From the NCBI RefSeq assembly GCF_006345805.1, contig NC_042997.1, positions 2,542,001 to 2,606,000 of the forward strand: 64,000 bases of DNA, read 5' to 3'. This document shows, one piece after another, positions 1-64,000 of this stretch. Source of the DNA: Octopus sinensis. Its lineage: Eukaryota. A program made the position numbers and the translations under genes. Position 1 is the first letter of the stretch. The number at the start of each line of letters is the position of its first letter. The notes under the pieces are model-generated. The model saw only the letters and a list, made by a program, of their open reading frames with translations, had not been told where the DNA came from and did not search any database.

Positions 1-14
1 TACAGGAGTCAAAT

Positions 15-95
15 ATAAAGATTGACACTATTGTTATCGGAGAATTGGGTTCAATACCACCCACCCTGAAAAACAAAATATGGAAACCTTAAAAA
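15..95 (+). mobile_element. Possible decayed 3' fragment of an RLE-type (R4/Dong-like) LINE
   Basis: Translates KIDTIVIGELGSIPPTLKNK, resembling the VIVGALGMIK motif near the C-terminus of the element at 4935-8367. Very short match. Confidence 0.3.
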
Positions 96-2569
96 TACTC
101 TACACTCTAGATGCATTGATGTAGTTGAGGAAGGCCTGCCAAGTGCGCTGATAAAACATAGTTGGTAAAAGAAATAGAAAATTTCGCTGAATATGCTGAG
201 ACGCAGATGGCTTTTACCATTATGAAAGCAAATATAGGGAAGCGGTATAAGATAGGTAGTAATAAGAAATGCAACTGAACCATACTTTTTCCATGGTTAC
301 TGACTGAAAGAATATAACACATTTCCGTGAAACATATTGATAAATCTAAATGAGTGTATTTTAACGTATGATGTAACAATGTGGTTGCCTGCTATTGTAA
401 GACAAATAGAAAGGAAACGTTGCTTGATATCTCCGACTAGTTCCGGGTGTATAACTTGTGTGAAATCTCTTAACTGTGAACGTTGTGGAAAAAATATGCA
501 AATATGTATATATGATATGTTCAATGTGTGATGGACAAAGAAAGTGTCTGAAAGTGAGGAAAGAAACGAAAAGCCAATAAAAGATCGATAAGATAGTCTG
601 AATAAGTGGAAGAAGTAGAACGGCTAATTCATTGAGTGTGAGGATCGATAAAAGGAAGGTATATCAATCACGTTTTGCCAAAAATCTTCAAAATCTCGAA
701 GAAAATTCAATGTCTGTTAGAAACTGAATTTCAACATCGGGAAGTATAATTAGCCTATGTCTAACAAATTTGACAATTATTCTTAACAAGCTAATGAACG
801 ACATTTACTCAGGAAAAATAAATCCATTTTCATGAGAAAGTTTAAGCTTTATGGAAAGTACAATTATCAACTAGATTTCCTGTAAGAATATCTATAGGGA
901 AATCGGGATGACATTTGAAAATTAGAAGATTTCTTTGACAAAAATAAAGCATGAAAACATCATAATTACTGAAATGGATCTAGATAATGCCTCGAATATT
1001 AAATCCTGAAATGTGTGTATCTCGGATTACTAGCAGATGATAAAAGCAAAATTGTTCAAATACAAGAAGCCCTTGGCAAGCTCTCACTTTATACAACCTT
1101 CGTTTAAAATGCAAATGGATTTGCCAGTAGTTTACAAGCGATGTATACCCACTTATAAAATAGTGACGATGAAACACTGAGAGGCAAAATGAGGAATTTA
1201 AGAATAAAAATATAAAACCTAGGATAAGAATATTTACACTCAATGGGAATAGGCAACCCTAATCCAATGTAATCCATTTATACTAGAAAAAGCAGAGAGT
1301 AAGGGACAAATAGAGTGAGAGAGAGAGAGAGAGAGAGAGAAAGATAGAGAGAGACAGGGTTTACTAATATAAAGTCTAGAGTTCTAGAGAAAATATTTCC
1401 TAGTTAGTCTTAAAGAGGTGATAATTAGTTGATATAATTACAGTGTTAATGAGATCAAATTAAAATAAATAGAGAGATGTAGCGAAAAAGAAGCAAAACT
1501 TCCAAGTAAAGTTTCTCCATTCAGTGTTTGCAGAAATGCATGCAATAATGTCTCACATGTCGAAATGAGTTTGTTTAAAGAGAAGAATTTTGAAGGAAGA
1601 GATCAAGGAAATTATTACAACGTCATAGAAAATAAAACTGAAACGTAAATTGGATTCAGAGAATGATATACATTATTTTAGAACGTACGATAATAGAAAT
1701 GATATTATAGCTCATCTTGCATCAGACGACTTACAGTTAGACCCAAATCAGTACAAATGCTTTGGTATGCTAATACTTTAAGTTTTCTATGAGATGTTTC
1801 GTTGTGCATGCACAGAAAAGTACTATGTTCACTGTACGGTACGGAATAAGAAATCATGCCATTGGAAACACTAATGCAAGTTTATCTAGCTTTTGTATAT
1901 AAACTAGAAGAAGATAGAAATAAAATCCGGACAGTGAAGATGTTGATAAAATTGCTGAGTCGAATTTGAGTGTCATGGTCATCTGATAGTGAAATCAAGA
2001 AGCAGAATATTATACCAAGTTGAGGTATGAAATTTTGGATACAAGACATTAGAAAATCCATGTACCTGCCGGTTATTATTGAGCCTTCCTAAGTCCCACT
2101 AAAAAGCAGTCTGAAATTAAACTTTGTGAAGATTGATCTTAAATTGCTGAGGTTAGATATTGTGCAGAAAGCCTCTTTATTTCTACAAAATACCCAAGGA
2201 TGTCTTCAATACGAAAGTAGAAAGAGTATTGTTTAACAGCATAAAGGCCCTACACTAGAAGAGTTTAAAACTAGTTGTTAGACCCCGGAGTGAGATGCCG
2301 TGTAACATAAAATCACGTAAAACTATGTATACTACGTGTCGTCACGAAGAAGAGAAGAATTTATGACAACATAAAGAACATGCTTGTTCTTGCCTGTTAT
2401 TTTACGTGTATTTCACTTACGTCACTAAGGGAAGTTATGATTCGAATGAAGAGATATATATATAACGAAACTGAGAGGAAGTGGAGAAAGGGAAACAAAG
2501 AAAGAAATGGGAACAGAAACGGAAATCGTGAAAGAAAGGGAGAAGGTCTATAATATTTGATACAAAGAG

Positions 2570-2885
2570 ATAGGTAGCTAGGATGATAGGTAGATAGATA
2601 GACAGACGGATATATATATTAGTATGTAGTTATGCATGTATGTATGTAGGTAGGTAGGAAGGTATATAGGTAGGGAGGTAAGTAGGCAGGTAGGTAGGTA
2701 GATAGGCAATGAGGCAGGTAAGTTGGAAGGCATGTAGTTAGGTAGGTAGATGGGTACGTAGGTAGATAGAATAATAGATATGTAGGTAGATAGACAGACA
2801 AATAGAGTGATGAGGTGACAAACAGATTTATTGCCTGATTGATTGATTGACTGATGGATTGATGGATTGATTGATTGATTAATTG
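2570..2885. repeat. Compound tetranucleotide microsatellite (GATA/GGTA/TATG/GATT)
   Basis: Direct inspection of degenerate tetranucleotide arrays. Confidence 0.9.
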
Positions 2886-3331
2886 GTTGATTGCTTTTTC
2901 CCTTCAGTACTGTTTACGTGGATTTTCACATCAGCATAACAATCAAATCTTTCAGAAAAATATACAATTTCATCATACAATTTTCAAAATAACCGTTGGA
3001 TCCTCACGGGTAGTTCTAATTATTATTATTATCGATAAGTATACATGCTTAATTTGTTTTCTGTTTTCTGAAGATGATAAAATGAGACCCATTCCAGCAC
3101 TGAAGCTAAAGTTGCCACGAAATTTGTGGGTGTCTTCATTAATATTTCGAAATTCGTATGTAAGTTATCAAAATGAGATCAATTACAGTAATTATATTTT
3201 ATTATTGCTGTTATTTTGCTATTTTTCTTATTAGGAGTATTTATTAGGTTTAGGACAAATATTTAAATTAAATGTGTAATATTCATAAGTAGACATTTAT
3301 GTCAATGAGTGAAACAAAAATGAATATTTAC

Positions 3332-4554
3332 CTTATAACTGACGGTGCTGTTTTCTCAATTTGAAGACATGTGTATCTTGGGTAACATCCATTCTGGAAC
3401 AATTGTAAAAGAACATCACTATCTGGTGTACTTTTACCTTTGGCAACCAGGCAGTGAAACATCCCAAGAGTTTGAATAGAGATTTGGTAATGTGTGATAT
3501 TTATGGAGAGTTGCTTATTTTTTTTCATGCTTTGCACCCAAGTGCTACGCAAGCGCTCAGAAAACGGACATAATTTAATTACGTCTTGACGACAGTCTCG
3601 ACATGAATTTGAGCAATGTTGGCGATACCCTGAATCACAAAACTGCACGTATTGTGCGCAATCTTTGAACTCGTCGGCGCAGGTTGTTGACACCACGTAC
3701 TTATCAAGTTTCAATTCCAGATACATTTTCGTTTGAGTAATTTCTTCCCCAGTGTCACAGACAGGCACCATGAATAAAGCTGCGGTTTTGATTTCATTAA
3801 CAGGTTCTTTTACACGTAGAGACCAGATATGGTCGCGTCGATTTTTTTCTCGAAGAATGATGAATCTGAACGGGCCTTCATTCCAATGTGCAAGACAATA
3901 TAATTTCTGTTTTACTTCCATATTTAAATCTTTGTGTATACAAGCCTTCGTTCTAAAATGAATCATCATACCTTCTCCAGATTCACATTCACTTTCTAGC
4001 CTAATAGGAACTATTTCTTCACGGCATAGCGCAGACCCACTGCTATCAAACATTTGTAAATTGTAACCCCCTGAGAATGGGCAGCTAACTTTGTGCTCAA
4101 GTAGTTTTTCTAGCAGTACTAATGGCCACATATCTAACATTAACGTATTACAAAGATCTGGATAATTCGTTTTAGATATTTCTGATTGTTTTAGCTGAAC
4201 AATGATTTCACCTCGACGCAAGAATTCCATACAAACATAACTGGTCGTATGAGCAATTTCTATGTGAGATGCTATATATTTACCGTTAGGGAACTCTTCT
4301 ATACATTTTCTTTCGTATCGTGTACATTGTCGATCACGACAACTACTAGCTTTCATAATACCATCTTGAAAGTACGCCACAAATCGGTCACCTTTTTCGT
4401 AACCTCGTACCCAAGCATTCTGCTCCGTGTGCATAAAACTGGGGAATTTGCATTCGGCCGACGTCACCCGCAGCACAACTGCCACGGCTAGAACGAGGCC
4501 AGTTTGTAGCCATAATAGCACTTCAAAAGCCTTCGTCGTCATGGGAACACGCAT
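3332..4554 (-). CDS. Large coding exon of an uncharacterised secreted or cell-surface cysteine-rich multidomain protein: signal peptide, two DUF7043/DUF7042-like modules, ShKT domain, start of a further module. Gene incomplete in the window.
   Basis: 417-aa open frame (3328..4581) with normal composition in otherwise ORF-poor DNA. Minus-strand acceptor TTCTTTTGTTTTACAG|AAA at 4585/4584 and donor ATAAG|GTAAAT at 3332/3331, so the exon is 3332-4584 (1253 bp); the ORF's TAA stop lies inside the donor, so the protein continues in a downstream exon. First ATG at 4554 (second at 4542) is followed by a hydrophobic stretch VLLWLQTGLVLAVAVVL and a T-S-A cleavage-type site. The DUF assignment rests on recalled motif similarity (CxFP..W, SCPFxGxY, CLAxWxEG, GCxxxYxC), not on a search. 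Confidence 0.88.
3592..3681 (-). other. ShKT (ShK toxin-like) six-cysteine domain within the CDS
   Basis: CADEFKDCAQYVQFCDSGYRQHCSNSCRDC (ORF aa 301-330) has spacing C-x6-C-x6-C-x7-C-x3-C-x2-C with Asp at position 3, matching the ShKT consensus. Confidence 0.8.
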
Positions 4555-4735
4555 CCGATTAACAACCTTAGTGACAGGCACTTTCTGTAAAACAAAAGAA
4601 ATATAAATATTATTCAGAGTGCATCATATAGCATTAACAAAGTTGTGTAATATATAAGAAAAAACCCTAAAAATACATTAGTAAACAAATCTCTTACAAA
4701 GTATCCAAAATCTTTTATTGTATATAACACAATAG

Positions 4736-4740
4736 TAATA

Positions 4741-4799
<59 letters not shown>

Positions 4800-4934
4800 T
4801 AATAAAATACTGCTGTGACTACACATAAAACAATATCATTGATGATGATGGTGATGGTGATGATGATAATAATGATAGTAATAGTAGTGATAATAATAAT
4901 AGTGATAATAATGGTGATGATAATAACAATAATA
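4736..4934. repeat. (AAT)n and mixed (GAT/AAT)n microsatellite forming the 5' flank of the Dong-like LINE
   Basis: Pure (AAT)n at ~4736-4804; degenerate GAT/AAT array at ~4841-4934 abuts the element start. Confidence 0.95.
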
Positions 4935-7900
4935 AGCCGGCTACAGCTGCTATAATGGTACGATTATAATTGTAACGGCAATGATGGCCGTCTCCCCACG
5001 AGCCAATCAAAGCTCAAAAATGATAACATTAACATAGCACCAAAATGTTTTTGGAAACTAAAAGGAAAACTAAATCAGTATACCAAATCGCTTGTCCTAT
5101 GGTTAATCTGGAAGCGCGTATCCCAGGGAAGAGCCAGCCTGGGATTGAAAAGTCATCAACTGGCACAAACTCTTCTCCGAATACGGACATGGATGGTCAC
5201 TTGAACGGGAAATTCCCCAACTCGAGCCCTCCAAGTTTACCACCAGAATCACCACAGAAAGAAAAATGTAAGCGGAATAAATGGACCCGAGAAGAGTATA
5301 AAGAAGTAATATACGCTTATTACTATGCATTAGGTAGGCCACCTCAAGAGAGACACACCGCAAACTCTTACAGTATATGGAGAACATGGAATCAAGACAG
5401 TAGGCCCTATTTGGACGAGAACAAATTAGCAAATGTGAGGAGGGATATCCTTAGAAATAACAGACTCACAGACAGTGAAATAAGCGCGATCAAGCACGCA
5501 ACAGAAAATAACATAAATATAAGACACAAAGGAAATGAAGAATCAGATGAACAGAATAGCCCGCCACGAGGCTTAATTGAAAGACTGCCATCTGACCAAA
5601 GTACGCAAAGGCCTGAAGACACAAGAAATTATATTGAACCTGTTAAAGATAGCCAGGAAAATGATAAAACAAAAGTAACAGAAGATCTCGCATTTGCTGA
5701 AGAACACAGAGAGTCTATGGCAGAAATGAGGCAGAAAATCCTGAATACGCTTGAAGGTGTAAGACATACAAGTATGAATGATAGAGAACCACTTCATAAA
5801 CTCTCAAATACAAACCAAAATAAAAAAAACAAATCAAAATTGGCAACTATGTAACAAATAAAATAATACAAGAATTGAAACCTGATTTTACTGAGTTAAA
5901 TGAAATTAGTTACGCTTCTGCTAGGGCAATTGAAACAAGCTGTATGCCCCCGAAAAAACAAAGAAAACCAAACCTGGGAAGAAATCAAACGTGGAGAAGT
6001 AAAATTGAAAAAGAGATTGAATTTATGAGAGGGGAAATATCAATATTAAATGAACTAATAAGTGGAAATGATGTAAGATCCAGAACAGGAAGAAAGATGA
6101 AGAGAAAATTTGGATCCTCACCTACAGAAGAACTGATATCAATAAAAGAAACGCTGAAACACAAAGTCAAAGCAAAAGCCCAAAGAATACGAAAACTTGA
6201 GAAGAGAAACAAGTTTTAAAAGCAAAATAAGCTGTTCACATCCAATGCCAAAAAATTCTACAGAGAAATAGGGAAGGAGAAAGTAACCGTTAAAGACGGA
6301 AGAAGTTCAAAACTTTTGGAAAAGGATTTGGATTGACATGAAGACGTACAACATAAATACAGAGTGGATTATACAAACGGAAGGATCCTACCAAAATTTA
6401 CAACAACAAGCATGAGAAGACATCACAATAGCAGACCTAAGAAAGGCACTCACGAAGGCCCATAATTGGAAATCCCCTGGTAAAGATAGTGTGCCGAATT
6501 TCTGGCTCGCATCGCTCCCATACGCACACGGTAAGCTAGTTCAGCTGCTCAATGGAATTATGAGAGACCTAAAGAAAACACCTGAATGGTTAGCAAGTGG
6601 TATTACTTACCTACTCCCAAAGAATAACGAAACCAACCATCCAAAAAACTATCGGCCAATAACCTGTCTATCCACCACGTATAAAATCCTAACATCTATC
6701 CTGGCGGAGAAAACATATATATTCATGGAGAAGAACGATATTTTCCCCATTGAACAAAAAGGGTATCGCCGAGGCCCATACGGATGCAGAGATAAACTGT
6801 TAATTAATTGTATGATCCTTGAGAACTGTCACAACAAGCGCAGAAATCTCAGCTCCGCATGGATTGACTATAAAAAGGCCTTCGACATTATACCGCATCC
6901 ATGGATCTTGAGATCTCTGGATATCTTCAAAATTTCCCCTGTGATTTCAAGCTTCCTGAAACACAATATGTCGTTGTGGAATACGAATCTCCAATTATAC
7001 CACTCTAATGGAGTACTTGCCTCAGAGAACATAAACATCAGCTGTGGGATTTTTCAAGGTGACTCACTTTCACCTCTAATATTCTGCATAGCCCTAATAC
7101 CCCTTACAAGTGAATTAAACAGAACAGGGTATGGGTATAAAATTGCCAATAAAAAAATAAGCCATCTATTTTATATGGGTGACTTAAAACTCTATGGTAA
7201 AGACGATAATGAACTTGAAGGCATATTGCGCACTGTGAAAGCATTCAGTGATGACATCGGGATGGAGTTTGGGCTTGAGAAGTGTGCCAAGACCGCTTTC
7301 CAGAATTTGCTATTGATCTCGTGCAGGATACCCAAACTGAACCACCCGAGGGAAGTACGGCAGCTATTGTTGCAAAGAAGGTGAAAATAATGGCAACGGA
7401 AAAAAGCGCACAAGCATTTGGCTGATAGGTGGGAGGAGAAACCTCTGCACGGCAAATATGTGGCCCGTAGCAAACAAGCTGATGTTGACCAGAAGCAAAC
7501 CCATCAGTGGCTACGGAGCTCAGGGCTAAAAGCAGAGAGCGAAGGTTTCATCCTGGCTGCTCAAGATCAAAGCCTATTCATTCGGAACTACCAGGCCAAT
7601 GTGATGAAAAATGGAGCAGACCCAAAATGCCGATTCTGCAACGACATGATTGAAACAGTGGACCACCTAATGTCTGGATGTAAAGTCTTAGCACCAGTGG
7701 AGTATAAATTAAGACATGACAGAGTTGGCCAATATCTACACTGGCTAATAAGTCGGCATTACAATATCAAAACTGCCGACAAGTGGTATAATCACCACAC
7801 TGAAGCTGTAACTGAAGGAGAAAATGTAACGATTCTGTGGGACTTTCCAGTACATACAGACCGAACCATCAAAGCCAATAAACCGGATATAGTTGTGAAA

Positions 7901-8367
7901 GACCAACACAATAAAGTTTGCTTATTGATCGACATGAGCATCCCCTGTGATCATAATATCTCGGCGAAAGAGCTTGACAAGCTTAGAAAATATAAAGACC
8001 TGCTCATTGAAATTGAGAAGATGTGGCATCTCAAGGCGGTTACAATACCAGTGATCGTAGGAGCACTAGGAATGATCAAGAAGGGAACCGAAAATTATAT
8101 GAGAATAATCCCTGGCTTACCATCCCTGCAAGAAGTGCAAAAGATTGTCTTAACTGGTACATCACACGTATTGAGAAGATCATTATCGATGTGAGAACTA
8201 TTACTACCCATATATTTTAATTTAACTTTATTTCTTTAAAGAAAAAAGAATGAACTAACTAGTGAGTTTAGTTTAATGGCCTACCAATGTATACTATGAG
8301 TTTCTTTGCCCTAGGAGTCGGGTAGACACTCGGAAAGAAATAGAAGCAAATGTGAAAGACGAAAAAA
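4935..8367 (+). mobile_element. R4/Dong-clade non-LTR retrotransposon (RT plus C-terminal restriction-like endonuclease), near full length but inactivated
   Basis: ORF pieces 5045-5854, 5875-6219, 6491-7384 and 7418-8194. Motifs: N-terminal KWTREEYKEVIYAYY; RT NYRPITCL, WIDYKKAFD, GIFQGDSLSPLIF and FYMGDLKLY (YMDD changed to YMGD); CCHC knuckle CRFC..ETVDHLMSGC; RLE KPDIVVKD..LLIDMSIP..KLRKY; C-terminal IVGALG. 3'UTR ends in an (AAT)n tail. Carries stops, frameshifts and an apparent internal deletion near 7300. Confidence 0.92.
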
Positions 8368-8389
8368 TATAATAATAATAATAATAATA

Positions 8390-8432
<43 letters not shown>
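8368..8432. repeat. (AAT)n tail or target at the 3' end of the Dong-like LINE
   Basis: Direct inspection. Confidence 0.95.
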
Positions 8433-8433
<1 letters not shown>

Positions 8434-9072
8434 GTAAGGAGTATAACTCCAAACTTACAGGGGAAAATTCATTTTAGTATTAAACCAAATTTCACAATAA
8501 AAATATATATGTACGTAGTCTTTTTACTTATTATATTATGTTTATTAATTTTTTGGTACTTTTTGTGATCTAGATATATGTTTTATAATATATTTTATTT
8601 TCTCTATATGAATTTATGTCTATCATTGTTTGAATTACATAATAGTGTTTTTGCTCTAATTCATATATATATATATACACACATATATAGGCTAGACTTC
8701 TGTAAGGTAATCTGCGGTATTCAAACGTTGCGTTTACTTTAGACTGGATCCGTGATAAAACCTCTACAAACAACCTTTGTAACTTTAGGAGTAGTCAAAC
8801 TGGTAAACTTAATTTAGGTAGCTTCATATAATCTGTCAAGTGAAATAATAATAAACACGGTATTCAACGTGTCCAGTAGGAACATTTCATGTCTGTAAAG
8901 TAAAAGTTAGTTCAAATTAGTTATTTTTTTAAAGACCCGGTTTGTGCTGTTTTATATACATCCAGTTGAAAGAATTTTGAGTGTTATGAATCGGCATTAA
9001 GATTCAACTTAGTATACCATAGAATGCGATGATGCTTTAAATAAAGCTAAATAATTTCGAAATCAGAATTTA

Positions 9073-9937
9073 AGGCGATCTTTCGTTTGTAGTAGCACGT
9101 TTCAGTCGATGATTTCCGTAAAAAACTTTTATTTTTTTACATATGGGCTTGCGGGAACATTTGAAGTAATGAGAGCGAAAGAGACTAAGAGGAAGCGATT
9201 GTATGACGAGGGAATTTCTTTTGAAGTTACCGAAGCACATATACACATACACCGAGTAAAAAATTACACTGAATCGGCCATACATACATATACACATACA
9301 CACACACATACTTACACACACACACACATACATAGATACATACACACACACACATACATGCAGAGATACATATACACATACACCGAGTAAAAAATTACAC
9401 TGAATCGGCCATACATACATACATACACACACATACTTACACACATACATTCAGACATACATATACACATACACCGAGTAAAAAATTACACTGAATCGGC
9501 CATACATACATACATACACAAACACATACATAGATACATACACACATACATACACACACACATACATAGATACATACACACACACACACATACATGCATA
9601 CATATACACATACACCAAGTAAAAAATGTCAGTTATCTCTTTCACACATTACTCTCTCTGTCTCTTCACACACACTAACAGAAGCACTTCACTTGCACAA
9701 CATACTGTCTGTCTCCCACACCCCATCAAACACACACACACACGCGCGCGCACACACACACATGTACATCATTGCTTCGGTAACTTCAAAAGAAATTCCC
9801 TCGTCATAAAATCGCTTTCTCTTAGTCTCTTTCGCTCTCATTACTTCAAATGTTCCCGCAAGCCAATATGTAAGAAAATAAAAGTTTTTTACGGAAATCA
9901 TCGACGGAAACGTGCTACTACAAACGAAAGATCGCCT
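9073..9937. mobile_element. Non-autonomous DNA transposon (MITE) with 165-bp terminal inverted repeats; possibly Kolobok-type
   Basis: 9073-9237 is the reverse complement of 9773-9937 with 5 mismatches. Termini AGGCGATC...GATCGCCT; right flank TTAA, left flank TTTA (imperfect TTAA site). Interior is microsatellite-rich and non-coding. Confidence 0.75.
9250..9630 (+). repeat. Minisatellite inside the MITE: CACCGAGTAAAAAATTACACTGAATCGGCC units separated by CA/TACA arrays
   Basis: Full copies start at 9250, 9381 and 9472; a diverged partial copy starts at 9613. Confidence 0.9.
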
Positions 9938-10180
9938 TTAAATGATGTCCGACTCAGACTTAACGTAGCTGGTGTAATATAAATCAGCAGAGATGAGGCC
10001 GAATATTGTGAGACTGCCTGCTTTATAAAGAGAGGCGTGGGCTGCCCTCTGTTCGACAAAGAAAGGCGCCCTAAATTTTGTAGTTACTAAAATTATTTCA
10101 TTTGGAATTAAGTATGCCAACAAAAGGGAAGTAACTCTTCTTTCTATTGTTTTACCTCCAAACTTTTCACTATTGCCCTA

Positions 10181-12218
<2,038 letters not shown>

Positions 12219-13778
12219 GCGCGTAATGTTTGAACTGTACTGCAGCCCGTTAAAATGACAGTCGCACAAGCTTGGTCTTTCTATAAGCTGGTAGTGTTCT
12301 GATAAAATGTAACAGAATTGTTTCTAGTCTATTTATTTCTTGATAAAGCAAATAATAAAAGTGGTCTTTGGGAGAATATAATGTAGTAAATGAATACGCT
12401 GGCGTTTAGTTAGGACTATATAGTGGTTTTGCTACTAGTTCAGTTTTTATTACGACATAAAATATATATGAAAGTAATATACTAATCAACTATCTGAAAA
12501 TAATATGCTCACATGTAAATCTAATATATCTTAAATGTTCAAATTTGCAATTATAGCAGAATTCATCACACAGTGACTGAAAATAGGACGTTATCAGGGT
12601 GAAAAGGTCACTCTCAAAAGTATAAAAGACATACGTGAAGTGAAATAAGCCAACATTAGGATGTCTGTTTGTGTGCGTGTGTGTGTGTGCGTATGTGTGT
12701 GTACGCATGTGTATATTCACGTGTGTATGCGATTGGGCTCTGGAATATATGTATTATTCACACGCACAGATCACGGACACACGGACTGATACATTCACTC
12801 GCTGGCATTCAAATATGCAGATTATATATATGTCGTTACATATGCGAATCTATTTGTTTTTACATGTGCGTGATGCATACATGTATGCACAAGCGTTCAT
12901 ATGTATCAAGCCTTTATTCTGACAGACTCATGGATCCATCTGATCACCTACATAGTGATATCACACACATTTTCTTGAAATTTACTTCGCGGTATTTTAT
13001 TAAGATCTAACTGACAACATTTGAATGTGTAAGCATCAAAGTACATATTAGAGATGCAAGAACTATTTCGTTTATAAATAATTTTTGCGTATATTCATCT
13101 AATAATTTTTATTTCTTTTTCTTCTACCTATTGTTTTGTTTCATCTTCAGACACCGAAGTATTCACATTATCCTAGTATTTCCTTTCTAATTAACATTTG
13201 CAAATCGAATTACCATTATATGGATTTTTTCTAAGAATAAAATAACTGTAACGTTTAAATTGCAAATTGAATGAAGCTGACTTTCAGAGTGGAAGACATA
13301 GTTAGTTTTCACTTACGAATCCTAGAATCTGCATTCTTCATCTTTTCGGACAAACATACTCTAATATGTTTCTAGACTGGTATCCAAGCAAAATCATCAG
13401 GCACTGCTCACATAACATAACGAACGACTTTGTTGATCTTGCCACCACCAAATAGTACGTTTAAAGATATTATTATTCTTTCGGTCTTGTGTCGAGATAT
13501 ACACAGTTTCTTTATAGATGGATTTACTCTAATAGAATTAAGGTAGTAACTTGATAATAAAAATTCAGTTCGGTGATAACTTCGAATATTTCTGAATCTC
13601 TTCATAAATCGAAGTATTTTATTTTACTTTAATCTTTGACTCGAAACTGAAAATAAGTAAATGTATAACTGTTTTATTGCTAGCAGTCTACATAGCTACA
13701 TATCTAGATTCGCTTTATCTGACTACATATTTTTATATGTATGTAAGTATGTGCATATGTTTATATATTTTTATGCAT

Positions 13779-13809
<31 letters not shown>

Positions 13810-13815
<6 letters not shown>

Positions 13816-14625
13816 TTTATATTGTATAGAGTGTATTATTACACATAAATGCCTCACACTAAGAGGGGACATAAGTCATTACTACCAAAATTTCACTAAT
13901 CGTACCTAATGCAGTTTTCAAAGCAGGACATTTAAAAAATGAAGTTAGTTCTATATCACCTGTGATTTCACACTTAACGCGTCAAATACGTCTATGTTCA
14001 TCAGTAGAACTGATTCTGAATACATCATAAATATACCTGGCGAAGTCGAACAGACATCTGCTCTCTCCGGCGAAGCTCATGGAAATGTTTATAACTCATA
14101 TATTCGGTAAATGGCGTGCTTTCTCGAACTGCATGACGGGTAGGAAAAGTATTTCTTCGGAATAAATTTAACAATTAATGATAACTTCTTAATAAGGAAT
14201 CTTAACAAGAAATTATCAGGTAGTTAGCGTGAAAAACCTTGTAAGAGAAAAAAATTTCGAAAATAATTTTTTCCTTTTGAAAATATTAATTTATATTGTA
14301 TAGAGGGCATTATTACACATAAATGATCACACTAAGAGGGACATAAGTCATTACTACCAATATTTCACTAATCGTACCATTTTTTAAATGTCAGGCTTTG
14401 AAAACTGCATTAGGCACGATTAGTGAAATTTTGGTAGTAATGACTAAAATCCCTCTTAGTTTGAGGCATTTATGTGTAATAATGCCCTCTATACAATATA
14501 AATCAGTATTTTCAAAAGGAAAGAAATTATTTTCGAAATTTTTTTCTCTTACGAGGTTTTTCACGCTAACTACCTGATAATTTCTTGTTAAGATTCCTTA
14601 TTAAGAAGTTATCCTTAATTGTTAA

Positions 14626-14632
<7 letters not shown>
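13810..14632. repeat. Triplicated segment with a fold-back: direct copy 13810-13941 plus inverted arms 14161-14378 and 14413-14632
   Basis: Arms of ~220 bp are reverse complements (about 14 differences by eye) around a 34-nt loop. The loop's reverse complement matches the end of the 13810-13941 copy. The whole block is bounded by (TA)n on both sides. Confidence 0.9.
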
Positions 14633-14704
<72 letters not shown>

Positions 14705-15416
14705 GTATACATATATGTATGCATGCATGTATATATATATATATGTGTGTGTGTGTGTGCGTGCGTATGTATATATGCTTAACAATCACGCACGCGTACA
14801 TACATTGGGCCGTCAGATAAATTCGTACATTTAATTCCTACGTCTTTTGAATTTAAAAGAAAAACATTTGATCGTACTCTTTTATGATTTCTGTTGCTCT
14901 ATTCTTTCACTACAACTTTTGGTTTTACCTTTTGAATTTGACTGCATTTTATTGTTTATCAGATATATGACGATTTTGTTCGGAATGGAATCTAAGATTT
15001 TCGACACCTGACTTGCTTCGATTTTACTGCTGTACCAAATTTGCCGAAGCCATTCAAGAACATTTTGTTACGTATGCAGGTGTTATTACTGGAAGATCTG
15101 GAGAAGAATGTTCACACTTGAAGCTGGAAAATTCGAACTCACAGTTTCTCGACTTTACAGGAGACATTTACAGTAGGTGAATAAAGGTCAACGGAACGAG
15201 CTCGTTCACGAGGATGCATGCTAGTTCGCCCAAAACTACTTGTATCATATATAATTACGTGGCTGTGACGTTAGCGATTTCACTGTCACGGTTTTAGTTT
15301 ACCGGTAACAGCGTAGTTTTGTAAAGATGTAGGTGCCAGTGCATACTTGCTGCTCACGAAGCTCAATGAGTCAGACACGTCTATTCAGGAATACTTGCAC
15401 TCCAGCTGGACGACAT

Positions 15417-15419
<3 letters not shown>

Positions 15420-15454
<35 letters not shown>

Positions 15455-15652
15455 GCCTATCTGCCTATCTATCTATTTATCTATCTGACTATCTATCTAT
15501 CTAACTATCTATCTATCTATCTATCTATCTATCTGTCTGTCTATCTATGTTTCTCTCTCTCTCTCTTTATATATATATATATATATATATACATACACAC
15601 GCACGCATACACACACATGCACACAAACACACCTATATATATGCATACAGGG

Positions 15653-15683
<31 letters not shown>

Positions 15684-15690
15684 GACAAAC
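15420..15690. repeat. Compound microsatellite (ATCT)n-(CT)n-(TA)n-(CA)n-(GA)n
   Basis: Direct inspection. Confidence 0.95.
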
Positions 15691-16543
15691 ATGCAAAACA
15701 AAAGAAAGAGAGGTTGACTGAGAGAGATATACCTTTTATTCAGGCAAAAATGCAGTGTTCAGGTCCAGTTGCAGTGGGTGGGAAAGAGGAATTTTGCTTG
15801 ACCTGAATGCTTTTAACTGAGTACTCTCCCCTAAAGACTAGCACATTGCTAAGTGGGGCTGTTACACAGCTTCGCTGTTTAAGTCTACCACCAGCTGGGA
15901 ATTGCTAATATTTAATTACTTAGTCATAACGTACCTGTAAAATCCCTACCATTCACACCTACATTAGAGGACATGTTTATGTATGTATATATTTGAATAT
16001 ATGTGTATGCGAATACACAATATAACTCATATGCATATGTATGTGAGTATATACATATGTACATATGTGTTGGCAGTGTCTCTGATGATGATGGGATATA
16101 AACACTCCGAAATGCATGCGTCCAATTAATCGGTTAGGGAGGCTGTGAGCTGACTCCATGCATGGTCACCGATTTACTCCATGAACAAAGTCTTTTAGTT
16201 ACGTCATCAAATGTGACTCAGACATATTTAAACTGATAACAAGTGTGTGTTTATGCGTATCACTACCTTGTGATATCACCCTCTATTTTATTTTAGTATG
16301 CATTTTCAAATAGTATTTCCGCCAAGTGCTTCACAAAGCGATTTCAAATGCTGCACAGACATTAACTATCATGATACACACATGAAGACCTAAGGTCATT
16401 GCAGTATGGTAATAAAAATCCTGTCGCAAACTCTATCACAAAGACCAACCAACAAGTAGCATCATGTACGCCTTACATGATACTTATGTGGAATGTAATG
16501 CTTCGTATCACCATAGCACGTGGCGTGTCTGTGTATAAATACA

Positions 16544-16581
<38 letters not shown>

Positions 16582-16944
16582 CATGTGTGTTTGCGTGTGT
16601 GTGTGTGTGTGTGTGTACATCTTGAGATGTTTAATTATACATGATATGGTAGTGTTTGAATCTGTGTTTCATTCCGTTCTTTATTTTTATGTTTGAAACG
16701 ACAGACAACTCTTTCCACAAAGCATTCAAATATTGCCTATAAGTTGGATATTTATTGATAAGATGCTAAACATAAGAATCGGCGGATCTCTATATTTAGT
16801 TTGCTATTCTCACACATCAGTTTAATCTTTAATATTTTTGTAAAGCTGAAGTATTCTTCATAACAATTCTTAGTACGTGTTTCACAGTCCTCTTTTCTAT
16901 CACAGGCACATGGCCTAAAGTTTCGGAGAAGGTGAGAAAAAATC

Positions 16945-17010
16945 GATTGCATCGACCCCTATCATTGACTGGTACTTATTTCATTGACCTCACCGTAATT
17001 TGAACGCAAA
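16945..17010 (-). mobile_element. Short fragment of the SINE family seen at 41911-42126
   Basis: ATCGACCCC...CTGGTACTTATT..ATTGACCTC...AATTTGAAC resembles the core of the 41911-42126 element. Confidence 0.5.
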
Positions 17011-18833
17011 TGAAATGAACCTATGCAATTTCTCTGCCGTGCTAAATATTCCGCCAGCTTGCTCCCTTTTATGCATGTTTCATATTACGTATTTCTCAAC
17101 GCCAAAATAACAGAATGGAATAACATTTTCAGAAGACACTGTTTTAGTATAAATGCGAATGAAGATGCTTTTTCATTGCACAATTCGTCGCACATTGGCA
17201 AAATATTACAGCAGATGATTGCGCTTTCAGATTTTTGCGTGTGAACTTCATCATTTGTTGTATAACAAACAAATGACAATATTATATTGTGTTTAACCAA
17301 TGAACTCAATCGTAACTTTTTGCTTTCATTGTTTTATCTCTGTATATATAAGTGGTAGTTGTATTAACGTAGTGTAATCATTGGTATTTTGGATAAATGC
17401 GTTACATTTAATCATTCTTAAATGTGTATTTTAACTATCAGACCATGTTTTCTTCTACAAATAACATTTCCTATTTTCAAAATATTTAATTTAATTATTT
17501 TAGATAGAATTATAATGAAATCGATGGGTATTTGGCATATCTAATACATACGTATTGTTATTACTTGTCAACAATTCATTGTCTCTGTGAGAAAATATGA
17601 CACGCTATCGAATGCTAATTACTTGTAGAATTTTGCAATGGTCATTTGAATTTTAATAGTTTAAACAACGTATAATATTCATTGAGACAATTGCTTTATT
17701 GCGTTACACTACTTATATAGCTAAGAGCAAGTATAGATTTTTTTTCCTACAAACACTAAGTATATCATTTTAATACTCAAATTGCTGGTACACCCTACTA
17801 ATTATTTGTTTTAAGTGAAAAAAAAAATGTAGGCATATACACATCAATGGTTTTTAGTGAAACCAAATATTTTACACACAATTCCATGGTAATAGTGTAT
17901 TTTTTAAGAGAGCAGATTATAGATTTCTGTTAACTAGGCCGACATGTCTGACATTAATTCATACATCGTTGCTGGTGGTTTCTTTTAATATTCACTCACA
18001 TTAAGCAGATTCAATTATAATTCTACTCTTTCAGAAAATTATTATTAATCCTGTAAAGTTTAATGTAATCAATTCCAATATTGTTACGTGAAGCCAGTCA
18101 GTCGAAATACCCACATGTATAGCCGTTAATGTTAATCAAGTCTGCTAACATATCCATTCTCATTATACCACAGACTGATTTGAAAGCATATGAATAATTT
18201 CCAAGTACATGTTTCTTTGCTTTTATATTGTTCCCTTAAACAAAGCTATTTCGCCTGAATGTTATTTATGCGTAACACGTTATTTTACTCTGATTTAAAG
18301 GAAATAAATTGAAGCTCATTTTAACAGTCTTGCTTGACACCTTTTGATCTTGTGCAGGGTCAAGAATGATAATCGATAATCCTAAGCGACAAACGTTCTA
18401 AATACCAAGTATTGATGTCCAGATTCATGACCCAGTCAGTGCCACTTAAATTCGATGATTAATTAAATGTTTTCCTTTACAGATCGATCGATAAACTAAC
18501 TCGAACTTTTATATTGATAATTTTACATCGACTTAATAAAATATGTTCGTACAGTTTTTTATTGTTTCAGAAAACGACGTATCACAACGTTACTACTTCT
18601 TCCACAATGATTTTCTAATAATCAAGGGTGTACAACAAAGGAAGGGCTTACAGCTTTATATTATTTCGAATACAGTCAAGTTGTATGCGTGTTTGTCCTT
18701 CAGAGAACGTCTTATGGCTTGAATACAGTATTAGTTCACTCTTTGAGTATGCATATTAGAAATGTATATTCAAATTATTCTAAATCACTGCTATCTCAAT
18801 ATTTTAGTCTAGTCATTAATACTCTGACGAAGC

Positions 18834-18868
<35 letters not shown>

Positions 18869-18960
18869 ACAAATAAATGAACACACATTAAGTTTTGAAA
18901 TATCCATCACTAAGCTGCATGCAATAGGCAGGTCTTGCAGGAAGACCATATAATATTTAC

Positions 18961-19270
18961 CTTATGCGAGCAGCTTTTAATTCGAAACTTAATTGTTTGA
19001 CATGCGCTACGTCATAGTACATCAGGAAATAGACTTGAAACTATTACCATATATATTCCAGGCCCGTGATTTATTTTGTTTCGTGGTGTATCGGGTATAT
19101 CTTCCCAAGGAACTACAATAATAGCAAAATATCGGTATCTCTGACTTTCCTCGAATTTTCAGCATGTTCTCTGCGAGTCTGAAGCATTCAATGTTCTTCA
19201 ACGCTTCCATGTCCTGCACGAATCTTTCCGAGGACGCTTTCCCGCAGCAAGCTAGCGTACAAGCAAAACA
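18961..19270 (-). other. Candidate non-coding 5'UTR exon of the minus-strand gene
   Basis: CpG-richer, non-repetitive segment ending in the minus-strand donor CATAAG|GTAAATAT at 18961/18960. If spliced to 4584 it places an in-frame TGA 18 codons upstream of the junction with no intervening ATG, consistent with initiation at 4554. The 5' boundary is a guess. Confidence 0.3.
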
Positions 19271-19324
19271 CATACACTCTGCATGTGCGATTGATAATGT
19301 TATATAGATAGCATTTATATTTTA

Positions 19325-19441
19325 TTTTTTTTCACTTGTCAGTCGACGGCCATGATTGAGCATAGGCCTGAGCAATTTTAGTCGAACGAATTGCCTCCAC
19401 TTCTTATTTTTGAAAGCCTGGTACTTATTTCTATCAGTCTC
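19325..19441 (-). mobile_element. SINE 3' fragment
   Basis: CGGCCATG..GAGCA..., TTTTAGTCGAAC and CCTGGTACTTATT.CTATC are the reverse complement of the 3' body of the SINE at 59331-59690. Confidence 0.6.
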
Positions 19442-19581
19442 CACACGCACGCGCGCGCGCACACACACACACACACACACAAACATACACACAATCACAC
19501 ATACACACACGAACATATATACATTCAGATTCCTTCACTTCGGAAACTTGCTCAGATAGCTTATATACATACATACATACA

Positions 19582-19678
<97 letters not shown>

Positions 19679-19896
19679 GCGGTACTCCAGCATGGCCGCA
19701 GAATGAGTGAAAGAAATAAAAGAATGGATATATATATATATATGTATGCATGTGTATATATATATATATATATATATACAAAAAGCAATAAAGATTCAAG
19801 TTAATTTAAATGAATTTACTTGAATATGGTACCTAACTTAGATGCACCAAAAAAAAACTATAGTTTTAACAATAAAGTAATGTGGGGTGATTATAA

Positions 19897-20841
19897 GCGA
19901 GAAAGAAGCAACAAGAATGGATAGGTTTTTAGTACAATCGTTTCATACAAGGACAGGCTTTATTAAAAGTTGTAAAAATTACAGCATATAAACGTGTCCC
20001 GTACTCATCAGCTAAAATACATGTGAGTTCTCTAGACATCCTAGTGGTTGAGGCTATACTCATGAAGTAATGTAGATAATTAAGTAACATAAACAGATTT
20101 CCAAAGTTCATTAAAGTTCTTTAAAGATGATGTACAGTCTTATCACAGAATTTTAAAAAAGTTCTAATAGCATCACAGAGAAGGTGACCTAGTCCATAGA
20201 GCACATATGAATTTCCAGAGATATGATGAGGGATTACATACTCACAGAAGACAAATTTATCCATTGTTAATCACAACGAGGTGGGTCTCAACTCCTGCTT
20301 ATTAGCATTACAGAGAGGGTGAATTAATCCTTTGTATAGATGCACAATTTCCAATGGTGTAGATGTAAGTTTCCAGAGAAATGAAGAGGAATTTCATATT
20401 CACAGGCGATAAATTTATCAATGGTTGAACACAATGTGGTAGGTATCAATTCTTGTTATATGATTAGGTATTTGCCACATAACAATGGATAAATTTGTCT
20501 TCTGTGAGTATGTAATCCCTCATCATATCTCTGGAAATTCATATGTGCTCTATGGATTAGGTCACCTTCTCTGTGATGCTATTAGAACTTTTTTAAAATT
20601 CTGTACATCATCTTTAAAGAACTTTAATGAACTTTGGAAATCTGTTTATGTTACTTAATTATCTACATTACTTCATGAGTATAGCCTAAACCACTAGGAT
20701 GTCTAGAGAACTCACATGTATTTTAGCTGATGAGTACGGGACACGTTTATATGCTGTAATTTTTACAACTTTTAATAAAGCCTGTCCTTGTATGAAACGA
20801 TTGTACTAAAAACCTATCCATTCTTGTTGCTTCTTTCTCGC
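19897..20841. repeat. Long inverted repeat: arms 19897-20269 and 20480-20841, 210-bp spacer
   Basis: Arms are reverse complements with 2 substitutions and one 11-nt indel flanked by ACAG microhomology. The right arm ends at the (TA)n array starting at 20842. Confidence 0.93.
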
Positions 20842-20849
20842 GTATATAT

Positions 20850-20885
<36 letters not shown>

Positions 20886-20887
20886 AA

Positions 20888-21175
20888 CGTAGCTGTGTGG
20901 TAAGGAACTTGCTTGCCAACCACATCGGTGTGTGTTCAGTCATACTGTGTGGCACCTTGGGCAAGTGTTGTCTACTATAGCCTCGACCGACCAAGTTGTG
21001 TGACGGAAATTGAAAGAAACCTGTAGTATATGTATATATATAATTATGTGTGTACTTGTGTCTGTGTATATCCCTCGTCACAATCTTACAACCGATATTG
21101 GTGTGCTTACGTCCCCGTAACTTAGCAGTTCGTCACAAGACACGATAGAATAATTATTAGGCTTCCAATAAAAGA
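20888..21175 (+). mobile_element. tRNA-derived SINE (duplicated at 21821-22105)
   Basis: Head GTAGCTGTGTGGTAAG..GTTCAGTC (A/B-box like), body GGCACCTTGGGCAAGTG..CTACTATAGCCTCG and TGGTGTGCTTACGTCCCCGTAACTTAGCAGTTCG, shared with copies at 24082, 59331 and 61705. Confidence 0.85.
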
Positions 21176-21199
21176 ATGAATGTACAAAAGAATATGTTT

Positions 21200-21500
21200 T
21201 CTTTTATTTCTTTCAGTCGTTAGACTCCGGCCATGCTTCAGCACTGTCAAATCGTGGTGGAAGACAAACATTCACAGAAAGATAGACGCACGCACGCACG
21301 TATACACACACATACACACACGTACACGCACATGCACAAAAGCACACACAGAGACACACACACATGATGGCTTCTTTCAGTTCCTTACTAAGAAATCCAC
21401 TTAGAACGACTTGGTCAGCCTAAGGCGATAATGGATGGTACTTGCCTAATATGCCACGTAGTGGGACTGATCCTTGAACCACGTGGTTGAGAAGCGCACC
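21200..21500 (-). mobile_element. Diverged SINE in opposite orientation (duplicated at ~22130-22435)
   Basis: Reverse complement shows the tail GCATGGCCGG..GACTGAAAGAAATAAAAG and a head with AACCACGTGGTTCAAGGATCAGTCCCACTACGTGGCA. Confidence 0.7.
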
Positions 21501-21787
21501 ACTTTTTGCACACACATAATAGCGTCTTCTTACCGTGTATGCATTATATCATATATGTATGTATAAAGATAATAGATGGACAAACGCGGATGACGTTATA
21601 TCATATTTAAAAAGCAAAACACATGCCCACACACACACACATATATATATATGTACGTATTTATATATGTACGTATTTATGTATGTATATATATATATAT
21701 GTGTATATATATCTATATATATGTATATATTTCTCTCTCTCTCTCTCTCTTTATACACATACGTACACACACACTCATATATATATA

Positions 21788-21818
<31 letters not shown>

Positions 21819-22711
21819 AACGTAGCTGTGTGGTAAGGAACTTGCTTGCCAACCACATCGGTGTGTGTTCAGTCATACTGTGTGGCACCTTGGGCAAGTG
21901 TTGTCTACTATAGCCTCGACCGACCAAGTTGTGTGACGGAATTGAAAGAAACCTGTAGTATATGTATATATATAATTATGTGTGTACTTGTGTCTGTGTA
22001 TATCCCTCGTCACAATCTTACAACCGATATTGGTGTGCTTACGTCCCCGTAACTTAGCAGTTCGTCACAAGACACGATAGAATAATTATTAGGCTTCCAA
22101 TAAAAGAATGAATGTACAAAAGAATATGTTTTCTTTTATTTCTTTCAGTCGTTAGACTCCGGCCATGCTTCAGCACTGTCAAATCGTGGTGGAAGACAAA
22201 CATTCACAGAAAGATAGACGCACGCACGCACGTATACACACACATACACACACGTACACGCACATGCACAAAAGCACACACAGAGACACACACACATGAT
22301 GGCTTCTTTCAGTTCCTTACTAAGAAATCCACTTAGAACGACTTGGTCAGCCTAAGGCGATAATGGATGGTACTTGCCTAATATGCCACGTAGTGGGACT
22401 GATCCTTGAACCACGTGGTTGAGAAGCGCACCACTTTTTGCACACACATAATAGCGTCTTCTTACCGTGTATGCATTATATCATATATGTATGTATAAAG
22501 ATAATAGATGGACAAACGCGGATGACGTTATATCATATTTAAAAAGCAAAACACATGCCCACACACACACACATATATATATATGTACGTATTTATATAT
22601 GTACGTATTTATGTATGTATATATATATATATATGTGTATATATATCTATATATATGTATATATTTCTCTCTCTCTCTCTCTCTCTCTTTATACACATAC
22701 GTACACACACA

Positions 22712-22760
<49 letters not shown>

Positions 22761-23106
22761 CCATATATATATGTATAAAATCTAACCCAAATTATAGCAA
22801 CTGAAGCGAAATTTCTCCTAAATAGTTCTTTTGCTGTTTGAAAAATTCAGCGACTGCTTAAGAGAATAAAAGTTATGACGGGAAAGGGTGTGAAAACTGA
22901 TGTAGTAATACGCATCAAAGAAGCAGAAAAAAAGTAAAACAAACAATGAGCACATATAAGCATCACACGACTATAAAATCAAGATAGGCTTTGAAGTTGT
23001 TTTTTGCGTCAGAAGTACGGAATGGTAGTTTATGATGAATGTAGCAGTACAACAGTATTATAGTGGCTGGAAAAGTCTACAAGAAATGGAAGAAAGGGGA
23101 GGATTC

Positions 23107-23245
23107 ATTTTTTCTCTCCTTGTATTTTCTGTGTACCTTTCTGTAGAAGAGCGTAGGCTCGAAACGTAAAAGACTTTTTCTATTCCTGAGCGCTATACTA
23201 CTACATCTGTTTGTTTGCACACCACCTGCCTTCGTCTTTTGTTTA
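23107..23245 (+). mobile_element. Dispersed repeat with a hammerhead-like core, probably a Penelope-like element terminus (second copy at ~27625-27760)
   Basis: The two copies are highly similar. Contains CTGTAGAA-GAGC-GTAG-GCTC-GAAACG. The downstream frame EAEYPAEFIK (~23375-23405) weakly resembles the PLE NGYPxxFI motif. Confidence 0.5.
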
Positions 23246-24081
23246 AACATATTAAGAAATGTGTTGGGATCTAGAGTGATAAAATATTTGTAAAGTGAGG
23301 GAGAGGGAGTAAAACAGAAAGAAAAAATTAAGAAGAGGGTGGAGTACAGATCCCTTAAAAGAATCAGACTTGTCGAGGCAGAATATCCTGCTGAGTTCAT
23401 TAAAAATTATGAAAGAAAGCAACTATTTAGGCTCACTCTCTTAAGCAAGTTACTGCGAGCTTCTCGTAGACTAAACACTGTATCAGCATCAAAGAGTATG
23501 GAATCTATACCGATCAGGAGACATGAAAAAAATTACAAATAACCAAATAATAAAGAACAAGAGGGAAAATATTTGAAAAATGTGGAAATATATTTAATAA
23601 AAGGTAAGGCATAAAGTCTAGTGGGTTGAGGGCTAACCTACAAATGATATATAGCTATAAATATAATTAATAATCAGCGATATTTAAAGATTAAGGCATT
23701 AGGATGATGTAAGAGTATTAACATTTTCGTTAGGCCTAACTTTTAGACAAAAAATGAAGTAGGATACAGAATAATTCACTACGAGGTTATTTGGTTAAAA
23801 TATAGGTAATAATTGTCAAATGCAATTGTGACATAATGATCTATGTCTTGCTTTCTGTTAAGGAGAAAATTCTGATTTTCTCAAAATATTTTGAAAGATT
23901 CACCACTGTTTGCAAAGACTTTATAAGGTCTTGAATACCTAATCAGATAATCTTAATGAAAATGTTCAGTGACAATGCGGATGTGATTGGTTGCTTAGAT
24001 TCTGAAACCATTCCGATCAGTGTAAAAGAATACATATTGACGGTAAGAAGGAGATTTGTTTACGGTTTGTTGGATAATATA

Positions 24082-24268
24082 GGCGCAGGAGTGGCTGCAT
24101 GGTAAAGAGCTTGCTAACCAAACAAATGGTTCCGGGTTCACTTCCATTGCGTTGCACCTTGAGCAAGTGTCTTCTACTATAGCCTCGGGCCGACCAAAGC
24201 CTTGTGAGTGGACTTGGTAGACGGAAACTGAACGTTTAACAACCGATACTGGTGTATTTACGTCCCTG
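24082..24268 (+). mobile_element. tRNA-derived SINE
   Basis: GGCGCAGGAGTGGCTGCATGGTAAAG...GGTTCCGGGTTCA...CACCTTGAGCAAGTGTCTTCTACTATAGCCTCGGGCCGACCAAAGCCTTGTGAGTGG. Confidence 0.88.
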
Positions 24269-26098
24269 TTTATTTGCCTTTTGCATGTGTGCATGTATAT
24301 ATGTGTCCATGTATGTATGTATGCATGTGTGTATGTAAATGTGTATGTCTCGAACTTGACTCTACGAACGTAATAGCGATGGATGCTGAGTTTTTATTAC
24401 TATGTAGTATAAATTGTTTTGACATCGTCCATATCCACTTCAGTGACAAATTAGTGATTCAAATTAATTGTCTTTCAAAATGTTTAGTGTTAAAATAGTT
24501 TCACCTCTTAAAATTGCTAAAAATTACATATCTTCTATATACTTTGATGATTGTATTTTGACTGTTATATAACAATTTGACCGTCAATCGACTGAAAACT
24601 TCATGAATGAGATTAAGTTTTAACACTTTATACTTATCTAGCATGCTATAATCTATTGTTATTACCATCTATTTGAAAGCATTTTACTTCGTCGTATTTA
24701 TGTAGGCATCTGTTAAATATGTTTCATATTGAAATAAAATTTCTATCTACATTTGTGGATATAGATGAATCAACATGTGGTATATTAATACACCTGGATG
24801 TATGTAGGAGTGTATCGATTAAACTGAAATAATCGGCTATATATGCATATATACCTGCATGCATACATACATACACACAAACACACATACATGCATATAT
24901 TCATACATACGCAAAATACACACACAGACACACACACACACTTATGTTTGCATTGAACTGTAACTTCTTTTAATGAAAATTAACTGGCTATGAGTCAACG
25001 TAATTTACCCACAGAAATTATGCTAAACGTTTTGAAATACATTTTGACATCACTCTAGTGATTCAGAATCAGAATATGCAAATAGTATAATCAGCTATAT
25101 TTAAAATATAGTTTAGTTCTATACGTAAGTTTAAGTGTATGCAAATTATGTGTATGTTTGTGAGAGTATAATCCAGTAACTTTTGTAGTGAGGATGCTTG
25201 CGCATGAAGACGTATATATATATATATACATATATATTTCCGCATATTTACCATTTATAAATATTTCAGTGGGTAATATATATTTTAAACCGCAACACAA
25301 TGCAATAATATAACATTCTGTCATAAGCAATCTATTGCACCATCATTCTTTTCCTCCCCATCATCCTCTAACTTCCTTTTCATTTCTCACTCTTTCTCTA
25401 CCATCTTTGAACACACACATATGCTATCCCGCATTCTCTCTCTTCTTTGACACACACAGGCATGTATATAAATATATATATATATACATACATACAAACA
25501 TACATACATATATAAGTTTGGAATTCATATACACAATGTATGGTGATTAATGTTAACTTATCCCCTAAGGTATCACATGATGTGCAGAATTTCAATTCTG
25601 AATAAGTGAAAACTTGAGAATTGTAAATCCAAGTTGATATCCAATTATATCAGAAGACAGCTTTCATTGCATGACTTCTCTGTTATAGTCAGTAATATAT
25701 TACTCTCATACTATCTATTTGTTAATATTGAGACCTTTCCTTTTCAACAATGACAGATTCTTTAACCTAGGATTTATTGCTTCTTTTGCTGTCGGGAAGA
25801 GATTATAAACGTTAACTGTTGCCCACACTCTTATGCATGTGACATGCCTCGCCTATGATCACCGTTATATTCAATATAATATTTTAATTAATACACACTT
25901 CCTCTAGTTTCTTAATCTACACGTGATAAAAATTTTGCGATTGTAGCTTTAAAATGTTATTAATTCTAACCATTGTCAATCCCAGTACTGTGTAGTATGA
26001 ACACAGTAGTAACGTTTATATCGAAAACAACTTTCTCTCAACTTTAATTCATAAATTCATACTTATTCATTTAGTCAGTTAATATATGCATATATATA

Positions 26099-26142
<44 letters not shown>

Positions 26143-26663
26143 TATATATATTCATACACACATATATACATACATTTTTGTAGAAAACATAGATAGCTGG
26201 ATATCTATATATACTCTTGGCGATTGATGTCTCGAAACTTTGCGTCCTTCTTACTTTAGAATATGATATTGACCATGGTGCAGGTTGCAAATTCACTTCA
26301 CCATATATTTATTTTAGTATTTGGACTGTAATTTTAATATACTAAAAGTATTTTCGAAAGGGAACTACTTTCAGGATCTTACATACTATTTCTTATATGA
26401 AAAATCATTATACGAATATTTACTAGTGTTCTATCCATTTAGGGTTGCTGTGTTACATAACACATTGTTTCAAAATATTCACTATATGAAAATGCTATTC
26501 TTAGCAACTGAGTTTTCCGGTAGAAAGGTTTGTTTGAATCGAACGTAATACAAAAAAAAGAACATATTGAAATAATTCATTTAAGAGTATTAACATAATT
26601 AACCGATAAAACATAGATTTGGATATGTTTTAAGCATACTACACCATATGCCCACAAGAATAT

Positions 26664-26734
26664 GGCGTAGTGTTTAAGAGTGCGGGATACTAACCCAAAT
26701 ATTCCGAGTTCGATTCCAAGCAGTTACCGCCATG

Positions 26735-26804
<70 letters not shown>
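26664..26804 (+). mobile_element. Short tRNA-like SINE head followed by (AAT)n
   Basis: TGGCGTAGTGTT (A box-like) and GAGTTCGATTCC (B box, 26706-26717), then ~24 AAT units at 26733-26804. Confidence 0.7.
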
Positions 26805-26806
<2 letters not shown>

Positions 26807-26960
26807 TCGAAAAATACCTTAGGAATGAGAACCCAGGTTCAAAATTTCCCCAAGATTCCTGAGCAAGGCTGGATGGTATATCAGCCGAAACGTTGTGTTA
26901 ACAACAATCAAGATGAGGGCAAATATCCGTCAAACGTAAATAATGTAAATAAAGTTCCCT
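26805..26960 (+). mobile_element. Penelope-like terminal fragment with a degenerate hammerhead ribozyme motif
   Basis: CTGAGCAA-GGCTG-(10 nt)-CAGCC-GAAAC-GTTGT-GTTA-ACAAC at 26859-26905 forms hammerhead stem II and stem III hairpins with a mutated CUGANGA core. PLE-associated hammerheads are established knowledge. Confidence 0.5.
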
Positions 26961-27624
26961 TCAGTAATATTAGTAATTTATTAAAGTAATATTTAGTTGT
27001 ACTGTAGCGAATCTCCTCTCAAAATTTAGCGTGATGCAATATATTTTAAACTATTGTAAGTCATTTAATAATTAAATACGTTTTTAGACTTAGTGAGCAT
27101 TCAAAAAGTACAAACAATTATATATAATAAAGCTAGCTGGAGCAAATTAGAAAACGAGAACCAGAAGTCCAGTCGAAAGACGCCTGTTGTTATTTGTAGT
27201 TGTTTGTATTCGTAATTGTGTACCACGTTGTCCATTTTTGTTTGTTTCTTATTTGTCTTTGTTGCCATACACAATCGCTAGCTTTCTTGCAAAGGGTTCT
27301 AACACTCTTAGCTTAGACTTTATGGGGTGCAACAAGATCGAGCCATCTCAAGTGTAACTGCCCGAAAGGGTCATGACATCTGGTACTTGACTGAAGAAAG
27401 AAGGCCACAAGTAAGCCGTCTTTTTTGCCTATCATTCTAATTGTTTTTTCTCTTGTTCTCTTTTGTATTGTCTCACCGAACGTTTTAATACCCTCTATTG
27501 CGCCTTGCTCCATTTATACACACAAACACACACACACAAACACACATATGTATGCATGTATGTATATATATATATAGACGCCATGATAGATCGTTAGCTA
27601 CTACATACATTTTTTACTCTCATT

Positions 27625-27760
27625 GTTTCTCTCCTTGCATTTTCTGTGTACCTTTCTGTAGAAGAGCGTAGGCTCCAAACGTAAAAGATTTTTTTCTATT
27701 CCTGAGCGCTATACTAATACATCTGTTTGTTTGCACACCACCTGCCTTCGTCTTTTGTTT
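27625..27760 (+). mobile_element. Second copy of the 23107-23245 repeat
   Basis: Near-identical sequence; the GAAA motif is changed to CAAA. Confidence 0.75.
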
Positions 27761-27776
27761 ATTTTCGTAAACTTTC

Positions 27777-27817
<41 letters not shown>

Positions 27818-28757
27818 TTTCAGTGTTAAAAAAATAACAACAAACGGAAAATATGGCATGCCTATATACAAAATTAATAACAAAGTGTAGTAAACAAACG
27901 GACATGTACTAAATGCACAAGCGAACAGAAAATACAGAAGGTCGCCCATTTTTCATCAGCTATTGATCTGATGGTGAAACGCAATTTAGCCATTATCGAT
28001 AATATTGCTACCGCTCTGGAGGTACCGACACGAAACTTGCCGGGAATGGGACTAAAACATAAAACGAGATCGTTATTGGACGGTCAAATGACAAAACCAT
28101 AATCACAATAAAGGATAAGGGTCACAAGAAGACACCAATTAATAATGATAATACATATACAACAAAAATGTGAAGGAGAAATGAAAATTATCCTAAAAGA
28201 TTATAGACACGGGATGGGTAGAGCGAGGAGCAAAGAAAATCGTGTCCAGAGTGGTCGAAGGCAACCCACAAAAGAATGACATCGCCTTAGGTCGTCACGG
28301 GTCACGTGATAGTAGGAGGAGGATAACAGAGATAGAAATAGAGAGAGGGGGAAAGAAAGAAGGCGGGAGAGAGTGGAAGAGAGAAGAGTGAGAAAGGGGG
28401 GAATTGGGGCTGAATATGCCACAATCACAACAAAGGAAGTTGTTTCAGGAAATGGAGAAGTAGGTGCGTTTCATATGCAGATTAACCATGGATACACGCT
28501 TATAAATGATAGCGTTTACGGCTGAGTATTTGTATGTTTTCTTTTATTAAAATCTCGCTTAGATGAAATAAAATTCTATCGCAAGTGTCTATGCGTGTAT
28601 CTTTTACAGTGCCTCCTTCACTGTATATAGAACCGCACAGTAAGAAGTGTGAATGCTTTATTTTTACTCTGTGTTTCTCAAGAATTGTATTTGATTTTGC
28701 TGCGTTCACTGATAGCGAATAATTCTTTCTTCAATTTTCACATTTTCAAATACACAC

Positions 28758-28817
<60 letters not shown>

Positions 28818-29484
28818 TATACTTCCTCTGATTGCAAAAAATGTTATATAGGTTGCGTGTCTAATGGAGGAATTGTGTTCAATTTAACAAAATATTATTT
28901 AACATTATGGAATAGAGTAGGTGACATAGCCAAATGATATTATGCAAGAAAGCATTTAATAATCTAAAGGAAACGGAAACTTATTCTGTGCAGTATTGCT
29001 ACAATAATACAGATAATGAATGCAACATTATAAATAACTGCAATTTGTTTATTGCTGAAGCGCCGGTGTACCACTTTACTTGATCAAACCATGCAGTAGA
29101 CTAAATTTTAAGATCTACAGACCTTGAGCACTTTTGCAAAACTAAACTCTGATGTTCTAAAGTAAGTTATGGGAGTTGACATAGAAGCCCATAATTATAC
29201 ATCGAAACATGTGATGGCATCTTCGAAAATCGATAATGAAATACGTCCACCATCAGTCATAGAAACAATCCGAAGATGCACAGTATTATCAAGTCATACA
29301 TTTGCTCCTAAAAGAACATGATATTAGCAGACCTAATTTATATATGCTTCTACTTATATGGGAATGAAATAATAATTGCGCAAACTTACTTTATTTCAGT
29401 GAATCGATTTGTCTGATATTCCTAATAAGTGTTACCTTTTAATATTTCTTCTGACTTTATTATTTCTTATTACTCGAGATACTG

Positions 29485-29657
29485 ATGATCAATTTTTTTT
29501 TCGCTGTAGGCACAATAGCTGGAATCTTCGTGGTGTACTTGATATTCACTTTCCTCATTCCCAATACATAACTGGTATTTATCTTTTTAACCTCGAAGTC
29601 ATAAAAGGCAAAGTTGACCTGGACCTGTGTGGTATTTGAACTTACGGTATTTTTCCG
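29485..29657 (-). mobile_element. Decayed SINE of the 41911-42126 family
   Basis: AACTGGTATTTAT..ACCTCGAAG..AAAAGGCAAAGTTGACCT..ATTTGAACT resembles that element. Confidence 0.55.
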
Positions 29658-29673
29658 ATACGTTACTCATTCT

Positions 29674-30010
29674 GCATGGCTCAGTGGTTAGAGCGTCGAG
29701 CTTACGATCGTGAGGTTGTGAGCTCGAATCCCGGACCGGGCTGCGTGTTGTGTTCTTGAGCAAGGCACTTTATTTCACGTTGCTCTAGTTCACTCAGATG
29801 TAGAAATGAGTTGCGACGTCACTGGTGCTAAGCTGTATCGACCTTTGTCTTTCTCTTGGATAACACTGGTGGCGTGGAGAGAGGAGGTAGGTATGCATGG
29901 GCGACTGCTGGTCTTCCATAAACAACCTTGCTCGGACTTGTGTCTAGGAGGGTAACTTTCTAGGTGCAATCCCATGGTCATTCATGACTGAAGGGGGTCT
30001 TTACCCTTTA
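29674..30010 (+). mobile_element. tRNA-derived SINE of a second family, near full length
   Basis: GGCTCAGTGGTTAGAGCG (A box), GCTCGAATCCC (B box), central GTGTTCTTGAGCAAGGCACTTTATTTCACGTTGCTC, and 3' end GGGGGTCTTTACCCTTTA. Confidence 0.88.
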
Positions 30011-31829
30011 CTCATTCTGCCAGCCTTATTGGTTACAAATACATTAAACATAAGTGACCTGTACGGGCGTATTTAATTGAACATATCGTATAGTTAATGC
30101 AAAAGAATCGATGGTGTTATGAATGTATTTGGTTTAAAATGAATAAACATTTAACAGACACAAATATTTATTTGTAAAGATAACATTGATATAAATGAAA
30201 TTAATTTATACTTGAAAATACATGGTCTCGCTAGCTTTTGCCATATATCATGTGGCGTATATATGCGTACAGTTCTCAATTTAACAAAATATCGGTGCTA
30301 TATGCAGGAATATTAAAACTAACAGTAGGCGTCCTTCAATATGGATTATTCACAGTGAGTTAAGTCCATATTTATTAGCTGCAGTTCAAATTGTTTCGCA
30401 GGTGGATGATGGAGGTGGTGTTTTGAATTTTCATATTAAAAAAATGCACAGAACAAGTAGCGAGAGTCCTTTAAGTGTTTACAGTAATAATCTTAATCAC
30501 GCAATTTCCACGATGATTATAAGTTTCTTTTCAAATACGAATCATATTAGTACTGAAACTGTGAGCTTAAATAAGAAAATCACGAATCTAATCTTAATAA
30601 TTAGATATTTCTCATAAATGTATGGGATTTCCTTAGAATTTATATCTCACTATAAGGTTGTTATACCTGAAATTTTGAAAATTACATTGCGAACGGATGT
30701 CATTATCGTAAACACTGTTACTCGCGTGCACATGCGCATATATATACACATTCGATAATTCAATCATACACACATACACACACATATACACTCATATACG
30801 AATTTCTGTTATTGACTAACATGTAAATGTTCAAAATTAACTTGTTTTAAAGACATATATACGTTTGCTGCATGTCAATGTATATATATATATATGTGTG
30901 CGTGTGTGTGTATATGTACATATATATAATATGTGTATGTATATATGTATCTTGCTATCCAAATTTGTTTTGTTGAGAGAGGTAGATATACTCTACGTAT
31001 GTAGATGGCAAAACAGTGAAAATCCTGATTTATTTAGTTACATATCTTTATGTTCGAAAATCAAATAAAGTAAGGATGAAGTTGATACGTATTTAGCGAA
31101 TCGAAAATCAGTGTCGGCTAAGCACAGAAATTGAGATAGGGACAGTCAGCCTATGTTACAATTTAAAGTTTTTTAATTTGTTTTCATTTTCATCATCTTT
31201 CTTTAATTATTGTCATTGTTTTTATTGTTACGCATGTTGTTATTGTGGGTTTTCTTTTGTGTTAAGAGGAAATTCACGCCCGAAATAGATTCTTTAAAAT
31301 TCCAGAAATTATAACTCTACCCACCGACGAAAATTTTCGATTTTTCTTTTATCAATTAATCCGAGAAACAAATCATTTTCTATTTTGTAGATTTTCCCTT
31401 GTATCTTCCTTTATATTGAGGAATAGGGTGTTAAGAGTTTCTCGTATACAAATTTTATGGGGTTTTTTTATTTAAAAAAATATGCGGAAAAAATTATAAT
31501 CACCAGAATATGAGTGCAAAACTGAACTGTTACTAAATTCAACATCAAAAAGAACAACAGCCATAACAAGAACAGCAACAAAGCACCAACAAGAATGACA
31601 CGAATGATATGTCTCAAAGGAAAAGGAAAATCCATTTTCGTCAGTCCAGTAGTAATCCTGTGAAAAACGCAGTCTCTGTATGTTATACAAGTCGAACTAG
31701 ATTTGGTGTGTACGACATAAAACAGTAAATAAAACAAATGACGAAATATCTGCAAGTTTATAAAGCGTAGAGAGATGACGATGATTTAACCAGAAATTGA
31801 TTGATTGCAACCCGATTAACACTAAGTTT

Positions 31830-32290
31830 CGTGGCAACAGTTTGACAGCATGGGACAGATACTTCTATAGTTAGTAATAAGTTTGGGGCAAGGACAAATG
31901 CCAAAAACTTATAACAATACCTGCGTACATCGGGTAGATGAGGTTTTATTGTGCAAGACTTGACTAAGTGTTCTACATATTCATTGCACTTGAAGAACTA
32001 CCAGCACCCTAAGATCATGTAGTTTTCGAGGATTTTAAAAGAACACCACTGCTGGTGGGAGTGGGAACGCCTATGTGCTGCATAAGTTGCAAAGTGGACT
32101 CCCCCAAGTTTTTGGATGTACAGTGGTAAACAAAAGATGTGTGGGCATTTTTTTACCTTTACAGGAAACAACTTGGCCGCTTCATCCACAAGAATAGGGG
32201 GTGTGCCAACTGCAGAAACTATACCGTTACACACTACTTGGAAAAGAGTTTCAAAGAGGTCTCACCAATACCATTAACGTCAATTGAAAT
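31830..32290 (+). pseudogene. Highly decayed piggyBac-like transposase C-terminal remnant
   Basis: Across frames: VSNKFG, YNNT..RVDEV (compare YN..MGGVD), NAYVLHK, and CANCRNYTVTHY (compare the C-terminal cysteine-rich CxxC domain), in the order expected for PGBD-type transposases. Manual translation only. Confidence 0.35.
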
Positions 32291-32517
32291 TAAAGCAAGG
32301 CAAAGACATTCCAAGCAAACTCTTTTCTCACCTCTGCCCACAAGACGAACTCAAAAGTACTTAGTATGATAACGAAGTAGGAAGACAAAGAGAAAACTGT
32401 TCCAGCAATCACGAACACGAAACTAAACGGGCAATTTATGCAACGACGAAAACCATCGAACCATCCGACGACGACGACGACGATGACATCGACAAAAACA
32501 ACAGCAACAGCAGTGCA

Positions 32518-32554
<37 letters not shown>

Positions 32555-33182
32555 TAGCATAAAAAAGAAGCTACATTAGGTAAAACAATAAAAATAAAGG
32601 AAGAATGTAAAAAGTAACTGCACATGAAAAATACGAACAACCACAGCGGTGATAAGATCAAACTAAAACCAGCAGCAAGAACACAAACAAAAATAGATAT
32701 AAGTGCTGATGCAGCAACAACAGCATGAACAACAGAAAATAGCGTAGGTTAGAATTAGCGTTGGCTAGAATTAGAAAATATACAGCTATAGGTGATAGTA
32801 TCGCAGAGAGATAATGCGTAGCCGTTTAGACGGGGCCTAATTAAAAAGCATAGCAAACAATACGCTCGTGGCAAGAAATGCTGCCCAATAAGCGATTTGC
32901 CCAAGCTACGCGCATATTTCATAATACAATAATACGAAGGTGTGGGAGCATTTCAATGAGCCTTATTGTCTATGCTGCGTTTATGGTGTCCCATCATTTG
33001 TCCTATTTCACACTTTTTGTACGTTTAAGTCTGATGTCTTTCTTTCCTAGCATACTCTACAAAAACACCACCATTCTTTTGTAATTTTTACTGATAATAT
33101 GGTCTCAGGTGTTGCCATTCTGGCAAACAAAAACGCTTTTGTTACCATTACTAGTACTATTAATATTATTTATATTATTTTT

Positions 33183-33300
33183 ATCATGATCATCATGATC
33201 ATCATCATCATGATCCCCATCATCGTCGTCATGATCATGATCATCATGAACATCATCATCATCGTTGCTTTCGTTAATGATGTTGTTATTATTACATCAT
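33183..33300. repeat. Degenerate (ATC)n microsatellite
   Basis: Direct inspection. Confidence 0.9.
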
Positions 33301-33869
33301 CAGCATTTCCTTAAAATAGTCAAACGATAAAGTTAGATGATAAAAATTACTATAACCTGTGCGATAGCCTGAATTACCAGAGCGTTTTAGTCACGCTTAC
33401 TCATGCATACATAGATAAATACTGATCAAATAAGGGTGATCAATTATTTAGCTACAGATCCCTCGTGAGTTGCCTTGTATATCAGCGATGATAGAGTAAG
33501 ATAAACATCATTATTAATTTTCCCCACACCAATTACCTTATTGAATGTTATCAGAAATATCCGCTAGTTTTATCAAAGAATTTAGTCTCAAGGTTTTCCC
33601 CTTTCCTGTTTATAAACGTGTGTGTTTGTATATTATGTTTATATAATAATCAGATGATATTAAAATGAGTAAATCCTTTATAAAAAGCATATTTATTTAC
33701 ACTACCGAGCTGTTTAATTAATGCGATATAGTACAACATAACGATATTACAATACTCGACAAAATATATATTTATAGCGTAGCATTTAAAATATCCATAA
33801 CTTATTAAGATAATAAGACTAATAACTTTCATAGTTATCGGCTTTGACTTAATCATTAGGTTCGCTTTA

Positions 33870-34266
33870 TCTTTATATATAAAAGTCAAGTTGTGTGTCT
33901 GTCTCCTACGATTTAGGTTCCTAACTACTCCCACATTTTGCGGTGCAGTGTAACCAAAAGCGGGTATCTTATAGTCGTGATTCATATCGAGCCATTTCTG
34001 GGTATTAGCGCGCGTCTACGATGAGTCTACGATTTAAAAAAAAAATTACCATAATTTTTCCGTATTTATAATGCATTTTCGCTCGGTTTATATAAGGGAA
34101 GTAACTCTCTAAAAATGTATTATTAAATCTCAGAACGTAAAAAGCTACAGTAACACCCCCCTTTGTGGTTAGCCATATTGAGATGGCTATTATACTTTAC
34201 ATCTCTAAAAATGCTTATATAGCTATTTCCCTTACAATCCCGAGCAACGTCGGGTGATACTGCTAG
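33870..34266 (+). mobile_element. Non-autonomous Helitron (397 bp)
   Basis: 5' end TC (TCTTTATATATAAAAG) follows A33869; 3' end CTAG (34263-34266) precedes T34267; subterminal GC-rich hairpin CCCGA-GCAACG-TCGGG at 34239-34254; no TSD. Confidence 0.85.
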
Positions 34267-34832
34267 TTGAATATAATTTTTACTTGTTTATCAACGTTTT
34301 CCGCGTGATATTTCTTACATCACCTTTTTTCTAAGAATTCATTATATTTTTCTATGTAACGAAATTCATCACATGTAGAACTTCAAGATATATTGAGTGT
34401 ATAAATCATATGACATCAACATATTTCGTAGAGACTGAACGACCGCTATCTGACCAGCTCATCCTGCGTTTTCATGAGCAACCTCTCCATTCCCTAGTTG
34501 CCCCAGTGTTGTGATTTACGGATCATTCTACTCAATATCTCTTAAGTTTTGTGATATCTGTATACGTGGGTGCTCGAGAATTTCGTCGACAATGCGAAAC
34601 GAATTCAACCACTAATCTCATTCAGTTAACAGGTGCATTCACCTCACTACATATATTCACGCTTACACAACATACTTCCTTCTCAGATTCACATACTTGT
34701 TCCAGTGGTCCTTCCATATCTCTAAGAACTGAAAAAGAACTCAGTCTTTCCTGATACCCTTGAAGCCAGGAGCTTTAAGCACACCTTCTTACACACACAC
34801 ACTCACACACACACACACACATACGTACATAC

Positions 34833-34863
<31 letters not shown>

Positions 34864-35802
34864 CATACACACATACATACATATATATATATATATCTGT
34901 GAGTATACAATGAAAATCAAGGAAGAGGAGAAAATTTTGTCGTATTAATGCGGAAATTACAGCTCTTGTACACTGACTTTGAATTCTCATTGATAACCAG
35001 CATAATAAGTGCATTAGCTTATGCACCAACAAAGTTGCACAAAAACTTAGAAATACTCGTTTTCACGGAGAAATATCAAAAGAAACTAATGTGAACTCTC
35101 CAAATCCAATCTCTTAGTAGCACATACTAAAAAGTCTCCGTTTGAGTTTCTTATGTGAATAAATGCACACACTTAGGTTATTGAATGGGTAGTTCAACCA
35201 GCACAACTCAACTACATATTTACAAACACCGGACATTCTCATAACACACAGACTTCTGCCTCTTCGTTATCGACCAGCTGGAACACTCTCAAGAATAAAA
35301 CTTAAAGAAACACCGTACGTTCATACTTATTTATACTTATCCTTGCACACGAATTCATCTCGACACTGCTGATGCAGACGATTATGTATACGTGCACATA
35401 CACATAACGTCACGAGTATAAACCATACATCTTAAAATATATATAATGAGTTCACAACGCACAGAATAATTTCATACACAGACAGGAAGATGTAATCCAT
35501 AATTTTCGCTGAATTACCTCCCCCTGTAGTTATTATGCAAATCAAAAAAAGAAATTGTGTGTTTTTATGCCTTTAGTTTTCCTCTAAATTCTACAATATA
35601 GATCTTTATAGAAAAAACATTGTTCCTTATTTTTGCTTTGTTTTACTCTGCGTAAAACGATTCTCTGTCTAAATACCTGAATAACATTCACTCTGAACTT
35701 CAATACATTTACTTGCTCTTATTAATTTATCAAGCGTTAAGCTAATTTCATTAACATTGCTTCAACTGTTTCATGTGTTTGCAACATACACAGTGTAAGA
35801 GA

Positions 35803-35841
<39 letters not shown>

Positions 35842-37784
35842 TGGAGCAGGAGGGTGAAAGCGAAACGCATTGACACATACACATATAGGCACGGACCTGA
35901 CAGACACGCTCTCATATATACGTGCATAAACGTTTCGTATATACACTCACATATCTCGTAAGGAAATGATATTCAATGATAGCATTTGTGGTTTTCAGAA
36001 TATCAATCATTAAAGGCATGCTCCTTTGAAAGAAACTGCGTAAGTTTTATTCCTTTTACATTGTCTTTGTTCCAACAATAATGTCAATGAGTATTTGATA
36101 GAAAGGACACATATTTTCAATACTGGTTCATTCTTTATCATGTCAAATGTTATTTCCAAGTATTTGGACTTTTGTAGCCGCCTTTTGTCACGAAAGTAGA
36201 TAAAGAATTTTGCCATGTATGAAGTCAGTTTGTTTTACAAGGTAGAGAAGAAATTCTTAATATCACGTCCTTTTGTCGGATTGCATAAGATTGTGTTTCA
36301 TATCAAGCACACTTTCTTAACAAAGAAACAGCCAAATTATCTAGCAAATAAAAAATTTCAGACAACGTACATAAGCCTAATAATAGCATATTATTCCATC
36401 TGTGAATCATATGCACTTAAATACATGTTTCTAAGATAGCTGGATGACTAATGATATGTGCAAGTAGTCGATAAAATGATAGGCAGTTACAATTTCTAAG
36501 TTTCATTGACTATGGACTCTGCCCCTGAAACTGCACCAATATTTTCCAATTTCTTCTCAGAAAAGATAAATGCATTTGCTTTCTTGGTACATCGCTCACT
36601 ATCGCCTATAAAATCACATTCCGGGCCTTTCAAAACCTCATGCTCTCTATCATGAACATGTCTACGAATACAATTATAAATCATTTGTAAGCCTGATTTC
36701 CAGCTACAACCAATATTGATATTAACTTGAATTTATTGTACTCAGAGCAAGCGCTGAGCAAAAGCGTAGCAAACGCCGAAAAACAAAACATATAACTCAG
36801 CAGGATTGCATTTTTTTAAAGTAATCATTACTTGCAAGCTCATACACAATCTACGCAGTAAAGCCCAAAACTTCCAAAAGCCTATCAAGATATTTCAAAA
36901 CTACGCCTTTAAATCTTAAATCTAGGAAATTCGACGCCAGATCAACATAGAATAATGGACCACTCAAACTTTTCTAACCGACATTATCTACTTAAACTAA
37001 GCAACTGAGTTGAAGTGTATATTTCTGTTATTTTCATGTGACCCTAACATTTCAGCGCTTCGCTTTTGAAAGTTCTCACGACGTGTCTAAATTGCCAGTG
37101 TCTCTATTCGTAATACGCTGGTCACGTATCTACCACGATAATTACTACCTCTATTTAGAGTGTTTCGAATTTAACGTCATTTATTACCCGTTTTATAAGC
37201 CCTGTAGAATACATCGAATATTGAGATTCCTTATTTATTTCATACTCTTCCAATCACCTTTAATGTCCACATTATCCCCCACTCTTTCATTGTCTTCCAG
37301 TCCATCTAGTGTACACCATAAAAATTATCTAACGCTTCTGAGTTAGTATTTAAGTGTTTATTCAAACTAGCGGGACCTACGAATATTTCAAGAAATTAAT
37401 GGGAAACCTGTCAGGTTATGTCTGAAAACTTTACCCGAAAAACCTTAAAGTGCTTCCTGTATTGTATCTGAATAAAATACATAAGAGAAAGAAATTGGAA
37501 TTCGATTTTTACTTGAGGCATTTTATATATACACTTTATATACTTTATGCCGAATTTTATAGTCTTAATAAACAGCACTCATAAAATAAATATTCACACT
37601 TATTTTTCCATTTTTCCTATTAAAAAAAGATATCGCGTACATAGAATACAACCTTCAAATAAATTGTATATATCTGCCAAGTAAATAAGAGTGAATATTT
37701 CACGGAATTGAACTTATACGCATGCGTGAAGTGATAGGTGATATAAAACAATAGTTAAATTTTAAGAAGATGCACTTTTCACTA

Positions 37785-38215
37785 TGCGATACTTACCGCC
37801 ACCTCAACTACCACCACTGCTCCACCGCGACCAGCATCATCTCGCTCTCCCACTCTTTCCTCTCTCCCTTTCTCTCCCTCCTTTAACTTTCTTCATCTCT
37901 TCTCCCTCTCTCCTGTCTATTCCCCTTCTCACTCTCTCTGCCTTTTTTATCATCACCATCAGTACATCACCCCTCTGCTAAAATTATATATCTAAGTCTC
38001 TTTAAACCACATATTAAATACTACGTTCCTCCTACCTCACAACCTGGACGATTCTCTCTGCCTCTTTTTTATTTCTCTCTGTTTGTGTTTCACTCTTCGC
38101 CTTATCCTTTTTTTTCTGATTTTACTTCCTCCACTCAACTAATCATGCGAAAGCGTTACAATTACGTTACTTCAATCTAATGTCATGATTGCTTTTCTCT
38201 CCCTCTTTTTCTCCC
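37785..38215. repeat. Pyrimidine-rich low-complexity tract
   Basis: CT-rich degenerate repeats. Confidence 0.7.
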
Positions 38216-40685
38216 AATTAATCTGTAATCACGTGAAAGAGTGACGAGTTAAGTTACACAATATAAATAAATACAATCATACATATATACACGTGTAGTA
38301 CATACATACGTACATACTGTTATATCGCACGTTAGGATGACCTCTACTTAACTTTTGACTTCTAAACTTCTCCCTCTATATCTACGTATTGGGCTAGACT
38401 ACGTCATCTGGGAGCGTCCACACAACACATATATACATGCATACACACAAACAAATCACACACACACATATATGCATACATATATATACATATGCGCATA
38501 AATGCATACACTTTTATGTATAGGTGTATACACTTTTAAGCATATTTGTATATACATATATGTGTAAAATTGTATTATGTATGTGTATATGTATATATGT
38601 ATGTATGTATGCATGCATCTATGTATGTATGTAATGCTTACATACGTATTTGTGTTTGTGCCTTTGAGTATAAGAGCATGTTTTCAAATGGCAAAAACCT
38701 TTGAATTACGTCCCTGAGCGTTGGCAATGTAAAGGAATCGGAGGAACAATAACATTGTAACCAGGGGTAAAGTATGTTAAAATAAATTGTTCATGGAGCC
38801 GATAACGTATGTGCAATTGCTTGACGAAGAAAAACAAAATTCCGTTAAATACATAATAGAAACCCGTGAATGCATATTAAATGTTAAAGTATCATACATT
38901 GTAAAAGGCATCTGATATAATGCGTTTTTTAAATTCCAAGAGGAAAAGTAATTTGTTGAATAAAAACATAAATATATGCAATTGAAAGGCACAAGCGTTA
39001 CTATTTGATCCGACATACTAATGACTCGTTAATGGAATGAAAGGAAATGACTAAGCTCATTTTATCAACTTGACAGATATCAGCTCTAGCCATTGCAATT
39101 TGTTGAACTTTGCATTACATTAATTATTGTATGATGCTAATATCTAGGTACGAATTTTCCGAGACTGTATAATTGAAAATACAGGCTCAAAAGTTTATTC
39201 CTCGGAATAGTTGATGCTAATTATGAGCGAATTCCAACGTAGGAAACGTTATTTTAGTGAAAATATATTTTCTGATATTATTAAACAAGATATATTTAGA
39301 AATATTACTTACTTATGAGAAGCATTTAATGAATAAATTATGTAAGTCGTTTTCAATGCTTAAGCAATTAACTAATTAGGAAATGCTGACTAATTAAAAT
39401 ATCACTTTAATTTTGATGTTTACTTTTTGTGGCATAACAAACTATAATTAAATGTTATAAAACTCGTTGTTATTTTCGTACACTGCGTCTGCTTTTGCAA
39501 ATTAATTCCAACCATTATTGATTAACACCCGAATAAGCAACACAGACATACACAAAGAAATGCACATCAGGATAAGCAACATAGACACATATACACACAC
39601 ATGCATACACGCGCACACAAATACTCTGACATCCACTCAGACAAACACACACACACGTGCATGCAAGCACACACATTGCAAACACACACATGCACACATA
39701 TATGGTATTTTGAACATTACAAAGAAAATATTGACATGGGCTACCTATTTACTTATAGACTTTTTGACACTCTCTGATATTCTGGGAAAGATAACTAAGG
39801 TGAACCTTCAAATTTTACCTTCTAAAAATATCTCATAATGTATTCAGCAATATTGCCTCCAATAGTCACTGTGTCACACACACACATACACACACAACAT
39901 TATCATAAGTGTCTCTGTGTTTGTGAATAGATTATACAGTGGTAATTATTCATCCTTCATGTGTACGATATGCACATACTTGTACAAGTAAAATATACAT
40001 TAAGGCAGGCAACTAGAATCACTGTATGAAAATATTTTTTTCGCTATATCATCCACGTCTGAAAACATATGTTAGCAATTTTCGATGGTGGAACGTGCCT
40101 CAATTTCCATTTCAGTCATTGCTCTTAGAGTGCAACGAGATGGAAAATAAAAGTAAGGCCTCACGCCCAACACACTTACTGTTCTTCTTGTTTACCGCCC
40201 TTTCGAACTCAACACAAAATGTACAAAAAATAAAAATAAATAAAAGGAAAAAGAGAAATTCGTTTATACACCCTTATGCAAGCACTTGGACAAAAAATGT
40301 TTAGAGCAAACTCCACAGGATTAAAATATGCCATCGGCTCAGTTACATCAATAACAGCTTTCAAGATTGTATCGATATGTGGTTACTGTCCACCGACAGT
40401 AAAACTAAATAAAATGCATTTGTGATGTTTCCTGAAGTCGTAAAGTGGAGTAGCAACCTTCAATCTAATCTTATCCAAATGGCTTCCTGGCGCAGTACTT
40501 ATACACTATTATTTATAGAATTATCTGCAAAGAATAAAGGATTATTTGACGATCTCTCGGAGTCTCTAAACTCTTTACGCCGATATGCAGTTGCATCTGT
40601 CGATGCACACAAACACACATACACACACCAAACACACACATACGTAAAAACACAACAAACATATACACACTCATATATATATATA

Positions 40686-40739
<54 letters not shown>

Positions 40740-41031
40740 CACATATATTAACACACGTTTGCATACACATAAACACAGATACAGGACGAGTAAACCTAAA
40801 TCTGTAGTCGTAGACTGACCATCGTCCTGATTCTAAAATGAATTTTTCAATTCTCCTTCGGCATACGGCCTACTCAAATGTCAAAAGAAGTGTTGACAAA
40901 TGGGTGCTCCTCTTGACCTCTATCATTTTCAGTGCATTCGCAGTCAACTGGATTCCGAAAACCTATTCTTCTATATAGCATCTCAGCATAGAAGCAGTAA
41001 AGGCAAAGATAATGACGGGTATTACTGCTAG

Positions 41032-41139
<108 letters not shown>

Positions 41140-41315
41140 CTCTATAATGTTGCCACTTGATATGAACATTTTTGTATTAATGGAAAACCTCTATAATTGG
41201 CTGATGAGTGCTCAGCATTTTAAAACTGTTGTAATACTTACAACATTTAATAAAATGATGTAGTACGAAACGATCGTACCAAATTACCGGAGTCATTCTT
41301 GTTGCTTATTTTGAC

Positions 41316-41367
41316 TATATATATATATATATATATATATGGAGAAGCGTGCACTGATATATATATA

Positions 41368-41408
<41 letters not shown>

Positions 41409-41419
41409 AGAAGCGTGCG

Positions 41420-41474
<55 letters not shown>
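41316..41474 (+). repeat. (TA)n array containing two copies of GGAGAAGCGTGC(A/G)CTG
   Basis: Copies at 41341-41356 and 41407-41422, one mismatch. Confidence 0.9.
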
Positions 41475-41476
<2 letters not shown>

Positions 41477-41910
41477 GTAATTTAGACATTAATAATAGGA
41501 TGTAAAATGTTTATAAGCAAGGTCTCGCTGTTTATGTACTTATCGTATTTGAGCATTGAGAAATACAAAAACAACATCAAGAATAGCCCTGCCTTTATTC
41601 TTTTTAACTGTCATATGGATGAAGCGTAAGAGCTATAGTAGTTTATGTCTTTTACTCTGGGGTCCCTGTATTCTACAGTAGGCTAGATGTTTCGTCACAC
41701 TCTTAAAAACGTTCACACGAAAACGCATATGCGCATGCTGCTGTTTATTTATATATCCGTTGAAGGAAATTATAACATACATACATATCCATCCATCCTT
41801 ACATACATCCATACATCTATATACATATATTCATGCATAAATAGACACACATACACGCACACACATATATACATATAGAGATATAGACACAGACACACAT
41901 GCGCACAGAT

Positions 41911-42126
41911 ATTCTTTTTTACTCAAGGCACAAGAACCGAAACATTTGGTGAGGGGTCAGTCGATTACATCGACCCCAGTACGCAAATGGTACTTAATTT
42001 ATCGACCCCAAAAGGATGACAGGTAAAGTCGACCTCGGCGGAATTTGAACTCGGAACGTAAAGACTGACGAAATACTGCTTCGCATTTCGCCCGGTGTGC
42101 TAACGTTTCAGCCAGTTCGCCGCCTT
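41911..42126 (-). mobile_element. tRNA-derived SINE of a third family
   Basis: Reverse complement reads AGGCGGCGAACTGGCTGAAACGTTAGC...GAGTTCAAATTCCGCCGAGGTCGACTTTACC...GGGGTCGATAAATTAAGTACC with an A-rich tail. Confidence 0.88.
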
Positions 42127-43657
42127 AAATGCACACAGATATTGATAGCATTCCCGTAAAAAGCGTTATTTAAGTAAGTGCCACTGTCTCTGTCTATCCA
42201 TCTATAAGCATTAACATACATGCACACACACACATACACACACGCACACACACACGCAGGTATATGTTGATATAAATACACATAAGCACACTCACGCACA
42301 CACATATTAATTGATCGAAAAATAGATAAATAGATAGATTTATCTATGTGAACATAGATAAATACAATTTTGTTGCCTTAATGGTGTTGACATGATAATA
42401 TATAGCATTATGCGCTTTCACAATGATAAAAACCACGCCTAAGAAATCTTTTGGTGTCAACTGATCGATTGTGAAGTTAGCATCGATGTTATTCATTAGG
42501 ACAATTTCAGACATTATAAAGTGGTTTTACTTGAATTGTAAATGCCCCGTGTTGATTGGCGACATGTTCATTAGACATATTGGCTTAAACGTTCACTAGT
42601 AATGAATTTAGAACCCAATTAGTCTACCCTTGTAAATATTACTCTAAATCTACTACTGTAATGCCATTCATGTATAAGTAGCTAATGGAAAAACTAATAA
42701 GAATCACACACGTAGCTTCACTAACGAGACGTTGGCGTTTGACTTTTGCAACCGCTAGCACAAATTAGATGATATATCAAAGTGCCAGTTTCGATTCATT
42801 CCACGGTTCATATGATTGTGCTTAACGTATTCTATGTTCTAACAGAGATTTAGTCAGTGAAATCTACATTAATGCATTAATGTGCAAGATTCTGTGTTTT
42901 TTTGATCGCTACTGCCATGCCTTTAAATATATAGTTGCCAAGGATCTCAGAATATATTTGCACGTAGATCTTTTTATGCATGTATTACAAACCTCTCGCA
43001 CCGTAAGCATGATATTCTACAGTAAGAACTAAACATATTGTACGACAACTCACTGATAATTATCAATTGGCTATTTCACTAAGTTTATGCTTAGCAAAAC
43101 CATTCAAATATTTATATGGAATACGTTTTCCGACATTTATAAAAAACATTCGAAATAAAGGTAATGAATGTCGAATATAGTTTTGGTCTATAGGTTTTTA
43201 CACACCGTATATTGTAAATATGTTGAAGTTAATGTAATAACTTTGATCGGTTAATCAAACAGTAGGTAAAATCCGATGAGTTAGATGTTGATAAAGTACA
43301 TCGTTGAAGTTGGAAACCAGTAATGGGTTGGCTATTCATTTGTGTTTCAAAAGAACGTTTTCTGTATTCGTAGCTTACCCCTGTTATTTTTTTCCATATG
43401 CTAACAGAAGATTTGTATCAAATATGCGAGTTATGGATATAAGGCTGGCTCTTCAGTAAATATGTATGCGTATTATTCTATTATATGATATTAAATGCAA
43501 AATTATGCGGACGTATTTACGCATACAACATACAACCATACATATGTATTCATATATGCGTACATACGTACATATTATACAACATACACACTCTAACACA
43601 CACACACATATATATGCATGTATATGTGTGCATATGTGTGTGAATTTATATACATCC

Positions 43658-43690
<33 letters not shown>

Positions 43691-43694
<4 letters not shown>

Positions 43695-44885
43695 AGCTGA
43701 AACAGAGTAAAAGAGAGAGAGAAGGAGATGTAGTGTGAGATGACCAATATAGATAGAAACTATATAAATAAATGTGTGGCGGTGCATTTTCTCCTGTGAG
43801 TAGGTCATGCGATTTCAGATCTTTATTATCTAAGTTTACATTGTGATACTACCGAGAAATTGAGAGATTGTGTATATCAACCAAACTTCCTTAGTTGAAC
43901 ACAAGTAAATGAGCTTTTCAGTACACACAGGAGCCTAATAAGTTATGACTTCTATGCGTTTATCATATATGCTAAGTGGATATCTCTCTGGGCTACTTGG
44001 CTGACTAAACAAGCGGTTTGATGCATTGATAGAGCAGGAGGGTGGTGAGGGAAAGAGAACTTCACACATACATCCTGCCGTTCAGTGATACAGCTTTAAT
44101 ACACAAAGCTTTATTTGGTAGAATAAGATTAATATCAACTATTCAAACGTTATTTCAGTGACGTTTTTGCTCTTATACTGATGAATATTGTGTACACATA
44201 ACACACAAAAACACGTGTATACACATATTAAAATGTATATGCATGCATATATGTATATATGTATGTATATATATATATAATATATATATATATATACATA
44301 AGCTGAAACAGAGTAAAAGAGAGAGAGAAGGAGATGTAGTGTGAGATGACCAATATAGATAGAAACTATATAAATAAATGTGTGGCGGTGCATTTTCTCC
44401 TGTGAGTAGGTCATGCGATTTCAGATCTTTATTATCTAAGTTTACATTGTGATACTACCGAGAAATTGAGAGATTGTGTATATCAACCAAACTTCCTTAG
44501 TTGAACACAAGTAAATGAGCTTTTCAGTACACACAGGAGCCTAATAAGTTATGACTTCTATGCGTTTATCATATATGCTAAGTGGATATCTCTCTGGGCT
44601 ACTTGGCTGACTAAACAAGCGGTTTGATGCATTGATAGAGCAGGAGGGTGGTGAGGGAAAGAGAACTTCACACATACATCCTGCCGTTCAGTGATACAGC
44701 TTTAATACACAAAGCTTTATTTGGTAGAATAAGATTAATATCAACTATTCAAACGTTATTTCAGTGACGTTTTTGCTCTTATACTGATGAATATTGTGTA
44801 CACATAACACACAAAAACACGTGTATACACATATTAAAATGTATATGCATGCATATATGTATATATGTATGTATATATATATATA
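43691..44885 (+). repeat. Tandem duplication, unit 606 bp (43691-44296 and 44297 to ~44885), junction at (TA)n
   Basis: I found no differences between the unique parts of the two units. Confidence 0.95.
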
Positions 44886-44982
44886 AATATATATATATGT
44901 GTTTGTGTATGTACACACAGACATGTACACACATATATACATTTCTGTGTCTATATAAGCCTATGTACACACGTACATATAC

Positions 44983-45054
<72 letters not shown>

Positions 45055-46309
45055 TGTGTGTGTGTGTGTGTGTATGCGAGTGTGTGTGCGTGTGTGCTAT
45101 GTGAGTATATGTGTGTGTGTTTGAACATACCTACGCATACATATGTGCGCGTATGATTGTGTGTAGATTACATATATAATAGCATATATAACCTTCGGAA
45201 CCTATACTATATTACGTATATGCAGTTCGTAGTACATATATGTAAGAAAATACATGTGCTTTCACATTTACTCGTAGGCGTATACAAATACATGTATGTA
45301 TATTTGCATTTTCATTATCGCCAAGCGATTTCACCATTATTGTTTTGATGGCAAGCCTACTTGATGCATAAAACTGTATAGGGAATCTTTGCAATATTGA
45401 CTGACGCACAGCATTGTAGCCACTACTTTTGTTAAAAGCTAGTTGTTATTCGTATATAATATGCTTGTGTCTCATATTTCTCATGTGAATTGGATTAGAG
45501 GCCCATTAACTTTATGTATCGTTTAAAATCTGTGCGTGGACACCGTATTGTTTGAAAGCTAAAATTGATTGCCATATATGCTCTTAGCTTTGGTCTTCAC
45601 TACAAAAGCAGTTTTAAATCTCCTGACAATTTATAGTATTTTCCTTTCAATATTAAATGGAAAAATAATTTCACATGTAATCAAATTAACAAATCTTACT
45701 AAGCGGATAGAGTGGTTTGTATATATATTGACTAAAGTATTGCATCCGTTAACGATGAATCATCTTCATTCAACCTGTCATCGATAGGCAAACATATTCT
45801 GGCTCCTTGGCAACTATTTATTCAAAAATATCGCAGTAGCCTACTGAACAATTACTAAATAACAATCTTGTCTTACGTGGAAAACACAGAATCATGCATT
45901 TATTGATAATCTAGGTGCTACTTCATTATGAAACTTGAACTGTAATGTTAAGTATATGTACAAAGTCAGATCAGTCGTGCGTGATATGAAAACGTGTCAT
46001 ATCTTGTGACACGATGAGACGTGTTCGAATTCATATTAACACTTCATATATTTAGTAGAAATAGATTACACATCAGTGGTTTAGAACTGCGTAGATTCAT
46101 GTTAAAGGAAAATAGTCAATATATCACTGAGCTAGGAGTTTGCTGAGTCTGATATATGACCTGCAAACAGATATCAGTATTAACATATAAGACCCGATTG
46201 TATATGAGGCCTACCTTCTCTTCATTCGGTGTATTAGATAAATCCCCTGTATATCAGTTGGCCAGTGTACACATACAGGCGCAGAGAGAGACGCCCACTC
46301 ACATATAAA

Positions 46310-46365
<56 letters not shown>

Positions 46366-47933
46366 TGTGTGTGAGTTTGTGTGTGTGTAAGAATATACTC
46401 TCTACCTGGTCAAATCCGGCGGGACGATGTTCAGTCTGGGCTGACCTGATATTTAGATTCAATTTAAATATGGCAGCATGCATCACTTTTTAAGCCAGCA
46501 ATAATCGGCAACTCAATGAGTGCGTACACAACCGTTTCGTTTTATGTACATCTCGAATCTTTCAGCAGTCTCTAGCGTTGATCTCCAGAAGACAATGTCC
46601 AGCGATGGCGCTTCGACTCTGGGAATTTGGGGAAATTTTGCTTGAACTCCAGCCCTACAATCTCGGGAACACATTAGCCAGTTGATTTACATTGACGTTC
46701 AAGGATTTAGTCCAAACTATTCCAAAGAGGAAACTCCAATGATCGCTTTACCGAATGGTTGCGATGGGAACTGCGCGCTAGATAAGATCTCAAATGTCCA
46801 GTGCTCCTTCTTTAACCTTACTCGACGAAAAAAATAATCTGGGAAAACGCGCCTTACAAATCTCGACTATTTCGACTTATCTTTGAGGAACAACTGAAGT
46901 TGCTGCTACCTCAGCACATGTATGCACACCATTACCCACAGCATACCTCAATCTCGACGTAGTGGACCAGAACTGTAATTGGAGTGTGTGACCAGTGAAA
47001 CGCACATTGCACAAAAGTGGATTGGGAGACGATTCAATCAAGTCGCACGGGAACCTTGGCAGACACAACTGCCAATGTAGACATCAGTCGCAGCTTACCG
47101 AACTTTGAAGGAGAGCTTCTGCTTCTGAGTAAGCCTGGCGACCTTACAAGTTAATTTGTCCCAGCTCCTCAACGTCTAGTGATCTGTAACAAACAAGCAT
47201 AAAGCAATTGTACCGGTACATCATTTCAAATACTTATGGCACCGTTGGACATGAAGTAACAAACTCACCCTGTACCATTCCCCGGGATCAACGACATCTC
47301 AATTATAGCATTAACAGCTTCAACAAGGACGAGAAGAAATTATCGAGGGGGTCCTGTAGTTGAGACCCATAAGTTACGAATCCCTTTCTTCTTAAATTAT
47401 ATAAGCCATCAAAGAACACGTCGTATTATGTAAGTAGGATTTTCATGGCGATGCCAGAGAATGATATATAGAAATATATTTTGTAATTATAAATTTGAAT
47501 TTTTCAAAAATCATTGACATTATGCCAATCATGCATTCTTATTTTCCATTGCAAGTAGAATTCAGGCGTTAGCGTGCTGTGACAGATTGTAACAATCTGT
47601 GATTTCATGCCGGTAGCAAAAAAAAACTAAAAATGATGGTACGGATGTTGCCAATATACATATTTTTTATGTTTAGACAAACTGGAATCTACCAAATGTA
47701 TCGGTATTATATTTATTGTCAGAAATCTTTTAATGCCTGCGAAAAATTATTGTCTTTCAAGCTAAGGATTGTTTACGATGTAAAGAAAATCTATGAATCG
47801 TAACGATCATTGCTTTAAATTGATAAGCCGTGGGGCATCCACATTGATACAAGCAGATAACTATTTAACTCAGACAATTTCGCTAAATGCTTCCTGCATA
47901 ATGATTCTTCGTTAAGATAAGCCATATGTATAA

Positions 47934-47989
<56 letters not shown>

Positions 47990-48410
47990 ATATACATATG
48001 CATATATATATATATAAATATACGTATACACATATATAGATATCGTAATACATTATATTATAAATGAATATGTGCATGATAGTATTGTGTGTATTATCAT
48101 GCTTGAATGGTATAAATCATATGTGATCCCGAGAGATAACCGATAATGCAATCCGAAATTCGGTTATCCACTATTGGATAAAAAGTAAAAATGCAACGAA
48201 AAGAACTAATTTAAGAGGTAAACTATCCACTAATCCACTAATGAGTTTTGAAAGACGTACAAATTATAACTTTGCGGATTCAAATCCTTTTTGTATTTCC
48301 TTAATCAGATCTTCATACATAATACATTGTATTGGCAATAATCGATAAATTTCGAGATCTAACTATTGGAAAGTAACATACAAAGATTCCAATAAGTATA
48401 TATATACATA

Positions 48411-48477
<67 letters not shown>

Positions 48478-48497
48478 ATAACTAAATGGATGCATAC

Positions 48498-48531
<34 letters not shown>

Positions 48532-49747
48532 GAATATATACATGCATATATATTATATATACATATGTACACATCGGACATACATACATACATTCGTGTA
48601 TGCACAATGGAAATTGCATTTTATATATCATTTCCTTGGACAAGCAAAACTTTAATGATTGTGAGAGCTATTTGGAGATCATTATCTACTTTTATCATAT
48701 CCATTTATCATAGGTTCCTTTATGGAAGGAACGTTTTCTCTCTAATTCGAGCAACCACATTTCATATCGTAACCAGACTCGGCACTATTTATCAACACAC
48801 GAAACTGCTCGACTTAGATTGGTGAAATACTATAAACCGTAGATAACATGCAATGTAGGACATCGTCAAACCGATTAGTCCTACACCGACTGCATAATCA
48901 TTAATTTTGTAATGGAAAAGCATTCCAATCATAGACTTGGAATTATATATCTGAGACTATTCCAGGTGAGTGATTCCTATACTGGTTAAGAACAACAGAA
49001 ACCAATACTTTACAATGCACCAACATAGTATCATTTCTCTTGTTACTATTTGCATTTTGTAGTCCTTATGTTGAAATGAAGAATACTAGAATGGTTGGAC
49101 ATCGTTGATTTTCTTCTATGCCGATAGCAGAATAGCCAAGGGAGTATCTTAAGAATTCGAGCTGTACAAACAACGAAACGCATGTTTGTTTCATACAACA
49201 ATTTATCTCAATTTAACTTAATTCCCTCGCTGATAAATACAAATAATCACTTATTGTAGTCACTGAAGTGTTGCTGTGCTTAGGATCCACACACCAAAGT
49301 TCACTTCACAATAACGTGCCCACTACTCTGTCTTAATGATCCCCCTCTCCCTATATAGATATCTGTGTGTATGTGTGTGTGAGAGAGAGTGTGTAAGTGT
49401 GTGTGTGTGAGTAGTTTCACTACGATGGTTTTGTTAAGCAGCGTCGATTTCACAATTCTGGAAATAATAATAATAGTATTTTATAAGGTTAAAGCTTATA
49501 ACGATCACAACGCAATGACTAAAAAAATAGTCTAATAATGGGGAATATAAAGACTCGACAGAAAAAAAGGTTTTCCCGTAAGGTCAATGACGCTACTTGA
49601 TACATTGACTGGTGCTTCATGTGATATGACACCGGTCATTAACAGAAAAAAAAAACACAAACAAAACGCACAAACACACACATAGAAGTAGAAGGAAATA
49701 ATTTGTATGTGTGCGTACATGTATGTATGAGTACAAACGCAGGTGGA

Positions 49748-49922
49748 GGCGCAATTGCCCAGAGGTTAGCGTAGCGGACTCGCGGTCGTAGGATCGTGGT
49801 TTCGATTCCCAGACTAGGCGTCGTGAGTATTTATTGAGCGAAGGCACCTAAAGCTCTACGAGGCTCTGGCAGGGGCTGGTGGTGAACCCTGCTGTACTCT
49901 TTCACCACGACTTTCTATCATT
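49748..49922 (+). mobile_element. tRNA-derived SINE of a fourth family, directly upstream of the HERO-like fragment
   Basis: GGCGCAATTGCCCAGAGGTTAGCGTAGCGG (A box region) and GGTTTCGATTCC (B box). Confidence 0.8.
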
Positions 49923-49929
49923 CCTCTTT

Positions 49930-50740
49930 AAAGATGGAACGTCTCAGAGAATGGCATGTGCAAATGCGGAAAGGTCGGAATACCCAAACATATTCTTTCC
50001 AACTGTTCATTAGCAATGAACAGGTATACATGCAGACACAACTTGGTCCTTAAGGTTATCTTCAATGCTATAAAGAACCAAATTTATCTCAACAAAACTG
50101 AGGAAAAACCGTTGAAATTACCAACTACATATTTCGTTAACTTCGTGCGCTGAGGTCAGCGGATCCGTTTCAAGAAAAACGAGAAACTTCCTGTGAGATA
50201 TAAAAAGTGGAACAGCTATTGGGAAGTGACTGCAGATTTATCAGAGTGTCAGTGGTTCTTTCCCATCCCAGTTACGAAAAAACCGCACATTTTGATATGG
50301 TGTGAAAGAAGGAAAGTCAACGGTTCCTCATTAAGATAACATGGACGCCGCTCGGGCTCGAAAGATTGACGGTTATGTAAACCTCCTCGAGGAATATGGA
50401 GACGCAGGCTGGAAAGCGGAGCATTTTCCAATCGAAGTTGGATGTAGAGGGTTTGTCGGACACAGTATGAGATGACTATTGTTATCGTTAGGCCTAACCC
50501 ATCGTAAAGTCAATATCATGATGACCGATATCCAAACTACAGTGGAAAAGGCTAGCCTCTGGATTTGTTTAAAAAGAGACGATGAGCAATAGTTAGAGAA
50601 ATGTTGAGCATTATTTAGTAACCAGTTGATCTAGCAAGCGGGGCCTCATATCAGTGAGGTGGGGGCGGTACGCATTGATGCTGTCGAGAGGTATGTCCCG
50701 AAACAGTGCGCACTCTCTCCTGATGACCTCATACCTTTGC
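49930..50740 (+). mobile_element. 5'-truncated, decayed RLE-type non-LTR retrotransposon (HERO-like) 3' end
   Basis: CCHC knuckle CKCGKVGIPKHILSNC..RYTCRHNLVL; endonuclease region WEVTADL..KKPHILIWC (PD changed to PH), TVP..NM, RARKIDGY, AGWKAEHFPIEVGCRGFVG, VEKASLWICLKR; then 3'UTR. Several stops and frameshifts. Confidence 0.82.
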
Positions 50741-50986
50741 TGGCTTCCGGTATGTGGAGTTCTCGACTGGTAGCACTTTCATGTGCAAGTTGTTTGCAAG
50801 ACATGTTATTTTTTAATTTTTTTCCTCATTTTCCTGGAAATTCTTCCATATATTTCTTAATGTACACACACACGCACACCCACGCATACACACACAGAGG
50901 CAGACACACACACACAAACACATATATATATATACATATATATATATATGTATATATATATGTATATATGCAGACTCACACATATG

Positions 50987-51068
<82 letters not shown>

Positions 51069-53644
51069 GAGAGAGAGAGAAAGAGAGAACTAGAATTATC
51101 TTACTCTACTTTTGGGAATGTTTCACCCGCTCCTACCAAAACTGAAATTTCCTACACGAGCTTTTACTTTTCGTTTGATAACACCTTTCTCTGTGTAGAT
51201 ATAGAAACGTAAATTTTTCTTAAATTAAATTACATATTATGTTTGAAGCTACGTTGACGTTAAATGGTGATCCACAAGCATTCAACCATGAGCGCGTTGC
51301 ATCTTTTAGCATAAAAAGCTGTATATTAATGAAGTACATGGCAAAATTCCTTCGCAATTGCAATTTCTTCCATTTCCAATGTGAGTGTAAGTATACGCAC
51401 ATACACACATATATTATGAGGAACAATATGCTTGATTTTTAAAATAGTTTTCACTCAGTACTAGAATAAATGTAATGTAATACGCTTACTCATTTTCAGG
51501 AAAATATTAAGAAAAGAGTTAGACGATGGGAAAGAAATAATAAAAGGCAAGAAATTGAAGATACAATATTTTAATAATGCTTCAGGTTATAATTCCTTGT
51601 AACTATGAGAGAAAAATTTCACGTTTGAATTCTTGAAAATATTTCATATATTTTCAAAGAAACATTTGAAACTAATAAATCAATCTACAATTAGTTTTTG
51701 AGAGTTAATATACAGTACTATTTGTAACATCCTAGGTTTTGTTCGGTTTAAACGTCCCTTTCATTTGTGCCTATGCCAAAATCTAATCATGTTACCCAGA
51801 ATTTGTTTTTATTCAAAGTTAAAATGGGAACTTTTATCTAGACATCTACATTCTGTTCTTTTTAAAAACGCTTCTACTACAGACAAGGTGAATTTTATTT
51901 ACGCTGTCGGGACTTGACAGAACACATATCGTACTTTTAAATACATCCGTGTATAAATATATACGCATCATTCTCCTAAGATTTTCTATTTTTTTCCTAT
52001 TTCTTTCCCAATTTATTCGTAGTTAATTCAATATATTGTTTTTGAACAATTTTATTCTGTAGGGGGATACATTTTACAGTATATTTTACACTTTTACATA
52101 TTTGCAGGAACGACCTGTCCGTATGTTTCTAAAATGTTTGTTTCACAACTTCATCGCATGTATACTTTACACAACAATTTTTTAATCACTTTCAAAACAT
52201 TTTCTATTGGTATTACCATCATATGATTCTATCAAAAGGGGTTTGGGTGTTTATAGATAACATATTTGCCACATAGTGTATTTTAAAATTATTATTTATA
52301 TTTTCATTTTATTTAGTCTTTAATCAGTAACTTGTGCAGATTTAAAGCTGTTAACCGGGCTTGTAATAATTTTACATCGTATGGTTCAGCGAACGGTGTC
52401 CAATCAAAACCTGATATAATCTTTTAATATTTCCTGATAGAAAGGTAGATAGCTAGATAGATAAATTGATTCATCGAGAGAAATAGATAAATAAACAGAT
52501 TGATAGATAAATTGATATAGATGTATAAATATGTACATATAATTATGTATGCGTAGTTGATTATATATATATATATATACATATATACATATAAAAACGG
52601 TGCGCATAAACACTAATATTCATGCATGCATACATACATGTATACAAACACATAGTAGATTATTTCGATATAATATATGCATCTAAATTTTCCATTAAGA
52701 GCAACATTAGTTGTTATTATTGCTGAATATTGTTTTTATTACAGATTACCTAATAAATAAAGTAATAAAAATCATATCTGATATAATGGCATAATCCTAT
52801 CGAAAAGTCTTTGGGTTATGCAACATTTGCATCCTTTATCGCACCATTTGCTCCACAGTTCAGTTCATATTGGTGTGCAATCAATCGTAGATAACCACAC
52901 TGTTAAATATGTATGAGGGAAACAAAACACATTTCAAATAATATTCCTATAGAGATATAGCGTATGTCACAAGTATTTTATATGGTGTTTGGAATATGTA
53001 TTATTTTTATTTTATTTTCCCCAATATAATATCGAGTATAATTAAGGGTGTAAGATTAATTTAATGTAAGATTTATATCTCATACAATTCCAGTCCGGAA
53101 ATATTTAATGTTAATCAAATATATACAATCAAGAATATATCAATGTATTTCCTATTTCATTATATTAAATGTAAAGCTTATTACCCGTATTACTCTCCCA
53201 AAATGTTAAATTTGAGAGATGCATTTCGTTTTACTAGTAGGAATCCAAACGGAACGTTATATTAATCATTGCATAAGCATGTTTCTTTTATTTTCTCGCG
53301 AATCTATTTCAGATAGAAGCTCACAATTCTGGTTTTGTTTAGCTTCTGCTAAGATCTGGAATTGTCCAATGATTAATTAATTTCTACTACATGAATTAGC
53401 GAATATAATTGAATACCCGGTTGTCCATGTTATGAAATCACGGCCTTTATGCTTGCGTATCACTCTCTTCAGTGGCATAAGCATGTAGGTGTATGTTATG
53501 CATATAAACATGCTTAAATATTTCATGGTAAAATGAAAACGTACGTAAATGTAGTACGGAGTACAATGCTACAACAAATATTAGACTTTACATTATGAAT
53601 CTGCAAATAATTTCCTCCATAGTATAAATATCTTTAAGTTTCCA

Positions 53645-53685
<41 letters not shown>

Positions 53686-53687
53686 TT

Positions 53688-53722
<35 letters not shown>

Positions 53723-53752
53723 AATATATATAAATATATATATATATGTATG

Positions 53753-53876
<124 letters not shown>

Positions 53877-53890
53877 ATATATATATATAT

Positions 53891-54669
53891 TTCAGGTGAA
53901 ACTCTCGCGGCGTCCAACAACATCAGAGACTTGGGAGTAATTGTGGACAACAACGTAAGCTGGGCCACTCATATAAATACCAAAGTTGACATGCCCCGCA
54001 GAATGTGTTCCTGGATTCTCAGAACTTTCCAGTCGAGAGATATCCACACCATTATCCTTCTCTTCTCCACTTTTGCCCGACCCCACCTTGAATACTGTTG
54101 TCCACTGTGGTCTCCCCACACAATACAAGGTATCATAAAAGTTGAAGCACCTCAAAGGGCAATCACAAAAAAGATAGATGGCATGACAGGCCTCGACTAT
54201 TGGGGTCGACTAGAAAAGCTAAAACTCTATTCTCTCCAACGTCGTCGTGAGCGCTACATCATCTGCATGATGTGGAAAATATTCCATCAGCATTGCCCAA
54301 ATGATGTTGGCATCACCTTTAAGGTACATCCAAGGCTTGGGCCCCGTGCCATCCGCCCAAAACAAAAATCGCACTCTCATCTCATAACAACAATACGGCA
54401 CAATTATTTCACCTCAATTGACCCCGCTCTCTTTAACATTACACCAAAACACATTAAAACAGAAACTGACCCTATAGGGTTCAAGAAGTCTTTGGACAGA
54501 TTCCTTCAAGAAATCCCGGATAAACCCCCTACACCCGGATATGTCTCTGTAAACAATAACTCTCTACTTGAGTGGGCCATAGTGCCCAAATTCTGACTTG
54601 AAAGACTTCACCAGGTGGTGCTATTAAGTTAGACATGGCCTGGGCCAATAATGGCCGAAACCTATCAAA

Positions 54670-54670
<1 letters not shown>
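53891..54670 (+). mobile_element. 5'-truncated CR1-group (CR1/L2/Crack-like) LINE: ORF2 C-terminus plus 3'UTR, embedded in (TA)n
   Basis: Uninterrupted ~233-aa frame with RDLGVIVD..W..HI, RPHLEYCCPLWSP, QRAITKKIDG..Y..RLEKLKLYSLQRRRER and stop at 54594-54596. (TA)n lies on both sides (~53710-53890 and 54671-54722). Confidence 0.9.
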
Positions 54671-54725
<55 letters not shown>

Positions 54726-57700
54726 CTGTATGAGTTAGAGGTTAAGTAACCATCTAGGGGATATTAAATCTCCAATATACTACTGGATGTATACCGACGT
54801 ATTTATATCCAAGTGCTTACTATTGCAGGGTAATATCGCAATTGAATACTAGGTATGGACGGGAGTAAATCAGAAATTCACCCAGGATCTATAAGGCAAA
54901 TGTGAAAATGGAGAGGATAAACTTTCGACAAACATTAGCCTGTAAACATTCAATTATATCTACCTATTAATTGATTACAATCATTGGTGTAAATGAAACA
55001 AACGAATGAAATGGGCAAATAAAAAGTACGTAAATATATAAGTAAAAATAAACGAATAAGAATATATGAATGTATAAATACTAAACTCTTACATCTGTTT
55101 TTACCATGGGGTTGCCTAGTCTTCCAAGTTTTCCACATCACGCCAGTGATATAAAGGGATGAACAAACATTGGGCAGGAGTTGGACAATGTTTGAGCCCC
55201 AAGGCTTCAGCAGAAAGACCGAATGTTAGGAAGCAAATATATGGGGAAGTAATTTAAAGTAATAAAGTAAAATAAAATAAAAATAGAAATAGTAAGGAAT
55301 GTTATGAACGTCATTTCAAGGTGCTATCATAATCCATGGTATTACATCTTAAGATATACTAACATATGCATATATATGTGTGTGTGTATGTGTGTGCATG
55401 TGAGAATGCGTTTCCGTATTAGTGTGTATGTATATGTGGTGTGCATATGTAAGTACACATATTATTTTATATAGTTTTAATCTAGTTTTCTTGCAGTACG
55501 TATGTAAGCGTTTATTGCAGATTATATTACTTACAATCAAATTGGAATTATGTTAGACACTAAAATTTAGAGGGTGCCAATGACAAAAGATATTTTCAAA
55601 CCTGTGTTGCCTTCTATTGATGATTGAATCTCTATAAAAAGGTTTTAACTATCTCAAACTTCCTAAACCGAATATCGTAGTTTGCAGTTTTATTGCAATT
55701 TGAAATCAAGCAAATTTCACGTTGCCTAATAGTTAAAAACCTTTTTCACATTTACTTAGAGAGTTTATGAATGAATTTATTCACCTTACGTCTTAACATT
55801 TTTAATGTTGCTCTTTACATTCATGGATTTTACTCGACCACTCTATCTAACTTTATTAGACAAGGACAATAAATCAGATGTATGCATATATGCATGTATG
55901 AATGTCCCTAGGTATGTATGTTTGTATGTAAGTAATTATGAAAGTTGTTAAGTAAGCCAATGTTACGCGTGTTGTAATGTAGTGAAATGGCTTCAATCAC
56001 TTTTAGAAATTTATACAAATGTATTTTTATATGTCATCGCCTAGATACTGTTTCATCATAGTTCCAATAGAATATAATCAAACGTTTATTCGCCAAAACG
56101 TCAAATCTGCATTTTTGAATACGATGAATAGGAAAACAGTATACCTAACATCTTTGAGCTAAAAAATGACGCACCTGTTCGACTTCAACAGCTATAACGT
56201 GCTTGTGCGTCTTTTTGTTAAAAAGTAAATCGGTGCAGTATATCATCTCCTTCTAACGTATAAAAAAATGTAAGTGCCACTTTATAAATATTAATGTGAG
56301 ACAATACTGATAATCTTCTGCTTCCTTTAATTTTACAAGGCACTCATCAATTTAGGAAACAAGTAATCAAATCGATCTTGAATTTTCATCCTAATTTTAT
56401 ATGTAACTGGTCTGCATAATGTAGGACTAATTAGTTAACTTAGTTCGATAGAAACCTACTAATTTTAAAATTGCTTTCATTAAGAAAGAAATATATAATG
56501 ATTTTCTGAGAGAATTTCGGAAGCTGTAAAAAAGAAATTAGCATCATATATATAGATATACTACAAAATGTTCCAATGGATTTTAAGTCGCGTTATTCAG
56601 TTGTTTGTGTGCATTAAACATATAAGAGATAAATCATTAACTGGCAGAAATGACAGTGTACGGTTGGCGTAGTGAGCCTCTATATTTCCTCGCTACGAAT
56701 TCATTGTAATAAATGCAGTCAGCAGATATAAATGTTATTGAAATACAACTCATACGAGCATCTAAAGTTTTCTCCCATCAATAAATATCTTCAGTGGATA
56801 GAATGACACTATTTGAAAGATTAATGAATTAGCAAGGGATTCTATGAAATTCTAGAAATGAAAACCAATCCATTTACAAGTGAAAATATGGTACCGAGGA
56901 ATCTGCAATGGCAACAAAATCGGGAAAAGTGTTTTTTGGCCGTTGTAATTTCAGATTTTTACCATTTAACTTCTCATATAACAATGTCCCTTAATATCAG
57001 CTGCATAGAACACACTCTGATCTGTATTTCTGTGCGAGGTTCAATAATTCATTTAAGAGCTTTTTTTTACAAATATACTCAATATTTTGTTTTACGGTGA
57101 TATTTATTTTAATGCGATATTTTAATTCACCGAGATAAGTTTTCACGCGTATATTCAGTAACATAGACATTACAGAGATATAGTTATATATTTAATGCTT
57201 GGGATCACATAAGAGAGAAGTGATATTCTGTTTAAATATGATTTTACATATTCAACCTAAGAATGAGAAAATAGGTCACAGAATTTAATATACAATGTTA
57301 GATATCGTCTCGGCTTCTTTGGCAACATGGACATGTCTATGGAATCAAAAGCATTCGAGATAAGTATAAAAATATATTCTTGTCTGGATATGTTTAATTC
57401 AATAGTAAGAACAGAAAACATTTCTCATTTAAACAGTTTCTATAAATTTAAGTTGATCAAAGCATTTAGCTTTGACTCCTAAATTCAGATATTAAGGAAA
57501 AAGGATGAGTTGAGGTCATACATATATATATTTTAAAATAATAACATTTTCTTTTAGAAATATATTGGAACTTCGAATATTGACTTCATATTGACTGCTG
57601 CACTAGTGCAACAATACCAACCATAAATGTATAAATGATGGAATAATAGGTGGTCAACGTTGTAGTATTGAAACATTTTATGATGTTGAAAATTGTATTC

Positions 57701-59081
57701 CTGCCAATTTCATTCTATTGTAACCCAGTGCTTAATTGATTATATGAACGGGTGTTTTCAATTCTATTTATCTAACAATATTTATGCATGAATGTAGACG
57801 CTGTGGGCAAAATCAAAACATTATAACGCTGGGACAACATAGCTATTCATAATAAAGTTGATTTTGGACAGTTCATACTTTCAATCAGCTGATATAGGTT
57901 TTTTGTTAGTGTTCTGGCTAAAATATATATATTGCACATATTGTCTCTAATTCCGTAAAATTGTTATATGCAATCAAATTAATATACTCATGAAAGGAAA
58001 AGTACGTATGATACCCATTACAATAAAAGTTATGAGACTATAGTGGCATATTGTTGGTATGCTGGTGTTGAATCCTAGCTATATCTTATACTGAAATATC
58101 GTAGAAAGATGCTGGCAGGAACAATTTATATTGTTACAAACCTTTTATACATAAATAAAAAATACAATCTGATTTATCATATAAAATTATATATTATTTC
58201 GCATATATGCTCTCTTTGTATATATTAGTAAGTATAGTATTCTGTGCAAGTTCCATCACCATAAAAACATTATCTCATTATAAATTATAGCATGTGAGAG
58301 ACACATCCGATATTTGATGCTTTCAGGAGGGAAATGATTTCTGTATCGTATTTCTTCTTATACTAATTTCCACGAGAATACTCGACTAAAATATTTTAAA
58401 AAATATATCCATTCTGAAGTGAAAATATGATATTAGACTAAAATGAGGAGGTCTACAACTGTAACAAGATATTTATCGAAAATCGGAATGTGTTTTCTTT
58501 TTGGGCATTCCAATTTCAGATTCTTACCTCCAATTTTCGTATACGAGAAAGCCACTTTAATCAATATCAGTTGCTAAGAATATGATCAAATCTGTATTCC
58601 ATTGTGAGGTCCAATTATATTTTTTAAGAGATTTCTTTCTCAACATTATTGAATAATATGCTTAACAGTGATAAAATATTTACTCTTTGAATATATGTAG
58701 GCGGAAGAGAAACTATCGGACGTTTAAATTGGAAAGTTATTTGTCTTTAATATATTCTTGTAGATAAAACGAAGAATAATGAGAAACGATACCACGGTAT
58801 ATAACATGTATCTATAAAATAAGCTCCACATGAAAAAATAATTTTAAAACAGAAATGTTTTTCTATGCTTCTTTTAAAGCGTTAATGAAAATTATGATGT
58901 ATATGCTTCAAATTTGTGCATGCATCATTTGAGCTGGTTTGTTTAATGTCACATTTCAATCAGTATATATTTATATGATTTTCTTTCAAACTAATGCTAA
59001 TAAGTATTGCTTATATTCATGATGTATAACGGAAAATATAGTTGCGCATATATATATCAGCGTGTGTATGTGTGTAGGTGC

Positions 59082-59112
<31 letters not shown>

Positions 59113-59330
59113 CTAATAATCACATTACATGCTAAATAATCACATTATGTGCTAAAATATGCTAATATATATCGTTTGTTTTCTTCTGCTCTCTAAAAAA
59201 ATATTAATTAAATGTTTTACATTGCTATACAGTATATTTGAGTTTCTCTTTCTATTTTTCATTCTTTAACTGAATATCTAAATGATTCAATAAGTGTGTC
59301 TGTGTGAATGTACATATACATATATATCAA

Positions 59331-59690
59331 GAGTAGCTGTGTGGTAAGGTGATTGCTTCCCAATCACATGTTTCTAGGTTCAGTTCCACTGCGTGGCAAC
59401 TTGGCCAAGTTTTTACTACTATAGCCTTGTGAGTGGATCTGGTAGAGGGAAACTGAGAGAAGCCCGTTCTATATATATATATATATATAAATATGCATCT
59501 GTTTTTATCCCCCACCATCGCATGAAACCAATGTTGGTGTGTTTACGTCCCTGAAACTCAGTGGTTCAGCAATAGAACCGATAGAATAAGTCCTAGACTT
59601 ACACTGCATAAGTTCTGGTGTCGAATTGTTCGACTAAAGGCGGTACTACAACATGGCCGCAGGCAAATGGATAAAATGAGTAAAAATATA
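59331..59690 (+). mobile_element. tRNA-derived SINE, near full length (family of 20888 and 24082)
   Basis: Head GTAGCTGTGTGGTAAGG..GGTTCAGTTCCACTGCGTGGC; internal (TA)n; 3' part CCGATAGAATAAG..GTTCGACTAAAGGCGGTACTACAACATGGCCGCAG. Confidence 0.88.
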
Positions 59691-59814
59691 GAAGACTAAA
59701 AGAATACACACACAGACGTGTGAAAGCTAGCATTGACTATATATCACAGTAATGTCATGTGACATTTCCGGCTAATTGTGCACGTGGTACCAGAACTGAC
59801 AAGTGGAAGCATGA

Positions 59815-59860
<46 letters not shown>

Positions 59861-60793
59861 AATATCGTACAAGTATGTATGTTTATGTAAATAATATACA
59901 CTTACACGTGCCTACACACAGAAAATATATGCAGAAACAGATACATACATATATAATAATGTGCATATGTATGCGCGTGAGTGTGTATATGTGTATGGGT
60001 TTGCATGAATGTACTTGTATATATATATTGGTATGAGTAAGTGTGCGTGCATGTGTGTGCATAAGTGTGTATGTGTGTGTATTATGTGGGTGTACATGTT
60101 TGTATGTGTGTACGTGTGTACGTGTGTGTGTATGCGTGTGTGGATAAATACATTGATCTGACAGCCAGCTTGTATTAGTAGGTTATATCTTCAAGGACTC
60201 ACAGGTCCCAACAAAACATCATCATAACTTAAATCAGTCGTTGGAGATTACACATTGCTATGTGGAAAATAAAACAAGACACGAAATTAACCATTTTCAT
60301 AGTTCGTACGCTATTTACTTTCATTTGATCAAGACGTCTGTGCAATAGAATACAATATAAAACAAGAGAAAAGAACAATACTTTGATGTGAGGCAGTTTG
60401 ACAGGAAGGAAACATTTATCATTGGCATGCTGGCACTATTACATGATTAAAAGCTTGTTTAATAGAGATATTCCAGTATTAAATGGTGCTTGAATATCTT
60501 TCATCTTTGTCGCTAGGAAATCAGATATATCGCAATTCGATTCTGTAATATATTTATGTATGATTTGGGCAGTGAAAGTCATACACACGAATAATTTCTC
60601 AAATACAGGTCTACACACCGACATGCATACGAATACAAACGTAGATTCGCATATATATATATATATATATATATATAAAGAGAGAGAAAGAGAGGGAGAG
60701 ATAGATAAATAGACATGGTTATGTGTATTCATATATTTATGTATGCTCACATACACATAAACATTCACACATATATAAATGTATGTATGCATG

Positions 60794-60826
<33 letters not shown>

Positions 60827-60889
60827 TATACATATAGATGCATACTTTTACATATACGCATATACATATATACATACACACACACACAC

Positions 60890-60928
<39 letters not shown>

Positions 60929-61214
60929 CTGAAGAAAGAAGGGGGATAATTATTGTCTTATACAGCACAACTACTTAGCGCCTAATAGGGCTTCAGGAAT
61001 ACAAGACCAAGAGAGGACAAGTACAACTATGATTTATATGTGTTTATATATTTATATGTGTATATATTTTATATTATATCATGTATACATACATGAGTAC
61101 ACCCATGTACGCTGTGAAGTGTTCCGATGGTGCGAAATATATTGAGCGATTAAGAACACTCACTTCTGAAATGTATCCACTTTCCTGGTCATAAATACAT
61201 ACATACACACACAC

Positions 61215-61269
<55 letters not shown>

Positions 61270-61286
61270 CATCTCTTTACACACAC

Positions 61287-61317
<31 letters not shown>

Positions 61318-61704
61318 CATACATACATGTCTTTATGTATGGTCATTCCAATAAATCATTGCAATAGAAATGACATTTGTCAACTTTAGAGACAGCAGTA
61401 ATTTGTGAACCTTAAATCTTATGATAGTGCGTTTGTGAGAGTTAACGCATGTACTTATATGCTGTTTTTAGTTAAATAAACGCAGGTATGAATATACGCA
61501 TATATATACATACGTGTGTGTGCGAGAGAGAAAGTGTGCACGTATCTATCTGCATATTATATAGAACTGACAGAAGTGATGGAAGTTCCGATCCTGCGAG
61601 ACATTTATATATTCCTGCAGAAAGAGAAATGCTCTTTCTTAAAATTTAATTTGTAATCTGGTTAGCAGCAAGTGAGCAAATTCCAATGACAGTATTTACC
61701 TTTC

Positions 61705-61849
61705 GTAAGTAGTTAGCTTACCAACCACATAGTTTCGGTTTCAGTCCTACTGCGTGGCATATTGGACGAGTGTCTTTTAGTATAGACTAGGGCCTACCAA
61801 AGCTTTGTGAGTGGATTTGGTAGACGGAAACTGAAAGAAGCCCGTGGAA
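61705..61849 (+). mobile_element. SINE 5' half (same family)
   Basis: CCAACCACATAG..GTTTCAGTCCTACTGCGTGGCA..CCAAAGCTTTGTGAGTGGATTTGGTAGACGGAAACTGAAAGAAGCCCG. Confidence 0.85.
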
Positions 61850-62544
61850 TATATATATATAAACATCCTGAAATCAACACCAGCAACAATTCGAATAGTG
61901 AACTGAGAAAACCTAGTGATAATAAAACGATAATAGTGACAACCGAAATACCGAAGAGAACCAATCTCTCCAGCGCTCGATGGACACAAACCACCAAAAT
62001 CATACCGTTATGCTCATGCAGTGATAGATCCATTTGCCCTTTGGATAACCAACGTATGACTAGGAATGCCGTATACACGTGCTCTATAAACACTCGAGGA
62101 GGCACCTAAATATATATCTGGGCATCAGCCGATTTCTTAAAAACATTTAAACCGCAAAAACATCGCCAACTATCGAAATATGCTCAAACGACATGTAACA
62201 TCACTGGCCGATTTTACTTGACTTAAGGAAGCAAAGATAAAAATACGATCTTACAAGGTCCATGCTTAGACACGCGAATCCCTTCAACACTGTATCCTGC
62301 AAATGCAAATTAGGATCCGAGGTGTCACTCCCGATAATATTGAAAAAGGAGCGCATTATAAATAAATTCACTAACAATTACCAAGATGCCTACACGTAGA
62401 TAAATATACATTTACACACTACAACCAAGATTATACATAATTTGATATACACATGGCGCCCATAACTTTTAATACAAATGAACTTAAGGAAATATATTTT
62501 AATATCCTGTATTTGACACGTTATCATGCCATCTAATCCATACA

Positions 62545-62567
62545 AGAATATATATATATATAATATA

Positions 62568-62639
<72 letters not shown>

Positions 62640-62743
62640 ATATAATATATATATGTATATATGTATATATATGCGTGTATTTATAATTATATATGTATAT
62701 ATGTGTATGCATGTGCATATATGTGTATGTGTGTGTGCGCGTG

Positions 62744-62786
<43 letters not shown>

Positions 62787-62905
62787 AGAGATATACATAT
62801 GTGTACATTTCTATCGGTGCGCATTTGTGCTTGTTTTTAGGTGTATGTATATATTGATGTGAATTTGTGCATGCGTGTTCACGGGCCTAAGGTTATATAC
62901 GTATA

Positions 62906-63003
<98 letters not shown>

Positions 63004-63299
63004 CATTATATATTTACTTATTTGTATACGCGACTGTATTAACCAGTGTGCGTGTGTCAAACTTTGCACAGATGTCGCTTTACGTACAAATAGATGCACA
63101 TAGTTATCTATGCTATGCGCGTATATTTATGTATACATGGGCCTGTGTGCCTGTATATATGAGTTCCTATACATATATGTATGTATTCGCCAATAAGTAC
63201 GCTTATGCACGTGTATCTAGTTGAAAGTACATATCCATACCTTGGATGTGCGTATGTGAGCGCATATGTATAAGTGCATATATATATAATATATATATA

Positions 63300-63385
<86 letters not shown>
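62545..63385. repeat. Cluster of (TA)n/(TG)n/(TATG)n microsatellites, representative of dozens across the window
   Basis: Direct inspection; these arrays generate the spurious IY/VC/HT-repeat ORFs. Confidence 0.95.
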
Positions 63386-64000
63386 CCTTAAATTTTTTAA
63401 AATGTATTAGCCCGAAGGTCGCGGCCATGCTGGGGCACCACCGCTGTATATATACATACATACATGCACATATGTATGTGTGTATGTACACGTGCGTATG
63501 AAAACGAATACAAAAAATGTCCTCTAAGTATTAACTTCCTTTCTACTTCTTTTTGTTTCTCAACACTTACAACAACGACGGCTCATTACGTCATTTTCTC
63601 AAGATTTTCAGGTTCACATTTGCATTTTTCGCGTTTCAATTTTTCCTTGTTTTTTACTCATTCCCATAGATTACGGACAGCGATACGTAAAAGAGACAGC
63701 TATACGTAAAACTGAATCTCTAGTGAGACATATTTATTATATATTTATGTAACCGAAGAGACACAGAACGGGTCAAAACATGTGTCGGACTAAATAAAAT
63801 CATTTTTTCCATATATTTTATTAATACTGTTGCCTCAACTGACACAGTGAAGTTCCTGCAATCTACGGATAATAACAGGTAATATAAACTGTGCTGCTGT
63901 TGTACTCATCATCCACTTATACATTTTGTATAATTTCTCCATTTTATATATAATATATATATATATATGTGGGTATGTGTGTGTGTCTGTGTGTCTCTCT

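Follow-up and report, generated by a model that had tools for sequence, protein, structure and literature searches.

The minus-strand segment 3332-4584 of the window (the whole 64,000-nucleotide stretch of Octopus sinensis DNA that was analyzed) is coding exon 1, out of two, of a conserved octopus gene orthologous to O. sinensis LOC115219228. The complete protein arose by an ancient tandem duplication in which a unit of two modules was doubled (A-B-ShKT-A'-B'), and on balance we lean towards reading it as a GPI-anchored cell-surface binding protein in which the ShKT serves as a spacer or docking knot.

Identity of the gene

The exon and its boundaries are defined by the following features.

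3332-4584, minus strand: large first coding exon of 1253 nt (open reading frame, splice-site reading, identity to LOC115219228 and the cuttlefish boundary)
4585-4601, minus strand: splice acceptor with polypyrimidine tract, tttcttttgttttacag (read from the sequence)
3326-3331, minus strand: splice donor GTAAAT (read from the sequence)
4552-4554, minus strand: start codon of the O. sinensis and O. bimaculoides RefSeq proteins (MRVPMTTK...)
4540-4542, minus strand: second in-frame ATG, the start in the cuttlefish model

The exon consists of a 5' leader of 30 nt, codons 1-408 and two bases of a split Arg codon; the corresponding open reading frame (3328-4581, minus strand) encodes 417 aa. Over its 408 aa the exon product matches residues 1-408 of LOC115219228 from O. 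sinensis (662 aa in total; P0181) at 100% identity, differs at two residues from the O. bimaculoides protein and shares 84% identity with the cuttlefish ortholog. An exact-product look-up of the 408 aa returned no record.

The ends of the exon had been placed at 3332 and 4584 in the preliminary description, and both positions are exact, with consensus splice sites at either end. The acceptor context reads tttcttttgttttacag/AAAGTG with 4584 as the first exon base, and in the O. vulgaris model (P0001) an upstream exon is joined precisely at this acceptor (...PKGK/KVPVTK); that upstream exon (MLFYENDRLCPKGK) was not found within the window. The donor context is AAG/GTAAAT, with 3332 as the final exon base. 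Unspliced read-through at the donor leads to AGG TAA, an in-frame stop immediately past the exon, and database entries of 408 aa (octopus) and 404 aa (cuttlefish) terminate at SVIR. The RefSeq proteins of O. sinensis and O. bimaculoides run on beyond ...SVIR into YRLGRS.... In cuttlefish, the coding sequence is divided over two exons (aa 1-404 and aa 404-657), with an identical donor boundary and an intron of 10 kb. When the window was searched by tblastn with the full-length cuttlefish and mussel-like proteins, exon 1 alone was matched and no match to exon 2 was found; the remainder of the gene lies beyond the left edge of the window.

Between octopus and cuttlefish the exon has a pN of 0.106 and a pS of ~0.97 (pN/pS ~0.11), given as proportions instead of dN/dS because synonymous sites are saturated, and it is under strong purifying selection. 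A chance open reading frame is excluded, since the product is identical to an octopus protein and retains the 84% cuttlefish identity while synonymous sites are saturated. A pseudogene is ruled out by the intact reading frame, the identity with octopus database proteins and the purifying constraint. The gene identity and the architecture are, in our judgment, assigned with near certainty.

The gene is already catalogued in RefSeq and UniProt, and its recognition here is a correct re-discovery, with no new kind of object. RefSeq lists LOC115219228 (O. sinensis) and LOC106881850 (O. bimaculoides) as 'uncharacterized', and further members carry the name 'uncharacterized protein' (LOC111135921 in Crassostrea virginica, CAPTEDRAFT_227924 in Capitella and LOC106152138 in Lingula). 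The UniProt title of the O. vulgaris copy is 'ShKT domain-containing protein', and the Pfam families DUF7042-7045 (PF23069, PF23070, PF23071, PF23073) already cover all four modules. Novelty of the protein itself can therefore not be claimed, as it stands in both databases and its modules carry DUF numbers. The other part of the proposal, that the protein family is uncharacterized, is upheld: in the literature search no paper named any of DUF7042-7045, whether as a family or by Pfam accession, or any of the loci, a search for ShKT together with lipocalin-like and GPI returned nothing relevant, and no well-characterized family was matched in the Pfam and PDB sequence searches. In O. vulgaris the gene model extends over 128 kb. 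Its product (CAI9714987.1) is a truncated protein of 461 aa ending in a non-homologous 29-aa exon, and merits correction against the 662-aa models of O. sinensis and O. bimaculoides.

Domain order and internal duplication

The order of elements is putative signal peptide, DUF7043, DUF7042, ShKT, DUF7044-type module, DUF7045-type module, Ser/Thr/Pro-rich stalk and C-terminal hydrophobic tail. Amino acid positions in the exon follow the numbering of the 417-aa open reading frame.

4456-4554, minus strand: signal-peptide-like N-terminus MRVPMTTKAFEVLLWLQTGLVLAVAVVLRVTSA, by inspection, with a putative cut before E-C
4138-4461, minus strand: module 1, DUF7043 (aa 41-148; E=2.3e-16; 60.5 bits against a cut-off of 27)
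3751-4092, minus strand: module 2, DUF7042 (aa 164-277; E=5.7e-10; 39.6 bits against 27)
3592-3681, minus strand: ShKT-type six-cysteine module CADEFKDCAQYVQFCDSGYRQHCSNSCRDC, a short, divergent copy (aa 301-330)
3332-3573, minus strand: start of module 3, ~80 residues of DUF7044 type, interrupted by the intron, with the remainder in exon 2
3493-3501, minus strand: N-glycosylation sequon N-I-T in module 3 (read from the sequence)

The proposal that the exon belongs to a cysteine-rich, extracellular protein of several domains is borne out by the Pfam domains and the full-length orthologs. For modules 1 and 2 a resemblance to the DUF7042/7043/7044 group had been proposed, and both score above the Pfam cut-off as DUF7043 and DUF7042, respectively. 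The last ~80 aa of the exon match DUF7043 (E=1.2e-5) and DUF7044 (E=0.0015; 19.2 bits against 27, for a module cut by the intron), and the full-length cuttlefish ortholog reaches 21.6 bits against 27 for DUF7044. Among 70 relatives scanned against Pfam, DUF7043 was matched in 70/70, DUF7044 in 44/70 (E<=0.001), DUF7042 in 38/70 and DUF7045 in 6/70. In the orthologs, exon 2 supplies the fourth module, the Ser/Thr-rich stalk and the C-terminal hydrophobic tail.

At the family level, hhalign aligns the N-terminal half with the C-terminal half over 210 columns (probability 99.0%, E=6.4e-18), module 1 with module 3 (98.2%, E=3e-14) and module 2 with module 4 (95.9%); the value for module 1 against module 2 is 0.2%. 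These profile alignments show that the halves are homologous and arose by the tandem duplication, with the ShKT as the ancestral connector between them. Together with the DUF7043 match at the end of the exon, they agree with the earlier observation that the third module repeats module 1. The NIT sequon pointed out in that module is present and is retained in close relatives, yet it occurs in only 18/98 sequences family-wide, and its conservation does not extend to the family.

A profile of five members gathered a family of 425 representatives at 50% clustering, most of which were matched collinearly in one stretch of ~550-600 positions. The named members (~20 clusters) are all spiralian and comprise molluscs, annelids, nemerteans and one brachiopod. 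The homolog search with the 98-sequence profile gave at least nine proteins, and the structure alignments held 15-18 sequences.

Fold of the beta modules and proposed role

AF2 predicts consecutive beta hairpins for modules 1 and 2, with a block-mean pLDDT mostly of ~80-95. In the model of module 1 (79-95), a beta meander with 7-8 strands leads into a short helix and one more strand; four of its cysteines are conserved. Module 2 is modeled with eight beta strands and carries the motifs CPFSGGY and RLESEC.GEG, which are invariant columns in the family alignments; its block-mean pLDDT is mostly ~80-93 and drops to 64-69 at residues ~171-190.

Both AF2 models were compared with the PDB by Foldseek as whole multi-domain queries, and in this setting no match at E<=0.001 was obtained. 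A Foldseek probability of at least 0.9 was reached only by lipocalins (nitrophorins, OBP1, leukotriene-binding lipocalin) and designed 8-stranded barrels. The natural lipocalins had probabilities of 0.9-0.99 but E values of 0.03-0.2, with TM 0.33-0.40 and an rmsd of 5.5-8 A, and the designed barrels had TM 0.56-0.60; no structural match had an E value below 0.02; the top-ranked match was AimA (PDB 6b7l), a two-domain calycin-like protein. No lipocalin family was found in Pfam up to E=10 and lipocalin motifs are absent, nor was there a PDB sequence match for the beta modules, with the single protein or with the family profile. Foldseek rows for sliding clamps, DDB1, laminin, neurexin and plexin were set aside as noise (probability <=0.2, TM ~0.1). 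The models are consistent with beta meanders that weakly resemble lipocalins and 8-stranded barrels.

In the reading we favor, the protein would enter the secretory pathway and would probably be displayed on the outer face of the plasma membrane, with a GPI anchor replacing the C-terminal tail. It would probably act there as a binding protein whose four weakly lipocalin- or calycin-like beta-meander modules hold a ligand or partner, and the ShKT would be a rigid spacer or docking knot, not a potassium-channel blocker. Ligand binding by the barrel modules on the cell exterior is a tentative suggestion drawn from the modeled folds, and we would put it below an even chance.

The same extracellular, GPI-like architecture would also suit a protein of adhesion or recognition. 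Its beta modules would then bind other proteins in the manner of Ig- or LamG-type receptors and would take no small ligand, and the GPI-anchored molecule would connect cells to one another or to the matrix, for instance in neural tissue or epithelia. Several observations are compatible with such a role: the likeness to lipocalins is weak, with nothing at E<=0.001, neurexin and laminin LG domains and plexins occur in the low-probability part of the Foldseek list, and duplicated two-module halves fit a bivalent binder. However, the LG and plexin matches have probabilities of <=0.14 and TM ~0.1, and an adhesion-type Pfam domain is absent from the exon product and from the 70 relatives; we consider a purely adhesive role rather unlikely, if worth keeping in view.

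Protein termini and probable membrane anchoring

By inspection, the n, h and c regions typical of a signal peptide can be made out at the N-terminus (MRVPMTTKAFEVLLWLQTGLVLAVAVVLRVTSA/EC), where positions -3 and -1 are small residues; a hydrophobic stretch is found at the N-terminus of 100/127 full-length relatives. AF2 places a helix at residues 2-27. The N-terminal region is identical between octopus and cuttlefish at 29/30 positions; such near-perfect conservation of a hydrophobic N-terminus is unusual for a cleaved signal peptide.

At the other end, the tail of the 662-aa octopus proteins reads ...NRKNTYVITVMSVLFFLIPLVCVPA. The ortholog tails consist of a Ser/Thr-rich stalk followed by a terminal hydrophobic stretch, which is the layout of a GPI-attachment signal, and a hydrophobic 13-mer lies within the last 60 residues of 120/127 full-length representatives. 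The residues after the last hydrophobic 13-mer number <=6 in 108/127 and never more than 12, which leaves no cytoplasmic tail. In bivalves the tails have omega regions of textbook type, made of small residues (e.g., ...ESGSCTNSAKFSLFLSSLFFILII); in octopus and the other cephalopod tails no obvious omega site stands out. From this layout of the ortholog tails, the protein is likely to be GPI-anchored. A freely secreted or matrix protein, as had been entertained at first, is probably not what these orthologs represent, given that they end in a stalk and a GPI-like hydrophobic tail.

Alternatively, the protein could be integral to the membrane, with the terminal stretch acting as a transmembrane segment or tail anchor, or the N-terminal helix as an uncleaved signal anchor. 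The 29/30 identity of the N-terminal region, the long helices modeled by AF2 at both ends and the cephalopod tails without an obvious omega site are in keeping with this. Against it stand the position of the C-terminus, so close to the hydrophobic stretch in 108/127 representatives and without a basic stop-transfer or cytoplasmic segment, and the omega regions of the bivalve tails; at the N-terminus, the small -3/-1 residues and the conserved Cys-x-Phe-Pro after them suggest signal-peptide cleavage. An integral membrane protein is unlikely on this evidence, and we retain the GPI anchor.

The ShKT module

The six cysteines at aa 301-330 are spaced C-x6-C-x6-C-x7-C-x3-C-x2-C, with 30 residues from C1 to C6. 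The octopus module on its own aligns to positions 1-37/37 of Pfam ShK (PF01549) with E=0.027 and 15.4 bits against a cut-off of 20.9, and Pfam ShK gives no match when the whole exon product is scanned. The absence of an ShKT HMM match had been named as a refuting condition; the octopus copy alone falls short of the threshold, and the support comes from the level of the family: of the 109 family modules, 54 reach E<=0.01 against Pfam ShK (the best of them 5.5e-8), and a profile of the 109 modules matches only ShKT folds in the PDB (E 2e-4 to 5e-3). The chains matched are 2lg4, 2mcr, 2k72, 5wcv, 6buc, 7l2g and 2md0, and the folds include aurelin, a filarial metalloproteinase domain, the MMP23 domain (2k72) and anemone ShK homologs. 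With homologous halves on either side, this agrees with the proposed ShKT-type knot between repeated modules.

Across 98 diverse representatives the six cysteines are >=96% conserved, and in the 109 extracted modules they are invariant. A chance cysteine pattern is refuted by this conservation and by the profile matches to ShKT-fold PDB entries. The module is wholly absent in only 2/98 aligned representatives (P0092, P0133), with a few degenerate copies. The suggestion that the ShKT is an insertion specific to cephalopods is contradicted by the same cysteine conservation, which includes annelids, nemerteans and the brachiopod. Besides the cysteines, C-x-D-[ED] and C-x-[KR]-[ST]-C-G-x-C are conserved in most members, both structural. 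AF2 pLDDT across the ShKT stretch of the cephalopod copy is 32-43, at which the model does not confirm the helical ShKT fold with its C1-C6, C2-C4 and C3-C5 disulfides for this copy.

MMP23 has an ShKT domain that acts on Kv1.3. By analogy, the octopus protein might be a membrane-tethered, toxin-like regulator whose ShKT binds and tunes a potassium or other ion channel at the cell surface. In line with such a function, the ShKT is the most conserved part of the exon between octopus and cuttlefish (94% identity, pN/pS 0.03), it is kept in nearly all family members and its profile matches the MMP23 domain structure. However, the basic-aromatic pore-block dyad is not conserved: a Lys-Tyr/Phe pair occurs in the C3-C4 loop of only 10/109 modules, and the octopus loop reads DSGYRQH. 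None of the non-structural positions of the module is conserved family-wide, the module is lost or degenerate in the few members noted above, and its mid-chain position between large domains fits a connector. We judge channel regulation through the ShKT to be quite improbable. An extended form of the idea, in which the family would be a spiralian ShKT counterpart of the Ly6 'prototoxins', with a GPI-anchored four-barrel scaffold serving as a tethered channel or receptor regulator and as a plausible source of ShKT venoms, is an analogy to which we attach slightly less weight still.

Diversifying selection is typical of toxins. It is very unlikely that the octopus protein is a toxin, and a precursor of an ShKT toxin secreted in venom or saliva is most improbable given its strong purifying selection, the absence of the pharmacophore dyad, the 662-aa multidomain protein with its membrane-anchor-like tail, and the members in filter-feeding oysters and mussels, a brachiopod, annelids and nemerteans, even though an unspliced transcript would yield a 408-aa secreted, anchorless product and ShKT domains are known from gastropod venom peptides and from CAP-ShKT and astacin-ShKT venom proteins (PMC6409789). 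The gastropod survey contains ShK-like, CAP-ShKT and M12-ShKT architectures only (PMC6409789), and the octopus architecture is unlike all three classes. We return to the GPI-anchored binding protein with an ShKT connector as the preferred reading.

Comparison with known systems

The octopus exon by itself answers no open question. What the present analysis adds to the catalogued gene is the internal duplication with an ancestral ShKT connector, the GPI-like C-terminus, the predicted meander-barrel modules, and the spiralian range of the named members together with the constraint on the exon. As a conserved family of probable surface proteins, the 425 representatives would be a sensible choice for mapping expression and for knock-down experiments in a tractable spiralian.

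The closest comparison is with the DUF7042-7045 family, which is the same protein with an identical domain order; the window holds exon 1 only. ShKT domains of large extracellular proteins (MMP23, astacin-ShKT, CAP-ShKT) and aurelin share the six-cysteine spacing and the flanking motifs. In contrast to MMP23 and the astacin- and CAP-ShKT proteins, the module of the octopus family is internal, between homologous halves, instead of standing at the end of an enzyme domain. The copy in cephalopods also differs from these ShKT systems in being short, below the Pfam cut-off and without a conserved channel-binding dyad. ShK-type potassium-channel toxins are small secreted knot peptides, whereas the octopus protein is a multidomain protein of 662 aa.

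Lipocalins and calycins are, like the predicted modules, up-and-down meanders of about eight strands, and module 1 likewise continues into a short helix and a last strand. They consist of a single barrel, whereas the octopus protein has four modules of two kinds, and there is no sequence similarity. Lazarillo is a GPI-anchored neuronal lipocalin of the grasshopper, and its GPI linkage is what is predicted for the octopus protein.

Ly6 proteins such as Lynx1 and Sleepless/Quiver are GPI-anchored single small domains that act on receptors and Shaker channels. By analogy, these Ly6/uPAR prototoxins carry a toxin-type disulfide knot on a GPI anchor, as the octopus protein would. Their three-finger fold is unrelated to the ShKT fold, and they have one small domain where the octopus protein would display four large modules in addition to the knot.

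Gene structure and identity

An ORF scan places a 417-aa ORF on the minus strand at window 3328-4581, by far the longest in a window that is AT-rich and full of repeats. In the DNA, a polypyrimidine tract and AG lie immediately upstream of the first exon base (tttcttttgttttacag/AAAGTG, 4584) and a consensus donor follows the last (AAG/GTAAAT, 3332); the interval 3332-4584, singled out in the preliminary description, is therefore exactly one exon. When read through, the donor (AG/GTAAAT, 3328-3333, minus strand) gives AGG TAA, an in-frame stop directly after the exon, which explains both the mechanical end of the ORF and the database entries of 408 aa (octopus) and 404 aa (cuttlefish) that end in SVIR. 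These entries may reflect either a real short isoform or a gene-calling artefact; unspliced RNA would encode an anchorless 408-aa product.

Translation from the ATG at 4552-4554 (MRVPM) to the exon end gives a 408-aa product that matches, with 100% identity, residues 1-408 of the 662-aa Octopus sinensis protein LOC115219228 and residues 25-432 of O. vulgaris CAI9714987.1. O. bimaculoides LOC106881850 differs at two residues, and the Acanthosepion (Sepia) pharaonis protein is 84% identical. These identities assign the window to the genome of a common octopus. The gene is already deposited, as an "uncharacterized protein" in RefSeq and, for the O. vulgaris copy, as a "ShKT domain-containing protein" in UniProt.

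In cuttlefish the gene's coding sequence is divided between two exons (aa 1-404 and 404-657) lying 10 kb apart, with a boundary that agrees to the codon with window 3332. A search of window 1-3331 gave no sign of exon 2. The O. vulgaris model CAI9714987.1 (461 aa) instead takes a last exon of 29 aa at ~845-931 (minus strand of the window); because no relative has an equivalent exon, and the stretch lacks homology to the second exon of the O. sinensis, O. bimaculoides and cuttlefish genes, the 3' end of the model is almost certainly wrong, and the model looks truncated or mis-spliced. At ~845-931 the window reads NLLIFK and CAI9714987.1 reads NFLMFK, so that window and assembly differ there.

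Domain content of the exon

Features of the exon (aa in 417-aa ORF numbering)
aa 41-148, minus strand: module 1, DUF7043, Pfam E=2.3e-16, well above the curated cut-off
aa 164-277, minus strand: module 2, DUF7042, Pfam E=5.7e-10, well above the curated cut-off
aa 301-330, minus strand: six-cysteine stretch CADEFKDCAQYVQFCDSGYRQHCSNSCRDC, Pfam ShK alignment
final ~80 residues, minus strand: start of module 3, DUF7043 E=1.2e-5 and DUF7044 E=1.5e-3
window 3493-3501, minus strand: NIT sequon, read from the DNA

These matches agree with the preliminary description, which had likened modules 1 and 2 to the DUF7042/7043/7044 family, seen a repeat of module 1 in the final module and noted the sequon. 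Close relatives retain the sequon, yet across the family just 18 of 98 sequences have it. ShK is not reported when the whole exon is scanned against Pfam; scanned alone, aa 301-330 align end to end with 15.4 bits (E=0.027), under the 20.9-bit cut-off.

Family range and the ShKT module

A five-member profile was run against 1.84 billion representative proteins. It retrieved 425 representatives at E<=0.001, of which 191 reach E<=1e-30; most are 600-800 aa long and collinear across nearly the full length. All clusters carrying names are from spiralian animals, and every named member is labelled "uncharacterized" or "hypothetical".

Named family members
Cephalopods
Bivalves: Crassostrea, Ostrea, Saccostrea, Mytilus, Pinctada, Ruditapes
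Gastropods: Physella, Pomacea, Nucella, Plakobranchus
Chiton: Liolophura
Annelids: Capitella, Paralvinella
Nemerteans: Lineus, Tubulanus
Brachiopod: Lingula

A Pfam scan of 70 members found DUF7043 in 70, DUF7044 in 44, DUF7042 in 38, DUF7045 in six and ShK in three; Pfam has therefore already divided the family into four DUFs. No paper naming these DUFs, their accessions or locus names was found in a literature search.

Across an alignment of 98 diverse full-length sequences, each of the six ShKT cysteines is at least 96% conserved. A strict six-Cys pattern occurs at the same position in 106 of 127 full-length representatives, and in most of the others the module is present but its C2-C3 loop is shorter. 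It is missing altogether from just two of the 98 (representatives P0092 and P0133), and two more (P0030 and P0078) hold degenerate copies with just five of the six cysteines. The Pinctada representative P0093 (912 aa) has the module twice, which looks like a tandem two-gene fusion or a real doubling. Scanned singly, 54 of 109 modules reach E<=0.01 against Pfam ShK (best 5.5e-8), and a profile of the 109 modules retrieved, from all PDB sequences, ShKT-fold entries only (aurelin, the filarial metalloproteinase and MMP23 ShK domains, anemone ShK homologues and a hookworm peptide). Apart from the cysteines, conservation falls on structural positions (the Asp that follows C1; [KR]-[ST] and a Gly around C4-C6). 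At the sequence level the module is thus real and ancestral in the family, and the cephalopod copy is a short, divergent but genuine member. The ShKT assignment proposed earlier is upheld for the family, but not by the octopus copy alone. The earlier observation stands, whereas its interpretation does so in part: the ShKT "insertion" is found in nearly all aligned family members rather than being special to cephalopods, and the object is a catalogued but functionally uncharacterised family, not a new one.

Internal duplication and predicted fold

Profile-profile comparison of sub-alignments
Module 1 vs module 3: probability 98.2%, E=3e-14
Module 2 vs module 4: probability 95.9%, E=6e-9
N half vs C half (210 columns): probability 99.0%, E=6e-18
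Module 1 vs module 2: probability 0.2%, E=0.27

The architecture is A-B-ShKT-A'-B', in which the knot connects the duplicated halves.

AF2 models, built on shallow alignments of 18 and 15 sequences, show all four modules as runs of consecutive beta hairpins, followed in module 1 by a short helix and last strand. Block-mean pLDDT is mostly ~80-95 for modules 1 and 2 and ~50-89 for modules 3 and 4; the ShKT stretch and stalk are unconfident. Foldseek against the PDB gave zero matches at E<=0.001. Rows with probability >=0.9 were only lipocalins (nitrophorins 1, 2, 4 and 7, OBP1 and a leukotriene-binding lipocalin; TM 0.33-0.40) and de novo designed 8-stranded barrels (TM 0.56-0.60), and the top-ranked row of the exon model was the two-domain, calycin-like AimA. 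As a lead from these models, the modules may be small meander barrels. This is not taken as membership of the lipocalins; sequence searches returned no lipocalin signal.

Surrounding sequence

A decayed non-LTR retrotransposon lies directly 5' of the exon, in the upstream intron and on the opposite strand; Pfam recognises nothing in the first two of its ORFs. Microsatellites flank the exon on both sides.

Repeats in the window
5045-8194, plus strand: four consecutive retrotransposon ORFs
6491-7381, plus strand: reverse transcriptase RVT_1, Pfam E=4e-24
7418-8191, plus strand: zf-RVT, Pfam E=7e-4
4731-4809 and 4842-4935: (AAT)26 and a degenerate ATG/ATA-rich array, just upstream of the exon
2638-2769 and 2825-2893: (GTAG)33 and (GATT)17, downstream intron
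8369-8437: (ATA)23, beyond the retrotransposon
1312-1354: (AG)21

A 271-aa ORF at 53781-54596 (plus strand), without a Pfam match, starts inside a TA-rich microsatellite and looks like a putative C-terminal part of LINE ORF2 (…RDLGVIVDNNVSW…LEYCCPLWSP…).

Membrane anchoring and possible function

In octopus, cuttlefish and other full-length proteins, module 4 is followed by a Ser/Thr/Pro-rich, predicted-disordered stretch and, at the extreme C-terminus, by a hydrophobic segment (octopus ...NRKNTYVITVMSVLFFLIPLVCVPA). Among 127 full-length representatives the segment is present in 120, with <=6 residues beyond it in 108 and >12 in none. This arrangement, a putative signal peptide plus a terminal hydrophobic stretch and no cytoplasmic tail, is that of a GPI-attachment signal. 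The family protein is thus putatively GPI-anchored; integral-membrane instead of GPI anchorage is improbable.

We infer that the protein would act as a cell-surface binding protein, in which the barrel-like modules would carry the binding sites and the ShKT module may be a rigid link between them or a knot for docking. The same surface location would also suit adhesion or recognition without a small ligand, a role we regard as possible but on the unlikely side. A Lys-Tyr/Phe pair, associated with channel block in ShK-type peptides, is found in the C3-C4 loop of only 10 of 109 modules, and we consider a membrane-tethered channel regulator very unlikely.

The putative signal-peptide region (window 4456-4542, minus strand) is identical at 29 of 30 positions between octopus and cuttlefish, a degree of conservation that is unusual in signal peptides that are cleaved. 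Between these species synonymous sites are saturated, with pN 0.106 and a ratio of ~0.11, and the ShKT module (pN/pS 0.03) and the signal-peptide region (pN/pS 0.02) are the most constrained. Venom components usually show the opposite of such strong constraint, and a venom or salivary toxin is the most improbable reading of all.
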